A DNA stretch of 64,000 nucleotides from Halobacteriales archaeon QH_7_65_31 (GTDB lineage Archaea > Halobacteriota > Halobacteria > Halobacteriales > Haloarculaceae). The notes under the pieces are model-generated. The model was not told where the DNA came from, searched no databases, and saw only the letters and a program-made list of their open reading frames with translations. Shown piece by piece: positions 1 through 64,000 of this stretch. Every line of letters begins with the position of its first letter. Position 1 is the stretch's first letter. The translations under genes and the position numbers were made by a program. The stretch covers positions 10,850 to 74,849 of the forward strand of contig PXQU01000005.1 of assembly GCA_003021785.1 (NCBI GenBank), given 5' to 3'.

Positions 1-56
1 CCGACTGACGCACACGACGCGACCGATTTTTGCCGCCCGCGACCTGAACGTCGTCC

Positions 57-2192
57 ATGACCGAGCAGACGGATTTCTCCACCTTCGGGGACGGGCCGAA
101 CGACTCACACGACGCGCCGGCCGACACCGCTGTCCCCGAGGACGCGCCCGAGAATCCGTACATCGCGCCCGACGAACTGACGTTCGCGCCCGTCGAGGAG
201 TTCACCGAGGAGACGGCCCGCGAGCAGGCCGACGCGCTGCGGGAGGCGATCCGCTATCACGACCACCGCTACTACGTGGCGGCCGATCCCGTCGTCGGTG
301 ACCGCGTCTACGACGCCCTCTTCGACCGGCTACAGGCGCTCGAAGCCGAGTTCGGCCTCGACGCGAGCGACTCCCCGACCCGGCGCGTCGGCGGCGAACC
401 GGTCGACTCCTTCGACACCGTCGAACACGTCGCGCCCATGCTCTCTATCGACTCCTCCGGAGAGGCGGACGACGTGCGAGAGTTCGCCGACCGGATCGCG
501 CGCGAGGTCGGCTCTCAGCGGTTCGTCTGTGAGCCGAAGTTCGACGGTATCTCTATCGAGGTCGTCTACGAGGACGGCGTCTACGAGCGGGCGGTCACCC
601 GCGGCGACGGCGAGGAGGGCGACGACGTGACCCGGAACGTGCGCACGGTGGCGTCGATTCCGGAGCGACTGCGCGGCGACTATCCGGACTTTCTCGCCGT
701 GCGCGGGGAGCTGTACATGCCACGCGAGGCGTTCACGGCGTACAACCGCGAGCGGACGGAGCGGGGCGACGACGCGTTCGCGAACCCGCGCAACGCGACC
801 GCCGGCACGATTCGCCAGCAGGACCCCGCGGTCGTCGCGGAGCGACCGCTCGACTGCTTCTTCTTCGAGACGCTGGCAGGCGCGGCGTTCGACACCGCGT
901 GGGAGCGTCATACCACGCTCCCCGAGTGGGGGCTTCCCGTCAACGACGAGGTGCGACGCGTCGAGGGTATCGACGGTGCGATCGACTACCGGGACGAGCT
1001 GGTGGAACGGCGCGACGATCTCGACTACGAGACCGACGGAACGGTGATCAAGGTGGACGATCGGGCCGCCTGTGAACAGCTCGGCGCGACGGCTCGCGCC
1101 CCGCGGTGGGCGTACGCCTACAAGTTCCCCGCGCGCTCGGAGGAGACGACGGTTCGCGACATCGCGGTTCAGGTCGGTCGTACCGGTCGACTCACGCCCG
1201 TCGCGCTGTTGGACCCCATCGAAGTCGGCGGTGTGATGGTGTCGCGCGCCTCGCTCCACAACCCCGGTCAGATCGCCGAGCTGGGCGTCGGCGTCGGTGA
1301 CGCGGTCGAACTCGAACGCGCGGGCGACGTGATTCCGTACGTCGATGCCGTGGTCGAGACCGACGATGACGGCCACTACGCGTTTCCCGACCACTGTCCG
1401 GTCTGTGACTCGGCGGTCGAGCGCGACGGCCCCCTCGCCTTCTGTACCGGCGGCGTGGCGTGTGGCGCACAGCTCCAGCGCGCGATCGAGCATTACGCCA
1501 GCCGCGACGCGCTCGATATCGAGGGGCTCGGCGAGAAGTCAGTCGAGCAGCTGATGGAGGCCGGACTCGTCGGCTCGCTGCCGGACCTCTACACGCTCGA
1601 CCGCGACGCTGTCGCCGAACTCGCAGGCTGGGGAGAGACGAGCGCCGACAATCTCGTCTCGGCAATCGAGGCGAGCCGCGATCCGGAGCTCGGCGGGTTC
1701 CTCGTCGCGATCGGGGTCCCGGAGGTCGGGCCGACCGTCGCCCGCGACTTGGCCCGCGCGTTCGGTAGCTTCGACGCTGTGCGGACGGCCAGCCGGGCAG
1801 AGCTGGAGTCGGTCGACGGTATCGGTGAGGTGGTCGCGACGGAGATCAGGGAGTTCTTCAACTCCGCACAGAACGAGCGCGTCATCGACGGGCTCCTCGA
1901 TCACGTCGATCCGCAGGAGGTGGACGTAGAGACCGGGGATGCACTCGCCGGGCTGACGTTCGTGTTCACGGGATCGCTGTCGGGGATGACCCGCGGTGAC
2001 GCACAGGAACTGGTCGAACAGCATGGGGCCAACGCCACCTCGTCGGTGTCGAGCAACACCGACTATCTCGTCGCGGGAGACAGTCCCGGACAGAACAAGA
2101 CGGACGACGCCGAAAGCAACGACGTACCCGTCCTCGACGAGGCGCAGTTCCGGGAGCTACTCACAGAGAACGGGATCGAACCGGAAGCGTAG
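57..2192 (+). CDS. ligA: NAD-dependent DNA ligase (bacterial LigA type, called LigN in haloarchaea)
   Basis: 711-aa ORF. It has the KxDG adenylation motif (CEPKFDGISIEV), a Cys4 zinc finger (CPVCDSAVERDGPLAFCTGGVAC), HhH region and a C-terminal BRCT-like segment (LTFVFTGSLSGMTRGDAQELVEQHGA). The N-terminal extension is acidic. Confidence 0.93.
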   Translation: MTEQTDFSTFGDGPNDSHDAPADTAVPEDAPENPYIAPDELTFAPVEEFTEETAREQADALREAIRYHDHRYYVAADPVVGDRVYDALFDRLQALEAEFGLDASDSPTRRVGGEPVDSFDTVEHVAPMLSIDSSGEADDVREFADRIAREVGSQRFVCEPKFDGISIEVVYEDGVYERAVTRGDGEEGDDVTRNVRTVASIPERLRGDYPDFLAVRGELYMPREAFTAYNRERTERGDDAFANPRNATAGTIRQQDPAVVAERPLDCFFFETLAGAAFDTAWERHTTLPEWGLPVNDEVRRVEGIDGAIDYRDELVERRDDLDYETDGTVIKVDDRAACEQLGATARAPRWAYAYKFPARSEETTVRDIAVQVGRTGRLTPVALLDPIEVGGVMVSRASLHNPGQIAELGVGVGDAVELERAGDVIPYVDAVVETDDDGHYAFPDHCPVCDSAVERDGPLAFCTGGVACGAQLQRAIEHYASRDALDIEGLGEKSVEQLMEAGLVGSLPDLYTLDRDAVAELAGWGETSADNLVSAIEASRDPELGGFLVAIGVPEVGPTVARDLARAFGSFDAVRTASRAELESVDGIGEVVATEIREFFNSAQNERVIDGLLDHVDPQEVDVETGDALAGLTFVFTGSLSGMTRGDAQELVEQHGANATSSVSSNTDYLVAGDSPGQNKTDDAESNDVPVLDEAQFRELLTENGIEPEA

Positions 2193-2248
2193 CGGGACGA
2201 GCAAAACTGAAGCGCAGCGGGAAGAGCAAAACCGAAGCGTAGCGAAAG
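2174..2248 (+). repeat. Three tandem 25-bp units spanning the ligA stop codon
   Basis: Units are gatcgaaccggaagcgtagcgggac, gagcaaaactgaagcgcagcgggaa and gagcaaaaccgaagcgtagcgaaag. Hand alignment gives 19/25 and 20/25 identities. The first unit contains the ligA TAG. Confidence 0.6.
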
Positions 2249-2300
2249 CGGAAACGATCACCAGCGTACGTCGCGCGAGCGGAGCGAGCGCGGCGTTTCA

Positions 2301-2338
2301 CCGAGCCGACGGAAGGGAGGCTCGGCTGCGGTTTTTTT
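2301..2338 (+). terminator. Hairpin plus T7 run downstream of ligA
   Basis: A 7-bp stem ccgagcc/ggctcgg (2301-2307 and 2319-2325) is followed by ttttttt at 2332-2338. T-runs are the usual archaeal termination signal. Confidence 0.45.
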
Positions 2339-2347
2339 AGTGCAGGT

Positions 2348-2392
2348 TTTTGCTGTGAGCGGTGCGCTCCGCGCACCCGAACAGCAAAAAAG
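2348..2392. terminator. Bidirectional terminator-like hairpin flanked by T-runs on both strands
   Basis: tttttgctg (2348-2356) and cagcaaaaa (2384-2392) are inverted repeats around the inner palindrome ggtgcgc-tcc-gcgcacc (2362-2378). The minus strand reads a T6 run immediately after the stop of the 2398-2559 gene. Confidence 0.4.
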
Positions 2393-2397
2393 TGCGT

Positions 2398-2559
2398 TAG
2401 GAGCGATCGATATCCAGCTCCTCCTGCAGCTCTTCGAGCCATCCCTCGTCGTTGAGCTGCTCCAGTCGGTCGCGGAAATGCGACTCACAGAGACCGACTT
2501 TGAGCCGGTCCTTCTCGACCGCGACGGCGGCGTCCGCATCGCAGTAATGACACTGCATA
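2398..2559 (-). CDS. Small zinc-finger-like micro-protein, 53 aa (not in the ORF track)
   Basis: Hand translation gives MQCHYCDADAAVAVEKDRLKVGLCESHFRDRLEQLNDEGWLEELQEELDIDRS. It has CxxC plus CxxH, a haloarchaeal-type acidic composition, an ATG start and a T-run after the stop. Confidence 0.5.
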
Positions 2560-2589
2560 CCGGACGTAGGCGGTCGGTGGTCAAAACGG

Positions 2590-3393
2590 CTACGGGTGAG
2601 ACAGCTCCGTCGCCGCGAGAAAGCGGTCGTAGGCGGCCGGGGTCATTCCCGCCACGCCGAGTGTGTGGTCATGGGCGTCACTCCCACCCGTCGGGAGCAG
2701 ATCGAACTCGGTGATCGCCGTCTCAAGCCGCTCCGTGTCGACATCGGCCCCTTCACCGTAGGGATACCACCGTTCCACGGCGTCCAGCTGCTCACACAGT
2801 TCGAGCGCGGCGTGGGGGTCGTCGTAGCGGAACGGGTGGGCCAACCCGACGACCGCACAGGCGTCGTCGAGGAGTCGGCGACCGGTCTCGAAGCTTGGCA
2901 CGTCTCGGGCGACGAAACACGGGCCACCGTCGCCGATATACTGGTCGAACACGTCGTTCACGGAGAGATCGGTCACGTCGGCGACAGCGCGTGCGATATT
3001 CGGGCGACCGAGACCGGCCTCGGCGTCGATATCGAGCTCGACCCCGAGCTCGCGTTCGAGGTTGTCGATGATCTCGCGACCGCGCTGGATCCGGTCGGCC
3101 TGCAGTCGCTCGGTCTCTCGTTCCAGCTCCATCGTCGGCTCGACGCCGTAGCCGAGTAGATCGACTCGCTGTGTCGGTGTCTCAACGCGGAGTTCGATCC
3201 CGTGAATCAGTCGAACGCCCTTGCGGTACTCCCACGGGGTGTCCAGACCGGGATGGAGCCGGTCGTGATCGGTGACGGCGACGGCGTTGAGATTAGCCGA
3301 TTTCGCGGCGGTCAGCACGTCATCGATGGTCATCTCCCCGTCGGAGTTCGTCGTATGAGTGTGTAGGTCTGCGATGAGCGGCTCGTCGGGCAT
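2590..3393 (-). CDS. PHP-domain metal-dependent phosphoesterase
   Basis: 267 aa. The N-terminal motif ADLHTHTTNSDG and later VTDHD and GGSDAHD are typical of the PHP (polymerase/histidinol phosphatase) family. Confidence 0.85.
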   Translation of the reverse strand: MPDEPLIADLHTHTTNSDGEMTIDDVLTAAKSANLNAVAVTDHDRLHPGLDTPWEYRKGVRLIHGIELRVETPTQRVDLLGYGVEPTMELERETERLQADRIQRGREIIDNLERELGVELDIDAEAGLGRPNIARAVADVTDLSVNDVFDQYIGDGGPCFVARDVPSFETGRRLLDDACAVVGLAHPFRYDDPHAALELCEQLDAVERWYPYGEGADVDTERLETAITEFDLLPTGGSDAHDHTLGVAGMTPAAYDRFLAATELSHP

Positions 3394-3477
3394 ACGATAG
3401 CTACGTCCACCACCACTATACCAGTTCGGCCTTAGATGACCTTAATCACCTAGCAGTATGAGGGGAAAACTATACGT

Positions 3478-3493
3478 AACGTTCATGAACGTT
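3478..3493. promoter_or_regulatory. Perfect 16-bp palindrome upstream of the 3530 gene (candidate operator)
   Basis: AACGTTCATGAACGTT is its own reverse complement. A further half-site cgttcatg follows at about 3500. It lies just downstream of the AT-rich aaaactatacgtaa and 37 nt before the ATG. Confidence 0.3.
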
Positions 3494-3529
3494 CTCGGTC
3501 GTTCATGTGGTATGCGATGCATAGCCGAC

Positions 3530-3799
3530 ATGGACGCGAACTTGGACGCACACAGCTACCCGGCAACCACGAGTGAGCTCATCGAGGCGTACGGCGAGAC
3601 GGAGCTCGAGCTTCAGAACGGAACCGAGACCGTCCGCGAGGCGCTGAGCCGGCTCGGCGAGACGACGTACGAGGACGCCAACGCCGCCAGAACCGCTGTG
3701 TTATCTGCCGTCTCCGAGGACGCGATCGGGCGAAAGGGCTACTCCGACCGCGATGCACCCACTGTCGGCGGGACGAGTCCGCCGCCGCTCAGCCTCTAA
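3530..3799 (+). CDS. Conserved haloarchaeal small acidic protein (DUF5789-like); paralogue of 15236-15547
   Basis: I chose the ATG at 3530 (MDANLDAHSYPATTSELIEAYG...NGTETVREALSRLGE), because the upstream part of the track ORF is basic and Cys-rich. It shares the YPA-[TS]-[TS]-x-EL and N-[GE]-TET-[VL]-x-[ED]-A-[LF]-x-RL pattern with 15236-15547. Confidence 0.7.
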   Translation: MDANLDAHSYPATTSELIEAYGETELELQNGTETVREALSRLGETTYEDANAARTAVLSAVSEDAIGRKGYSDRDAPTVGGTSPPPLSL

Positions 3800-3949
3800 A
3801 CACGTACCGTCTTCGCTGTCGTTTCGACGCCGGTAGCCACGCCCTCGTTTATATATGATCCCGCCACAACCCCGCCGTGACGTAGCAGTCGCGGCGACGG
3901 GCCACGGCGGGAGCACGGCCCACCTGTCGCCGATCGCTCGGGCCGTCTG

Positions 3950-4945
3950 TCAGCTAATCCAGTCGATAGCCGCGTCTATCTCGACCGGCGGTGTGCCGAC
4001 GCGATACCCCTCGGCGCGTCCATCCGGTCGCGCCCGGAACACGACCGTCGGTTCGTGAGCCGTCGTCGGCTGCTCACCGGCGACGGCCGCCCACTCGTCG
4101 TCTCGGAACGACGAACAGTCGACGAACAGCGTCGCCGACGGGTGCGCCGCGAGCTGATCGCGCGTCTTGGCGTCGGCCGTCTCACGAACCGCCGCGACGG
4201 CGGTATCAGCGCGGTCGCGCCGGGTCGGCGGTCGCGGACGCGTCACCTCGACGAGATGCTCGCTCCCGACGAGAAAATCCAGCGCGTGACCGCTGTCGAG
4301 TCCGATCTCAGGCTCGAAGTCGAGCCCGGCGTCGGCCAACAGCTTCGCGACGATGAACTCCCCCATCGTCGCGGCCATCCGACCGACGTCGAGTCCCTCG
4401 CTCGTCCCGAGCTTCGACGCCATCGTGTACCGATTCTCGTCGAGCACGCCGGTCGAGAGGAGCCGCTCGAAGAAGGCGAGCGCCTCCTCGGCGGTCGCGT
4501 CCGGAAACCCGCCGGCGTGGTCAGTGAAGAACCGGCGTGTCGTCTCCCGTCCGTCCTTCGAGAGGAAGACGGGGAGGAAGAACCACGCGACGTGATCGTA
4601 GCTCGCCAGCGTCGGATCGACCAGCTCGAACCGGGCGAGTAGCTCCCGCTGTGCCCACCGTGTGACGGGGTACGGAGCTTCGCTGAACTCCTGTTTGTTC
4701 GTGCGCCACAACGCCTCCGGCGTCGTCGTGTTCCCCAGCCAGTAGCCGCGGTCGTTCCAGCAGAACAGCGCGAAATCCCCGTTATCCATCTCCAACCGAC
4801 GCGTCTCGTAGTTGGCGGGCGGATCGAACCAGGACGGCTCCAGTCGTGCGCCGAACGTCTCGTCCAGCGGGGCGAGCAGGCGCTCGCGCACCCGCTGGTC
4901 TGTCCACGACTCGTTCGACACGCGGAAGCGAAGCGGACCTGCCAC
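3950..4945 (-). CDS. Conserved hypothetical protein, 331 aa (resembles the haloarchaeal DUF5784 family)
   Basis: Full-length acidic ORF with good coding character and an ATG start. No catalytic motif recognised with certainty. The C-terminal third has a helix-E ... ALDFLV ... EVTR pattern weakly reminiscent of a PD-(D/E)xK core. Confidence 0.75.
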   Translation of the reverse strand: MAGPLRFRVSNESWTDQRVRERLLAPLDETFGARLEPSWFDPPANYETRRLEMDNGDFALFCWNDRGYWLGNTTTPEALWRTNKQEFSEAPYPVTRWAQRELLARFELVDPTLASYDHVAWFFLPVFLSKDGRETTRRFFTDHAGGFPDATAEEALAFFERLLSTGVLDENRYTMASKLGTSEGLDVGRMAATMGEFIVAKLLADAGLDFEPEIGLDSGHALDFLVGSEHLVEVTRPRPPTRRDRADTAVAAVRETADAKTRDQLAAHPSATLFVDCSSFRDDEWAAVAGEQPTTAHEPTVVFRARPDGRAEGYRVGTPPVEIDAAIDWIS

Positions 4946-5010
4946 ATTCGCCGCTCGGTCTCAGCGGGTTTACCGTTGTCCCGAGTCTCGTGTGAACAGT
5001 ACCCATACAC

Positions 5011-5018
5011 TTTACTAT
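5011..5018 (+). promoter_or_regulatory. TATA-like box for the 5044 micro-protein gene
   Basis: tttactat is centred about 29 nt upstream of ATG 5044, consistent with a leaderless or short-leader haloarchaeal transcript. Confidence 0.4.
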
Positions 5019-5043
5019 CAGTGGTCGAAACTGTAGTTCATCC

Positions 5044-5217
5044 ATGGGAATGGGAAACTTCGACGAGACCGAACATGAGCGTCGCGAGGCCAAACACTCC
5101 AGCGTCGATGCGACGAGCGACGACACCCGAACGCAGTATCGCGGGAGCGTGAGCTACGACTCCGGCGAGTCGACCGAGGCACTCCTCGACCAGTTCGAGC
5201 AGATACAATCAGAGTGA
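5044..5217 (+). CDS. Small acidic protein, 57 aa (not in the ORF track)
   Basis: Hand translation gives MGMGNFDETEHERREAKHSSVDATSDDTRTQYRGSVSYDSGESTEALLDQFEQIQSE. A TATA box lies at -29. It resembles the conserved haloarchaeal MG/SFGxYDExE micro-protein family. Confidence 0.55.
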   Translation: MGMGNFDETEHERREAKHSSVDATSDDTRTQYRGSVSYDSGESTEALLDQFEQIQSE

Positions 5218-5322
5218 GCCGGCTCTCTCCTCGGGACCGTCACGCGACCCAGCGGCGGCTCTGTCCCCGACCGAGTGGTTTACCACCTGCGGAACGAACC
5301 ACCTGTCGTGAACCCCGCGCGG

Positions 5323-7053
5323 ATGCGCTCCGAGTTCCCTGCCCCCGAGTTCCGCGGCGCACAGGCGCAGGCGCTCGACGACATTCGCGACGCCTTCGAG
5401 GCCGGCAACGACGTCGTTCTCGTTCGCGCCCCCACCGGCTCGGGCAAGTCGTTACTCGCTCGCGCGATCGCCGGCTGTGCACGGACGCCCGGTGAGACCG
5501 ATCACGTCGAATCCTACGGGGCCTACTACACTACTCCGCAGGTCTCTCAGCTCGACGACGTGGCCGGCGACGCGCTGCTCGATGACTTCTCTATCATCCG
5601 CGGGAAGGGGAACTACGACTGTATCCTGCCGGGCGAGACCGACACCCCGGTCACCGAAGCGCCCTGCGCCCGCGAGACGGGCTTCGACTGCCCGGTCAAA
5701 CACCGGTGTCCGTACTTCTCCGATCGGGCGATCGCGTCCAACCGGAACACCGCCGCGATGACGCTGGCGTACTTCATGCAGACGGCCGGCTCCGACGTGT
5801 TCGGAAAGCGCGACGTGGTCGTCATCGACGAGGCCCACGGACTGGCGGAGTGGGCAGAGATGTACGCGACGATCGATCTCTCACCTCATCGCGTTCCAGT
5901 CTGGGACAGCTGTGAGCCGCCGGCAGTGGACGGGCTATCGGACGTGGAGGGGTACGCCGAGCGACTGCTCCGCGTCTGCTCGCGCCGACAGGAGGAGCTT
6001 CGCGCGGAGACGGAGCTCTCCCGCCCCGAGGTAGCCGAACGCGACCGTCTGTCGGAGCTCGTCCGCGAGCTCCAGTGGTTTCTCGACGACGCCGGCGATC
6101 CCGACTCCCCGACGACGTGGGTCATCGACCAGCCCGACGGAGCCGGCTCCGCTATCACGGCGAAGCCGATGGACCCGGCCCGGTATCTCCACCACACCGT
6201 CTGGGACCGAGCTAACAAGTTCGCGCTCCTGTCGGCGACCATCCTCAACAAGGAGGCGTTCTGCGCGAGCGCGGGACTCGACCCTGCTACCGTCGCGCTC
6301 GTCGACGTTCCGCACACCTTCCCGCTGGACCGTCGCCCGCTGTACGACGTGACCTGCGGGAAGATGACCTACGACCGCCGCGAGGAGACGCTGCCGGCGG
6401 TTGCCCGCACCGTCGTCCGGCTGATGCAACGCCACCCCGACGAGAAGGGGCTGATCCACGCCCACAGCTACGCGATCGCCGACGAGCTGCGCACGCGTCT
6501 CGGCGAGCTGGGCGTCGGAAACCGTCTCCGCGGTCACGACGCCGACGACCGAGACGACGCGCTCCGCGGCTGGAAGCGCGAGTCGTCCAACGCCGTCTTC
6601 GTCTCGGTGAAGATGGAGGAAGCCCTCGATCTACACGACGACCTGTGCCGATGGCAGGTCGTCTGCAAGGCCCCGTATCCGAACACGCGTGACTCGCGGG
6701 TCGCTCGCCGGCTCGAAGACGACCAGTGGGCCTGGTATTTCCGGACGGCGCTCCGGACGGTGATACAGGCCGCCGGTCGGGTCGTGCGATCGCCCGACGA
6801 CTACGGCGCGACGTATCTGGCCGACAGCTCGCTGCTCGACGTGTTCGACCGCGCTCGCGCGGACACGCCGGCGTGGTTCCGCGAGCAGGTAGACGCGATG
6901 GAACGGCCCGATCTCCCGGCGTTCGACCCTAGCGCGGCGAACGCGGGCGAGACATCGACACGAGGCTACGACTCTGGCGGAACGAGCAACGGCGGTGATC
7001 GGTCGCCGTCGCTGTCTGACCATCCGCTCGGTGACGTGTGGGAGACCGATTAG
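5323..7053 (+). CDS. Rad3/XPD-related (DinG-family) DNA helicase with Fe-S domain
   Basis: It has Walker A (APTGSGKSLL), a DEAH box (VVIDEAHGL), four Cys between them (CILPG...PCARETGFDCPVKHRCPYF) and C-terminal helicase motifs (QAAGRVVRS). An alternative GTG start lies at 5275. Confidence 0.85.
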   Translation: MRSEFPAPEFRGAQAQALDDIRDAFEAGNDVVLVRAPTGSGKSLLARAIAGCARTPGETDHVESYGAYYTTPQVSQLDDVAGDALLDDFSIIRGKGNYDCILPGETDTPVTEAPCARETGFDCPVKHRCPYFSDRAIASNRNTAAMTLAYFMQTAGSDVFGKRDVVVIDEAHGLAEWAEMYATIDLSPHRVPVWDSCEPPAVDGLSDVEGYAERLLRVCSRRQEELRAETELSRPEVAERDRLSELVRELQWFLDDAGDPDSPTTWVIDQPDGAGSAITAKPMDPARYLHHTVWDRANKFALLSATILNKEAFCASAGLDPATVALVDVPHTFPLDRRPLYDVTCGKMTYDRREETLPAVARTVVRLMQRHPDEKGLIHAHSYAIADELRTRLGELGVGNRLRGHDADDRDDALRGWKRESSNAVFVSVKMEEALDLHDDLCRWQVVCKAPYPNTRDSRVARRLEDDQWAWYFRTALRTVIQAAGRVVRSPDDYGATYLADSSLLDVFDRARADTPAWFREQVDAMERPDLPAFDPSAANAGETSTRGYDSGGTSNGGDRSPSLSDHPLGDVWETD

Positions 7054-7136
7054 AAGACCGAGACGGCGGCGGCCGCGACCGACGAGACGCCCATCAACAG
7101 CACCATGAGGACGGCGATGATCTGGGTTCTGTCCAT
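7050..7136 (-). CDS. Possible 28-aa hydrophobic micro-peptide
   Basis: MDRTQIIAVLMVLLMGVSSVAAAAVSVF would form a single TM helix. It has an ATG start, and its stop overlaps the helicase stop by 4 nt in convergent orientation. The only support is the ORF and its hydrophobicity. Confidence 0.2.
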   Translation of the reverse strand: MDRTQIIAVLMVLLMGVSSVAAAAVSVF

Positions 7137-7188
7137 ACAGACGAGGACGCAGCCAGCCGAATAGATGTGTCGGCTCCGTCGGACGCGG

Positions 7189-7196
7189 AATTTAAA
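7189..7196 (+). promoter_or_regulatory. TATA box for the NMD3-trm5 operon
   Basis: aatttaaa is centred about 27 nt upstream of ATG 7220. Confidence 0.5.
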
Positions 7197-7219
7197 CGCG
7201 AGAACGGTCCAGTTCGGGT

Positions 7220-8341
7220 ATGAGCGACGCTCGCCAGTTCTGTCCCCAGTGCGGGGACCCGGTGGCACGCCCCGACGACGCCGATCTCCCGGGCAGTGCC
7301 CGCGACCCCGACGCCGTCCTCTGTGACGACTGCTACTTCGCTGAGTTCGAGCTGGTCGACGCCCCCGACCGCATCGAGGTACAGGTCTGTTCGCAGTGCG
7401 GTGCGGTCCAGCGCGGCAACCGCTGGATCGACGTGGACGCGGACGACTACACCGATGTCGCCGTCGACGAGACCGCCGAGGCGCTGGGCGTCCACGTCGA
7501 CGCCCGCGAGGTGACGTGGGGCGTCGAACCCGAACAGGTGGACCAGAACACCATCCGGATGCACGCCACGTTCACCGGCTTCATCCGCGAGACGCCGCTT
7601 CAGGAGGAGCTGACGGTTCCGGTCTACATCGCTCGCGGGACCTGTGACCGCTGTGGCCGTATCGCCGGCGACTACTGGAACGCGCTCGTCCAAGTGCGCG
7701 GGACGAACCGGACCCCGACGACCGCGGAGATGGACCGCGCCGAGACCATCGCTCGCGAGTACATCGCCGAGCGCGAGGCGACGGGTGACCGCAACGCCTT
7801 CATCACGAGCGCGAAGCGGGGCGACAGCGGGCTGAATCTGAAGATCTCGGCCAATCAGATGGGCGAGGCGATCGCCCACCGCATCGTCCGCGAGCTCGGC
7901 GGCGGCGTGTCGGCCGCGGAGACGCTCGCGACCGAGGACGGCGACGGAAACGAACTCTACCGGGTCACGTTCGTCGCCCGCCTCCCCGAGTTCACCCCCG
8001 GTGACGTGGTCGAGTTCGACGACGGCGACGGGCCGGTGCTGGTGACGAGCGCCCACGGCAATCTGAAGGGCGTTCGCGTCGAGACGGGCGACCGCTACGA
8101 GGCCAGCTACGAGGAGGGAATCGCCCCTGACGGACGGAAGCTCGGCGACAGCGCCGACAGCGACCGGACGACCGTCGTCGCGGTGGAAGACGAGCACGCC
8201 GTCCAGCTGCTCGACCCCGAAACGTTCGAATCGAAGACCGTTCCCCGACCCGACTACATGGACCCCGACGCCGACGAAGTGCCGGTTCTGCGCTCGCGCG
8301 CCGGACTGCACGTGCTTCCCGCGGAGGAGCAGGATGTCTGA
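7220..8341 (+). CDS. NMD3-family protein (archaeal homologue of the 60S export adaptor)
   Basis: 373 aa. N-terminal CxxC pairs (CPQCGDP...CDDCY...CSQCGA...CDRCGR) and the overall length are typical of archaeal NMD3. Confidence 0.85.
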   Translation: MSDARQFCPQCGDPVARPDDADLPGSARDPDAVLCDDCYFAEFELVDAPDRIEVQVCSQCGAVQRGNRWIDVDADDYTDVAVDETAEALGVHVDAREVTWGVEPEQVDQNTIRMHATFTGFIRETPLQEELTVPVYIARGTCDRCGRIAGDYWNALVQVRGTNRTPTTAEMDRAETIAREYIAEREATGDRNAFITSAKRGDSGLNLKISANQMGEAIAHRIVRELGGGVSAAETLATEDGDGNELYRVTFVARLPEFTPGDVVEFDDGDGPVLVTSAHGNLKGVRVETGDRYEASYEEGIAPDGRKLGDSADSDRTTVVAVEDEHAVQLLDPETFESKTVPRPDYMDPDADEVPVLRSRAGLHVLPAEEQDV

Positions 8342-9311
8342 GCTGGCGGTCGTCGTCCCCCGCGAGGCGACGGAGGCGACGCTCGATTCACTCGCCAGCA
8401 CGGGCCACTACGACGACTCCCGGTCGATACAGCCACACGGCGAGGGGGTCGCGATCCCGGTCACCGACGCGCCAGCTGGATACGACGCCGTGCCGGTAGA
8501 GCTGCCGGCGCGCAACCGCGATCTCCGCGACGCGCTCGCCGAGCGCGGCTGGGATGAGTCGAAACTCGACCGCCTCCCGACCTCGTGGGCCATCGTCGGG
8601 TCCTGTCTCCTCATTCAGGATGACGACTTCCCGAACCCGCCGGTCGTCGGCGAGGCGTTACTCGATCTCCACGGCGAGGCCGATACCGTGCTCGTCTCGC
8701 ACGGGATCGAGGGGAGCCAGCGTACCCCCGACGTGGAGGTCATCGCCGGAACCGGGGACACCGAGGTCGTCCACGCGGAACACGGGACGAAGTACGCGCT
8801 CGATCTCGCGACGGTGATGTTCTCGCCGGGCAATCAGACCGAGCGCGCGCGGATGGGTGCGGCGGTCTCGCCCGACGAACACGTCTTCGATATGTTCGCT
8901 GGCATCGGCTACTTCACGCTCCCGATGGCGCGGGCCGGCGCGACGGTGACCACCGCGGAGATCAACCCCGAGGCCTACCGCTATCTCGTCGAGAATGCCG
9001 TCCTCAACGGCATCGAAGACCGCCTCTCCGCGTTCCGAGCCGACTGCCGTGACGTGGACGCGTCGTCCGTCGACCGCGTCGTCATGGGCCACTACGACGC
9101 CGTCGACTACCTCGATACGGCCCTCGATGCGCTCGATTCGGGGACGATACATCTCCACGCCACCGTGCCGACGGACGACCCGTGGACGGAACCGGTTACG
9201 GCGCTCGAGTCGGCGACCGGTGACCGACTTCTTGAGGTTCTCGACCGCCGAGTCGTCAAGAGCTACGCGCCCGGTATCGACCACGTCGTCGTGGACGCGC
9301 GCGTGGACTGA
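8334..9311 (+). CDS. trm5: tRNA methyltransferase of the Trm5/Taw2 (Met-10+) family
   Basis: 325 aa. The SAM-binding motif VFDMFAGIGYFTLPMA and the downstream NP-containing motif (EINPEAY) are present. The start overlaps the NMD3 stop by 8 nt (ATGTCTGA). Confidence 0.82.
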   Translation: MSELAVVVPREATEATLDSLASTGHYDDSRSIQPHGEGVAIPVTDAPAGYDAVPVELPARNRDLRDALAERGWDESKLDRLPTSWAIVGSCLLIQDDDFPNPPVVGEALLDLHGEADTVLVSHGIEGSQRTPDVEVIAGTGDTEVVHAEHGTKYALDLATVMFSPGNQTERARMGAAVSPDEHVFDMFAGIGYFTLPMARAGATVTTAEINPEAYRYLVENAVLNGIEDRLSAFRADCRDVDASSVDRVVMGHYDAVDYLDTALDALDSGTIHLHATVPTDDPWTEPVTALESATGDRLLEVLDRRVVKSYAPGIDHVVVDARVD

Positions 9312-9359
9312 ACTGACGGCGACCCGGAGCTATTTACGAGACTGCACACAGCTACGGGT

Positions 9360-10556
9360 ATGTACGTCGACTGCGGAACGCTGTACACGGGCGCGTCGGT
9401 CGTCGACGACGGGCGATTTACCGTCTCCGATGGACGCGTCGAGACGGTCGGAACACAGGAATCGGTCGCGGGCGAGGGGGAACGACTCGATCTCTCGACC
9501 GAGATCGTCGCTCCGGGGTTCATCGACGCCCACCTCCACCTGAAGGGCGCTCGGTCGATGGACCCGATGGCGTGGGTCACGGGGACAGTGAGCGAGGACG
9601 CCGCTCGCGCGGTCGCCGACGCCGACTCGCTCCTCGACGCCGGCTTCACGACCGTCCGCGACGTCGGCTCGGACGTGGCCATCGGCGTGCGAAACGCTAT
9701 CGACGGCGGCGAGATCGCGGGACCGCGCGTGTTCACCTCTGGGCGGTCGATCTCACAGACGGGCGGCCACGGCGATATGCATATGTTCCCTCGCGAGTGG
9801 GTGACGGACGGCGCGGGCATCTCCACGCTCGCCGACGGAGCCGACGAGTGTCGCCGGGTCGCCCGCGAGCGACACCGCGACGGAGCCGATCTCCTCAAGA
9901 TCATGACAACCGGCGGCGTCCTCTCCGAGAAGGACGACCCGAACGAGCCGCAGTTCACCGACGAGGAGGTGACCGCGCTCGTCGAGGAGGCCCACCGCGT
10001 CGGAATGCCGGTCGCGAGCCACGCACAGGGGAGCGAGGGGATCAAACGCGCCCTCGAAAACGGCGTCGACACCATCGAGCACGGGTTCCACGTCGACGAC
10101 GAGACCGTGGACCTCATGCTGGAGACCGACGCGACGTTCGTCCCGACGCTCGCTATCATGCACCGCATCCTCGCCGAGGGTGAGAGCCACGGCGTCCCGG
10201 AGCACGGACTCCGGAAGGCCCGTGCCGCGAGCGAGGCACACTACGAATCAGTCAAGCGGGCGAAGGCCGCCGGCGTCGAGATCGCCGCCGGGACGGACTT
10301 CATCGGCCCGGAGCTCATTCCGCACGGCGAGAACGCGCTCGAACTCGAACTGCTCGTGACGGAGGCCGACTTCACCCCGGCGGAGGCGATCGCCGCGGCC
10401 ACCACGACCGCGGGCCGCACCGTCCCCGACGACGTGGGCGGGCTGGCAACCGGCAACCACGCGGATTTCATCACGCTCGGCTCGGACCCGGCGACAGCTA
10501 TCGAGGCCGTGTACGACGTCGAGCGCGTCTACAAAGGCGGCGAGCGGGTTCGGTAG
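9360..10556 (+). CDS. Amidohydrolase-family metal-dependent hydrolase
   Basis: 398 aa. GFIDAHLHL metal-binding motif, later HAQG and EHG segments, and TDF near the C-terminus match the amidohydrolase (imidazolonepropionase / Xaa-Pro dipeptidase-like) superfamily pattern. Confidence 0.85.
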   Translation: MYVDCGTLYTGASVVDDGRFTVSDGRVETVGTQESVAGEGERLDLSTEIVAPGFIDAHLHLKGARSMDPMAWVTGTVSEDAARAVADADSLLDAGFTTVRDVGSDVAIGVRNAIDGGEIAGPRVFTSGRSISQTGGHGDMHMFPREWVTDGAGISTLADGADECRRVARERHRDGADLLKIMTTGGVLSEKDDPNEPQFTDEEVTALVEEAHRVGMPVASHAQGSEGIKRALENGVDTIEHGFHVDDETVDLMLETDATFVPTLAIMHRILAEGESHGVPEHGLRKARAASEAHYESVKRAKAAGVEIAAGTDFIGPELIPHGENALELELLVTEADFTPAEAIAAATTTAGRTVPDDVGGLATGNHADFITLGSDPATAIEAVYDVERVYKGGERVR

Positions 10557-10568
10557 ATCGGGGCGCGG

Positions 10569-10886
10569 TCAGCAGTCGTTCGAGACGGTCCCGACGAGAT
10601 ACGTCCGACCCTCGTAGCCGACCTTCGTCGGTCGGTCGAACACCGGCGTCTCGCTCCAGACGTACTCGGCGTCCGAGCCGAGCGCGTCGGTGAACGTCGT
10701 CTGTCGCGTCTCGCTCAGATTCGCATACGCCCGCGTCGGTGCGTCCTCGTCCCCGTCGAACTCCTCGTCCACGAACGTGCCGTACTGTCCACACCGCTGT
10801 CGATCGGAGGCGACCAGCCCGACGCCGACGGCAGCGACGAGCAGTATCGCGACGCCTGCGAGCTGGCGTCTGTTCGGCATACTCAT
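10569..10886 (-). CDS. Small membrane-anchored or secreted hypothetical protein
   Basis: 105 aa. An N-terminal hydrophobic anchor ([20 protein letters not shown]) is followed by an acidic domain with two Cys. Confidence 0.6.
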
Positions 10887-10934
10887 TCAGTTCCGCGGAC
10901 TGACAAGTGTCTTCTGCTCCCCGTTGTCGAAGCG

Positions 10935-10940
10935 TTTAAT
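10935..10940 (+). promoter_or_regulatory. TATA box for mdh
   Basis: tttaat within gcgtttaatcg lies about 31 nt upstream of ATG 10969. The same cgtttaatcg string recurs upstream of the 15236 gene. Confidence 0.45.
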
Positions 10941-10968
10941 CGCGAACCGCCAGTCGTTGTACGCGAAC

Positions 10969-11880
10969 ATGACCAAGGTCAGTATCATCGGTGCTGCCGG
11001 CACGGTCGGCGCCGCCGCCGGCTACAACATCGCACTGCGTGACATCGCCGACGAGCTCGTCTTCGTCGACATCCCCGACATGGAGGAGAAGACGGTCGGG
11101 CAGGCGGCCGACACCAACCACGGGATCGCGTACGACTCCAACACCGTAGTCCGGCAGGGTGGGTACGCGGCGACCGAAGGCTCGGACGTGGTCGTCATCA
11201 CGGCCGGCATCCCGCGCAAAGAGGGGCAGACCCGCATCGATCTCGCGGGCGACAACGCCCCGATCATGGAGGACATCGGCGCGTCGATCGCCGAGTACAA
11301 CGACGAGTTCGTCTCCATCACGACCTCGAACCCGGTCGATCTGCTCAACCGCCACCTGTACGAGGCGGGCGAGCGCGATCGCCATCAGGTCATCGGCTTC
11401 GGAGGGCGGCTCGACTCCGCCCGCTTCCGCTACGTGCTGGCCGACCGCTTCGACGTTCCCGTCCGGAACGTCGAGGCCACGATCTTGGGCGAGCACGGCG
11501 ACGCGCAGGTCCCGGCGTTCTCGAAGGTGCGCGTGGACGGTCGTCACCCCGACTTCGAGGGCGAAAAAGAGGAGATTCTCGCGGACCTACAGGAGTCGGC
11601 GATGGACGTGATCTCCCGGAAGGGCGCGACCCAGTGGGGACCGGCGACGGGTGTCGCCCACATGGTCGAGGCCGTCGTGAACGACACCGGCGCGGTGTTA
11701 CCGGGATCGCTCGTGCTCGACGGCGAGTACGGCTACGAGGACACCGCCTTCGGCGTCCCGGTCAAGCTCGGTGCGAACGGCATCGAAGAAGTCGTCGAGT
11801 GGGAGCTCGACGAGTACGAACGCGAGCTGATGGACGAGACGGCCGCGAAGCTCTCCGAGCAGTACGAGCAGATCGCCTAA
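10969..11880 (+). CDS. mdh: Malate dehydrogenase (LDH-like MDH)
   Basis: The internal ATG gives [23 protein letters not shown] (Rossmann GxGxxG), ITAGIPRK and the catalytic EHGD. It is 303 aa, the typical haloarchaeal Mdh length. The upstream part of the track ORF is non-coding. Confidence 0.93.
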
Positions 11881-11917
11881 CGCTGTCCACGGCGGCTACC
11901 GTCCGAGCGAGTGCGGC

Positions 11918-12007
11918 TCACTCGTCGCGGTCGTCCTCGTCGACGCTCGCACCGACGAAGCCGGCCCACTCCTCGACGCGTCGATCGCGCTCTTCTGACT
12001 GAGGCAT
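11918..12007 (-). CDS. Possible 29-aa acidic micro-protein
   Basis: MPQSEERDRRVEEWAGFVGASVDEDDRDE has an ATG start with a strong TATA element (tatataat, 12030-12037) centred 26-27 nt upstream on the same strand. Confidence 0.3.
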   Translation of the reverse strand: MPQSEERDRRVEEWAGFVGASVDEDDRDE

Positions 12008-12029
12008 ACCCACACATCTCACAGCATCG

Positions 12030-12037
12030 TATATAAT
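12030..12037 (-). promoter_or_regulatory. TATA box in the ferredoxin/micro-ORF spacer
   Basis: The plus strand reads tatataat. It reads toward the 11918-12007 ORF at leaderless spacing and is flanked by the inverted repeat cccaca/tgtggg. Confidence 0.4.
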
Positions 12038-12048
12038 GGTTGTGGGGG

Positions 12049-12300
12049 TTACACGACCCGCTCGTCGCCGTCGTAGACTCTGATGGCGTCCACCGGACAG
12101 GAGCGAGCAGCGAACTTCGCGTCTAATTCGGCGTCACTCGGCAGCTCTCGGACCCGAACGTCGCTCCCCCAGTCGCGGTCGCTCGCCGCTCCGTCCGTCA
12201 ACACGGCCTTGCCGGCGTCGTTGTCCTCGGCGAGCCCGTCCCACTCGACGGTGCACTGGAACATCCCGATACAGGTGTCGCGGTCGTACTCGATTCGCAT
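12049..12300 (-). CDS. Ferredoxin (single-cluster Fe-S domain)
   Basis: 83 aa. DTCIGMFQC ... SCPVDAI supplies the cluster ligands, and the composition is acidic. Confidence 0.8.
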
Positions 12301-12353
12301 ACCGTCACTGCACGCGTGAGCACAAAGAGCGTAGCGACGACGCAGTGGACTGA

Positions 12354-12360
12354 ATTTAAA
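12354..12360 (+). promoter_or_regulatory. TATA box for hel308
   Basis: atttaaa is centred about 28 nt upstream of ATG 12385. Confidence 0.5.
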
Positions 12361-12384
12361 ACCGAAGCCGCGCTAACGGACGTA

Positions 12385-14673
12385 ATGGAAGCTTCTGACG
12401 TGCCTGCGGTCCCCGACTGGCTCCCGGGCCATCTCGAATCCGACGGCGTGGAGTCGCTGTACCCGCCACAGGCGGAGGCGGTCGATGCCGGGGTCACGGA
12501 GGGTTCGTCGCTGGTCGCCTCGATTCCGACCGCCTCGGGAAAGACGCTTATCGCGACCCTCGCCATGCTGTCGGCCGTCGAGCGCGGCGGGAAGGCGCTC
12601 TACATCGTCCCGCTGCGTGCCCTCGCCTCGGAGAAGAGAGCCGAGTTCGAGCAGTTCGAGCAGTACGGCGTCAATATCGGCGTCTCGACGGGGAACTACG
12701 ACTCCGACGGCGAGTGGCTCGCCGAGAAGGATATCATCGTCGCCACCTCCGAGAAGGTGGACTCGCTCGTCCGCAACGGGGCGGGGTGGCTCTCACAGCT
12801 CGACTGCGTCGTCGCCGACGAGGTACATCTCGTCGACGACGCGACCCGCGGCCCGACGCTGGAGGTGACGCTCGCGAAGCTCCGTTCGCGCAACCCCGGA
12901 CTCCAGATCGTCGCGCTCTCGGCGACGATCGGCAACGCCGACGAGCTGGCCGGCTGGCTCGACGCCGAGCTTGTGGACTCCTCGTGGCGACCGATCGATC
13001 TCCGGAAGGGAGTCCACTTCGGACAGGCGCTCCACTTCGACGACGGCAGTCAGGAACAGCTCAGCGTGCAGGGGAGCGAGAAGCCGACCGCCGCGGTCGT
13101 CCGCGACACGCTCCGTGACACCGTCGAGGACGGCGACACGATCGAGGAGGGCGGCTCGACGCTCGTCTTCGTCAACTCCCGGCGGAACGCCGAGGCCGCC
13201 GCCGGGCGACTCGCGACCGTCGTCGGGACCGAGCTGGACGGCGACGAGCTGGCCGCGCTCGCGACGGTCGCCGACGAGATTCGCGACGTGAGCGACACCG
13301 AGACGAGCGACGATCTCGCCGATGCGGTCGAGCAGGGCGCGGCGTTCCACCACGCCGGGCTGTCCCCCGGCCACCGCGAACTCGTGGAGGAGGCGTTCCG
13401 CGACCGGCTCGTCAAATGCGTCTGTGCGACGCCGACGCTCGCCGCGGGCGTCAACACGCCGTCCCGGCGCGTCGTCGTGCGGGACTGGCGGCGCTACTCC
13501 GGTGACGCCGGTGGGATGCAGCCGCTGTCCGTGCTCGAAGTCCACCAGATGATGGGGCGGGCGGGCCGTCCGGGCATGGACCCGTACGGCGAGGCGCTGC
13601 TGCTCGCGAGCAGCCACGACGAGCTCGACGAGCTGTTCGAGCGGTACGTCTGGGCCGACCCCGACCCCGTCCGGTCGAAGCTGGCTGCGGAGCCGGCGAT
13701 GCGGTCCCATCTGCTCGCGACGATTGCGTCCGGATTCGCCGATTCGCGGGAGACGCTGTTATCGTTTCTCGACGGGACGCTCTATGCCGCACAGACCGGC
13801 GAGGAGGAGCGGCTCGAACGCGTGATGGACGAGATGCTCGCGTATCTCGAACGGAACGGGTTCATCGAACGGACCGATAGGGGTGACACCGAGCGGCTGA
13901 CGGCGACGAACCTCGGTCACACCGTCTCTCGGCTCTATCTCGATCCGATGAGCGCCGCCACCATCATCGACGGGATCGCCGACGCCGACGACCCGACCGC
14001 GCTCGGTCTCTACCAGCTCGTCTCGCGCACGCCGGACATGTACCAGCTGTATCTCCGCTCCGGGGAGCGCGAACAGTACACGCAGCTCGCGTACGATCAC
14101 GAGTCGGAGCTGCTGGGCGCACAGCCGTCGGAGTTCGAGGAGTCCCGCTTCGAGGACTGGCTCTCGGCGCTGAAGACGGCCAAGCTGTTGGACGACTGGG
14201 CGGGCGAGACCGACGAGGACCGCATCACCGAACGCTACGGCGTCGGTCCCGGGGACATCCGCGGGAAGGTGGACACCGCGGAGTGGCTGCTCGGGGCGGC
14301 CGAATCACTCGCCGGCGAGCGCGGGTTCGGTAACGTACAGGCGATCCGCGAGGCGAAAAAGCGCGTCCAGTACGGCGTCCGCGAGGAGCTCATCGACCTC
14401 GCAGGCGTGCGAAACGTCGGACGCAAGCGCGCCCGACGACTCTACGAGACGGGTATCGAGAGCCGCGACCAGCTCCGGAACGCGGACAAGTCAGTCGTGC
14501 TCGCCGCGCTCCGCGGGCGTGAACGCACCGCCGAGACGGTGCTCGAACACGCCGGCCACCCCGACCCCGAGATGGACGGCGTGACGCCCGATCCCGACGC
14601 CGAGCCGGTCGTGGTGAGCGGCGAGACCGAGGAGTCAGGCACAGAGGACCAGTCGAGTCTCGGTGACTTCTGA
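12385..14673 (+). CDS. hel308: Ski2-like DNA helicase Hel308
   Basis: Motif I (PTASGKT), DEVH, SAT, the ratchet and C-terminal HhH-like domain are present. I chose the ATG at 12385 ([13 protein letters not shown]) over the track's GTG at 12316 because of the TATA spacing. Confidence 0.92.
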
Positions 14674-15185
14674 TGGAGCTGGCGGAGGGTATCCTCACGA
14701 TCGGCGGTGATCGGTTTCCGGACACGGACGCGTTCGTCGCTCGCCTCACCGAGCTGGGCGATCAGTACGGCGTGACGATACAAGCGTTCGACGCCCGCTA
14801 CGTCGTCGGTCGCCGCCATCTCGAACGCGCGGTGACGCTGGCGGATCGCGAGCGAGCGCGCGACAACGCCATCGCCCGCGACCGGAGCGTCGAGATCCTC
14901 CTCTACGCGGCCGGTCGTCGACAGATTCGCCGCGCGCTCGAACTCGGGGTGAGCGAGGGCGAGACGCCGACTGTCGTCCTCGTCACGGCCGACGGAGCCG
15001 GCGACGAATCGGGCGCTCGTGCGGCTGTCACGGAGCTACTCGCCGAACGGCCGACGCTCGGCGACTCCGACGAGGCACGCGTTCGGTCGTTCTTCGGTGT
15101 CAGCGACCGGGAGCTGGCGGCCACCGACGCGTCGCTGGCGGATCTCGTCGTCGAGCGGGTCGCGCTGCTCGTCGTCGAGCGGTAG
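14673..15185 (+). CDS. cgi121: KEOPS complex subunit Cgi121
   Basis: 170 aa. The start overlaps the hel308 stop (TGATG). Size, the pattern RDRSVEILLYAAGRRQI and the hel308-cgi121 synteny known from Haloferax support the call. Confidence 0.72.
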   Translation: MELAEGILTIGGDRFPDTDAFVARLTELGDQYGVTIQAFDARYVVGRRHLERAVTLADRERARDNAIARDRSVEILLYAAGRRQIRRALELGVSEGETPTVVLVTADGAGDESGARAAVTELLAERPTLGDSDEARVRSFFGVSDRELAATDASLADLVVERVALLVVER

Positions 15186-15235
15186 CCCCGGTCGTTTAAT
15201 CGTCTAGGCGGCGAACGTTCGCCCGGTGAGTGTGA

Positions 15236-15547
15236 ATGGGTGAGTCGTCGGACGGACCAGAGGAGCGCCAGCACGAGCGCGCCGAACACGTCGAGGCGAT
15301 TCTCGACGCGGCGGAGACGGACGCCCAGACGTATCCGGCGAGCAGCGACGAGCTTGCCGCGGAGTACCGCGCGGCGGCGATCGATCTCGGCAACGAGACC
15401 GAGACGCTCGGGGACGCGTTCGACCGACTGGCCGACGAGTACAGCGAGTTTGCCTCGCCGGCCGAGGCGCGTGAGGCGCTCACAACGGAGGTCACGCGCG
15501 AAGAACGGTTCGACGAGACGTTCACCGACGACCCGACTCAGCAGTAG
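15236..15547 (+). CDS. Conserved haloarchaeal small acidic protein (DUF5789-like); paralogue of 3530-3799
   Basis: 103 aa. YPASSDELAAEY...NETETLGDAFDRL aligns with YPATTSELIEAY...NGTETVREALSRL of the 3530 gene. The cgtttaatcg TATA element lies at 15195-15200. Confidence 0.7.
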   Translation: MGESSDGPEERQHERAEHVEAILDAAETDAQTYPASSDELAAEYRAAAIDLGNETETLGDAFDRLADEYSEFASPAEAREALTTEVTREERFDETFTDDPTQQ

Positions 15548-15696
15548 TCGGCGAGCAGAGGAGCTTTCTCCGCCGGCATCGAGAGCCACGCGCCGTCCCG
15601 AGAAATGTCGGAAATGAGGTACGTGTCGTCGTCGACAGCAGCCATCACTTCCTCATCTGCGTCTGCACTCCCGGCAACCGCTGAGTCCGGAACCAT
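15538..15696 (-). CDS. Small acidic protein, 52 aa (not in the ORF track)
   Basis: Hand translation gives MVPDSAVAGSADADEEVMAAVDDDTYLISDISRDGAWLSMPAEKAPLLADYC. A TATA box lies at -27. Its 3' end overlaps the convergent 15236-15547 gene by 10 nt. Confidence 0.5.
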   Translation of the reverse strand: MVPDSAVAGSADADEEVMAAVDDDTYLISDISRDGAWLSMPAEKAPLLADYC

Positions 15697-15718
15697 GTGT
15701 GTGAATAGTTACCACGAG

Positions 15719-15727
15719 ATATATAAA
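15719..15727 (-). promoter_or_regulatory. TATA box for the 15696 micro-protein gene
   Basis: The plus strand reads atatataaa (tttatatat on the minus strand), centred 27 nt upstream of the minus-strand ATG at 15696. Confidence 0.5.
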
Positions 15728-16002
15728 CTTGGCGAAACGCGGGGCATCGATCGCTCTCGCTGTTCTGTCTACTTCGGCGGCCCTTCGGAGCAAACAGACA
15801 GATCTGACGGCCACTCCTCGAATATCTAAACGAACGGCGGGCGATCTCCGCTTTGACGTGACAAAACGTCTATTCCGGGGCGCGTATCTCTACACCGTCC
15901 CGAGGGAGCCTGAAACCGTCTGTACCAGCAGCTAAACGCTGTCTGACGTACCCGCTGTATTGCAGTAACTTTAACACCATTCAATAGGTACAACTGTGTG
16001 AG

Positions 16003-17850
16003 ATGGCTCAAGACAGCGAATACAAGCGCCGTCGGTTCCTTCAGGCGACCGGCGCTGCTGCCCTGACTGCGAGCGTTGCCGGCTGTTCAAACGACGACGG
16101 AGCGTCCACGTCGACCGACAGCGGCGGTGAAGACGAAACCGACACGCCCGAAGCGTTCGGTGGTCTCGACGCGTACCCGTACTCCGCCAACGAGACGGAC
16201 GTGGCCAGCGCGAAGCAGGTCATGGAGGAGGCCGGCTACGGTCCGGACAACAAGTTCGAGCTGGACTGGCTCCAGTACACGAGCGACGCGTGGGAGGAGA
16301 TGGCGAACACCATCCGCGCGCGTCTGGAGTCCGCCCACATCGAGATGAACATCAGCAAGGGCGACTTCGGAACCCTGCTCAACCGGACGGAGAAGGGTGA
16401 CATGGAGGCGTTCACGTTTGGCTGGGTCGCGGACTACCCGGCTCCACAGAACTTCCTCCAGCTCATCGATCCCGAGAACACGGTGTACGACGCCGAGGGA
16501 ACGACCCCGAACGGTGCTCGGCTGTTCTGGTCGTCGGACGCCGAGGTAGATCCGGGCCTCACGCAGTACATGACCGACCAGTTCGACGTCATCGGAGACA
16601 ACCCCGGCAACACCGACGCCGAGACGGAGGCGCGTGCCGATGCCACGCTCAATATGGAGGAGGCGCTGTGGGAATCGGCCGCTCTCCTGCCGGTGTATCA
16701 CAACGTCGCCGAGACGTTCTGGTACGACCGCGTCGACTACAACCCGCCGGGCGGCATGGGTGGCTCCCGCGCGAAGGCGAGCACGTCGGTCAACGAGCTC
16801 GAGGGCGAGGAGACGCTCCACACCATCTCGGGGACGTTCAACTCCCTCGATCCCGTCGCCTCGGGCAACACCGCAAGCGGCGGCAAGATCATGGACATGT
16901 TCGACGCGCCGCTGAACTACGCCAACGGGACGACCGAGGTCGAAAACCTCCTCGTCGAGGAGTACGAGGTCAACGACGATCTCACCGAGTACACGTTCAC
17001 GCTCAAGGAGGGTATCCAGTTCCAGGACGGCTACGGTGAGCTGACGGCCGACGACGTCGTCTACTCCATCCGCCGACTGGTGGAGTCGCCAAACTCCACG
17101 AATACGAACTTCCCGAAGAGCGTGCTCGACATCGAGCGAGAGACGGACGACGAGGGCAACGTCGTTCCCGGCTCGACGGGCGTCGAGGCCACCGGCGAGT
17201 ACGAGTTCACCGTCACGCTCAACAACGCGTTCGGCTACACGCTCTCCGTGCTGGCGTACAGCGCGTTCTCCGTCGTTCCGGAGGGCATCGTCGGCGATAT
17301 CGAAGGGTACGACGGCGACATGGAGTATCAGGAGTTCTCCACGTCCAACCCCGTGGGCGCTGGTCCGTTCCGCTTCGACACGTGGGAGCCCGGGAACGGT
17401 GGCGAGTTCGCCGCGACCGCGTTCGAGGACTACCACGGCGAGGTCCCGTCGTTCGATATCCAGTCGGCGATCATCTCCGACCCGAGCCCCCAGTACAACA
17501 CCTTCCTGAACCAGAACGCCGACGTGGCCGGTATCCCGACCTCGAAGTACGACCCGTCGAAGGTGGAGATCACCGATCGCGACGGCGCACAGGCAACCGG
17601 TACGTACGGGCCACTGAAGAACGGCATGAGCGTCAACATGGCCCAAACGCCGACCATCGACACCTACTACATCGGGTTCAACTTGGAGAAGGTTCCGACC
17701 CCGGTCCGCGAGGCCATGGCGTACGTCATCAACCGCGAGCAGTTCGTGGCCGACGTGTTCAAGGGCCGTGGCGCGCCCGCATACCAGCTCACGCCGCCAC
17801 AGGCGTTCCCGGGCGGCAGTGAGGCGTACCGAGACCACTGGCAGGAGTAA
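16003..17850 (+). CDS. ABC transporter substrate-binding lipoprotein, family 5 (Opp/Dpp type), circularly permuted
   Basis: It has a Tat signal plus lipobox (KRRRFLQATGAAALTASVAGCS). Residues about 56-265 match the normal C-terminal module and residues about 270-615 match the normal N-terminal modules of family-5 SBPs. See the finding. Confidence 0.9.
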   Translation: MAQDSEYKRRRFLQATGAAALTASVAGCSNDDGASTSTDSGGEDETDTPEAFGGLDAYPYSANETDVASAKQVMEEAGYGPDNKFELDWLQYTSDAWEEMANTIRARLESAHIEMNISKGDFGTLLNRTEKGDMEAFTFGWVADYPAPQNFLQLIDPENTVYDAEGTTPNGARLFWSSDAEVDPGLTQYMTDQFDVIGDNPGNTDAETEARADATLNMEEALWESAALLPVYHNVAETFWYDRVDYNPPGGMGGSRAKASTSVNELEGEETLHTISGTFNSLDPVASGNTASGGKIMDMFDAPLNYANGTTEVENLLVEEYEVNDDLTEYTFTLKEGIQFQDGYGELTADDVVYSIRRLVESPNSTNTNFPKSVLDIERETDDEGNVVPGSTGVEATGEYEFTVTLNNAFGYTLSVLAYSAFSVVPEGIVGDIEGYDGDMEYQEFSTSNPVGAGPFRFDTWEPGNGGEFAATAFEDYHGEVPSFDIQSAIISDPSPQYNTFLNQNADVAGIPTSKYDPSKVEITDRDGAQATGTYGPLKNGMSVNMAQTPTIDTYYIGFNLEKVPTPVREAMAYVINREQFVADVFKGRGAPAYQLTPPQAFPGGSEAYRDHWQE

Positions 17851-18047
17851 CCGACTCCTCCCGTTTCGTCTCTCGTCTGTACCGACATACTCAACACGCC
17901 GCGTTTCTGAAGATACCGCAAGCGTTGCCATCAACCGCACCATGAGACACGCTCTATCAGTATGACCAGCGACGAACCGCTCCGGGACCGCCGAGTCGTC
18001 ACCGACGCGCTCACAGTCGTTCTCTCACCAGACGGAGGTGTCGGCGC

Positions 18048-19130
18048 ATGAACCGACTGGTGTATCTCGTCAAACGACTCCTGTTGGGGCTCCCCGTCGT
18101 GCTGTTCGGCGTCACGATGACGTTTCTCATCCTGTATCTCGGACCGCTCGACCCGGTCAACACCATCCTCGGCCGGGACGCCACGCCGGAGGATGTCCGC
18201 CAGCTCCGGATCGCGCTCGGCTACATCTACCCGAACGGCGACCCGGTCCCGCTGTGGGATCAGTATCTCATGACGATGCGTGATCTGTTCACGTTCAACT
18301 TCGGTAACTCGTGGGTCATCCAGCGGAACACGTCGGTGGTGAGTCTCATCGCTGCGCGGATGCCGGCGACGCTGTGGCTCGGCTGGTGGTCGGTCGTCAT
18401 CGCGCTCGTGATCGGGATTCCGGCCGGACTGTTCGCCGGGCTGCGCTCGAACACGATGAGCGACTACCTCACCTCGGGCGGCGGTATCCTCTGGCGTGCG
18501 ATGCCGAACTTCTGGCTCGCCGTGATGATCGCCGGCAGCCTCACCGCCGGCGGCGCGTTCTCGTGGTATCGCGACTTCGGCCCGAGCACGGACGTCATCG
18601 GGACGTCGGATGCGCTCGGAGCGATGCTCGGTCCGTCGCCGTTCGCCGGCATCCCCGTACTCGGGGTGATCCCCGATCCCAACCTCGGCAACATCCTCAC
18701 CGCGTTCAAGTGGATCCTTCCGGCCGCGCTCGTGCTCGGCTCGGCGTCGATGGGGAACGAGATCCGTATCGGTCGGACGGCGGTGATGGAGAGCAAGAAC
18801 TCGAAATACGTCGAGACGGCGAAGGCGAAGGGACTGGCCTCGCGCCGGATCATCCTCAAGCACGTCGGTCGAAACGCGCTCATCCCGCTGTTGCCCGTCA
18901 TCATGGGTGAGTTCTATCTGCTCATCGGCGGCGCGCTGCTCGTCGAGCTGGTGTTCGCCATCAACGGGCTGGGGAGTATGTTCCTCCGGGCGACGATCGG
19001 TGCGGACGTGCCGATGGTGATGGCGCTGGCGTTCATCTTCGTCATCATCACGGTCGCGTTCAACATCGTTCAGGACCTGCTGTACACCGTCGTCGATCCG
19101 CGCATCTCACTGGAGGCAACGGAGAGATAA
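18048..19130 (+). CDS. ABC transporter permease (OppB/DppB-like)
   Basis: 360 aa, multi-TM, with the EAA-like loop (KYVETAKAKGLASRRIILKHVGRNALIP) typical of binding-protein-dependent permeases. Confidence 0.9.
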   Translation: MNRLVYLVKRLLLGLPVVLFGVTMTFLILYLGPLDPVNTILGRDATPEDVRQLRIALGYIYPNGDPVPLWDQYLMTMRDLFTFNFGNSWVIQRNTSVVSLIAARMPATLWLGWWSVVIALVIGIPAGLFAGLRSNTMSDYLTSGGGILWRAMPNFWLAVMIAGSLTAGGAFSWYRDFGPSTDVIGTSDALGAMLGPSPFAGIPVLGVIPDPNLGNILTAFKWILPAALVLGSASMGNEIRIGRTAVMESKNSKYVETAKAKGLASRRIILKHVGRNALIPLLPVIMGEFYLLIGGALLVELVFAINGLGSMFLRATIGADVPMVMALAFIFVIITVAFNIVQDLLYTVVDPRISLEATER

Positions 19131-19131
19131 C

Positions 19132-20682
19132 ATGGCACGTTCAACTGCTGATACGACGAACGAATCGTTCCGGCACGACAGCTCCACGCTGACCGAGCGG
19201 ATCGCCGCGAACCCGGAGCCTGCCCTTCGGTGGGCCGGCGTCGCGGCCGTGCTCCTGCTGCTCGAACTGGGGGCGTTCCTCGGTGGCGTGCTCACGCTGT
19301 TTCACGCGGCCGTGTTGGGCGTGACCGCGCTGCTGGAGGTGTCTCTGGGCGCCGTTTCGTCCGGACTCGGCGAGGCGGCCTTCGGGTTCCAGACGGACGC
19401 TCTCGCGTCGATCTCCGGGGTACGCGACGCGGCACAGTCGATCCCGACGCTGTTGAGCCGCGAGACGATCTCGAATCAGGGGCACATGGTCGGTCCAAAC
19501 GGCCCGTGGACGGGGACGTTCCTCGGGCTGGAGCCGGCGTACGCGTGGGGGATCCGCGTCGTACTCGTGCTCGTGTACGCGTTCGTGACCGCCTACTGGC
19601 TGTTCCGCGGTTGGCTCGTCTTCCGGAACCACTACCGGCAGGCCGACTGGACACCGACCGACGATATCATCAACCGGCTCCGCGACCACCGCTGGGGCCA
19701 GTTCGGGATCGCCGTTCTCGTGGTGTTTCTCACGCTGGCGCTGTTCGGTCCGGCGCTCGGCCCGACGACCGTCCAGCAGAACATCAAATCCCCGTACGCC
19801 GAAGAGTCCCAGATCGAGTACTTCAGCGACGATACGGGCTCAGTCGAGACCGTCTTCGCCGGAAAGGCGAACTTCGACTCGAAGTCGAAGGGACCGAATC
19901 AGAACGTCGGCCCGATGACGTACGACGACTACGGTCGGTTCCATCCGTTCGGAACGCTGCCGAACGGTCGCGATCTGTTCACGTTCATGATGGGCGGCGC
20001 GCGCATCTCGCTGATCGTGACCGGGCTGGCGATCGGGTTGGCCTCGTTCATCGCCGGCGCGCTCGGGCTGATCTCGGCCTTCTACGGCGGGACGACTGAT
20101 CTCGCGGTGTTGACGACCGCCGACGGTATCACCTCCGTCCCGCGGCTGCTGTTGCTCGTCATGCTGAGCGCCGTGTTCGCCAACCACTGGCTGGGGAGCG
20201 TGTTGGACGGCGGGTTCCTGTTGGCGCTCATCTTCGGCTTCACCGGCTGGCCGCTGCTGTGGCGGGCCGTCCGTGGTCCCGCGCTTCAGGTGGCACAGGA
20301 GGAGTGGGTCGACGCCGCAGAGAGCTTCGGTCAGCGCCCGACGCTCATCATGTGGAAACACATGTTCCCGTACGTGATGGGGTATCTGCTGGTGTACGCC
20401 TCGATGTCGGCCGGCGGCATCGTGGTGAGCCTCTCGGCGCTGTCGTTCATCGGTAACGGACTGGGAATCACCGCTCCGACGCCCGCGTGGGGGCGGGCCG
20501 TCTCGCTCGGACAGTCGTACGTCGCCGGTCCCTCGTGGCATATCGCCCTCATCCCGGGGCTGATGATCGTCATCCTCGTCATGGGGCTGAACGCCTTCGG
20601 CGACGGACTGCGTGATGCTATCGATCCCGAGACGAAGGGAAGCGACGACGGCGACGAACTCGCCGCCGGAGGTGGTGCGTGA
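19132..20682 (+). CDS. ABC transporter permease (OppC/DppC-like) with a long N-terminal extension
   Basis: 516 aa. The canonical OppC core starts near RWGQFGIAVLVVFL, and an EAA-like loop (EEWVDAAESFGQRP) is present. About 180 extra N-terminal residues carry additional hydrophobic segments. Confidence 0.9.
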   Translation: MARSTADTTNESFRHDSSTLTERIAANPEPALRWAGVAAVLLLLELGAFLGGVLTLFHAAVLGVTALLEVSLGAVSSGLGEAAFGFQTDALASISGVRDAAQSIPTLLSRETISNQGHMVGPNGPWTGTFLGLEPAYAWGIRVVLVLVYAFVTAYWLFRGWLVFRNHYRQADWTPTDDIINRLRDHRWGQFGIAVLVVFLTLALFGPALGPTTVQQNIKSPYAEESQIEYFSDDTGSVETVFAGKANFDSKSKGPNQNVGPMTYDDYGRFHPFGTLPNGRDLFTFMMGGARISLIVTGLAIGLASFIAGALGLISAFYGGTTDLAVLTTADGITSVPRLLLLVMLSAVFANHWLGSVLDGGFLLALIFGFTGWPLLWRAVRGPALQVAQEEWVDAAESFGQRPTLIMWKHMFPYVMGYLLVYASMSAGGIVVSLSALSFIGNGLGITAPTPAWGRAVSLGQSYVAGPSWHIALIPGLMIVILVMGLNAFGDGLRDAIDPETKGSDDGDELAAGGGA

Positions 20683-21761
20683 TGCAGTCGGTCGAACCAG
20701 ACGAAGAGACGGAGCCGGTGCTCGCGGTCGAGGATCTCCAGACGGTGTTCCACACCGACAGAGAGACGATCCGTGCGGTCGACGGCATCTCGTTCGAGAT
20801 CCGGCCCGGTGAGACGGTCGGTATCGTCGGCGAGTCCGGCTCCGGCAAATCCGTCACCGCCCGCTCCATCATGGGGCTCGTCGAGAGCCCGGGTGAGGTC
20901 CGCTCCGACTCGTCCATCCGGTTCAACGGGCAGGAGCTGACGGAGCTGTCCGACACCGAGTACAACGAGATCCGCGGCAGCGGCATCGGGATGGTGTTTC
21001 AGGACCCACAGCAGTCGCTGAATCCGGTGTACACCATCGGCAACCAGATCCGAGAGGCGCTGCGCGTCAATCAGGGGCTTCGCGGCGAAGCGGCCCGCGA
21101 GGAGGCGATCTCACTGCTCGAATCCGTCGCCATCCCCGACGCGGCCCGCCGGCTTGACGAGTATCCACACGAGTTCTCCGGCGGGATGCGCCAGCGGGCC
21201 GTCATCGCGATGATGCTCGCGTGTGATCCGGAGTTCCTCATCTGCGACGAGCCGACGACCGCGCTCGACGTGACGATTCAAGCACAGATTCTGGAGCTAC
21301 TCGACGAGCTACAGGCGGAGCGGGATCTCTCGATCCTGTTCATCACCCACGACATGGGCGTCATCGCGGAGATCGCAGACCGGGTGAACGTGATGTACGC
21401 CGGTCAGATCATCGAGTCCGCGCCCGTCGATGCGCTGTTCGCGAATCCGAAACACCCGTACACGAGGGGACTGCTGGGAGCGATCCCCGGCCAGCAGGCA
21501 GACGGCGAGCCGCTCCGGACGATCGAGGGCGACGTGCCGACGCCGAACGAGGAGGCGACGTACTGCCGGTTCGCACCTCGGTGTCCCGACGCGTTCGACG
21601 CGTGTAACGCCGTCGCGCCCGCACACGTCGATGTCGGCGGGGACGCGGAACACACTGCCGCGTGTCTGTTGTACCCGGACGGGGAGACGGAGGAGACGCG
21701 CGTCAGCCATCATCAGTCACTCGGTACGCCACGCGACGACACAGGTGAGACCAATGAGTAA
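20679..21761 (+). CDS. ABC transporter ATP-binding protein (OppD/DppD-like)
   Basis: Walker A GESGSGKS, signature FSGGMRQR and Walker [12 protein letters not shown] are present. The C-terminal tail is the canonical compact Cys motif [14 protein letters not shown]...AACLLY. Confidence 0.92.
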
Positions 21762-23088
21762 CGCAATCGAGCGCGAGCAGACGGCAGCCAGCGGGGAGAC
21801 GCTGGTCGACGTACAGGAGCTGAAGACGTACTACGGCGGCGACGGCTTCTTCGCGTCGCCGCCGGTCAAGGCGGTCGACACCGTCGATTTCGAGATCCAG
21901 CGCGGTGAGACGTTCGGGCTGGTCGGTGAGTCCGGCTGCGGGAAGAGCACGCTGGGCCGGACGCTCGTTCAGCTCGAACAGGCGACGGAGGGGAGCGTCA
22001 GCTTCGACGGGACCGACATCACCGAGCTGTCCGGGCCGGAGCTGAAACAGTGGCGTCGCAACGCCCAGATGGTGTTTCAGGACCCCGAGTCGAGTCTCAA
22101 CGACCGGATGACGGTCGGCGAGATCATCCGCGAGCCGCTGGACGCACACGACTGGAAGACGAAGGCAGACCGCCGCGAGCGCGTCACGGAGCTGCTCTCG
22201 GAGGTCGGACTCCGTGAGGAGCATTACTTCCGGTATCCACACCAGTTCTCGGGCGGCCAGCGTCAACGCGTCGGGATCGCTCGCGCGCTCGCACTCGAAC
22301 CGGAGTTCGTCGTCCTCGACGAGCCGGTGTCGGCGCTCGACGTGAGCGTGCAGGCCAAGATAATCACGCTCCTCGAAGATCTCCAAGCGGAGTTCGACCT
22401 GACCTACCTGTTCATCGCGCACGATCTCTCCGTCGTCCGGCATATTTGCGACCGGGTCGCCGTCATGTATCTCGGGAAGATAATGGAGATCGGCGACACC
22501 GAGGAGCTGTACGAGAACCCGCAGAACCCGTACACGCAGGCGCTCCTGTCGGCGATTCCGCGACCGGATCCGTCGGTCACGATCGACCGGATCACCCTCC
22601 CGGGGACGCCGCCGAGTCCACGGGACCCGCCACAGGGCTGTCAGTTCTCGACGCGCTGTCCGGCGAAGATCCGACCGGAGGCGTACGCCGATACCGACGA
22701 CGAGATATGGCACGCGGTCGAGCAGCTCCGCGAGGTCGTCCGCGAGCGGTCGCGGATGTCGCTGTCGACGACCGATCAGCTCCGCAAGCGTCTCGACCGG
22801 TTTTCGCGGTTCGACGACATCGAGGAGACGGTCACGGACCTCTTCGGGGAGCTTTCCGTCCCTCAGTCCGTCGAGGATCACGTCCGGCACGCGGTCGAGC
22901 TGGTGAAAGACGGCGAGCCGAAGGCGGCACAGACGTATCTCCGCGAGGAGTTCGGCGGCGTCTGTGACACGACTCGACCCGGTCACCATCAGGTGAGCGC
23001 GGCCGGTCGCGAGAGCTACTGTCACCGGCATCTCGACGAGTACGAGGACACCACGACGGTGCTCGCGAACTACGTCGACGGTGCATAA
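21754..23088 (+). CDS. ABC transporter ATP-binding protein (OppF/DppF-like) with an insertion in the C-terminal Cys motif
   Basis: ATG at 21754 overlaps the upstream stop (ATGAGTAA). Walker [10 protein letters not shown], signature FSGGQRQR and Walker [12 protein letters not shown] are present. About 100 aa separate CQFSTRC from C...C (see the finding). The upstream part of the track ORF is out of context. Confidence 0.9.
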
Positions 23089-23515
23089 CCGCTGGCTGCG
23101 TCTCGCCGAGTTCGCCGTCTGGACCGCCGGCGCGACGGCCGCCGTCGTCGCTACTACCGCCGTACCGTCGTTTCTGTTCGGTAGCGGACTGCTGACGCTG
23201 AAGTACGTCCTGTTCGTCGTCGGCGTGTTGCTGTTCGGACTCGGGAGCTTCGCTATCCAGCCGGAGTCACCGGCACAGCTTCGCCCGGAGCAGTCCCCGA
23301 GCGACCGGGGAGCGACCACCCGTATCCCGCGCCCGCGGCAGTTCTCCACGGAAGGGACCGACGAGTTCGGCGTGGAGGCGCGGCTGGCGGAGCTTCCGCC
23401 GATGCGGGGACGGCTCCCCTTCGACGACCGAGTGGGCCGGGACGCGAAGCTGTTCGTCACGAGTCTCCTCGTCCTCGCGGTCTCGGCGGCGCTGGAGTTC
23501 GTCGTCGGCGTCTGA
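23081..23515 (+). CDS. Hypothetical membrane protein
   Basis: 144 aa with three hydrophobic segments. The GTG start overlaps the ATPase stop by 8 nt, suggesting co-transcription with the ABC operon. Confidence 0.55.
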
Positions 23516-23558
23516 ACCGACGCGTGGGGTTTATCGGTCAGGACACCCGCCGACCGGT

Positions 23559-24140
23559 ATGGTGAGACAAGACGCGGGCGAGACGCCGGGCGACGTCGAT
23601 CGGCTGGCGAGTAGCTCCGACGCGGCCCGAAACGGGTGGCAGCGCACGATCGAGGACACCCGGGCGATGGCGGCCGACCGCGAGGAGCACGGCTACGAGA
23701 CCGTCGTGCTGGTATCCGACGACACCTCGCCGGTCGCGCCCGCGTCGGATCGCGACCACTGGGGGCTGACGTATCTGGTCTCCGGCAGCGACCGCGAGGC
23801 GTTTCGCGACGCTCGTGCGCGGGCCGAGTTCGACGAGACCGGCGTCTATCAGGCCTCACAGGAGGGGAACACGTTCCTCGTCACGGAGTGTCTCGATCAC
23901 GACGCCGAGCTGGTGGTGTTTCTCGCGGGCGTGTTCCGGATGGAACACGCCGTCGAGCTGGTCCGGGCGGCGCTCGACCGCGGGGAGATGTACAGCCACG
24001 TACGCAAGCTGAACGGCGAGGTGGCCGGCAGTATCCGCCACGAGGACGCCGAGGCGTTCTTCCCCGACCCGGACGCCTACTACTCCTACGAGCCGACGGA
24101 GTTCGTCGATACGGTCGGTGACGGTAACGAGGAGGCGTGA
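23559..24140 (+). CDS. Conserved hypothetical acidic protein
   Basis: 193 aa with good acidic coding character. A TATA-like gtttatc (23529-23535) lies 27 nt upstream of the ATG. Confidence 0.7.
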   Translation: MVRQDAGETPGDVDRLASSSDAARNGWQRTIEDTRAMAADREEHGYETVVLVSDDTSPVAPASDRDHWGLTYLVSGSDREAFRDARARAEFDETGVYQASQEGNTFLVTECLDHDAELVVFLAGVFRMEHAVELVRAALDRGEMYSHVRKLNGEVAGSIRHEDAEAFFPDPDAYYSYEPTEFVDTVGDGNEEA

Positions 24141-24192
24141 CGCCGCCACGGGAAGTGTAAGGTCTTAGTACCGTGCCCACCCGTTTCGGGGT

Positions 24193-25038
24193 ATGAACGT
24201 CGCAGACGCCATGACGCCGCGCGATTCACTGGTGACCTCGGTCGTCCCCGGCTCGCGAACGGACGTGCTCGACCGACTTCAGGACGACGAGTTCTCGTCG
24301 ATCCCAATCGTGAACGACGAGACCGGGGCGTTCCGCGGTCTCGTCTCCCGTGAACAGCTCATCGCCAACCCCGACGAGGATCAGCTCGCGATGCTCGTCG
24401 AGGACGTGCCGACAGTCGGTCCCGACGCCGAGCTGGAGGCGGTCGCCCGTCGCTTCCGAGACGGCGATCAGCGCCGGCTCCCAATCGTCGAGGGTGACGA
24501 ACTGCTCGGACTCGTCACGATCACCGATATCGTCCACGCGATCGCGAACAGCGAGGTCGCCGCCGACGCGACCGCCGACCAGTTGATGCAGACGGGCGTG
24601 AACGCAGTCCATCAGGCGACCCCGCTCACCGTCGCCGAGCGCGAACTCGCCTTCGCCGACGAGCCGTACGGCGTCGTCCTCGACGAGGCTGGGAGTCCGA
24701 CCGGCATGTTGACCGAGGTGGACGTGCTCGACGTGGCTCGCATCGTCGAGGGCGAGGAGTCTACGGGCGACTCAATCGCCGACGACGACGACGATTGGAA
24801 GTGGGAGGCGATCAAGGCCATCGGCTCGCGGTATCTCCCCACCCGAAACGTCCAGATCCCGGCCGAACCGGTCGAGATGTTCATGACCGACTCGCTCATC
24901 ACCGTCGGACAGTCGAAGTCCGCGACCGATACCGCACAGCTGCTCATCACCGAGGATATCGAGCAGGTCCCCGTCGTCTCCGGCGATACGCTCGTCGGGA
25001 TCCTCCGTGACACCGATCTGCTGGAGGCGCTCGCGTGA
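24193..25038 (+). CDS. CBS-domain protein (two CBS pairs)
   Basis: 281 aa. Repeated CBS patterns are present (AMTPRDSLVT...IPIV...GLVSREQL, LPIVEGDELLGLVTITDIV, VPVVSGDTLVGILRDTDLL). Confidence 0.85.
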   Translation: MNVADAMTPRDSLVTSVVPGSRTDVLDRLQDDEFSSIPIVNDETGAFRGLVSREQLIANPDEDQLAMLVEDVPTVGPDAELEAVARRFRDGDQRRLPIVEGDELLGLVTITDIVHAIANSEVAADATADQLMQTGVNAVHQATPLTVAERELAFADEPYGVVLDEAGSPTGMLTEVDVLDVARIVEGEESTGDSIADDDDDWKWEAIKAIGSRYLPTRNVQIPAEPVEMFMTDSLITVGQSKSATDTAQLLITEDIEQVPVVSGDTLVGILRDTDLLEALA

Positions 25039-26873
25039 GCCGAGAGGACGACCGGCAAGCGTCCGCCGAACGACCGAGCGACCCGACGCTGCTGACGGAC
25101 GGCGGCACGTCGGAGCTGGCGACGGTCGCCGAGCTTGCCAAGCGCCGCGGCTTCTTCTTCCAGACGGCGGAGTCGTACGGCGGCGTCGGTGGTCTCGTCA
25201 CGTACGGGCCACAGGGGTCGGCGCTCAAGCGCAACATCGAGGACAGATGGCGCGACCGGTTCGTCACCCGCGCCGGCAACATGGAGCTGTCGGCGCCGGA
25301 CGTGATGCCCGAACCCGTCTTCGAGGCCTCGGGGCATCTCGACGGCTTCGACGACATGATCGTCGAGTGTCCCGAGTGCGAGACCGCCCACCGCGCTGAC
25401 CACCTCGTCGAGGACAGCTCCGAGCACGAGGACGCCGAGGCGCTCGGTATCGAGCAGATAGGCGAACTCATCGGCGAGCTGGAGATCGCCTGTCCCGACT
25501 GCGGGACGGCGCTCGCCGGCGAGTCCGTCGACGAGTTCAACCTCATGTTCGGCACGGACATCGGACCGGGTTCCTCCCAACCGGGGTATCTCCGCCCGGA
25601 GACGGCACAGGGTATCTTCACCGAATTCCCGCGGCTGAAGGAGTACGCCCGCGGCAAGCTCCCCTTCGGCGTCGCACAGATCGGTGACGCCTACCGCAAC
25701 GAGATCGCCCCGCGTCGCGGGCTCATCCGCGTTCGCGCGTTCACGCAGGCGGAGCTGGAGCAGTTCATCGACCCCGAGGAGGACGAGCCGGCTATCGAAG
25801 CCGTCGCCGACGTGGAGCTTCCACTCTACACCGCACCGGCACAGGCGGACGAGGGGGGCCAAGAGACGTACACCGTCCGCAAGGCCGTCGAGGAGGGCGT
25901 CATCGAATCGGCGTGGATCGCCTACTATCTCGGGCTGGCACGTGACTGGTACGAGGCGATCGGCATCGACATGGACCGTTTCCGCTACCGCCAGCACAAG
26001 GCGGGCGAACGCGCCCACTACGCCGCCGACTGCTGGGACGCCGAGACCGAACTCGACGGCGAGTGGGTCGAGGTGACCGGCTTCGCCTACCGGAGCGACT
26101 ACGATCTTACCAACCATGCCGCGGCGACCGGTGACGGCTTCACCGTGTTCAAACAGTACGACGAGCCGAAGACGGTCGAACGGCCCGGCGTCGATCCCGA
26201 TATGTCAACGCTCGGCCCGGAGTTCGGTGGCGACGCGAGCGCCGTCGCCGACGCGCTCGCCTCGCTCGCTGCCAGTGAGCCCGACGCGTTCACCGGTGAC
26301 ACCGTCACCGTCGAGATCGGCGGCGACTCGGCCACGGTCGCGACCGACGTCGCGAACTTTGCCGTGGAGACGGTCACCGAGACCGGCGAGCATATCACGC
26401 CACACGTCGTCGAGCCGTCCTTCGGTATCGGTCGGCTGTTCTACTCCGTGCTCGTCCACAGCTACGAGACCGACGAGGTGGACGGTGAGGAGCGCACCTA
26501 TCTCTCTGTCCCCGCCGAGCTCGCCCCCACGTTCGCGTGTGTCGTCCCGCTCGTTTCCAACGAGCCGGCACTGGTCGAACAGGCCGAGCAGATACGCGAC
26601 CAGCTCCGTGATGCCGGTCTCGAAGTCGCGTACGACGAGTCAGGGGCTATCGGTCGCCGCTATCGCCGCCAGGACGAGATCGGAACGCCCGTCTGTGTCA
26701 CCGTCGATCACGAGAGCATCGAGGAGGAGCCGACGAGCGTCACCGTCCGCGACCGCGACACCACCGCACAGGCGCGTGTCCCGGTCACAGAACTCCGTGA
26801 CTGTCTGCTCGCGCTCCGTGCCGGAACGAGCTTCAGTGACCTGCTCGACCGCGACGCCGTCACGCCCGTGTAA
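25035..26873 (+). CDS. glyS: Glycine--tRNA ligase (archaeal/eukaryotic alpha2 type)
   Basis: 612 aa. It has RRGFFFQTAESYGGVGGLVTYGPQG, class II motifs (YLRPETAQGIF, GDAYRNEIAPRRGLIRVRAFTQAE), a CPEC...CPDC insertion and a C-terminal anticodon-binding domain. The GTG start overlaps the CBS gene stop. Confidence 0.93.
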   Translation: MSREDDRQASAERPSDPTLLTDGGTSELATVAELAKRRGFFFQTAESYGGVGGLVTYGPQGSALKRNIEDRWRDRFVTRAGNMELSAPDVMPEPVFEASGHLDGFDDMIVECPECETAHRADHLVEDSSEHEDAEALGIEQIGELIGELEIACPDCGTALAGESVDEFNLMFGTDIGPGSSQPGYLRPETAQGIFTEFPRLKEYARGKLPFGVAQIGDAYRNEIAPRRGLIRVRAFTQAELEQFIDPEEDEPAIEAVADVELPLYTAPAQADEGGQETYTVRKAVEEGVIESAWIAYYLGLARDWYEAIGIDMDRFRYRQHKAGERAHYAADCWDAETELDGEWVEVTGFAYRSDYDLTNHAAATGDGFTVFKQYDEPKTVERPGVDPDMSTLGPEFGGDASAVADALASLAASEPDAFTGDTVTVEIGGDSATVATDVANFAVETVTETGEHITPHVVEPSFGIGRLFYSVLVHSYETDEVDGEERTYLSVPAELAPTFACVVPLVSNEPALVEQAEQIRDQLRDAGLEVAYDESGAIGRRYRRQDEIGTPVCVTVDHESIEEEPTSVTVRDRDTTAQARVPVTELRDCLLALRAGTSFSDLLDRDAVTPV

Positions 26874-27434
26874 ATGACGAACGAGATACAGCGCCGGCTG
26901 GTTCACGCCACCGGCGGTGTACTGCCGCTCGGCTACGTCGCCGAGCTCTACTCGTACCGCTTCCTCCGTAACGCGTTCACCGTCGGTGTGCTCGCCGTCG
27001 TGCTCCTCGAAACGCTCCGTCTCTCCGGGGTCGCCGACTGGCGGCTGTTCGACCGTCTCACCCGCGAGTACGAACAGGAGAACCCCGCGGGGTACGCGTT
27101 GTACGTCGTCTCTATTGCCGCCGTCTGCTGGCTGTTCGCGCCCGAAATCGCCGTCCCGGCGGCGCTGATGCTCACCTTCGGGGACCCGATCTCTGGACTG
27201 CTCGGCTCCGACGAGCGCCGCCGCGTGAAGCAGTCGTTCGTCCTGCTCGTGATGTTCGGCGTCTGTACGCTGCTCGCGCTCCCGTTCGTCGCGAGCGCCG
27301 CCGCTGTCGCCGGGGCCGTCGCCGCCACTGCCGCCGACGGCGCGACGCCGACCGTCGCCGGCTACGTCATCGACGACAACCTCACCATCCCCCCAGCCGC
27401 CGCCCTCGCGATGACGCTCGTCATCGGACTGTAG
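26874..27434 (+). CDS. Polytopic membrane protein, dolichol kinase / cytidylyltransferase-like
   Basis: 186 aa. RRLVHATGGVLPL at the N-terminus is followed by 5-6 TM segments, and the gene starts directly after the glyS stop. The family assignment comes from memory of haloarchaeal annotations, not from a catalytic motif. Confidence 0.55.
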   Translation: MTNEIQRRLVHATGGVLPLGYVAELYSYRFLRNAFTVGVLAVVLLETLRLSGVADWRLFDRLTREYEQENPAGYALYVVSIAAVCWLFAPEIAVPAALMLTFGDPISGLLGSDERRRVKQSFVLLVMFGVCTLLALPFVASAAAVAGAVAATAADGATPTVAGYVIDDNLTIPPAAALAMTLVIGL

Positions 27435-27472
27435 GGACAGCGCTTTTTCCTGCCGACGGTCTCTGTCCGTGT

Positions 27473-28045
27473 ATGAGCGATTTCGACCGGGAGAAAGAGC
27501 GCGAGAAGCTCCGCGAGAAGTACGAACGGGACAAACAGAAGCGCGAGCAGTCCGAACGGCTCTCGGAGCTACTCCTGAAGGGCGCGACCATGACCGACAG
27601 ACACTGCGAGACGTGCGGCGACCCCGTCTTCCGGTGGGACGGACAGGAGTTCTGTCCCACCTGCCAACAGCCCGGCGAGGAGACGACGGGCGAATCAGAG
27701 CCCACAGAAACGGCGGAGCCGAGCTCGCCCGCACCGACGGGCGAATCGGCAGTCGAGGTAGAGCCCGACACCGAGCGGCCGACAGACTCACAGCCCGCCG
27801 TCCAACCCGACCGACAGCCGCGCCAGCCGACGCCCAGACAGCCGGCCGAGACGCCCGACGCGACCGGGCAGCCCTCCGTAGCAGCCGACGGCGACCTCGC
27901 GACCGCGCGCGCCTCGCTCGAACGCACGCTCGCGACGCTCGCACAGCAGGCCGAACAGGCCGACACCCTCGCGGAGACGCGGCGGTATCTGGACGGGGCG
28001 AGAGACGCCGCCGAGGCGCTCGACGCCGCAGAACAGGTCCGTTAA
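27473..28045 (+). CDS. Zn-ribbon protein of the Sjogren's syndrome/scleroderma autoantigen-1 (UPF0148-like) family
   Basis: 190 aa. A charged coiled N-terminus (REKEREKLREKYERDKQKREQ) precedes CETCGDPVFRWDGQEFCPTC, followed by a Pro/Thr/Gln-rich low-complexity linker and a helical tail. Confidence 0.7.
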   Translation: MSDFDREKEREKLREKYERDKQKREQSERLSELLLKGATMTDRHCETCGDPVFRWDGQEFCPTCQQPGEETTGESEPTETAEPSSPAPTGESAVEVEPDTERPTDSQPAVQPDRQPRQPTPRQPAETPDATGQPSVAADGDLATARASLERTLATLAQQAEQADTLAETRRYLDGARDAAEALDAAEQVR

Positions 28046-30531
28046 CCGGCGTACTCGCTGCCGACGACCTCGCGAATCCGCTCTGCGGTGACCGGGCCGA
28101 CGCCCTCGATCTCGCGGAGCTCCGCCTCGCCCGCTGTCATCACCGCTTCGACGCTCCCGAGCGCCGACAGCAGCGCGCGGGCGGTGACCGGCCCGACCTC
28201 GGCGACCGAACTAACGACGTACTCCTGCTGTTCGTCTAGCGTCTTGTTCGACTTCTCGCCGTGGACACGTAGCTCGCGGTCGCTCTCCTCCTGTTCGCGT
28301 CGCGCGACCACCTCCAACAGCTCCGTCGTCCCCTGTTCGTCCTCGGTGAAGAGGACGCTCGCGCCGAAATCGACGGCGAGCGAGGCGAGCGCCCCGCGAA
28401 TCGCGTTCGGATGGACGTTGCGCTCCCCGTAGAGGTTCTCCCCCTCGACGATGACGACCGGGCGCGCGTAGCTGCGGACGGCATCGCCCACCTGCTCGAA
28501 CATCGAGCGGTCCTCACCGAGTAAGGTGTCGAGGAAGTCGGCCACGCTCTTTCGCTCGACGACGACGCGGTTCGAGAGGACGTAATCACCGACCGCGAGC
28601 GTCTCCAGCCGGGTCTCGATCCCGTCGCGCTTCGAGAGGTCCCGCGCGATCGTCGCGTCGAGCTCGCGCTGGTCGGCGACGATCTCGACGCCTGATTCGT
28701 CGGTCCCGGCGACGGCTGCAACCGCCTCGTCGGCGTCACCGGTATCGCCGGTGTCGTCGCTCTCGGAGTCGTCCGTTTCCCTCTCGCCATCGGTCGCCGC
28801 CTCCTCCCCCGCGAAGGTGTCCAGACTGGGCTGTCCGTCGGTCTCGTCGTCACCGGTATCGCTGTCGGCTCCGTCGCCGTCGCCGCTCCCCTCACCGGTC
28901 GCCGTCGGCTCCGCGTCCGGCCCCTCCGGCATGGTCGACTCGCCCTCGAAACTCCCGAGCGACTCTTGACTCAGCTCGGATTCGAGCTCGCTGGCCATCC
29001 CTTTCAGCGAGCGAAGCTCCTCCTCCATCTGCTTCTCCTCGTTCTGTGCCATCCAGAAGAACGCCTCGTCGCGGGTGTCGTTCGCGATGAGGACGACGAC
29101 CTTCCCCGTCGATGCGCGACCGGTCCGGCCCTTCCGCTGGATGGACCGAACGCCCTTCGGAACCGGCTCGTAGAACAGCACGAGATCGACGTCCGGCACG
29201 TCCAGTCCCTCCTCTGCGACGCTGGTTGAGACGAGCACCTCGAACTCGCCGGCGCGGAACGCGTCGAGCGTCTCCGTCTGCTCCTTTTGCGTCATCCCGT
29301 CTGACCCCTGCTTGTCGCCCTGACCGACGAACCGCCGCGCGTCGAACGACTCGTTCAGGAACTCGGTCAGGGTCTCTGCTGTGTCCCGGCTCTCCGTGAA
29401 GACGATAGCGCGCGAGCCGCCGTCGAGTCCGAAGGTCTCCGCGAGCAGGATGCGCGTCTTCCTGAACTTGGGGTGGAGTCCCTCGAACTCCTCGGCGAGT
29501 CGCATCGCCTTCTTCACATTCGGCTCGGAGACGAACCGCTGGCTCGCCTTCGATGCGCCCGACGACCGGGCCTGCTCGCGCTGGCGCTCGAAATACCGCC
29601 GGAGCGACTCGACCGACTGGGTCTCCACCAGCTCCGTCGCGCGCCGGAGCTTCATCACCTCGGCGTGGGCGGACATCCCCTCGTAGCCGGCCGAGTCGTC
29701 GTCGTTGATGAGCCGCTGGAGCTGTGCGCGCGCCCGGTTCAGATCGCGCTGGCTCATGTTCGGGTCCGTCGAGTTCACCACGCCCAGCTCCTTCAGCTGC
29801 GAGAGCCGGTCCGTAATGACCTCGTTGAGCGCGTCGCGGACCGCGAGCACGTCCTCGGGCAGATCGATGTGCTGCCAGTCCACCTCCGTCCGGTAGGTGT
29901 GTCGCTCCACGTCGGCGTCGCTTTCGGTCATCACCTCCACCTCCGCGAGCCCGAGATTCTCACACACCGTCAGAATCTCCTCCTCGTCGCCGCCGGGGCT
30001 GGCCGACATCCCGGTGGCGAGTGGTCGCTCCGCGTCGGCGTGATACCGCTCGGCGATGTAGTTGTACGCGTACTCGCCGGTCGCGCGGTGACACTCGTCG
30101 AAGGTGAGATGCGTCACGTCGGCCAGCGAAATGCGGTTGCCGACGAGGTCGTTCTCGATGACCTGCGGCGTCGCCATCACGATACGGGCCGACTCCCACA
30201 GCTCCGCGCGGTCGGCCGGGCGCACATCGCCGGTGAAGACGACGATCTCGTCGCCGGCGACGTCCAGTGCCTCGCGATAGAACTCCGCGTGCTGCTGGAC
30301 TAACGGCTTCGTCGGCGCGAGCATCAGCGAGGTTCCGCCGTGCTCCGCGAGCCGATGGGCCGTCACGAGACAGGAGACGGTCGTCTTCCCGAGTCCGGTC
30401 GGGAGACAGACCAGCGTGTGCGTCTCCGACGCGGCGTCGGCCAGCTGGGTCTGGTAGGCTCTGTCTTCGAGAAAGCCCTGACTCACCAGTGGCCGGTCGA
30501 GATACTCCACGTCGGCGTCTGCAGCCGCCAT
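28042..30531 (-). CDS. hef: Hef helicase/nuclease (FANCM/XPF-related)
   Basis: 829 aa. It has an N-terminal DEAH-type helicase (PTGLGKT, FDECH), an acidic linker, an ERCC4 nuclease (VERKSVADF) and a C-terminal HhH2 (GVGPVTAERI). Confidence 0.92.
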   Translation of the reverse strand: MAAADADVEYLDRPLVSQGFLEDRAYQTQLADAASETHTLVCLPTGLGKTTVSCLVTAHRLAEHGGTSLMLAPTKPLVQQHAEFYREALDVAGDEIVVFTGDVRPADRAELWESARIVMATPQVIENDLVGNRISLADVTHLTFDECHRATGEYAYNYIAERYHADAERPLATGMSASPGGDEEEILTVCENLGLAEVEVMTESDADVERHTYRTEVDWQHIDLPEDVLAVRDALNEVITDRLSQLKELGVVNSTDPNMSQRDLNRARAQLQRLINDDDSAGYEGMSAHAEVMKLRRATELVETQSVESLRRYFERQREQARSSGASKASQRFVSEPNVKKAMRLAEEFEGLHPKFRKTRILLAETFGLDGGSRAIVFTESRDTAETLTEFLNESFDARRFVGQGDKQGSDGMTQKEQTETLDAFRAGEFEVLVSTSVAEEGLDVPDVDLVLFYEPVPKGVRSIQRKGRTGRASTGKVVVLIANDTRDEAFFWMAQNEEKQMEEELRSLKGMASELESELSQESLGSFEGESTMPEGPDAEPTATGEGSGDGDGADSDTGDDETDGQPSLDTFAGEEAATDGERETDDSESDDTGDTGDADEAVAAVAGTDESGVEIVADQRELDATIARDLSKRDGIETRLETLAVGDYVLSNRVVVERKSVADFLDTLLGEDRSMFEQVGDAVRSYARPVVIVEGENLYGERNVHPNAIRGALASLAVDFGASVLFTEDEQGTTELLEVVARREQEESDRELRVHGEKSNKTLDEQQEYVVSSVAEVGPVTARALLSALGSVEAVMTAGEAELREIEGVGPVTAERIREVVGSEYAG

Positions 30532-30593
30532 TGCCGATGTTTGGTCGCTCTCGTGAATAAGCGTTCGCGTCGCGGGGTGAAACTGAACCCCCG

Positions 30594-32348
30594 TCAGTCG
30601 CTCTCGTCGATGACCCGGGCCTCGAACTCCTCGGGGAGTGACTCCAAATCCCCGGCCTGCACGCTCCAGAGGTCGGCGTACAGACCTCCCTCGGCGAGCA
30701 GGGTCTCGTGGTCGCCTCGCTCGGTCACTCGGCCCGCTTCCATGACGAGAATCTCGTCGGCGTCTTTCACCGTCGAGAGCCGGTGAGCGATGGCGAACGT
30801 CGTCCGATTCGCCGAGAGCGAGTCGAGTGACTTCTGGATGAGATACTCCGTCTCGGTGTCGACCGCGCTGGTCGCCTCGTCGAGGACGAGCAGCTCGGGG
30901 TCCTGCAGCACGACACGCGCGATGGCGATCCGCTGGCGCTGGCCGCCGGAGAGCTTCACTCCGAACAGGAACGTCTCCTGTCCGACGTAGCCGATGTGGT
31001 CCCGGAGCGATTCGAGCGTCACGTCCCGGATATCGCGGCCGTCGACGCGGATCCCACCGTCTGTCTCCGCCGCGTTGGAGACGTCGTACATCCGGAGCAG
31101 GAGCTTGAGCATCGTCGATTTGCCCGCGCCGGTCGGCCCGACGAGCGCGACCGTCTCACCCGGCTTCGCCTCGAAGCTCACGCCGTCGATGACGGTCTCG
31201 GAGTCGTCGTACGCGAAGCGCACGTCGTCGTAGACGACTCTCCCCTCGACGTCGGTCAGCTCGGCTCCGTCCGCGGGGTCATCGACCTCGACGGGGATAT
31301 CCATCAGGCCGAAGACGCGCTCGGAGGAGGCCTTCGCGTTCTCGTACTGGTCGATGATGTTCGACACCTCCGCGAGCGGCGTGGCGAACCGCTGGGAGAG
31401 AAAGAGGAACGAGACGAACGTCCCGACCTGTAGCTGGCCGCTCGCGCCCGGCGGAACGCCGACGAACAGCCAGTAGCCTCCCACGAGGAAGGTGAGCGTG
31501 AACGACACGCCGGCGAGCAGCTCCATCCCCGGCCGATAGAAGTACGAGAGCCGGAGCATCGCCATCGTGTCGTCGAACAGCTGCTTGGAGGAGCCGCGCA
31601 CGCGGTCGGTCTCGTACGCCTCGCTCGCCGTCGTCTTCGTCAGCTCGATACCGGCGATCGAGTTCTCCAGTCGGGTGTTGAGCTTCCCCATCGAGGAGCG
31701 GCGGGCGGCGTACAGCGGCTCGGCTCGCTTCATGAACCAGTAGGTGAAAAGCGTCATCACCGGTGCGACGAGCAGCGTGATGACGGCGAGATAGGCGTTC
31801 GCGATGAAGAGGACGACCCCGATACCGAGCAACATCGCGCCGAGCCGGACCGCGCCGGTCAACGCGTTGTCCAGAAACATCTCCAGATTCTCCGTATCGG
31901 ACGAGAGGATGGACATCGTCTCGCCGGTCTGTTTGTCGTCGAAGAAGGACATATCGAGCCGGCTCATCGTCTCGAAACAGTCCACCCGGACGGCGTGCAT
32001 CACGCCGTGGGCGAACTCGTTCGCGGCGACGCCGTAGACGTAGGTGAACAGCCCCGTGAGGAGGAACGCGCCGCCGATGAACACGACCGAGAGCCAGAAC
32101 AGCGGCTCAGCGCCGGTCGGCAGCAGCGACTCCGGAACGAGCGGCAGGGAGTACGTCTGCCCGCTGAGCTTGTTCACGGCCGCACCGAGCACGAGCGGCG
32201 GCGCGAGCGAGGCGAACTGTGCGAGCAGATTGGCGAGGACGCCGACTGCGAACCAGCCGTACCGCGGCTTACCGTACGCGGCGAAGAGCCGGCGCATCGG
32301 CCGGTCTACGTCCGCGCGGTAGCGGTCGAAGACGCTCTCCGCTGTCAT
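30594..32348 (-). CDS. ABC exporter, fused TMD-NBD (MsbA/MdlB-like), lacking the segment between the Q-loop and the signature motif
   Basis: The true start is MTAESVFDRYRADV at 32348; the track's 859-aa ORF is an upstream artefact. It has six TM segments, Walker A GPTGAGKST, the junction YVGQETFLF|GVKLSGGQRQR, and Walker B LVLDEATSAVD. At 584 aa it is about 50 aa shorter than usual. Confidence 0.85.
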   Translation of the reverse strand: MTAESVFDRYRADVDRPMRRLFAAYGKPRYGWFAVGVLANLLAQFASLAPPLVLGAAVNKLSGQTYSLPLVPESLLPTGAEPLFWLSVVFIGGAFLLTGLFTYVYGVAANEFAHGVMHAVRVDCFETMSRLDMSFFDDKQTGETMSILSSDTENLEMFLDNALTGAVRLGAMLLGIGVVLFIANAYLAVITLLVAPVMTLFTYWFMKRAEPLYAARRSSMGKLNTRLENSIAGIELTKTTASEAYETDRVRGSSKQLFDDTMAMLRLSYFYRPGMELLAGVSFTLTFLVGGYWLFVGVPPGASGQLQVGTFVSFLFLSQRFATPLAEVSNIIDQYENAKASSERVFGLMDIPVEVDDPADGAELTDVEGRVVYDDVRFAYDDSETVIDGVSFEAKPGETVALVGPTGAGKSTMLKLLLRMYDVSNAAETDGGIRVDGRDIRDVTLESLRDHIGYVGQETFLFGVKLSGGQRQRIAIARVVLQDPELLVLDEATSAVDTETEYLIQKSLDSLSANRTTFAIAHRLSTVKDADEILVMEAGRVTERGDHETLLAEGGLYADLWSVQAGDLESLPEEFEARVIDESD

Positions 32349-32426
32349 TGTGTCGTCTGTGAAACGCTTCCGATTAGAGGTTGTGCTTTGAGAACCACTC
32401 AAGTGGTCGCCAAGCGAACGACGGGT

Positions 32427-32699
32427 ATGGACACGGCCGCCCTGAAACAGCGTCTCGACCGCTTCGACGGCAGTGTCTCCGAGCGGCGCGCCGTTGCCAG
32501 ACAGGCGCGTGATCTCGCGGATTCGGGCGTCTTCGAGCGCGACGAGGGGTATCAGCTCACCGCGGCGGTCGTCGTGGAGCAGCTCGCGGACGCCCCCGAC
32601 GGCGGCCCGGCCGACCGCTGGAACTGGTGGCTCGGCTCGCTCGAAGTCGTCCACGGCGCGTACAGCCGGTTTCAGGTCGAACGCTGGCAGGAGGCGTGA
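32427..32699 (+). CDS. Conserved hypothetical small protein (90 aa)
   Basis: An internal ATG in frame with track ORF 31995-32699 gives MDTAALKQRLDRFDGSVSERRAVARQ... It is acidic and helical. The upstream part of the ORF lies antisense to the ABC gene. Confidence 0.6.
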   Translation: MDTAALKQRLDRFDGSVSERRAVARQARDLADSGVFERDEGYQLTAAVVVEQLADAPDGGPADRWNWWLGSLEVVHGAYSRFQVERWQEA

Positions 32700-32789
32700 G
32701 ACCGCACCGAGCGCGTCACCGCGTACGTCTCCCGACCCGGCGTATCGGCGTAGGCGAACGCTTTTTCGCCGCCCGCTCGTCGCTCTGAC

Positions 32790-33287
32790 ATGGACGATTC
32801 GACCGCCGAGAGCATCGAGACGGTCGTCGGTGAGGGTATCGTCGACGGGATCACGGCGAACTGGGAGTCCCTCGTCGCGACCGCCGGCGACGTCGCGGCC
32901 GAGTTCGATCGCGAGACCGTCGTCTGTGAGCCGAGCGACGTGACTGTCGTCCCGGCGACCGACCAGTTCGGGCTGACGGCGGTCGTGGGCGACGAGAGCT
33001 TCCGGCGGCTGAACGACCTCGATCCCGAACGGCTCGATCCGGGGGCCATCGCCCGCGCGGAGAGCGACGGGCTCGTGCTCCTGTTGCTCACGCTCGAAAC
33101 GGCAGAAACCGCCGTCGTGCTTCCACTCTACTACGAGCGAACCGCCGACGAGGAAGGTGTGCTCCGCGACCACGACGGTGAGCTACCGATCCGGCTCCGG
33201 AGCCTCACCGCGCTGGAGCCGGTGTCGGTCGCGATCGACTCCCCCGAAGCGCTCTTTCCCGAGACGCGGTTCGACGCCGAGAGTTAG
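32790..33287 (+). CDS. Conserved hypothetical acidic protein (165 aa)
   Basis: ATG start with strongly acidic, haloarchaeal-type composition. No motif recognised. Confidence 0.65.
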   Translation: MDDSTAESIETVVGEGIVDGITANWESLVATAGDVAAEFDRETVVCEPSDVTVVPATDQFGLTAVVGDESFRRLNDLDPERLDPGAIARAESDGLVLLLLTLETAETAVVLPLYYERTADEEGVLRDHDGELPIRLRSLTALEPVSVAIDSPEALFPETRFDAES

Positions 33288-33904
33288 CCGCCGTCGGCCT
33301 CGTGGACGTGACCACACTCCGGGCAGGTCACCTCGTCGTGGCGAAGCCCGACCGAGCTGTCGCGCACCTCTCGCATCACCTCCGAGATTCTATCTTCGGC
33401 GTCCAGCTCCTCTGCTACCGTCAGCTCGACGCCCTCGACTTCGAGGAGGAACTTCGCCACCTCCGTCACCTCGTACATCAGGTCGTCCAGCTCCTCGGCG
33501 GTGAAGAACTCCGACATCGCGCCGTAGAGGAACGTCGCGCCCGCCGTCTGCACCTTCTCCTCGAAGGAGGCCCGCGCCTGATTCACCGCCTGCGGCGAGT
33601 AGGTGTCGGTCATGAACGGAACGAGTTCGGGCAGATTCTCGCCGATCTTCGTCATCTCCACGCCCGTCTCCGTCCGGAAGTCCGCACACAGCCGCGCGAT
33701 GGCCCACTCGCGGGCCGTGATGTAGGTGCGGTCACGCAGGAACTCGTTGGCGCGGTCGTACGTCGCGCCGTCGATCTTCGAGAAGCGGGTGTACGCCGCT
33801 ACGTCGTCGGGCACAGCCTCGGTGTCATCGACCGACTGCTCGGGCTCCTCGTCCGCGACACGTTCGACCGCCGGCGTCGGCTCCGAGTCGGGCGTCTCTG
33901 TCAT
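33284..33904 (-). CDS. Conserved hypothetical protein with C-terminal Zn-ribbon-like CPECGHVH (206 aa)
   Basis: The start is MTETPDSEPTPAVE at 33904. The upstream part of the track's 362-aa ORF is Arg-rich and overlaps the SHOCT gene. Confidence 0.7.
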   Translation of the reverse strand: MTETPDSEPTPAVERVADEEPEQSVDDTEAVPDDVAAYTRFSKIDGATYDRANEFLRDRTYITAREWAIARLCADFRTETGVEMTKIGENLPELVPFMTDTYSPQAVNQARASFEEKVQTAGATFLYGAMSEFFTAEELDDLMYEVTEVAKFLLEVEGVELTVAEELDAEDRISEVMREVRDSSVGLRHDEVTCPECGHVHEADGG

Positions 33905-33951
33905 GGGCGAAACTCCAGCACGGCGGTGAAAAAGCGTGTCGCCCGCTTCGG

Positions 33952-34305
33952 CTATCTCGCGTCGCGCTCGCGTTCGATCTCCCGCTCGATAGACGCTCCG
34001 GGCTCCTCGTCGTCGGCCCGGACCAGCCGTTCGAGCCGGCGTTCGAACTCCTCGTCGCCGAGTTCCCCGTCGGCGTACCGGCGTTTGAGCCGTTCGATCG
34101 GGTCCTCGGGATCGGATTCGGACTCGTCTGTCTCGTCCTCGTCGTCGGTGAGAAACCCGACGAGCGAGAGCAGCACGGCGAACCCGAGGACCCAGATGGC
34201 CCAGAACCACGGGATGCCCGGGATCAGCGCGATCATGCCGGCCCCGAGGATCAGGAAGGTGGTCACGCCGCCGATGTTCTCGCGAGCGTTCGAGAGGACT
34301 CCCAT
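33952..34305 (-). CDS. SHOCT-domain membrane protein
   Basis: 117 aa. Two TM helices and an acidic linker are followed by IERLKRRYADGELGDEEFERRLERL, which matches the SHOCT short C-terminal domain pattern. Confidence 0.75.
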   Translation of the reverse strand: MGVLSNARENIGGVTTFLILGAGMIALIPGIPWFWAIWVLGFAVLLSLVGFLTDDEDETDESESDPEDPIERLKRRYADGELGDEEFERRLERLVRADDEEPGASIEREIERERDAR

Positions 34306-34386
34306 ACCAGTGGCTCCTCGGCTCGGGAGAAAAAGCCCGCGACCGCCGTCGGGACTCTTTTATAACGGCCAAGCGTCACCACCCGC

Positions 34387-34755
34387 ATGAACGTACTGCT
34401 GGGCATCGGCGGGAGCGGGGACTCCTTTCGCGCTCTGGAGAAGACGATCACGCGAGCACAGGAGGCCGGCGACACGCTCACCGTCGCCATCCTCGAAAAT
34501 CCCGACTCCGAGCCGAACCCCGAGGAGCTGGTCGAGCGCGCACGCACCGCCCTCGCCGAGGCGGGACTCGATCCAGATGTCCGTACCCTCGACGGCCACG
34601 CGGGGAGCCAGCTCGTCGACTTCGCAGAAAGCGAAGGGTACGAGCTCATCGTCCTCGGCGGCGGTGAGACCAGCCCGCTGGGCAAGGTGCAGCTCGGTTC
34701 GATCGCGGAGTTCGTCCTGTTGAACGCCACCGTCTCTGTCACCCTCGTCAGATGA
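34387..34755 (+). CDS. Universal stress protein (UspA family)
   Basis: 122 aa. MNVLLGIGGS... plus a C-terminal G-x2-G-x9-G-S-like segment (VLGGGETSPLGKVQLGSIAEFVL). Confidence 0.85.
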   Translation: MNVLLGIGGSGDSFRALEKTITRAQEAGDTLTVAILENPDSEPNPEELVERARTALAEAGLDPDVRTLDGHAGSQLVDFAESEGYELIVLGGGETSPLGKVQLGSIAEFVLLNATVSVTLVR

Positions 34756-35288
34756 GCCGGATCTACCCCGACGAGGTCGCCGGCCCGTACGACCCGCCGC
34801 CGCACGCGTTCACGGATAAGGCCGACCGCGAGATCTCGATCCGTCGCTTCGAGGACACGGAGGCGCTCGTAGAGATGTATCTCGCCTTCGACCCCGAGGA
34901 CCGGGCACAGGGAATCCCCCCGACGACGGAAGATGAGATACGCGACTGGCTCGACACCGTCGTCTCCGACGGGGGCGTCAACGTCGTCGCGTGGCACGGC
35001 GGTGATATTGTCGGCCACGCCACGCTCGTCCCGGACTTCGACAACGAGGAGACGACGCTCGACGAGTTCGAGCTCGCCATCTTCGTCGTCGCGGCGTATC
35101 AGGAGTCGGGGATCGGGTCACAGCTCATCACCGCGCTGCTCGGGGCAGGCCGCGAGGCGGGGATCGACCGGGTCTGGCTCACCGTCGAGCGGTGGAACCA
35201 CGCCGCCGTCGAGCTGTACGAGAAGGTCGGCTTCGAGCCGTCAGACACCGGTAACTTCGAGCTGGAGATGGGTGCGCGACTACGATAG
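34752..35288 (+). CDS. GNAT-family N-acetyltransferase
   Basis: 178 aa. The acetyl-CoA motif A region is YQESGIGSQLITALLGAGREAGIDRVWLTVERWNHAAVELYEKVGF. The start overlaps the usp stop. Confidence 0.85.
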   Translation: MSRIYPDEVAGPYDPPPHAFTDKADREISIRRFEDTEALVEMYLAFDPEDRAQGIPPTTEDEIRDWLDTVVSDGGVNVVAWHGGDIVGHATLVPDFDNEETTLDEFELAIFVVAAYQESGIGSQLITALLGAGREAGIDRVWLTVERWNHAAVELYEKVGFEPSDTGNFELEMGARLR

Positions 35289-36545
35289 CCGGACGTTCTC
35301 ACCCGCTCGCTCCCCGAACTCGCCGTCTTCGTAGACCACGCTGCCACGCACCAGCGTCAGCGACGGGAACACACCCTCCATCCCCTCGAACGGCGTCCAC
35401 TCGCAGTTCGTGTGGAGCGCGTCACCGCGGATCGGCTCCGGGGTCCCGTCGACGAGGACGAGATCGGCGTCGTTCCCCTCGACGAGTCGGCCCTTGTCGT
35501 CGAGTCCGAACCGCTCTGCGGGGTTCGCCGCCGTCAGGTCGCGCACGCGCTCGTGGCTCAGTTCGCCGCGCTCGGCGGCCGCGAGCAGGAGCGGCAGCGC
35601 CGTCTCGACCCCGGGAACCCCCGAGGGAGCCGACCAGACATCGGTGTCCTTCTCCGCGCGGGTGTGGGGCGCGTGGTCGGTCGCGATCATATCGACCGTC
35701 CCGTCGGCGACCCGCTCGAAGACGGCCGCACGGCGTCGTTCGCTCCGGAGCGGGGGGTTCATCCGGCCGTGCGTCCCCAGCTCCGGCAGATCGGCTCGCG
35801 ACAGGAACAGGTGATGCGGCGTCACCTCACAGCTCATCCCCGACGCCGTAGCGGCGTCGATCCCCTCCGGCGTCGAGGCGTGTGCGACGTGAATCTCGGC
35901 GTCGTGCTCGCCGGCGACGGCACAGGCGCGTTCGATCGCTTCGATCTCCGCGTCGGCGGTGCGGAAGGCGCTCCACGCGTCGGCGTCGGTACGTTCGCGG
36001 GCGGTCTCGTCGAACAGGGTCGCGTCCTCGGCGTGGACCGTCACCGGCGTGTCGGTCTCGGTCGCAGCCCCGAGCGCCGTCTCGAACAGCTCGGCGTCGA
36101 TACCCATCTCGCCCGTCGAGTCGGCGAGAAACACCTCACCGAGCGCGAACAGCGGACGTTCGAGCAGCGAGTCGGCGTCCCACGACTCGGTGACACCGCC
36201 GTTGATGCCGTAATCGACGTACGAGCACTCGGCGAGAGCGGCCTTCCGGTCGAACGCCTCCCCGTCGATCGTCGGCGGCTCGGTGTTCGGCTGATCGACG
36301 ACGGTGGTGACACCGCCCGCCGCCGCCGAGCGCGAGCCGCTCGTCCACGTCTCCTTGTGCGGGAACCCCGGCTCGCGGAAATGGACGTGCGTGTCGATCA
36401 TCCCCGGGAGCAGGCGCTTGCCGGTCGCGTCGATGACCCGCTCGCCGTCGACCGGATCGAGCGCCCCGACGGCGGCGACACGCTCGCCGGTCACTCGCAC
36501 GTCCCGAACCCGATCGTCGGCGAGTATCGCGTCCTGAAAGAGCAT
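35280..36545 (-). CDS. pyrC: Dihydroorotase
   Basis: The start is MLFQDAIL at 36545. GMIDTHVHFREPG, HAED and a later DHAPH are typical of the cyclic amidohydrolase PyrC. The upstream part of the track ORF is an artefact. Confidence 0.9.
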   Translation of the reverse strand: MLFQDAILADDRVRDVRVTGERVAAVGALDPVDGERVIDATGKRLLPGMIDTHVHFREPGFPHKETWTSGSRSAAAGGVTTVVDQPNTEPPTIDGEAFDRKAALAECSYVDYGINGGVTESWDADSLLERPLFALGEVFLADSTGEMGIDAELFETALGAATETDTPVTVHAEDATLFDETARERTDADAWSAFRTADAEIEAIERACAVAGEHDAEIHVAHASTPEGIDAATASGMSCEVTPHHLFLSRADLPELGTHGRMNPPLRSERRRAAVFERVADGTVDMIATDHAPHTRAEKDTDVWSAPSGVPGVETALPLLLAAAERGELSHERVRDLTAANPAERFGLDDKGRLVEGNDADLVLVDGTPEPIRGDALHTNCEWTPFEGMEGVFPSLTLVRGSVVYEDGEFGERAGENVRLS

Positions 36546-36579
36546 ACGCCGGCTCCGCCCGCCGAGGATAAAAGTGAGG

Positions 36580-37257
36580 CTACCGCAGCCGCTCGACCGT
36601 CGCGTCGCGACCACCGACGAGCGCCGTCTCCAGCGCTCGGGCCACCCGGTCGGGGTCGCCGTCGCCGCCTGCGCGTGCGACGCTCCCGACGCTGTCGGGG
36701 TCGAACGCGACGCCGAGCGCGTCGTACACGCCATTGAGGACGGCGGCGATTTCCTCGTGGTCCCGGACGACAGCGATACCGGCCGTCTGTGCGACACCCT
36801 TCGAGACGCGCTGTGCGAGTCCGACGAGCTTCCCCGCCGCCGAGAGGGAGTGCTGGCCGGGACAGAACGCGTCGGGCGGCTCCCCGCGCTCGGCCGTCAC
36901 CCCCACCGTTTCGAGTGCACGACGCACGTCCTCGACGGCCTCATCGTAGCGGGCGTCCATCCCGCTCCGGAGGTCTTCGATCGGTTCGAGTCGGAGGAAC
37001 GCGACCGTGTTCCCCGTGTACGCGACCGCACGACCTCCCACGTCGCGCTCGTGTGACGGGTAGCCGTGCTCGCGGGCGATCTCGCGTGCCCGACCGTAGC
37101 CGTCCGCTCTCGTGTCGCGCCGCCCGAACGCCAGCTGTCGGTGGGGTCGCCACGCCCTGACCGCCCCCTCGCCGTCGCTCGCTACGTCTTCCCGGAGCGC
37201 GGCCGTGACGGCGCGGTCGGCGTCGATGTCGGCTCCCTCCCCTCGGACGATTCGCAT
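36580..37257 (-). CDS. Lipoate--protein ligase family protein (BPL/LPL catalytic domain)
   Basis: The start is MRIVRGEG at 37257, giving 225 aa. The pattern GGRAVAYTGNTVAF ... GKLVGLAQRV is typical of LplA/LipB-like catalytic domains. Confidence 0.7.
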   Translation of the reverse strand: MRIVRGEGADIDADRAVTAALREDVASDGEGAVRAWRPHRQLAFGRRDTRADGYGRAREIAREHGYPSHERDVGGRAVAYTGNTVAFLRLEPIEDLRSGMDARYDEAVEDVRRALETVGVTAERGEPPDAFCPGQHSLSAAGKLVGLAQRVSKGVAQTAGIAVVRDHEEIAAVLNGVYDALGVAFDPDSVGSVARAGGDGDPDRVARALETALVGGRDATVERLR

Positions 37258-37307
37258 ACCCGCTCGACGAGCGCGACGGCTAAAGGTCTCCCCTCCCTCC
37301 CTCGGGT

Positions 37308-38150
37308 ATGGTCCGGCTTCCGGCGTCGGTGGCGGCGCGCTACGAGCGGTTCTCGCTGTACAACTCACCGTATCCCGCTCACGACCGCGGCTGTGCCGTC
37401 GATCTCTACCCCGGTGAGAACGGGGGACCAGCGCCCTCCCCGGTCGCCGGCACGGTCCGTGACACCCGAACGGTTCGGTGTCCGTCACGGCCGTACGCCG
37501 TCGAGGAGGACCACCTCATCGTCGTCGAGACCGACGACCGCCTCGCCCGCATCCTCCACGTCGATCCGGCTGTCGACGCTGGCGACGAGGTGGCCGTCGG
37601 TGACTCGCTCGGGCGACTCGTGCGCTCGGGCTTCTTCGGTCGCTGGGTCGACGACCACCTCCACCTCGGCTTTCGCTCGCTCGACGCGAACCCGTACCGT
37701 GCATCGGGATCGCTCCCCGTCGAGATCGACTGCGAGGTCGCTCCCCTCGCGTGGGACGGCACGGGGACGATAGTCGAGACCGGGGCGAGCCACATCCGAC
37801 TCGACGCGCCGGTCTCGACCGAGTGCGACGGGTTCGCCGCCCTCGCCAGCGACGAGGGGATTCCTCTCGACGGCGGACTCGCCCACTACGACGGCGTCGG
37901 AACCTTCGGCCACGCTTCCGACCGGCTCTCGCTGCTCGGGACGACCGTCGCTACCCCGACCGAGACGGGGCTCGCGTGGGACGACGTGGCCGTCACGGTC
38001 GACGGGCGACGCGCTACCGGGCTATCGCTGTTCGCCGCACGGGTCCCGTTCGGCGCGAAGGTCGTCTTCCACGAGGGCCACGACTTCTCCGTCGGCGAGT
38101 CGGTCCGGGTAACGCTCGACGAGACGGACGACCCGATCCGACTGGGGTAG
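37308..38150 (+). CDS. Conserved hypothetical protein with M23/LytM-like motifs in the N-terminal half
   Basis: 280 aa. AHDRGCAVDL, SPVAGTV, GDEVAVGDSLG and DHLHLGF follow the order of M23 metallopeptidase/barrel-sandwich motifs. The assignment is tentative. Confidence 0.65.
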   Translation: MVRLPASVAARYERFSLYNSPYPAHDRGCAVDLYPGENGGPAPSPVAGTVRDTRTVRCPSRPYAVEEDHLIVVETDDRLARILHVDPAVDAGDEVAVGDSLGRLVRSGFFGRWVDDHLHLGFRSLDANPYRASGSLPVEIDCEVAPLAWDGTGTIVETGASHIRLDAPVSTECDGFAALASDEGIPLDGGLAHYDGVGTFGHASDRLSLLGTTVATPTETGLAWDDVAVTVDGRRATGLSLFAARVPFGAKVVFHEGHDFSVGESVRVTLDETDDPIRLG

Positions 38151-38225
38151 TCCGAACGCCGTACCGACGTGGGCCGCTCGACGGATGGCGGAGTCTCTTT
38201 ACCACGGGGGACTCTACCGCGGCGC

Positions 38226-39848
38226 ATGGATAACGACGCAGTGGACGGGTTCGGCTCGCGCCGCTCGACCGTGTACGGGAGCGAGGGGATGGTCGCGACG
38301 AGTCAACCCCTTGCGGCGACCGCCGGACTGGAGACGATGGAGCACGGCGGTAACGCCTTCGACGCGGCGGTCGCGACGGCCGCCGCGCTCAACGTCGTCG
38401 AGCCGACCTCGACCGGGCTGGGAGGTGACGTGTTCGCGCTCTACCGGACGGCAGACGGGGAGGTGGGCGCGATGCGGTCGTGCGGCGGTGCGCCCGAGAA
38501 CGCGACCCGCGAGAACGTCCGTCGCGCACTGGCCGATGACGACGAGCGGCCGAGCGAGGTCGAGATGCCGATGACCGGCCCACAGACCGTGACCGTGCCG
38601 GGGACGGCCCGCGGCTGGGAGGCGACGACCGACCGGTTCGGCGAGCGGACCCTCGGTGAGAACCTCCAGCACGCGATCCGGTACGCGACGGAGGGGTATC
38701 CGGTGTCGCCGGTCATCGCCGACGCGTGGCGACACGCCGACCGGCTGTTCGACGACGAGAACGCTCGCGACGCCTACCTCGTGGACGGGGAGCGCGCGCC
38801 GGAGGCCGGCGAGCATATCACGCTGGACGCGCTCGGCGCGACGCTCGAAACCATCGCGGAGGAGGGAACAGACGCCGTCTACGAGGGGGAGATCGGCGAG
38901 CAGATCGTCGCCGAGATACGGGAGGCGGGCGGTTTCATGACGATGGATGATCTCGCCGCCTTCGAACCGGAGTTTCCCGACCCCGTCTCGACCCGCTACA
39001 ACGGGACCGAGGTGTACGAGCTCCCGCCGAACAATCAGGGACTCATCGTGTTAGAGGCGCTCAACATCGCCCAAGCAGTCGGGGCGAACGAGGCGACGGG
39101 AACCGAGCGCACCCATCTGTTCGTGGAGTCGCTGAAGCGGGCGTTCCACGACGGCCACCGCTACATCACCGATCCCGAGTACGAGGAGCTACCGCCGCTC
39201 AACGGCCCCGAGTGGGCAACAGAGCGGGCCGCCGGGATCGACGAGACCGCCGGCGACGTGGAGTTCATGCAGCAGACGGGCGAGGACGCCGACACCGTCC
39301 TGCTGTGTGTCGCCGACGCCGAGGGGAACGTGGTCTCGTACATCAACTCCCGGTTCGCCGGGTTCGGGTCCGGGCTGGTCGCCGGCGACACGGGTATCGC
39401 ACTCCAGAACCGCGGTGCGTCGTTCTCGCTCGACGACGACCACCCGAACCGGCTCGAACCGGGGAAGCGACCGTTCCACACCCTGATTCCGGGACTCATC
39501 GACTTCGCGCCCGACGACGAGGGGGACGACTGGGCCGCCTTCGGCGTGATGGGCGGGTTCATGCAGCCACAGGGGCATCTTCAGGTGATCGCGAACCTCG
39601 TCGACGAGGGGTTGACGCCACAGCAGGCGCTCGACCGACCGCGCTGGCGCTACCGCGAGGACGGTCGACTCGCCGTCGAGGCGCGGTATCCGACGGACGA
39701 ACAGCACGGGCTCATGCGTCGGGGACACGATCTCGACGTGTTGCCGCCGATTCAGTTCGGGGGCGCGCAGTTCGCCCGCCGTAATAAAGAGGGTGTGCTC
39801 TCGGGCGCGACGGAGCCGCGGAAAGACGGGAACGCGTCGGGTCGGTAG
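38226..39848 (+). CDS. ggt: Gamma-glutamyltransferase
   Basis: The start is MDNDAVDGF at 38226. GMVATSQPLAATAG, GGNAFDAAVA, the autoprocessing region DTVLLCVADAEGNVVSYINS and GGF/MQPQGH match the GGT family. Confidence 0.9.
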   Translation: MDNDAVDGFGSRRSTVYGSEGMVATSQPLAATAGLETMEHGGNAFDAAVATAAALNVVEPTSTGLGGDVFALYRTADGEVGAMRSCGGAPENATRENVRRALADDDERPSEVEMPMTGPQTVTVPGTARGWEATTDRFGERTLGENLQHAIRYATEGYPVSPVIADAWRHADRLFDDENARDAYLVDGERAPEAGEHITLDALGATLETIAEEGTDAVYEGEIGEQIVAEIREAGGFMTMDDLAAFEPEFPDPVSTRYNGTEVYELPPNNQGLIVLEALNIAQAVGANEATGTERTHLFVESLKRAFHDGHRYITDPEYEELPPLNGPEWATERAAGIDETAGDVEFMQQTGEDADTVLLCVADAEGNVVSYINSRFAGFGSGLVAGDTGIALQNRGASFSLDDDHPNRLEPGKRPFHTLIPGLIDFAPDDEGDDWAAFGVMGGFMQPQGHLQVIANLVDEGLTPQQALDRPRWRYREDGRLAVEARYPTDEQHGLMRRGHDLDVLPPIQFGGAQFARRNKEGVLSGATEPRKDGNASGR

Positions 39849-39923
39849 CGACGATACAGTCCTTATCGATCATGATCTACCGATAGACTCTTGTACCTGC
39901 ACTCAGATGTGTAGATAGTTCGC

Positions 39924-41825
39924 ATGGCTCGCGATGAACTACAACCGCAAGATGGTAGCCCAGACAGATTCCTCAGCCGCCGCCAGTGGCTCGCCGCGCT
40001 CGGCGTGACTGGCACTGCCGCCCTCGCCGGCTGTTCGAACGGCAACGGGACCGGAAACGACGGTACGGAAACACAGACGACCGAACGCGGCAATTACGGC
40101 GGCGATACGCCGACCGATACGCCGCGTGACGAGCTGCCGCCGGTCAGCGGAACCTACCGTCCGGCACGTGGCAGTGAGGTCACGACGCTCAACCCGCTGT
40201 ACAACACCGAGAACACGGCGGGCGGGATCATCGACTACACGATGGACTCGACGTTCACGTTCGCGCCGGGCACGGAGGTGTTCCCGCTGGCGCTCGATCT
40301 CCAGTCCGACGACAACGAGGTGTGGGTCGCGACGGTGCGCGACGGACTGGAGTTCAGCGACCCGTACGGCTCGCTGACGGCAGAGGACTACGTCTATCTC
40401 ATCAGCGAGGTCCACCAGCCCAAAACCTTCTCGACGTCGGATAGTTCGAACTTCGGCTCCGACGTGAACGTCACGCAGAACAGCGAGATGGAGTTCCAGA
40501 TCGAGCTGCCGGAGGTCTCGCCGCTGTATCCGGAGACGTACGACCCGCTCATCAACCCGGCTCCGAAGGACCTGATCCAGCCGTACGTCGAGGACGAGGA
40601 CGACGAGGGGATGCGACAGGACGAGGTACTGAACAACCTCGAGTACACCGGCAACCTCGGCCCGTACACCCTCGACACGTGGGAGCGGTCGAACCGCATC
40701 ATCCTCACCCGAAACGAGGACTACTACCTCAAGGACGTCGAGGGCATCGACCGGATCTTCCAGGGTGCGCCGTACTTCGAGCAGATCGAGTCGAAGGTCA
40801 TCCCCGAGCAGTCGTCTCGACTCGCGGCCTTCGAAAAAGGCGAGATCGACGCGGTCGGCGTTCCACCGGAGCAGGTCCAGAAGTTCCAGAACCTCGAAGA
40901 GACCAAAGTCGTCCAGCAGCCGACGCCGTACAACAGCGTCTGTACGTACAACTTCCGTAACAACGGCTGGTCTGCGGGACCGGGGAACCTCTTCCGCAAG
41001 CAGAAGGTCCGACAGGGGCTCGCCTGCGCGGTCAACAAGGCCGACCTCATCGAGGGCGTGTACCGCGGCTACGGAACCCCCGAGTACACGTGGCAGCCGG
41101 AGTGGTCGCAGTTCTACCCGGAGGACGACAGCGGCATCCCGAAGTACGGAAGCGGTGATCTCTACGGGCCGGAGCCGACCCAGAGCCGAATCAAGGAAGG
41201 CATCTCCGATACGGACTACGGCTACGACGGTGACGGGCGACTGCTGAACCCGAGCGGCCAGCAGTGTGAGCTGACGATCTACTGTAGTGCCAACGGCCAG
41301 ACGAACCAGACGTTCGCGCAGTTCATCGCGCGCGAGTTTGAGGAGAACGCCGGTATCGTCGTCAACGTCGAGCCGATCCAGACGGCGCAGTTCGACACGA
41401 ACTACCTCAAACAGCCCGAGACCGACGACGAGACAGAGTGGTCGGCGGGCGCGTACAACCGCGGCGGCTGGGAGCAGACGAGCGACAACACGTGGGACCT
41501 CTCGGTCAACTACGGGCTCAACACGTATCCGCTCAACCCGGCGACGGCGGAGACCTTCTTCATTAAGGACGGCAGTATCAACTACTACGGCTATCAGCCG
41601 GACTGGGACGCCGCGGGGCTGTTCAGCGACGCGTCGAACGCGGAGACCCTCGACGAGCTGAAATCGGTCACCAAGGAGATCTTCGAGAACGTGGCCACGG
41701 CACAGCCGATGGGGATGTTCCTGTTCGGCGTCGACACGCCCGGCTACGCGGCCGACATTCAGGGGCCGGTCCCGAACTTCTTCAGCGGCTGGGACTTCTC
41801 GGCGTGGTACCGCGGAGAGAACTGA
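39924..41825 (+). CDS. ABC transporter substrate-binding lipoprotein, family 5 (Opp/Dpp type), canonical domain order
   Basis: 633 aa with a Tat signal plus lipobox (SRRQWLAALGVTGTAALAGCS). Family-5 motifs appear in the normal order. Confidence 0.92.
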   Translation: MARDELQPQDGSPDRFLSRRQWLAALGVTGTAALAGCSNGNGTGNDGTETQTTERGNYGGDTPTDTPRDELPPVSGTYRPARGSEVTTLNPLYNTENTAGGIIDYTMDSTFTFAPGTEVFPLALDLQSDDNEVWVATVRDGLEFSDPYGSLTAEDYVYLISEVHQPKTFSTSDSSNFGSDVNVTQNSEMEFQIELPEVSPLYPETYDPLINPAPKDLIQPYVEDEDDEGMRQDEVLNNLEYTGNLGPYTLDTWERSNRIILTRNEDYYLKDVEGIDRIFQGAPYFEQIESKVIPEQSSRLAAFEKGEIDAVGVPPEQVQKFQNLEETKVVQQPTPYNSVCTYNFRNNGWSAGPGNLFRKQKVRQGLACAVNKADLIEGVYRGYGTPEYTWQPEWSQFYPEDDSGIPKYGSGDLYGPEPTQSRIKEGISDTDYGYDGDGRLLNPSGQQCELTIYCSANGQTNQTFAQFIAREFEENAGIVVNVEPIQTAQFDTNYLKQPETDDETEWSAGAYNRGGWEQTSDNTWDLSVNYGLNTYPLNPATAETFFIKDGSINYYGYQPDWDAAGLFSDASNAETLDELKSVTKEIFENVATAQPMGMFLFGVDTPGYAADIQGPVPNFFSGWDFSAWYRGEN

Positions 41826-41860
41826 ACAGCGCAACTAACTATCTCAGTCTGATCAACTAA

Positions 41861-42835
41861 ATGGGACTCGAATGGTACATCGCCCGGCGGGTAGCCTGGG
41901 CATTCGTCGTAACTTTCATCATCATCTCCGTAACGTGGGGACTGCTCGCTGCATCGCCGAACCCGCAGGTGTCGAACGCGGTCAGATCCGCAGCGATGAA
42001 CGGCGACGACCCCGCAGAAGCACGTGAAATACAGAAGAAGCGGCTGGGTCTCGACGAGCCGCTCACCAAGCGGTACGTCGATTACATGGTCAGCGTCTAC
42101 ACGCTCAACTGGGGGTGGTCACAGACGCGGAGCCAGCCGGTGACGGAGGCGGTCATGAATGGGCTGTACTACACCGTCCAGTACTCCATTCCGTGGACGA
42201 TACTCGTCATCCTGATATCGCCGCTCATCGGCATCTACTCGGCAGCGAACCAGTACTCGTGGAAGGACCACGCAGCGACCGGGTTCGCCTTCTTCGGGTA
42301 CGCGATACCGAACTTCTTCTTCGGTATCATCCTGCTGTTGATATTCGGGCTCCAACTGGGGTGGATACCGATCACCTACAACACGGACGTCGGGGTGTTC
42401 AGCCTCGCCAACGCGAGACAGCTCGCGATCCCGATCTTCGTCCTCGTCACCGGCTCGATCGGGGGCACGATGCGCGTCGCCCGAAACGAGTCCGCGGAGT
42501 TCATCAACGCCGACTTCGTGAAGACGGCACTGGCGAAAGGCGTCTCACCGTTCCGTATCTACGCGCGACACATCATGCGCCCGACGATGGTTCCGCTCTC
42601 GACGACCGTCGTCGGACAGCTGCTCGCGCTGTTCACCGGTGCGTCGCTGCTGGTCGAGGTCGTCTTCTCGATCCCCGGCTTGGGGCGGCTCCTGTTCCGG
42701 TCGATACTCGCGCAGGACACGAGCATTGTGTTGGGGACCTCGCTGTTCTTCGTGTTCATCGCGACGATCGGCAATCTGATTCAGGATCTGGTGTACACGG
42801 TGCTCGACCCGCGTATCAGCTTCAGTGATCGATAA
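41861..42835 (+). CDS. ABC transporter permease (OppB/DppB-like)
   Basis: 324 aa, six TM segments, EAA loop DFVKTALAKGVSPFRIYARHIMRPT. Confidence 0.92.
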   Translation: MGLEWYIARRVAWAFVVTFIIISVTWGLLAASPNPQVSNAVRSAAMNGDDPAEAREIQKKRLGLDEPLTKRYVDYMVSVYTLNWGWSQTRSQPVTEAVMNGLYYTVQYSIPWTILVILISPLIGIYSAANQYSWKDHAATGFAFFGYAIPNFFFGIILLLIFGLQLGWIPITYNTDVGVFSLANARQLAIPIFVLVTGSIGGTMRVARNESAEFINADFVKTALAKGVSPFRIYARHIMRPTMVPLSTTVVGQLLALFTGASLLVEVVFSIPGLGRLLFRSILAQDTSIVLGTSLFFVFIATIGNLIQDLVYTVLDPRISFSDR

Positions 42836-44031
42836 TGGCGACTGATAAATCATCACGGTTCGACAACGTCGATTGGGAGGCAGTCACCGCCGACAGCGGC
42901 CGCGCGCTCTCCACGAACCTCCTCGGGACACTGCTGTGTGTCGTTCCCCTGATCGCGCTGCTCGTGTACGATTTCGTCGCGCTCGGTCAGTACGAAGATA
43001 CGTTCGCGTTCGTCGGCATCGGCTACGACGTGACGCAGCTCGACTGGCTGTTCGCGCTCAGTCTCATCCTGTTCGTGTTCTACGCGCTACTGCCGCTGTA
43101 TCAGAACCCGCGGATCACTCGCTACTACTGGCGTGAGTTCAAGCGGAACCGCCCGGCGGTCGTTAGCTTGGCGTTTTTGACGTTCGTCTTCGTCGTCGGC
43201 CTGCTCGGCCCGATCTTCATCTCACAGCCCGAGATCGATCTGGTCACGCAGTACCAGCCGCCGATCGGTATGAGCGTCCAGAACACGTATCCGGTCCAGT
43301 GTCTCGGTGAGGTGACGAGCGGGGCGAGCGGCCAGCTCTGTCATGGCTCGCTCGCACACCCGCTCGGGACCGACTCCCGGGGGCGTGACATCCTCGTGAT
43401 GCTCATCTACGGGATGCAGGTCACGGTGAAGATCGCGTTCATCACCTCGCTCATCGTCATCACGATCGGGACGGCCGTCGGCACGGTCGCGGCCTACTCC
43501 GGCGGCATGATCGACGAAGTGCTGATGCGCTACGTCGACGTACAGCAGTCGTTCCCGACGTTCATCGCGTACCTGCTCATCCTGTACGCGTACGGCGGGG
43601 GGCTGTTCTTGTTCATCGTCCTGTTCGGGACGTTCGCGTGGGAGGGGACCGCCCGGTACGTCCGGAGTAACGCGTTGACCAAGTCCGAAGACGAGTTCAT
43701 GAAGTCGGCCGAACTGACCGGTGCGAGCACGTACCATATCATCACCCGTCACCTGATCCCCAACACCGCGAGCAGTATCATCACGATCCTCACGCTGCTC
43801 GTTCCCGGATTCATCCTCGCAGAGGCACAGCTCGCGTTCCTCGGGCTGGGTGATCCGACCGCGCCGTCGTGGGGACAGCTCCTCTCGACCGGACGGGACG
43901 CGCTCCCGTACGCGCCGTGGATCACCCTCATGCCGGGATTCTTAATCTTCCTGACGATCCTCGCGTTCAACTTCCTCGGGGACGCGGTCCTCGATGCACT
44001 GAATCCGGAGGCGCAGGCCGAATCCGAGTAA
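42835..44031 (+). CDS. ABC transporter permease (OppC/DppC-like)
   Basis: 398 aa. An N-terminal extension is followed by the canonical core, with EAA loop DEFMKSAELTGASTYHIITRHLIPN. Confidence 0.9.
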   Translation: MATDKSSRFDNVDWEAVTADSGRALSTNLLGTLLCVVPLIALLVYDFVALGQYEDTFAFVGIGYDVTQLDWLFALSLILFVFYALLPLYQNPRITRYYWREFKRNRPAVVSLAFLTFVFVVGLLGPIFISQPEIDLVTQYQPPIGMSVQNTYPVQCLGEVTSGASGQLCHGSLAHPLGTDSRGRDILVMLIYGMQVTVKIAFITSLIVITIGTAVGTVAAYSGGMIDEVLMRYVDVQQSFPTFIAYLLILYAYGGGLFLFIVLFGTFAWEGTARYVRSNALTKSEDEFMKSAELTGASTYHIITRHLIPNTASSIITILTLLVPGFILAEAQLAFLGLGDPTAPSWGQLLSTGRDALPYAPWITLMPGFLIFLTILAFNFLGDAVLDALNPEAQAESE

Positions 44032-44034
44032 CCA

Positions 44035-45078
44035 ATGACCACAGAACCACTACTCTCAGTCGAGAATCTCCACACGACGTTCACGACGGACGCGGGTACG
44101 CTCACCGCGGTCGATGGAATCAGCTTCGAGATCGAGGAGGGCGAGACGATGTGTCTGGTCGGCGAGTCCGGCTCCGGCAAGACCGTCGCCAGCGAGTCAA
44201 TCACCCGCCTCGTCCAATCGCCGCCCGGTGAGGTCCAAGGAACGGTCGAGTTCCGCGGCCGCGACATCGGAGAGATGGACGACACGGAGCTGCGGGAGAT
44301 CCGCGGCGGTGACGTCGCCCACATCTTCCAGAACCCGCAGGACGCGCTCAACCACTGCTACACCGTCGGCTGGCAGATCGTCGAGGCCGTCCAGTCCCAC
44401 GAGCCGAACACGGGCAGAGAGGCCGCCCGCGAGCGCGCGGTCGAACTCCTCACCGAGGTCGGGATCGCGAACGCCGCGGCCCGGCTCGACGATTACCCAC
44501 ACGAGTTCTCCGGCGGGCAGAAACAGCGCGTGATGATCGCGATGGCGCTCGTCACGAACCCGGAGCTGCTCATCGCCGACGAGCCGACGACGGCGCTGGA
44601 CGTGACGGTTCAGGCACAGATCCTCAAGCTGCTCGACCGACTGCAGGACGAGTACGGGATGGGGATCCTGTTCGTCACCCACGATCTGGGGGTCGTCGCC
44701 CAGATCGCAGACAGCGTCGTCGTCATGTACGCGGGAAAGGTGATGGAACGCGGCTCGGTCCTCGATATCTTCGAACAGCCGTCCCATCCGTACACCCGAG
44801 CGCTCATCGAATGTCTCCCCGGCGGTGAACGGTCGATCGACGGGATCCCCGGTACGCTTCCGGACCCGGTCGATCCACCCGAAGGCTGTCGGTTCGCGCC
44901 ACGGTGTGAGCACGCCGTTCCGGAGTGTCGCACCGACGACCACCCCGAGGAGTCTCCGGTGTCGGGGGACCATCTGGCCGCGTGTATCTACTACAAGCCC
45001 GGCTACGACGCGACGGTGATCCACGGCCCGGAGACGGACGCGCAGGCGAACGCCACCGGAGGTGTGACGAATGACTGA
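44035..45078 (+). CDS. ABC transporter ATP-binding protein (OppD/DppD-like)
   Basis: GESGSGKT, FSGGQKQR and [11 protein letters not shown] are present. The C-terminal tail is the compact motif CRFAPRCEHAVPEC...AACIYY. Confidence 0.92.
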   Translation: MTTEPLLSVENLHTTFTTDAGTLTAVDGISFEIEEGETMCLVGESGSGKTVASESITRLVQSPPGEVQGTVEFRGRDIGEMDDTELREIRGGDVAHIFQNPQDALNHCYTVGWQIVEAVQSHEPNTGREAARERAVELLTEVGIANAAARLDDYPHEFSGGQKQRVMIAMALVTNPELLIADEPTTALDVTVQAQILKLLDRLQDEYGMGILFVTHDLGVVAQIADSVVVMYAGKVMERGSVLDIFEQPSHPYTRALIECLPGGERSIDGIPGTLPDPVDPPEGCRFAPRCEHAVPECRTDDHPEESPVSGDHLAACIYYKPGYDATVIHGPETDAQANATGGVTND

Positions 45079-46423
45079 GCGCGTCGGCGACGAGCCGCTG
45101 TTATCCGTCCGGGATCTGGAGAAACACTACCCGATCACGCAGGGGTATCTCTCCCGCGAGGTCGGGGCGGCTCGTGCGGTCGACGGGATCAGCTTCGATC
45201 TCAGGCCGGGCGAGACGCTCGGACTCGTCGGTGAGTCCGGCTGCGGGAAATCGACCGCCGCTACCTCGATCATCAATCTGGAGACCCCGACCGGCGGTGA
45301 GGTGCTGTTCAACGGCGGCGGCCGCTGGAACCGCCAGCGCAACGAGGACGGCAGCCACCCGAACGACGTGACGGCCTTCGCCGACGACGAGCTGTTCGCG
45401 TTCCGCCGTGACGCGCAGATGATCTTTCAGGACCCGTCGTCGAGCTTCGATCCGCGGATGTCGATCGGCTCGTCGGTCGCCGAGCCGCTGCAGGTCCACG
45501 GGATGACGGATCAGGGCAGACGGCGTGCGATCGTCGAGGATCTCCTCGAACAGGTCGGGCTGGCGGCGAAAGATTACGACCGGTATCCACACGAGTTCTC
45601 CGGCGGGCAGAAACAGCGTATCGCTCTGGCACGGGCGCTCGTCCTGAACCCGGAGCTTATCGTCGCCGACGAGCCGGTCTCCGCGCTCGACGTTTCGATT
45701 CGAGCGGAGATCCTCTCGCTCATCAGCGATCTCCAAGACGAGTACGGCCTGTCGATGCTGTTCATCAGCCACGATATGTCCGTCATCCGCGAGGTGTGTG
45801 ACCGCGTCGCGGTCATGTATCTCGGCGAGATCGTCGAGATCGGGGACGCAGAGGAGGTGTTCACGGATCCACAGCATCCGTACACGGAGGCACTGCTCTC
45901 GGCGATTCCGACCGCGGATCCGCGGGCCGAGCAGGCGAACATCGAACTCCGGGGGACCGTCCCCACCCCGACGAACCCGCCGAGCGGCTGTCGGTTCCAC
46001 ACCCGCTGTCACCGTGTCATCCAGCCGGACGGTATCGATATCGATCAGGAGAACTGGCGGTCGCTGTTGAACTTCCGCGACGAGGTGCTCGCCGGACAGG
46101 TCGACGTGGAGAGCGCCCGCGAGATCGCCTCGACGGCAGCAGGCGAGGGAGACGACGCCGACATCAAAAGCGAGCTTCGCACGGAGTTCGATCTGCCGGA
46201 GTCGTTCGCCGACGCGAGCGTCGACGAGACGCTCGCGGACGCGCTCGACTCGCTGCTCGACGGCGACGACGAGACCGCCGCCGAACAGCTCTCGACGGCG
46301 TTCACCACTCCCTGTGAACAGTCCGAACCGGTGATGACGGATCACGGCGACGGCCACCAGTCGCAGTGTCTGCTCAACGAGTCCGCCCAGTCGGCTCCAC
46401 AGCCGACGCCCTCCGACGACTGA
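45071..46423 (+). CDS. ABC transporter ATP-binding protein (OppF/DppF-like) with an insertion in the C-terminal Cys motif
   Basis: [17 protein letters not shown] and [11 protein letters not shown] are present. CRFHTRC is separated by about 100 aa from C...C. The start overlaps the upstream stop by 8 nt. Confidence 0.9.
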   Translation: MTERVGDEPLLSVRDLEKHYPITQGYLSREVGAARAVDGISFDLRPGETLGLVGESGCGKSTAATSIINLETPTGGEVLFNGGGRWNRQRNEDGSHPNDVTAFADDELFAFRRDAQMIFQDPSSSFDPRMSIGSSVAEPLQVHGMTDQGRRRAIVEDLLEQVGLAAKDYDRYPHEFSGGQKQRIALARALVLNPELIVADEPVSALDVSIRAEILSLISDLQDEYGLSMLFISHDMSVIREVCDRVAVMYLGEIVEIGDAEEVFTDPQHPYTEALLSAIPTADPRAEQANIELRGTVPTPTNPPSGCRFHTRCHRVIQPDGIDIDQENWRSLLNFRDEVLAGQVDVESAREIASTAAGEGDDADIKSELRTEFDLPESFADASVDETLADALDSLLDGDDETAAEQLSTAFTTPCEQSEPVMTDHGDGHQSQCLLNESAQSAPQPTPSDD

Positions 46424-46466
46424 GCCGCGCGACGAAGGCCTATACATCTCCGCGCCAAGTGGTGGT

Positions 46467-47345
46467 ATGGAGTGGAATACGGACTGGGGACTGCGGGCGC
46501 GAATGGGGTTCACGATGTTCCTCCTGTTCGCGCTGTATCTGGTGTTCGCAGTCGTCATCACGACGCAGTTCGCCGAGAGCGCACAGCTCTTCTTGGGGCT
46601 GATGGTGCTGTTCATGGGCGCACAGTTCCTCTTCTCTGATAAGCTGGCGCTCTACTCGATGGGCGCACGCGAGGTGTCCGACGACGAGTACCCGCAGCTA
46701 CACGCGACCATCGGTCGGCTCGCACAGCAGGCCGACCTGCCGAAGCCGAAGGTCGCCGTCGCCGACTCACGCGTTCCGAACGCGTTCGCGACGGGTCGGT
46801 CACAGTCGAACAGCGCGGTCTGTGTCACGACGGGGATCATGAACACGCTCTCCGAGGAGGAGCTCGAAGGCGTCATCGCACACGAGCTCGCCCACGTCAA
46901 GAACCGCGACGTGATGGTGATGACCATCGCGTCGTTCCTCTCGACGATCGCGTTCCTCGTCGTGCGATGGGGGTGGCTGTTCGCGGGCGGCGACCGCGAG
47001 GGCGGACAGGCCCCGGTGTTCGTCGCGATCATTGCGTCGCTCGTCGTCTGGGTGTTCTCGTTCCTGTTGATTCGGGCGCTCTCGCGCTATCGCGAGTTCG
47101 CCGCCGACCGCGGCGGGGCCGCCATCACCGGCAAGCCGTCGGCGCTCGCGTCGGCGCTGTTGAAGATCAGCGGGGGCATGGACAACATCCCCGACGACGA
47201 TCTCCGCGAGCAGTCGGAGATGAACGCGTTCTTCATCATCCCGATCAAGGCGGGCACGATCGGGCGGCTGTTCTCGACACACCCCTCGACCGAGAAGCGC
47301 GTCGATCGGCTGCGCGAGCTGGAACGCGAGATGGAAACCCGATAA
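46467..47345 (+). CDS. htpX: Zinc metalloprotease HtpX (peptidase M48)
   Basis: 292 aa with four TM segments. The HEXXH motif is HELAHVKNRD, and a downstream EFAAD is present. Confidence 0.9.
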   Translation: MEWNTDWGLRARMGFTMFLLFALYLVFAVVITTQFAESAQLFLGLMVLFMGAQFLFSDKLALYSMGAREVSDDEYPQLHATIGRLAQQADLPKPKVAVADSRVPNAFATGRSQSNSAVCVTTGIMNTLSEEELEGVIAHELAHVKNRDVMVMTIASFLSTIAFLVVRWGWLFAGGDREGGQAPVFVAIIASLVVWVFSFLLIRALSRYREFAADRGGAAITGKPSALASALLKISGGMDNIPDDDLREQSEMNAFFIIPIKAGTIGRLFSTHPSTEKRVDRLRELEREMETR

Positions 47346-47968
47346 TGGGGCTGTTCGACTCCGTCAGGCAGGCGCTCGGTATCGCCGCCGAGACCGACGC
47401 GACCCGCGCCGGTGACCCGGAGGCGCTGTTCGATCTCTCGACGGCGACCGTCACGATGGAGGCGCAGCTCGATTTCGCCCCCGACAGCGAGGCTGCGCTC
47501 TGCTTTTCGGGCGTCGATTCGACGGCGTTCACCGACGCGCGCGACGAGGTCGCGGCGGTCCTCGACGCCGGCGCGTCGGAGACCGGCACGGTCTTCGAGT
47601 TCCGAACCGACGCCCACGGCTACGACTGGGTGGTGCTCGCCGACGAGCAGTTCGAGGATCTCGTGACCAGCGTCCACTTCGCCGCGGATGCGATGCAGGA
47701 GTCCGGCTTCGGCTCGCGGCTGCTCGCGGCCGCGTTCCCGTTCGAGCGCGACGGAACCGTCGCCTACTGGCTCTACTCCTTCCGTCGCGGGAGCTACTAC
47801 CCGTTCGTTCCGACCGGAAACCGAAGCCACGACTCCGACACCGAGTTCAAACTGGAGTCCGTGCTCGGGGCAGAGCTCACCATCGAGGAGGACAAGTCCT
47901 ACTGGTATCCGCTGTGGCCCGACGGCGACGCCCGCCCGTGGGGTCGCTCGCTCGCCCCGGTCGAGTAA
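47345..47968 (+). CDS. Conserved hypothetical protein translationally coupled to htpX
   Basis: The start is MGLFDSVRQALG (TAATG overlap with the htpX stop), in frame with track ORF 46967-47968. It is 207 aa and acidic. Confidence 0.7.
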   Translation: MGLFDSVRQALGIAAETDATRAGDPEALFDLSTATVTMEAQLDFAPDSEAALCFSGVDSTAFTDARDEVAAVLDAGASETGTVFEFRTDAHGYDWVVLADEQFEDLVTSVHFAADAMQESGFGSRLLAAAFPFERDGTVAYWLYSFRRGSYYPFVPTGNRSHDSDTEFKLESVLGAELTIEEDKSYWYPLWPDGDARPWGRSLAPVE

Positions 47969-48052
47969 CCTTCCCGAGTAAACGTTCCGTTCTCGTCTCC
48001 ATCGACCGGCTCCGGTCGCCCGATTTCACTTTCAGTACGCTGTTAACGTAGC

Positions 48053-48059
48053 TTTATAT
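48053..48059 (+). promoter_or_regulatory. TATA box for radA
   Basis: tttatat is centred about 27 nt upstream of ATG 48083. Confidence 0.5.
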
Positions 48060-48082
48060 CCCCGGACGCACAAGCAGATAGT

Positions 48083-49117
48083 ATGTCCGCGACACAGGAC
48101 CTCGAAGATCTCCCGGGCGTCGGCCCGGCGACCGCCGACAAGCTTCAGGACAACGGCTACGACTCGTATCAGTCCATCGCCGTCGCCTCCCCGAGCGAGC
48201 TCTCGAATCAGGCCGACGTAGGAGAGTCCTCCGCCTCCGATATCATCAACGCCGCGCGCGATGCCGCCGACATCGGTGGCTTCGAGACCGGGACGAGCGT
48301 GCTCGAACGCCGCGAGGAGATCGGTAAGCTCCAGTGGCTCATCCCCGAAATCGACGAGATGCTCGCCGGCGGCGTCGAGACCCAGTCGATCACCGAGGTG
48401 TACGGCGAGTTCGGCTCCGGCAAGTCCCAGATCACCCACCAGCTCGCGGTGAACGTCCAGCTCCAGGGCACGGAGGGCGGTCTCCACGGCCGCTGTATCT
48501 TCATCGACACCGAGGACACGTTCCGCCCGGAACGTATCGACGAGATGGTGCGCGGGCTCGACGACGAGATACTCGAATCCGAGATCGACTACCGCGACAT
48601 CGAGGGCGAGCTCGGCGACGAGGAGACGATGGAGGCGCTCGTCGACGACTTCCTCGCGAAGATCCACGTCGCGAAGGCGTTCAACTCCAACCACCAGATC
48701 CTCCTCGCGGAGAAGTCCCTCGAAATCGCGAAGGAACACGAAGACGACGAGTACCCCGTCCGACTGCTGTGTGTGGACTCGCTCACGGCGCATTTCCGCG
48801 CCGAGTACGTCGGCCGTGGCGAGCTCGCCAACCGACAGCAGAAGCTCAACAAACACCTCCACAGCCTCGACCGCGTCGGCAACCTCTACAACGCCTCCGT
48901 CCTCGTAACGAATCAGGTGCAGTCGAATCCGGACGCCTTCTTCGGTGATCCGACGAAACCCATCGGCGGGAACATCCTCGGGCACAAGTCCACGTTCCGG
49001 ATGTATCTGAAGAAGTCGAAGGGGAACAAACGCATCGTCAAGCTGGTCGACGCCCCGAACCTCGCCGACGGTGAGTCGGTGATGCGCGTCGAGAACGAGG
49101 GGATCAAGCCGGAGTAG
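48083..49117 (+). CDS. radA: DNA repair and recombination protein RadA
   Basis: 344 aa. It has an N-terminal HhH ([15 protein letters not shown]), Walker [10 protein letters not shown] and Walker B-like LLCVDS, plus the haloarchaeal acidic insertion. Confidence 0.95.
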
Positions 49118-49986
49118 TGCTGCTCGATGCGCGAACGCGTGAACTGCTCCTGCTCGCGCTCGCCCGCCGCACGGGGATGCTCGACGCCCTGACGACGGAC
49201 GCCGGCACGCCTACTGCTGTCGCCGCGGCGACGGAGACCGACCCGGCGCTCGCAGAGGCAGTCACGACTGCGCTCGCCGACCGCGGCTTTCTCGAACGGG
49301 TCGGCGACGAGTACGAGCCGACGAACCGGCTGCTCGGCTTCCTCACGAAGACGGACGTGCGCTCGATCGGCTCGCTCCCGGCGACGCTCGACGCGCTCGA
49401 TGCGTGGACCGACGCGGGCGACGGGGACCACGCGGTCGCGAACCGGCTCGGCGAGCAGTGGGCCTATGACGAGCAGTCAGTCCGTGCGGCCGTGACCGCA
49501 GCCGTCCGTGCCGTGCCCGACGCAGGACGGGTCCTCTGTCTCCGTGACGGCCCCGGGCGTCACGCTCGGGAGTTCGCCGTGCGAGGCTGGGAGACGACGG
49601 TGCTCGAATCCCCCGACCGAGCCGACCGGATCGCGCCGCTGCTCGCAGCTACCGACGTTCGACTCGAAACGGGCGGGGCGGAGACCGTTCCGCAGACGGA
49701 TCTCGTCTTCGCGCGCGGGTTGCTCGCCCGCTCGGACGAACCGAGCGCCGACAGGGGGCTCGCTGCGGCCGCCGCTGCCGCCCCGACGGTCGTCTGTATC
49801 GAGCGCCTGCGCGACCGGTCACCGGACGGCTCACTCGCCGACGTGGAACGACGGCTTCGCGACGGCGGTCGCGTCCGTACCGAGGCCGAACTGCGGTCGC
49901 TGTTCGCCGCTGCGGACCTCGACTGCACCGTCGAGCCGGTCCCCGGTACGGACCTGTTCGCGCTCGTCGGGCGTCGGGTTCAATAG
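49117..49986 (+). CDS. Hypothetical protein, wHTH plus methyltransferase-like fold with a degenerate SAM motif
   Basis: 289 aa. The GTG start overlaps the radA TAG (TAGTG); an alternative ATG lies at 49177. VLCLRDGPGRHAREFA sits where motif I (VLDxGxGxG) is expected. Confidence 0.55.
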   Translation: MLLDARTRELLLLALARRTGMLDALTTDAGTPTAVAAATETDPALAEAVTTALADRGFLERVGDEYEPTNRLLGFLTKTDVRSIGSLPATLDALDAWTDAGDGDHAVANRLGEQWAYDEQSVRAAVTAAVRAVPDAGRVLCLRDGPGRHAREFAVRGWETTVLESPDRADRIAPLLAATDVRLETGGAETVPQTDLVFARGLLARSDEPSADRGLAAAAAAAPTVVCIERLRDRSPDGSLADVERRLRDGGRVRTEAELRSLFAAADLDCTVEPVPGTDLFALVGRRVQ

Positions 49987-50007
49987 CGTCGCCCCCCGAT
50001 TTCGCGT

Positions 50008-50748
50008 ATGGACGCGGAGCTGCTGCGGAGGGATATGGTCGACAGCCTCGAACACGAGGCGAAGGCCGTCGTCGCCAGCGACGCCGTCGCGAGCGCGATG
50101 CGGACGGTTCCCCGCGAGCCGTTCGTCCCCGACGACGCGATGCCGTACGCCGACCGCGCGGCCGAACGGCTCGGCACGCGCGTGCTCGCTCCCTCGGACG
50201 CGGCCCGTCTGTTCGAGGCCGTCGCGCCCGACCCGGGCGAGTCCGTTCTCGTCGTCGGCGTCGGTGTCGGCTACACGGCGGCCGTCCTCGCCGAGCTCGC
50301 TGGCAGCCGCTACGTCCACGCCATCGACATCGACCGACGGCTCGTTTACGAGGCGCGGTCGAATCTCCGAAACGCGGGCTACGAGAAGGTGTTCGTCGAC
50401 TGTGCGGACGGCGCTGACGGACTCCCGTCGTACGCGCCGTACGATCATATTCTGGTCGAGGCGGCCGCGATACGACCTCCCGAGCGCCTCCTCGCGCAGC
50501 TCTCCGAGACGGGGCGGCTGGTCCTCCCGCTCGGTAGCGGCAATCAGACGCTCACCGTCGTCGGATCTGACGGCGACCCCCGCGAGCGGCTCGGGACGGT
50601 CGCGTTCGCCCCGATGCTCGTCGAGGGCGAGCAGGCGACCACGCTCGACCGCAACCGCACCGTGCGCGAGGAACACGAGCGGAGTCGCCGGGCGGAGAGC
50701 CGGGCGAACGGCTGGGAGCAGGAGTGGATCGACTGGGACCGACGCTGA
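50008..50748 (+). CDS. pcm: Protein-L-isoaspartate O-methyltransferase family protein
   Basis: 246 aa. VPREPFVP, the SAM motif VLVVGVGVGYTAAVLAEL and a later ILVEAA are present. The C-terminal extension is charged. Confidence 0.78.
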   Translation: MDAELLRRDMVDSLEHEAKAVVASDAVASAMRTVPREPFVPDDAMPYADRAAERLGTRVLAPSDAARLFEAVAPDPGESVLVVGVGVGYTAAVLAELAGSRYVHAIDIDRRLVYEARSNLRNAGYEKVFVDCADGADGLPSYAPYDHILVEAAAIRPPERLLAQLSETGRLVLPLGSGNQTLTVVGSDGDPRERLGTVAFAPMLVEGEQATTLDRNRTVREEHERSRRAESRANGWEQEWIDWDRR

Positions 50749-50807
50749 GCCGTCCGACGCGGCTTTTTATACGTCGAGCGTGACCGGGGGCGTATGGTGG
50801 CGTTCGC

Positions 50808-51101
50808 GTGACCGACACGACGATCGAGGTGACGGTCGCAGATCCCGGCGAGCCTCGCCCGTCCGTCGTCGGCGACTCACGGCTCGACGTGGCCGTCGAC
50901 GGCGAGCTGTATCCGACGGCCGAACTCACCGACGGCGGCTATCTGGCGTGGTGGTTCGAGGCGGCCGACTCCCCCGCTCCCGACGCCGACGCGACCACCG
51001 AGTGGGTCGCCGCGCCGACCCGGTTTCTCGCCGCCGCGACGCTGCGTGAGCTCTGGGCTAATCCCGCCGCCTTCGACCGTATCGCCGACGGCTCCGTGTG
51101 A
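50808..51101 (+). CDS. Hypothetical acidic protein (97 aa)
   Basis: GTG start with acidic composition. No motif recognised. Confidence 0.45.
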   Translation: MTDTTIEVTVADPGEPRPSVVGDSRLDVAVDGELYPTAELTDGGYLAWWFEAADSPAPDADATTEWVAAPTRFLAAATLRELWANPAAFDRIADGSV

Positions 51102-51152
51102 CCGTCACACTGCACCGCTGTGCTTTTCTCTCCCACCGTACCCGGAAGAGAT

Positions 51153-52661
51153 ATGCCCGACGACGACCCCGACGAGCGACTCGCCGACGCCCTCGAACGC
51201 GTCGCGCACGGGGCGGTCGTCTCGATCCCCAGCACGCTCACCCAGCGGCTACTCACCCTCGCGTTCACCGCGCTCCTGACGAACGGCTTCTCCGCCGGCG
51301 CGTACGGGCTGTTCGTGCTCGCGCGTCGAATCCAGCGGTTCCTCCGCTCGCTCACCCGCAGTTTCACCACCGGATTGAGCCGATACGTCCCGAACACCGA
51401 CACCGACACCGACCGCGACGTCATCGCGACGTTTGCGCTCACGCTCGCCGTCGGGGCCGCGACGGTGTTCGGCATCGCGCTCTATCTCGCTGTTCCCGAA
51501 ATCGGTCGGCTCACCGGCAAGGGAGTGCAGTTCGAGCTGTATCTGCGCGTCTTCGCGCTCGGACTGCCGGCGGCGGTGTGGCTCACCTTCGCCGGCAGCC
51601 TGCTCCAGAGTCTGGAGGAGATCACGCCGATGAATCTCACCCTCCGAATCGGCTTCCCGGCGTTTCAGCTGGTCGCCGCTGGCGTCGGACTCTGGCTGGG
51701 GAGTCTGCTCGCGGTCGCGGTCGGCGTCCTCGTCGTCTCCGCGGTCGGTGGAACCGTCGCACTCGCGTGGCTCGCCCGCGAACGCGGGCTTCGCCCCCGG
51801 TATCGGGGACCGACGGCCAGCTCGCTGCGACGGCGGTATCTCCGCTACACGGCCCCGCTTTTCGCCAGCTCGATCGCGACGACGGTCCAGCGGCTCGGCT
51901 TCTATCCGCTCATCGCCGTCTTCCTCACCAGCACCGCCGGTGCGGTGTTCGCCGTCGGTGAGCTCATCGGCGTGCTCGTGCGACTCCCGCTGTTCGGTAT
52001 CAATCAGCTGATGCCGCCGGTGGCCGCGACGCTGTACGGCGATGAACACCACGAGGCACTCGCGAGGCTGTATCACGCGACCAGCCGGCTCGTCCTCGTC
52101 GGCGTCACCGGGCTCGCGGTCCCGGTCGTCGTCTTCCGGCGAGCGGTGATGGCGCTGTTCGGGCCGACGTTCGTCGAGTACGCGCATCTGCTGCCGGCGT
52201 TCGTCCTCGCGCAGTGGATCGCCTGTGCCGCCGGGAGCGTCGGCATCCTCCTGATGATGACCGACCACCAGCGCGCGATGTTTCTCGTCAACGCGGCGAT
52301 CACGTCGGCGCTCGTCGTCTCGATCCCGCTCACCCGCCGGTACGGGCTCAGCGGCGTCGTCGCCGTCTATCTGCTCATGCTCTCGCTCAACAACACGCTC
52401 GAAGTCGTCGTGTTATGGCGGCTCGAAGATCTCCAGCCTCTCACGCTCGCGCATCTCAAACCCGTCGCCGCCGCCGTCCCGCTCGGCGTGGTCACGGTCG
52501 TCGGCCACCGGCTCGTTCCCGGGCTGGCCGGCGCGCTCGCGGCAACGGTCGTCGGTCTCGTCGTCTACGCGGCCGTCCTGCTGTGGCTCGGCTTCGCGCC
52601 GGCCGAACGACAGCTCGTCGGAACCCTCGCCGACCGCTACCGCACCGTCACGATCGGGTGA
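51153..52661 (+). CDS. Oligosaccharide/polysaccharide flippase (MOP superfamily, Wzx-like)
   Basis: The start is MPDDDPDERLADALE at 51153, giving 502 aa. By eye it has about 12-14 TM segments, with the N-terminal pattern typical of polysaccharide biosynthesis protein families. Confidence 0.8.
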   Translation: MPDDDPDERLADALERVAHGAVVSIPSTLTQRLLTLAFTALLTNGFSAGAYGLFVLARRIQRFLRSLTRSFTTGLSRYVPNTDTDTDRDVIATFALTLAVGAATVFGIALYLAVPEIGRLTGKGVQFELYLRVFALGLPAAVWLTFAGSLLQSLEEITPMNLTLRIGFPAFQLVAAGVGLWLGSLLAVAVGVLVVSAVGGTVALAWLARERGLRPRYRGPTASSLRRRYLRYTAPLFASSIATTVQRLGFYPLIAVFLTSTAGAVFAVGELIGVLVRLPLFGINQLMPPVAATLYGDEHHEALARLYHATSRLVLVGVTGLAVPVVVFRRAVMALFGPTFVEYAHLLPAFVLAQWIACAAGSVGILLMMTDHQRAMFLVNAAITSALVVSIPLTRRYGLSGVVAVYLLMLSLNNTLEVVVLWRLEDLQPLTLAHLKPVAAAVPLGVVTVVGHRLVPGLAGALAATVVGLVVYAAVLLWLGFAPAERQLVGTLADRYRTVTIG

Positions 52662-53145
52662 CCAGCAGGACGGTGTTCTCACGGCGATCCACGTACTCGG
52701 AGTTCGCCGGCGGCTTCACCTCGAACGAGACCGTCCCGTCCGCCTGATTCTGTCCCAGCGACGGATCGATATCGAGCGTCGCAACTCCGTCGGCGTCGGT
52801 CGTCGCCGTCGCGACGCCGTTGAGCATCGCGGAGTCACCTCTCGCGACGACGGTCGCGCCGGCGATGCGGTCCCCGTCCGGGCCGACGACCGTGACCGAC
52901 ACCTCGTCGATCTCCCCGTGAGTCACGACCTCCGGCTCCGGCTGGACGTCGAGTTCGCTCACGCCGATCGCGGAGATCCCGGACACCATGTTCATCATGA
53001 CGGACAGCGACGCCACGCCGACCACCAGCGCGATAACTAACCGAATCGGTAACCCCTCGATGGCCCGCTCGTCGTCGAGTGTATCGAACACAGCGGGAAG
53101 TGGTCCCGGCTTCCGGGATAAGTGCTCGCCCCGACGTTGAAACAC
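52648..53145 (-). CDS. Cell-surface protein with a pilin-like N-terminal anchor and a carboxypeptidase-regulatory-like beta domain
   Basis: A charged N-region is followed by ERAIEGLPIRLVIALVVGVASLSVMMNMV and then VTVVGPDGDRIAGATVVARGD...TDADGVATLDI. The track start is a GTG; an alternative GTG at 53091 gives a shorter N-region. Confidence 0.65.
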   Translation of the reverse strand: MFQRRGEHLSRKPGPLPAVFDTLDDERAIEGLPIRLVIALVVGVASLSVMMNMVSGISAIGVSELDVQPEPEVVTHGEIDEVSVTVVGPDGDRIAGATVVARGDSAMLNGVATATTDADGVATLDIDPSLGQNQADGTVSFEVKPPANSEYVDRRENTVLLVTRS

Positions 53146-53165
53146 GATTCCGAGCGACCGACGGT

Positions 53166-54170
53166 ATGGAGACGATCGGTCGCACGGACGGGGGTGGCCC
53201 GCGGCTCCCGCTGGGGCGGTATCTCGCCCGCGACGGGAGCAGCGGCGGTGACGTGGCGCTCGACTGCTCGCGGCCCCACGCCGCGTGTCTGGTCGGGAAG
53301 CGTGGTAGCGGGAAGTCGAACACGCTCGCCCTGCTCGCGGAGGGGTTGCTCCCCGTGGACGGGGTCGTCCCGGTCGTCGTCGATCCGATGGGCGCGTTCA
53401 CCGGTCTCGATACGGTCGGAGCCACCGTCCGGGAGCCGCGCGTCTCCCCGACCGCGATCCCGCCGCGGGAGTGGCCGCGGCTCGTCGGTCTCGATCCGAC
53501 GACGGGTGCAGGCGCACTCGTCTGGACGGCCGCGACGGCGTGTTCGACCGTCGCCGCGATGCAAGCACACGTCGCCGACGAGCAACCCGGAGCGGCGAGA
53601 CGAGTGGCGGCGAACCATCTCGCACGGGCGGACGCGTGGGACGTCTTCGCGCCCGACGGGCTTCGTGCGCCGACGGAGCCGACCGTCCTCGACCTCTCCG
53701 GGTGCTCGGAGCGTGCCGCGAACGCCGTCGTCCGCGCGGTCGCGACGGGGCTGTACGAGCGACGCCTCGCCGACGAGGGACCGCTCCCGTGGCTCCTCGT
53801 GGACGAGGCGCATCTCTTTCTGGACGGCGTCGCCGCCTCGGCGCTCGATATGGTGCTCACCCGCGGGCGTGCACCCGGCGTCTCGCTCGTGCTCGCGACC
53901 CAACGACCCGATGCACTGCCGGAGACCGCCATCTCACAGGCCGACCTGCTCGCGACCCACCGGCTCACCGGGCGTGCGGACACGGCAACCGTCGCCGGTG
54001 CGCGCGGCGACTACGTGGACGGTCCCGTCGAGCGTCGAATCCCGAGCGGTGTCGGCGAGCTTCTGCTCTTCGACGACGCGACCGAGCGCGCCCACAGCGT
54101 CCGGATCGACGAGCGGACGACCCCGCACGGCGGGACGACGCCGACCGTCGGAACCGACGGATACGAGTAG
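53166..54170 (+). CDS. HerA/FtsK-like (DUF87-type) P-loop ATPase, minimal form
   Basis: The start is METIGRTDGG at 53166, giving 334 aa. It has Walker A GKRGSGKSN, Walker B LLVDEAHLF and ATQRP. No N-terminal barrel or obvious partner nuclease is present. Confidence 0.75.
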   Translation: METIGRTDGGGPRLPLGRYLARDGSSGGDVALDCSRPHAACLVGKRGSGKSNTLALLAEGLLPVDGVVPVVVDPMGAFTGLDTVGATVREPRVSPTAIPPREWPRLVGLDPTTGAGALVWTAATACSTVAAMQAHVADEQPGAARRVAANHLARADAWDVFAPDGLRAPTEPTVLDLSGCSERAANAVVRAVATGLYERRLADEGPLPWLLVDEAHLFLDGVAASALDMVLTRGRAPGVSLVLATQRPDALPETAISQADLLATHRLTGRADTATVAGARGDYVDGPVERRIPSGVGELLLFDDATERAHSVRIDERTTPHGGTTPTVGTDGYE

Positions 54171-54190
54171 CCGGGCGCCGCGGCTCGCGT

Positions 54191-54556
54191 ATGGACACGG
54201 ACCCGACGCTCCCGTTAGTCGCTGTCGGCGGTGCGGCCGGGGCAGTCTGTCGGTGGGGCGTCGGCGTCGCACTCGCCGGGGCGACGTTCCCGGTCGGAAC
54301 GCTCACCGTCAACGTCGCCGGGAGCTTCCTGCTCGGTGTCCTGCTGTACGAGCGACGACTCCGGAACGCGCTGTCCTCACGAACCCGGCTCGTCGCCGGG
54401 ACCGGCTTCCTCTCGTCGTTCACGACCTACTCGACGTTCGCCACCGAGACGGTCGCTCTCACGCCGGCGCTCGCGGGGCTGAACCTCGCCGGCAACTACG
54501 CGCTCGGCTTTCTCGCCGTGCTCGCGGGTCGACACGTCGCGAGGTGGTTCTCGTGA
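54191..54556 (+). CDS. crcB: Fluoride ion channel CrcB (Fluc), copy 1
   Basis: 121 aa. GGAAGAVCRWGVG, TLTVNVAGSFLLG and GFLSSFTTYSTF are CrcB hallmarks. The frame is hidden inside track ORF 53471-54556. Confidence 0.88.
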   Translation: MDTDPTLPLVAVGGAAGAVCRWGVGVALAGATFPVGTLTVNVAGSFLLGVLLYERRLRNALSSRTRLVAGTGFLSSFTTYSTFATETVALTPALAGLNLAGNYALGFLAVLAGRHVARWFS

Positions 54557-54912
54557 GCCTCGCGCCGCTGTACGTCGGACTCGGCGGTGCAGTCGGTGCA
54601 ACCAGTCGCTATCTCGTCGGTGAACGCGTGGAACGCACCCGTCTGGATACCCTCGTCGTGAACGTCGTCGGGAGCTTCCTGCTCGGGTTCGTTCTCGCCG
54701 CGCCGCTCGACGGATCGGTCGTCACGCTCCTCGGGACCGGGTTCTGTGGCGCGTTCACGACGTTCTCGTCGTTCGCGTTCGAGACGGTGCGGCTCGCAGA
54801 AGACGGGTTCGGTCGGGCCGCAGCGGTGAACGCCGTCGGAACGTTCGCGCTCGCCGTTGTCGGCGTCGTCGCCGGCGGGTGGGCCGGCTCAGCCGTCGTC
54901 CAGCTCCTGTAG
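54553..54912 (+). CDS. crcB: Fluoride ion channel CrcB (Fluc), copy 2
   Basis: 119 aa. The GTG start overlaps the stop of copy 1 (GTGA). GGAVGATSRYLVG, TLVVNVVGSFLLG and GFCGAFTTFSSF are present. The frame is hidden inside track ORF 53122-54912. Confidence 0.85.
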   Translation: MSLAPLYVGLGGAVGATSRYLVGERVERTRLDTLVVNVVGSFLLGFVLAAPLDGSVVTLLGTGFCGAFTTFSSFAFETVRLAEDGFGRAAAVNAVGTFALAVVGVVAGGWAGSAVVQLL

Positions 54913-55458
54913 CGCCTGCTGGAAATCATCGCTCGTGAACTCCGCTGTCGTCTTGTCGATCTGCTCGCTCAGCTCCTCCAGCTCCGCACACAGCGTCGCG
55001 TACGCGTCGCTCTCGTCGAGCTCGCGTTCGCTCTTCTGCGTCTCCAGTGCCGCCCGCTTCGAGACGAGCGCGTAGTACTCGCGCAGCTTGACGTCGTACT
55101 CCGACCGGGAGAGCAGCTGCTCGACGGCGTCGTGAAGCTCGTCGCGGCGAACCGGCTTCACGAGGTAGTCGTCGAACCCCATCTCGATGATGTCGAAGTC
55201 CGGCTCGACGGCGGTCACCATCGCGACGCGACAGCTGTACTCGGCCGCTCGGATGGCACTGAGCACCTCGTCACCGGACGTGTCGGGCATCAGCCGGTCG
55301 ACGAGGGCGACATCGACGGTCTCGTCGGCGGCGTCGATCCCGTCGGTCCCGCCGTACGCCGTCCGAACGTCGTAGCTGTCGGCGAGCCACGCGGCGTACA
55401 GATCTGCAAGATCAGGTTCGTCGTCGACGATTAACACCGTCGATGGCTCCTCACTCAC
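54889..55458 (-). CDS. Response regulator with C-terminal HalX domain
   Basis: 189 aa. The receiver domain has VLIVDDEPD, VALVDRLMPDTSG and YLVKP. The helical C-terminal half is typical of the haloarchaeal HalX domain. Confidence 0.88.
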   Translation of the reverse strand: MSEEPSTVLIVDDEPDLADLYAAWLADSYDVRTAYGGTDGIDAADETVDVALVDRLMPDTSGDEVLSAIRAAEYSCRVAMVTAVEPDFDIIEMGFDDYLVKPVRRDELHDAVEQLLSRSEYDVKLREYYALVSKRAALETQKSERELDESDAYATLCAELEELSEQIDKTTAEFTSDDFQQALQELDDG

Positions 55459-55699
55459 AGCGACTCCCCCAGTTGCAGCTCCGATTCACACTGACACGTC
55501 ACGCCCGGGGACTCATGAGGTTTTGGGCACGTGATCACTACTGTGTATGATACTGATAGTTCACGGTCAGGGTTCGGACGCGACGAACGAATGATCACTC
55601 ACCTCCCGCTCCCTGATTCGAATCCAGAGTGTCCGTTACTCGGATTCGAGTCATCGCGACACGCCTACAGCGGTCGCTCGAAGGTTGCATCCGAGAAAG

Positions 55700-55772
55700 C
55701 GCCCGAGGCGGGATTTGAACCCGCGTCACGACCGTGACAGGGTCGTATGATGGGCCACTACACCACCCGGGC
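55700..55772 (-). tRNA. tRNA-Asp (anticodon GUC)
   Basis: The reverse complement is GCCCGGGTGGTGTAGTGGCCCATCATACGACCCTGTCACGGTCGTGACGCGGGTTCAAATCCCGCCTCGGGCG. It has a 7-bp acceptor stem (one G-U), anticodon loop CTGTCAC, T-arm GCGGG-TTCAAAT-CCCGC and no encoded CCA. Confidence 0.9.
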
Positions 55773-55800
55773 CGACGCATTCTCCCGTAACCCGGTTGTA

Positions 55801-55808
55801 TGTATAAG
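55801..55808 (-). promoter_or_regulatory. TATA-like box for tRNA-Asp
   Basis: The minus strand reads cttataca, about 32 nt upstream of the mature tRNA 5' end. Confidence 0.4.
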
Positions 55809-56011
55809 ACTTTCCAACCGACGACGCAGCCGTCTGCGCGGTCACGCGCCACACGGGCACAAGAGTATTGACCGTCACGCGCCTTCGATCAGTGTGATCG
55901 CTCGGTCGGCGAGCGGTAGCCGTCTCGTGCGCCTTCCGAAAATGCTTTGTGCTGCTGGGTAGTAGGTTTCTGTAGTATCTCAGAACTTCTCTCAGCGGGT
56001 CTCAGCCACAC

Positions 56012-56239
56012 ATGGTAGATGTAAGCCAACACGAGCTCGTTCCAGAGCACAGCGTCGTCTCCGACTCGGAGCTCGACGACGTGCTCGACGAGTACGACAT
56101 CGAACGCACAGACTTACCGAAGATCAAACGCACCGACGCCGCCGTGCCCGACGACGCCGAAGTCGGCGACGTGCTCGAAATCGTGCGCGACTCCCGGACG
56201 ACGGATCGGGCCGTCGTCTACCGACTGGTGATTCAGTAA
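56012..56239 (+). CDS. rpoH: DNA-directed RNA polymerase subunit H (Rpo5)
   Basis: 75 aa. HELVPEH...LPKI...D...GDVLEIVR is the conserved RpoH pattern, and it is the first gene of the rpo operon. Confidence 0.92.
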
Positions 56240-56240
56240 T

Positions 56241-57803
56241 ATGGACCAACAGCAACGTCGAAACGTCTCCAGAGAGTACTTCTCCCGCGACCGACTCGCC
56301 GAACACCATTTCCGCTCGTTCAACGCCTTCCTCGGACGGGGGATGCAGCGCGTCGTCGACGAGAAGGAGTCAATCGAGACGGACATCGGTGACAAGGAGG
56401 GACAGGAGCCGGTTCGCGTCGATCTCGCCGACGTGCGCGTCGAGACGCCGCGCGTCCGCGAGGCAGACGGTTCCGAGGAGCTGCTCTACCCGCAGGAGGC
56501 GCGGCTCCGCAACATCACCTACTCCGCGCCGGTGTTCATGGAGATGGATATCGTGCGCGGCGGCGACGAGGAACCAGAGCAGGTGGTCGACACCGCAGAG
56601 ACAAAGATCGGCCGTATGCCGATCATGGTCGGCTCGGAGAAATGCAACATCGCCGGCTTCTCCGACGAGGAGCTGATCGAGATCGGCGAGGACCCTGCCG
56701 ACCCCGGCGGCTACTTCATCGTCAACGGCTCCGAGCGCGTCCTGATGACGAGTGAGGACCTCGCCCCGAACAAGATCCTCGCCGAGTACGATACGAAGTA
56801 CGGTGACGAGATTCAGGTCGCGAAGACGTTCTCACAGCGGCGCGGGTATCGGGCGCTCGTCCTCTGTGAGCGCAACCGCGAGGGACTGCTCGAAGTGTCG
56901 TTCCCGTCGGTGTCCGGCTCGATCGAGTTCGTCACGCTGGTTCGCGCGCTCGGGCTCGAATCCGACGAGGAGATCGTCCACCGCGTGAGCGACGACCCTG
57001 AGATCGTGAAGTTCATGCTGGAGAATCTGGAGGCCGCCGAGGTCGGCTCCACCAACGAGGCGATCGAGACGCTCGGCCAGCGCGTCGCCTCCGGTCAGGG
57101 GAAGAACTACCAGCTCAAACGCGCCAACTACGTCATCGATCGGTATCTCCTCCCGCATCTCCACGAGGAGGGGATCGAGGACGAGGAGGTCCGGATGAAC
57201 AAGGCCGTCTACCTCTGTCGGATGGCCGAGGCGTGTTTCGAACTCGCGCTCGGTCGCCGCGAGTCCGACGACAAGGACCACTACGCCAACAAGCGGCTGA
57301 AGGTCTCCGGCGATCTGATGAAGGACCTGTTCCGTACGGCGCTCAACAAGCTGGCACGCGACGTGAAGTACCAGCTCGAACGCGCGAACATGCGGAACCG
57401 GCAGCTGTCTGTCTCGACGGTCGTCCGCTCGGACGTGCTGACCGAACGGCTCGAACACCCCATCGCGACCGGTAACTGGGTCGGCGGTCGCTCGGGCGTG
57501 AGCCAGCTGGTCGATCGGACCGACTACATGGGCGTGCTCTCGCATCTGCGCCGGCTCCGGTCGCCGCTGTCGCGCTCACAGCCCCACTTCGAGGCGCGTG
57601 ATCTCCACGCGACCCAGTGGGGTCGCATCTGTCCCTCGGAGACGCCCGAAGGGCCAAACTGTGGGCTGGTGAAGAACTTCGCGCAGGCGATGGAGCTGTC
57701 ACAGAACGTCGAGGACGAACGGGAACTGAAGCGAGAACTCGCCTCCATGGGCGTAAACGGCATCCCCGGCATCGAGACCGTGGAGGCCCCCGCAGACGAC
57801 TGA
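56241..57803 (+). CDS. rpoB2: DNA-directed RNA polymerase subunit B''
   Basis: 520 aa, the N-terminal half of the Rpb2 homologue ([22 protein letters not shown]...[28 protein letters not shown]). Confidence 0.95.
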
Positions 57804-57804
57804 T

Positions 57805-59631
57805 ATGAGTAGCCAACGAGAATCCAAAGTGTACGTCAACGGGTCGCTCATCGGGACCCACCCACAGCCGCACGAGCTCGCGAACAACGTCAGAGAGGCC
57901 CGCCGCCGCGGCGAGGTCTCCGAGATGGTCAACGTCTCCGTCAAGGAGGAGACCAACGAGATCATCATCAACGCCGACGCCGGGCGCGCGCGCCGCCCGC
58001 TGTTCGTCATCGAGAACGGCGAGCCGCTCGTCTCCGACGAGGAGCTGGAGGCCGTCGAGGCGGGCGAGCTCGACTTCGACGATCTCGTCGACCGCGGCTA
58101 CATCGAGTACATCGACGCCGAGGAAGAGGAGGACATCCTCGTCGCCGTCGAGAGCGACGAGGTCACCGACGACCACACGCATCTCGAAGTCGATCCGCAG
58201 CTCATCTTCGGTATCGGTGCGGGAATGATTCCGTACCCCGAGCACAACGCCTCGCCCCGGATCACGATGGGATCGGGGATGATCAAGCAGTCGCTCGGGC
58301 TTCCGTCGGCGAACTACCGCATCCGACCGGACACCCGCCAACATCTGCTGCATTACCCGCAGCTGTCGCTCGTCAAGACGCAGACGACCGAGCAGATCGG
58401 CTACGACGACCGCCCCGCCGCCCAGAACTTCGTCGTCGCCGTCATGTCCTACGAGGGGTTCAACATCGAGGACGCGCTCGTTCTCAACGGCGGCTCCGTC
58501 GACCGCGCGCTCGCCCGGTCGCATTTCTTTCGCACCTACGAGGGCGAAGAGCGCCGGTATCCCGGCGGTCAGGAGGACCGCTTCGAGCGCCCCGACGAGG
58601 ACGTACGCGGCGCGCGCGGCGAGGACGCCTACACGCATCTCGACGACGACGGGCTCGTCAACCCGGAGACGCAGGTCGGAGAGAACGACGTGCTACTCGG
58701 GAAGACCTCGCCGCCGCGCTTCCTCGAAGAGCCGGACGATATGGGCGGCCTCTCACCGCAGAAGCGCCGCGAGACCTCAGTTACCATGCGCTCGGGCGAG
58801 TCGGGCGTCGTGGACACCGTGACGCTGATGGAGGGAGAAGACGGTTCGAAGCTCTCGAAGGTCAGCGTGCGCGACGAACGGATCCCCGAACTCGGGGACA
58901 AGTTCGCGTCTCGCCACGGCCAGAAGGGCGTCGTCGGCCACATCGCGCCACAGGAGGACATGCCGTTCACGCAGGACGGCGTCGTTCCGGACCTCATCGT
59001 GAACCCGCACGCACTGCCGTCGCGGATGACCGTCGGTCACATCCTGGAGATGCTCGGCGGCAAGGTCGGCTCGCTAGAGGGTCGCCGCGTCGACGGGACC
59101 GCCTTCACCGGCGAGGACGAGGAGGACCTCCGCGACACGCTCGTCGAGGACGGGTTCAAGTCCAACGGGAAGGAGGTCATGTACTCGGGCGTGACGGGCG
59201 AGAAGATCGAGGCCGAGATTTTCGTCGGCGTCATCTTCTACCAGAAGCTCTACCACATGGTCTCGAACAAGATTCACGCCCGTTCGCGTGGGCCGGTGCA
59301 GGTGCTCACGCGCCAGCCGACGGAGGGGCGCGCTCGCGAGGGCGGACTCCGCGTCGGCGAGATGGAACGGGACGTGCTCATCGGACACGGCGCGGCGATG
59401 GCGCTCAAGGAGCGCCTGCTCGATGAGTCCGACCGCGAGTTCATCCACGTCTGCGGCAACTGCGGGATGAGCGCGGTCGAGAACGTCGAGCAACGCCGCG
59501 TCTACTGTCCGAACTGCGACGAGGAGACCGACGTTCACGAGGTCGAGATGAGCTACGCGTTCAAGCTCCTGCTCGACGAGATGAAGGCGCTGGGTATCGC
59601 ACCGCGGATCGAACTCACGGAGGCTGTATAA
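57805..59631 (+). CDS. rpoB1: DNA-directed RNA polymerase subunit B'
   Basis: 608 aa, the C-terminal half of the Rpb2 homologue ([19 protein letters not shown], and the C-terminal Zn ribbon CGNCGM...CPNC). Confidence 0.95.
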
Positions 59632-59632
59632 C

Positions 59633-62590
59633 ATGAGCACAGGACAAACACCGAAGCAGATCGGGTCACTCAGCTTCGGGCTGATGGACCCCGAGGAGTA
59701 CCGCGAGATGTCGGCCACGAAGGTCATCACGGCCGACACCTACGACGACGACGGCTTCCCCATCGACATGGGGCTGATGGACCCGCGACTGGGCGTCATC
59801 GATCCCGGGCTCGAATGCAAGACCTGCGGGAAACACTCCGGCTCGTGTAACGGCCACTTCGGCCACATCGAGCTGGCCGCGCCGGTCATCCACGTCGGGT
59901 TCCAGAAGCTCATCCGTCGGCTGCTCCGCGGAACCTGTCGTGAGTGTTCGCGACTCCTGCTCACCGAGGAGGAGGCCGACGAGTTCCGCGACCGGCTCGA
60001 CAAGACCCGCAGTCTGGGCGAGGACCTCGGTGACGTGACGAAAGCGGCCATCCGCCGCGCGCGAAAGGCGTCGAACTGCCCGCACTGCGGCGAGACGCAG
60101 TACGACATCCAACACGAGAAGCCGACGACCTACTACGAGGTGCAGGACGTGCTCTCGGCGGAGTACTCCGAGCGGATCGCCGCCGCGATGGAGGGCCGTC
60201 CGGTCGGCGACGAGGAGGAGGGCGAGGTCGACCGCGAGCCGATGGGACCGATGGAGCTCGCCGAGGAGACCGGCATCGACAGCTCCCGGATTCAGGAGAT
60301 CCTCTCCAGCGAGTTCCGTCCGACCGAGGAGGACCGCGAATCCCTCGAACAGGCGCTCGACGTCGATCTCACCGAGGAGGACATGAACAAGCTGATGGCC
60401 TCCGACATCCGCGACTGGTTCGAGGACATCCCGGATCGCGACATCGAGACGCTCGGCATCGACGCCGACAAGTCCCGACCGGAGTGGATCATCCTGACCG
60501 TTCTGCCGGTTCCGCCGGTGACGGCGCGACCGTCGATCACGCTCGATAACGGCCAGCGCTCCGAGGACGATCTCACCCACAAGCTGGTGGACATCATCCG
60601 CATCAATCAGCGGTTCATGGAGAACCGCGAGGCCGGTGCGCCCCAGCTCATCATCGAGGACCTGTGGGAGCTGCTCCAGTACCACGTCACGACGTTCATG
60701 GACAACGAGATCTCGGGGACGCCGCCGGCACGCCACCGGTCGGGTCGCCCGCTCAAGACGCTCTCGCAGCGACTGAAGGGCAAAGAGGGTCGGTTCCGCG
60801 GCTCGCTGTCCGGCAAGCGCGTCAACTTCTCCGCCCGGACGGTCATCAGCCCGGACCCGACGCTCTCGCTCAACGAGGTCGGCGTCCCCGACCGGGTCGC
60901 CAGCGAGATGACACAGACGATGAACGTGAACGCGCGGAACCTGCAGGACGCGCGCCGCTACGTCGCCAACGGGCCGGAGACGCACCCGGGTGCGAACTAC
61001 GTTCGCCGTCCGGACGGTCGCCGGCTGAAGGTAACCGAGAAGAACTGCGAGGAGCTGGCCGAGAAGGTCGATCCCGGCTGGGAGGTGTCGCGTCACCTCA
61101 TCGACGGCGACGTCGTCATCTTCAACCGGCAGCCGTCGCTCCACCGGATGTCGATCATGGCTCACGAGGTCGTGGTGATGCCGTACAAGACGTTCCGGCT
61201 CAACACCGTCGTCTGTCCGCCGTACAACGCTGACTTCGACGGCGACGAGATGAATATGCACGCGCTGCAGAACGAGGAGGCCCGCGCCGAGGCGCGCGTC
61301 CTCATGCGCGTTCAGGAACAGATCCTCTCCCCGCGCTTCGGTGAGAACATCATCGGGGCCATTCAGGACCACATCTCGGGGATGTATCTACTCACCCACG
61401 ACAACCCGCAGTTCAACGAGACGCAGGCGCTCGATCTGCTGCGTGCGACGAGCGTCGAGGGGCTTCCGGAGCCGGACGGGACCGACGACGACGGCATCGA
61501 CTACTGGACCGGTCGCTCCGTCTTCTCGGAGCTGCTGCCGGACGATCTCAACATGGAGTTCGAGGGGACCCTCGGCGAGCCGGTCGTCATCGAGGACGGC
61601 CAGCTCGTGGAAGGGACCATCGCCGAGGACGAGGTCGGCGAGTTCGGCGGCGAGATCGTCGACACCGTCACCAAGGTGTACGGCAACACCCGCTCGCGCG
61701 TGTTCATCAACGAGGTTGCCACGCTCGCGATGCGTTCGATCATGCATTTCGGCATTTCGGTCGGCATCGACGACGAGTCGGTCGACAGCGAGGCCGAAGA
61801 CCGCATTCAGGAGGCCATCGACAGCGCCTACGAGCGGGTGCAAGAACTCATCGAGACGTACGAGACGGGCGAGCTGGAGTCGCTGCCCGGTCGAACGACC
61901 GACGAGACGCTGGAGATGAAGGTCATGCAGACGCTCGGTCGCGCGCGCGACTCGGCGGGTGACATCGCCGACGAGCGACTCGACGAGGACAACCCGGCGG
62001 TCGTGATGGCTCGCTCGGGCGCGCGTGCCTCGATGCTGAATCTCACGCAGATGTCGGCCTGTGTCGGCCAGCAGGCCGTCCGCGGCGAGCGGATCAACCG
62101 CGGCTACGAGGACCGCACGCTCAGCCACTACAAGAAGAACGATCTCTCCGCCGACGCACACGGCTTCGTGGAGTCGTCGTACCGACAGGGGCTCAACCCA
62201 CAGGAGTTCTTCTTCCACGCGATGGGTGGCCGCGAGGGGCTCGTCGATACGGCGGTTCGGACCTCGAAGTCCGGCTATCTCCAGCGCCGGCTCATCAACG
62301 CGCTCTCGGAGCTGGAGTCCCAGTACGACGGCACGGTCCGGGACACCTCGGACACGGTCGTTCAGTTCGAGTTCGGCGAGGACGGAACCTCGACCACGCA
62401 GGTCGCGCACGACGAGGAGAACCCGATCGAGGTCGAGGACATCGCGGCCCGCGTGATGAACGCCGAGTTCGCCGACGAGGCGGAACGCGAGTCGTTCCTC
62501 AAGGGCGACACGCTCCAGACGAACCTCTCGGAGCATCAGGACACGTGGCGCACTGGCGGAGCCGTCCCGGAGGTGGAGTCGGATGACTGA
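59633..62590 (+). CDS. rpoA1: DNA-directed RNA polymerase subunit A'
   Basis: 985 aa. It has Zn motifs (CKTCG...C, CPHCG), the catalytic [10 protein letters not shown] and the bridge-helix region. Confidence 0.95.
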
Positions 62591-64000
62591 CTCCGAGATC
62601 GAGGCGGTCGTCGAGGCAACGGAGCTGCCGAAGCGACTCCGCGAGGAGGTGTACGACGCCGTCGCGGAGCACAACGCGAGCGCCGACGAGGCCGAAGACA
62701 TCGCGACGGCGGTCGAGTCACGCTATCTCGCGACCCGGCTCGATCCGCTCGATCCCGTCGGTACGGTCTCGGCACAGTCGATCGGGGAGCCGGGGACGCA
62801 GATGAGCGTCCCGGCAGACGAGCGTGTCGTCGTCCGCCGCGACGGTGAGACCGAGGTGACGGAGATTGGTTCGTTCGTGGACTCGCTCATGCGCTCTCGG
62901 GAGACCAGAACGGCAGGCGATCACGAGGTCGCCCTCGCGCCCGACGGGGTGTCCGTACCGAGTCTCGGCGACGACGAGCGCGTCGAGTGGAACAGCGTCG
63001 AGGAGGTGAGCCGCCACGAGACGCCCGATGAGCTGCTCGAGTTCGAGCTGGAGTCGGGCCGCTCGATCCGCGCGACGAAGGCACACTCCTTCGTCACCCG
63101 CCGCGACAACGAGATCGTCCCGGTCGCCGGCGAGGAACTCGACGCAGGTGACTGGCTCCCGGTCGTCGCCGATCTCGACGCGACGGACGCGTCCGAGACG
63201 GTCGACCTCCGCCCACGACTCCCCGCCGAGGAGTTCTGGTTCACGTCGACGCTGACCGACGGCGGAACGGCGACGTATCCGGCGGGCGAAGCGCAGGTCG
63301 CGAACAAGCGAGCCGCGCTCGACGCCGACGACATCGAAGCCGGCTACGTCTATCCCGTCGGAGGAACCGTCGGACTTCCCGAACAGCTCCCGCTCGACGA
63401 GACGACCGGCTTCTTCATCGGCGCGTTCCTGGCCGAAGGAAACGCGACCGACCACTACGTCTCGATCTCGAACGTCGACGAGACGTTCCAAGAGCGGGTC
63501 CGAGCGTTCGCCGAGCGGTTCGATCTCTCGGTCAACGAGTACGAGAACACGAGCGGCTTCGCCGACGGCTACGATCTCCGTCTCAACGGGACCGTCCTCG
63601 CGGCGTTCCTCCGTGCGACCTGCACGGACGCGGGCGAGAAGGTCCTTCCCGGATTCGCCGTCGGTGCGCCGGACGCGTTCGTTCGCGCGCTGCTTCGCGG
63701 CTACTTCAGCGGTGACGGTAACGTCGCGGCGAACGCCGTCCGGTCGAGCTCCGTCAGCGACCGCCTGACCGGCGGCATCGCGCTCCTGCTCGCTCGCGTG
63801 GGGATTCACGCGACCCTCGGGGAGACCGACGGCTCTCGAACGCTTCGAATCCCGGCAAAACACGTCGAACGGTTCGACGACCGCGTCGGCATGGTCGGGG
63901 AGCGCGGGACGGAGCTCGCTACCCTCGCGGCGTCGGTCGACACCGACGGCCCGGACGCGACGGACCAGATACCGAACTTCGGCGACGCGGTCGACTCCGT
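62583..64000 (+). CDS. rpoA2: DNA-directed RNA polymerase subunit A'' (5' part, interrupted by an intein; continues beyond the window)
   Basis: ATG 62583 overlaps the rpoA1 stop by 8 nt. Codons 1-74 end in [13 protein letters not shown]. The frame stays open to the window edge, which is why it is absent from the ORF track. Confidence 0.9.
62805..64000 (+). mobile_element. Intein with LAGLIDADG homing endonuclease inserted in rpoA2 (partial, at least 398 codons in the window)
   Basis: Block A is [18 protein letters not shown] (Ser1) and block B is RATKAHSF. The LAGLIDADG motifs are [13 protein letters not shown] (63408-63446) and [12 protein letters not shown] (63690-63725). Blocks F and G are expected downstream of the window. 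Confidence 0.85.

Follow-up and report, generated by a model that had tools for sequence, protein, structure and literature searches.

A full-size LAGLIDADG intein predicted to interrupt the RNA polymerase trigger loop in a haloarchaeal rpoA'' gene

The rpoA'' gene at the end of the window (the whole 64,000-nucleotide stretch of Halobacteriales archaeon QH_7_65_31 DNA analyzed here) is almost certainly interrupted in frame by a canonical class 1 intein. The intein is 491 aa long, carries a nested double-motif LAGLIDADG endonuclease, and sits at GEPGTQM/TMNTFHYAG. This reading is built on the anatomy, junctions, insertion site, fold, purifying selection, and patchy distribution of the element, from which we infer splicing and DNA cleavage, and we found no data that contradict a class 1 intein. 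The element is not new. It is a full-size member of the haloarchaeal “rpolA” (rPol A'') allele, which was one of 24 intein alleles in a survey of 118 Halobacteria, occurred in 10 genomes, and was not flagged as new (Soucy et al. 2014, PMC4071816). Novikova et al. counted 14 intein-containing archaeal RNA polymerase (RNAP) proteins (PMC4760082). What we describe therefore adds one copy to an allele already on record. Its protein is one that standard pipelines label RpoA'', and under that name GenBank has a member of its 90%-identity cluster.

The host gene belongs to an rpoH-rpoB''-rpoB'-rpoA'-rpoA'' neighborhood, which is the conserved archaeal RNAP operon (the position of rpoH, also upstream of rpoB'', rpoB', and rpoA', was judged from related contigs). 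Our retranslation of 62583-64000 agreed with the first-pass annotation of this DNA. On the plus strand, an ATG at 62583 starts the frame, which shares 8 nt (ATGACTGA) with the end of rpoA', stop included, and continues for 472 codons with zero stops up to 64000, an ORF that the window-bounded gene track had missed. The same annotation read the first 74 codons as an RpoA'' N-terminus and placed the intein start at 62805, and both translation and profiles bear this out, with Pfam RNA_pol_Rpb1_5 matching rpoA'' residues 57-75. The features are as follows.

56241-57803, upstream of rpoA': rpoB'' (ORF list and Pfam)
57805-59631, upstream of rpoA': rpoB' (ORF list and Pfam)
59633-62590, plus strand: rpoA', RNAP subunit A', 985 aa (ORF list; Pfam Rpb1 domains 1-5; NCBIfam NF006336, 1512 bits)
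62583-62804, plus strand: rpoA'' N-extein, codons 1-74, ending GEPGTQM (translation; TIGR02389 and PF04998; alignment to intein-free orthologues)
62805-63206, plus strand: Hint N-terminal splicing region, intein residues 1-134 (TIGR01445 on precursor residues 76-172)
63207-63383, plus strand: linker between Hint and endonuclease, intein residues 135-193 (low-confidence model; mini-intein alignment)
63384-63974, plus strand: LAGLIDADG homing-endonuclease core, intein residues 194-390 (PF14528, conserved columns, model, Foldseek, dN/dS)
63408-63443, plus strand: LAGLIDADG motif 1, catalytic E211 (translation)
63636-63650, plus strand: block D Lys within EKVLP (conserved column, K279)
63690-63722, plus strand: LAGLIDADG motif 2, LLRGYFSGD304GN, catalytic D304 (translation)
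63744-63767, plus strand: block H, SSSVSDRL (translation)
63975-64000, plus strand: beginning of the helical extension at the endonuclease C-terminus, truncated where the window ends (comparison with contig L007)

The window thus holds intein residues 1-398 of 491, with the endonuclease core included and blocks F and G past 64000. Block A begins with Ser1 (precursor S75, nt 62805-62807), directly after GEPGTQM, and block B is TKAH (intein residues 91-94, nt 63075-63086). The NCBIfam intein_Nterm model matched residues 76-172 (6.7e-11), and because its alignment begins at model position 2, Ser75 is intein residue 1. On the same frame, Pfam Intein_splicing matched at 1.9e-08 and Pfam LAGLIDADG_3 (PF14528) at 2.1e-18 in two stretches, and these intein and endonuclease matches exclude chance resemblance. 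Both LAGLIDADG helices end in a catalytic acidic residue (E211 in motif 1 and D304 in motif 2). Every peptide previously quoted for block A, block B, and the two LAGLIDADG motifs was present where it had been placed. The endonuclease had also been described as looking intact within the window, which holds for the core; a C-terminal helical region lies beyond 64000. The linker contains a TLTDGG motif that mini-intein relatives (P0042 and P0114) also keep, just before their deletion. A regex scan of all six frames across the whole window gave no further convincing intein or LAGLIDADG signature, and tRNA and Rfam scans of the whole window returned a tRNA-Asp only.

The missing end of the gene was read from a related contig. 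Exact-sequence look-up of the window RpoB' protein retrieved four related contigs (L006-L009), and the same look-up with the RpoA' protein gave no record. One of the four, the metagenome contig L007 (ENA ERZ27230149), matches the window at every nucleotide of 62583-64000 and at 99.95% of positions, with six mismatches, across the last 12 kb of the window. This contig supplied the last 93 residues of the intein along with the C-extein, neither of which is in the window itself. The L007 precursor is 889 aa long (N-extein 1-74, intein 75-565, C-extein 566-889), and the mature spliced RpoA'' computed from it has 398 aa. In window-equivalent coordinates, the intein spans nt 62805-64277 and rpoA'' ends at 65252, which places ~277 more intein nt past the window edge and the gene end ~1252 nt beyond it.

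The first-pass annotation had proposed looking downstream for a terminal His-Asn and a nucleophile, followed by an RpoA'' C-extein with a TMNTFHYAGV-like continuation, and L007 supplied all of these. Its intein ends GVVTHN, with block F D472 (YVYDLSV), penultimate H490, and terminal N491, and is followed by Thr+1 (T566) at the head of a C-extein that starts TMNTFHYAGV, a continuation also read in intein-free relatives. On the window's own contig, the intein/C-extein junction is expected to read GTCACTCACAAC / ACGATGAAC. In the L007 protein, the intein C-terminus YVYDLSVAGLETFTTAEGVVTHN precedes the C-extein TMNTFHYAGVAEIDV, and the predicted junction peptide of spliced RpoA'' is GEPGTQMTMNTFHYAGV. 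We also scored both sequences against NF011491 (PRK14898), a curated 860-position equivalog model for intein-containing RpoA'' with a cut-off of 783 bits. The full L007 precursor scored 1279.5 bits over model positions 2-851 of 860. The window fragment scored 588.5 bits (2.1e-176, model positions 2-444), which is below the cut-off only because the fragment is truncated.

Because the window and its closest relatives are all metagenome assemblies, and because one of those relatives (L008) has a local assembly oddity in rpoA', we considered whether assembly or binning had fused part of rpoA'' with an intein gene that does not belong to it. This is extremely improbable. The same architecture is present in all three independent population assemblies that reach rpoA'': L007 itself, and L006 and L008, which represent other strains of the population at ~98.3% nucleotide identity and have the same intein junctions (the fourth contig, L009, ends inside rpoA'). 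The junctions also recur in five farther genomes, namely the four isolate genomes of Halobaculum gomorrense, Halobaculum sp. EA56, Halorubrum sp. 48-1-W, and Halarchaeum acidiphilum, as well as MAG L002. Across eight loci (L001-L008), the insertion site, block F Asp, His-Asn, and Thr+1 are identical. Given identical junctions across independent assemblies and isolate genomes, we rejected an artifact and retained the intein reading.

Comparison with intein-free relatives identified the segment as an insertion. When the in-silico spliced 398-aa extein was used as a query, 119 of the best 120 matches were RpoA'' proteins 391-415 aa in length that lack an intein. Among the matches listed, the nearest extein relatives were 95, 94, and 92% identical, each exactly 398 aa long and without an intein, and the intein-free RpoA'' of Halosegnis marinus was 88% identical to the spliced extein. 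Alignment with the 92-95% identical orthologues left a clean 491-residue gap between M74 and the following T. An empty allele was also available as DNA (L010), with 90.1% identity to the L007 coding sequence after removal of the intein. The empty site in L010, GAGCCGGGGACGCAGATG / ACGATGAACAC (also written TCCATCGGTGAGCCGGGGACGCAGATG / ACGATGAACACGTTCCACTACGCG), is the same as the two flanks of the occupied allele, once joined, over 18 nt on the upstream side and 11 nt on the downstream side. Solved archaeal RNAP A'' subunits (Thermococcus 4qiw_C, Sulfolobus 2pmz and 3hkz, and others) have an unbroken GEPSTQMTLNTFHYAGV, and in the intein-free A'' subunits of the PDB, TQMTLNTFHYAG is uninterrupted, with the motif GTQM-T[ML]NTFHYAG that the nearest extein relatives also have. 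The concern that intein-free RpoA'' homologues might carry this segment as an ordinary domain is thus answered by the 398-aa orthologues and the solved structures.

The insertion point can be mapped onto the catalytic center. In Pyrococcus furiosus (Pfu) A'', residues Q80, L83, and H87 belong to the trigger loop and correspond to Rpb1 Q1078, L1081, and H1085, and both H87A and trigger-loop deletions abolished promoter-dependent transcription (PMC3737540). Residue mapping through the motif TQMT(L/M)NTFH places the insertion between Pfu A'' M81 and T82, equivalent to Rpb1 M1079/T1080, and makes N-extein residue 73 the counterpart of Q80, the 2'-OH-sensing trigger-loop Gln. By this mapping, the N-terminal trigger-loop arm houses the intein, which separates the 2'-OH-sensing Gln from the NTP-contacting Met/His. 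An unspliced precursor would then have 491 residues between these positions and could not assemble a functional trigger loop; RNAP should thus depend strictly on splicing for its activity. Inteins typically insert at catalytic, highly conserved motifs. In the portions of the literature returned by a search for “intein” with “trigger loop”, this placement was discussed nowhere, and most hits, as judged from the passages checked, were incidental mentions, such as the numbering of intein-free Methanocaldococcus jannaschii subunits. The M. jannaschii rPol A'' intein is presumably a relative of the one described here.

This location calls to mind SI3 of Escherichia coli beta', likewise a large segment in the trigger-loop region of the largest RNAP subunit, which stays in the mature protein and sits at the tip of the loop. 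A permanent, lineage-specific insertion domain of this kind, retained in the mature enzyme, would fit the tolerance of some bacterial RNAP trigger loops for large insertions, and splicing is read here from sequence and a structural model. Yet SI3 has another fold and no splicing residues, whereas the element in the window has all intein hallmarks: Ser1, TxxH, block F Asp, His-Asn, and Thr+1 are present, and the predicted fold combines Hint and LAGLIDADG domains. Moreover, the segment is missing from 92-95% identical orthologues, and it falls between the catalytic Q and M/H rather than at the loop tip. We therefore rejected a permanent domain, to which we give almost no credence, on the strength of the full splicing-residue set, the intein fold, and the absence from near-identical orthologues.

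To describe the fold, we used an AlphaFold2 model of the 491-aa intein made from the L007 sequence with a 20-row alignment (mean pLDDT 85, pTM 0.86). In this model, intein residues 1-134 and 452-490 are beta-rich and make up the Hint domain, with a pLDDT of ~90 in the N-terminal region. Residues 199-377 form two alpha-beta-beta-alpha-beta-beta-alpha halves, each headed by a LAGLIDADG helix, and residues 393-448 form an additional helical region. The sole low-confidence stretch is the linker at residues 145-188 (pLDDT <50). The top Foldseek matches in the PDB were the intein homing endonucleases PI-PkoII (2cw7, E 8e-28, TMq 0.71), TliVMA (7qss, TMq 0.72, TMt 0.81), PhoVMA, PI-PfuI, and PI-SceI. 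I-DmoI matched the endonuclease core (TMt ~0.7), and the Hint-fold matches included the mini-inteins 5o9i, 4e2t, and 2lcj. A phmmer search gave PI-PkoII at 1.6e-24 and TFIIB mini-inteins at ~1e-19 (best 8.6e-20).

Taking the splicing steps from the class 1 scheme (PMC10663303), we propose the following sequence of events. After translation of the 889-aa precursor, the Ser1 side chain would attack the M74 carbonyl in an N-to-O acyl shift, aided by T91 and H94 of block B and D472 of block F. Thr+1 would then attack the resulting ester in a transesterification, Asn491 would cyclize with the assistance of His490 and free the intein, and an O-to-N shift would restore the peptide bond, yielding a 398-aa RpoA'' with an intact trigger loop. 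The freed intein would be expected to cut intein-less rpoA'' alleles at the joined extein site, as represented by the L010 sequence, and recombinational repair from an occupied allele would copy the intein into the cut one. The Ser1/Thr+1 pair provides oxygen nucleophiles only and is conserved throughout the allele. We agree with the first-pass annotation that Ser1 is less common than Cys1, and here it is the rule for the rpoA'' allele.

Several lines of evidence bear on whether the endonuclease is still maintained. Among 20 homologues, S1, T91, H94, E211, G212, K279, D304, D472, H490, and N491 are invariant or nearly so, with T91 and H94 invariant and S1 nearly invariant. By the Nei-Gojobori method on a codon alignment against genus-level relatives, dN/dS was 0.18-0.27 in the endonuclease core and 0.24-0.35 in the exteins, so that the endonuclease is under purifying selection no weaker than that acting on the variable stretches of its host protein. 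Within the population, inteins differed by 16-19 synonymous and 4-5 non-synonymous changes. The earlier view of the endonuclease as intact is therefore upheld by the catalytic residues E211 and D304 together with the block D Lys, by the confidently predicted LAGLIDADG fold, and by a dN/dS of ~0.2. Conservation, selection, and patchiness together support a maintained, probably functional homing endonuclease, and like the first-pass annotation, we infer from the sequence comparisons that the element may be active or recently active.

Still, the intein is present in each of the three strains sampled from the population, where homing may at present lack empty sites to invade. The endonuclease could already be inactive in an intein that still splices, a late stage of the homing cycle at which the element is fixed in the population but has not yet decayed to a mini-intein. 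The lack of local targets in these strains would fit such a state, as would the fully ameliorated composition of the intein and the same-site mini-inteins of many other haloarchaea, which represent the usual fate. However, the element keeps the two conserved catalytic acidic residues and the conserved block D Lys, core dN/dS is as low as or below that of the exteins, the fold is confidently predicted, and the nearest relatives retain intact empty target sites. We consider loss of endonuclease activity possible but the less probable state, and favor a maintained endonuclease.

The mini-inteins at this site are ~200 aa long, in RpoA'' proteins of ~600 aa, and are without an endonuclease; by alignment, they keep roughly intein residues 1-150 and 450-491. 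Such a form is what one would expect late in the homing cycle. As for the origin of the full-size copy, the closest sampled inteins are those of Halobaculum, at 77-78% amino acid identity and a dS of ~0.6. Intein identity to the Halobaculum, Halorubrum, and Halarchaeum copies ranges from 67 to 78%, and the exteins are equidistant from all carriers (75-76%). Distribution is patchy, in that the closest extein relatives of this copy are without the intein, and these comparisons support at least one horizontal gain or loss of the rpoA'' intein. No recent invasion is visible in the dS to the nearest intein or in GC3, which equals that of host genes: the intein has a GC content of 68.2% and a GC3 of 85.5%, compared with a GC3 of 86-90% in neighboring host genes, and thus no compositional anomaly pointing to a recent foreign origin. 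In a search for a co-conversion tract, which would appear as a local dip in extein divergence around the junction, comparison with L010 gave 3-5 differences per 60 nt near the junction and 0-10 elsewhere, a pattern indistinguishable from the effect of strong motif conservation.

Set beside other “rpolA” copies, this one shows no qualitative difference: the host gene, the GEPGTQM/T site (in every haloarchaeal relative fetched), Ser1, and Thr+1 are the same. What distinguishes it is its carrier, which belongs to a Halosegnis-like (Natronomonadaceae-like) lineage; the nearest relatives of that lineage lack the intein. Among solved structures, PI-PkoII (Thermococcus kodakarensis Pol-2, 2cw7), TliVMA (7qss), and PI-PfuI (1dq3) likewise combine a Hint splicing domain, a double-motif LAGLIDADG endonuclease nested within it, and an additional region that binds DNA, with Foldseek E values of 8e-28 to 8e-19 and TMq of 0.63-0.72. 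However, they occupy other host genes and sites and are only 13-20% identical to the window intein. The solved VMA constructs among the matches listed are C1A variants, so that at least these inteins have Cys at position 1, in contrast to the Ser1/Thr+1 pair found here. For the N-terminal splicing region, the nearest relatives with solved structures are the Methanocaldococcus TFIIB mini-inteins (5o9j and 5o9i), at 31-33% identity and an rmsd of 1.5 Å over ~122 residues. These too reside in a core transcription protein, but their crystallized forms are without an endonuclease, and their extein and site are different.

The 2014 survey recorded the allele in Halobacteria only (PMC4071816), whereas we also found same-site homologues in Micrarchaeota, with ~40% intein identity between the two groups. 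High salt is a requirement for splicing in some haloarchaeal inteins (Reitter et al. 2016, as cited in PMC10663303). Because the rpoA'' intein would split the trigger loop, RNAP would be active only after splicing, and the two together make a salt-gated switch conceivable. That this intein and its same-site mini-inteins act as a salt-gated, post-translational switch of transcription strikes us as a long shot, though if true it would make the rpoA'' intein more than a parasite. A second, similarly speculative idea is that the allele moves between Halobacteria and the DPANN Micrarchaeota. The exact trigger-loop mapping offers a clean natural case for asking whether splicing gates RNAP activity. 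The presence of the intein here and its absence from relatives with 92-95% identical exteins also make it useful as a marker of gene flow, as Soucy et al. proposed.

A mini-intein that lacks the endonuclease occupies the same M|T site, the insertion point in the RNA polymerase trigger loop, in many ~600-aa RpoA'' proteins of haloarchaea (e.g., P0042, P0057, P0110, P0114, and P0043 from our homologue search). This type accounted for about 85 of the 120 best matches to the rpoA'' fragment in the window. By alignment, the deletion that distinguishes the mini-inteins begins directly past a conserved TLTDGG-like linker motif and ends about 40 residues ahead of block F.

The same RpoA'' site holds homologous full-size inteins in Micrarchaeota (DPANN) MAGs, at 39–43% identity (P0026–P0029, P0038, and P0039). 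These inteins start with Ser1, and their C-terminal junction reads HN|TMRTFHYAGV. In a 2014 survey, the rpolA allele, the catalogued haloarchaeal rpoA'' intein, was restricted to Halobacteria (Soucy et al., PMC4071816).

Among solved inteins, those nearest to the N-terminal splicing region (62805–63206) were the Methanocaldococcus TFIIB mini-inteins (PDB 5o9i and 5o9j), with 31–33% identity and an rmsd of 1.5 Å. This closeness hints that the inteins of two transcription-machinery genes, rpoA'' and TFIIB, share a common ancestry.

The host gene belongs to the operon rpoH-rpoB''-rpoB'-rpoA'-rpoA'', which is adjoined on its upstream side by a tRNA gene on the opposite strand. ARAGORN and Rfam scans found no other RNA genes in the 64-kb window. 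Two features upstream of rpoA'' are:

55699–55772, minus strand, tRNA-Asp(GTC), found by both ARAGORN and Rfam
about 51153–52661, plus strand, gene for a ~502-aa protein (3238–4749 in the related contigs L006–L009; 3349–4857 in L007)

Within the operon, a single base separates the stop codon from the next start codon at both rpoB''/rpoB' (57803/57805) and rpoB'/rpoA' (59631/59633), and rpoA' and rpoA'' overlap by 8 nt (62583–62590). Such tight packing of the RNA polymerase genes is consistent with translational coupling.

The ~502-aa protein was conserved in all four related metagenome contigs, with no Pfam match on record. Its gene is adjoined by a DUF7382 gene and a gene for a faintly HerA/DUF87-like ATPase.

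Two of these contigs contained anomalies. In L006, nusA, which lies downstream of rpoA'', was broken into two ORFs (17519–18252), whereas in L007 it is a single gene of 268 aa. The anomaly in L008 is an inverted duplicate of 99 nt (14104–14203) that breaks into the 3' end of rpoA', and rpoA' was absent from the gene calls there. Both the split and the duplicate are probably MAG assembly errors rather than biology of the window.
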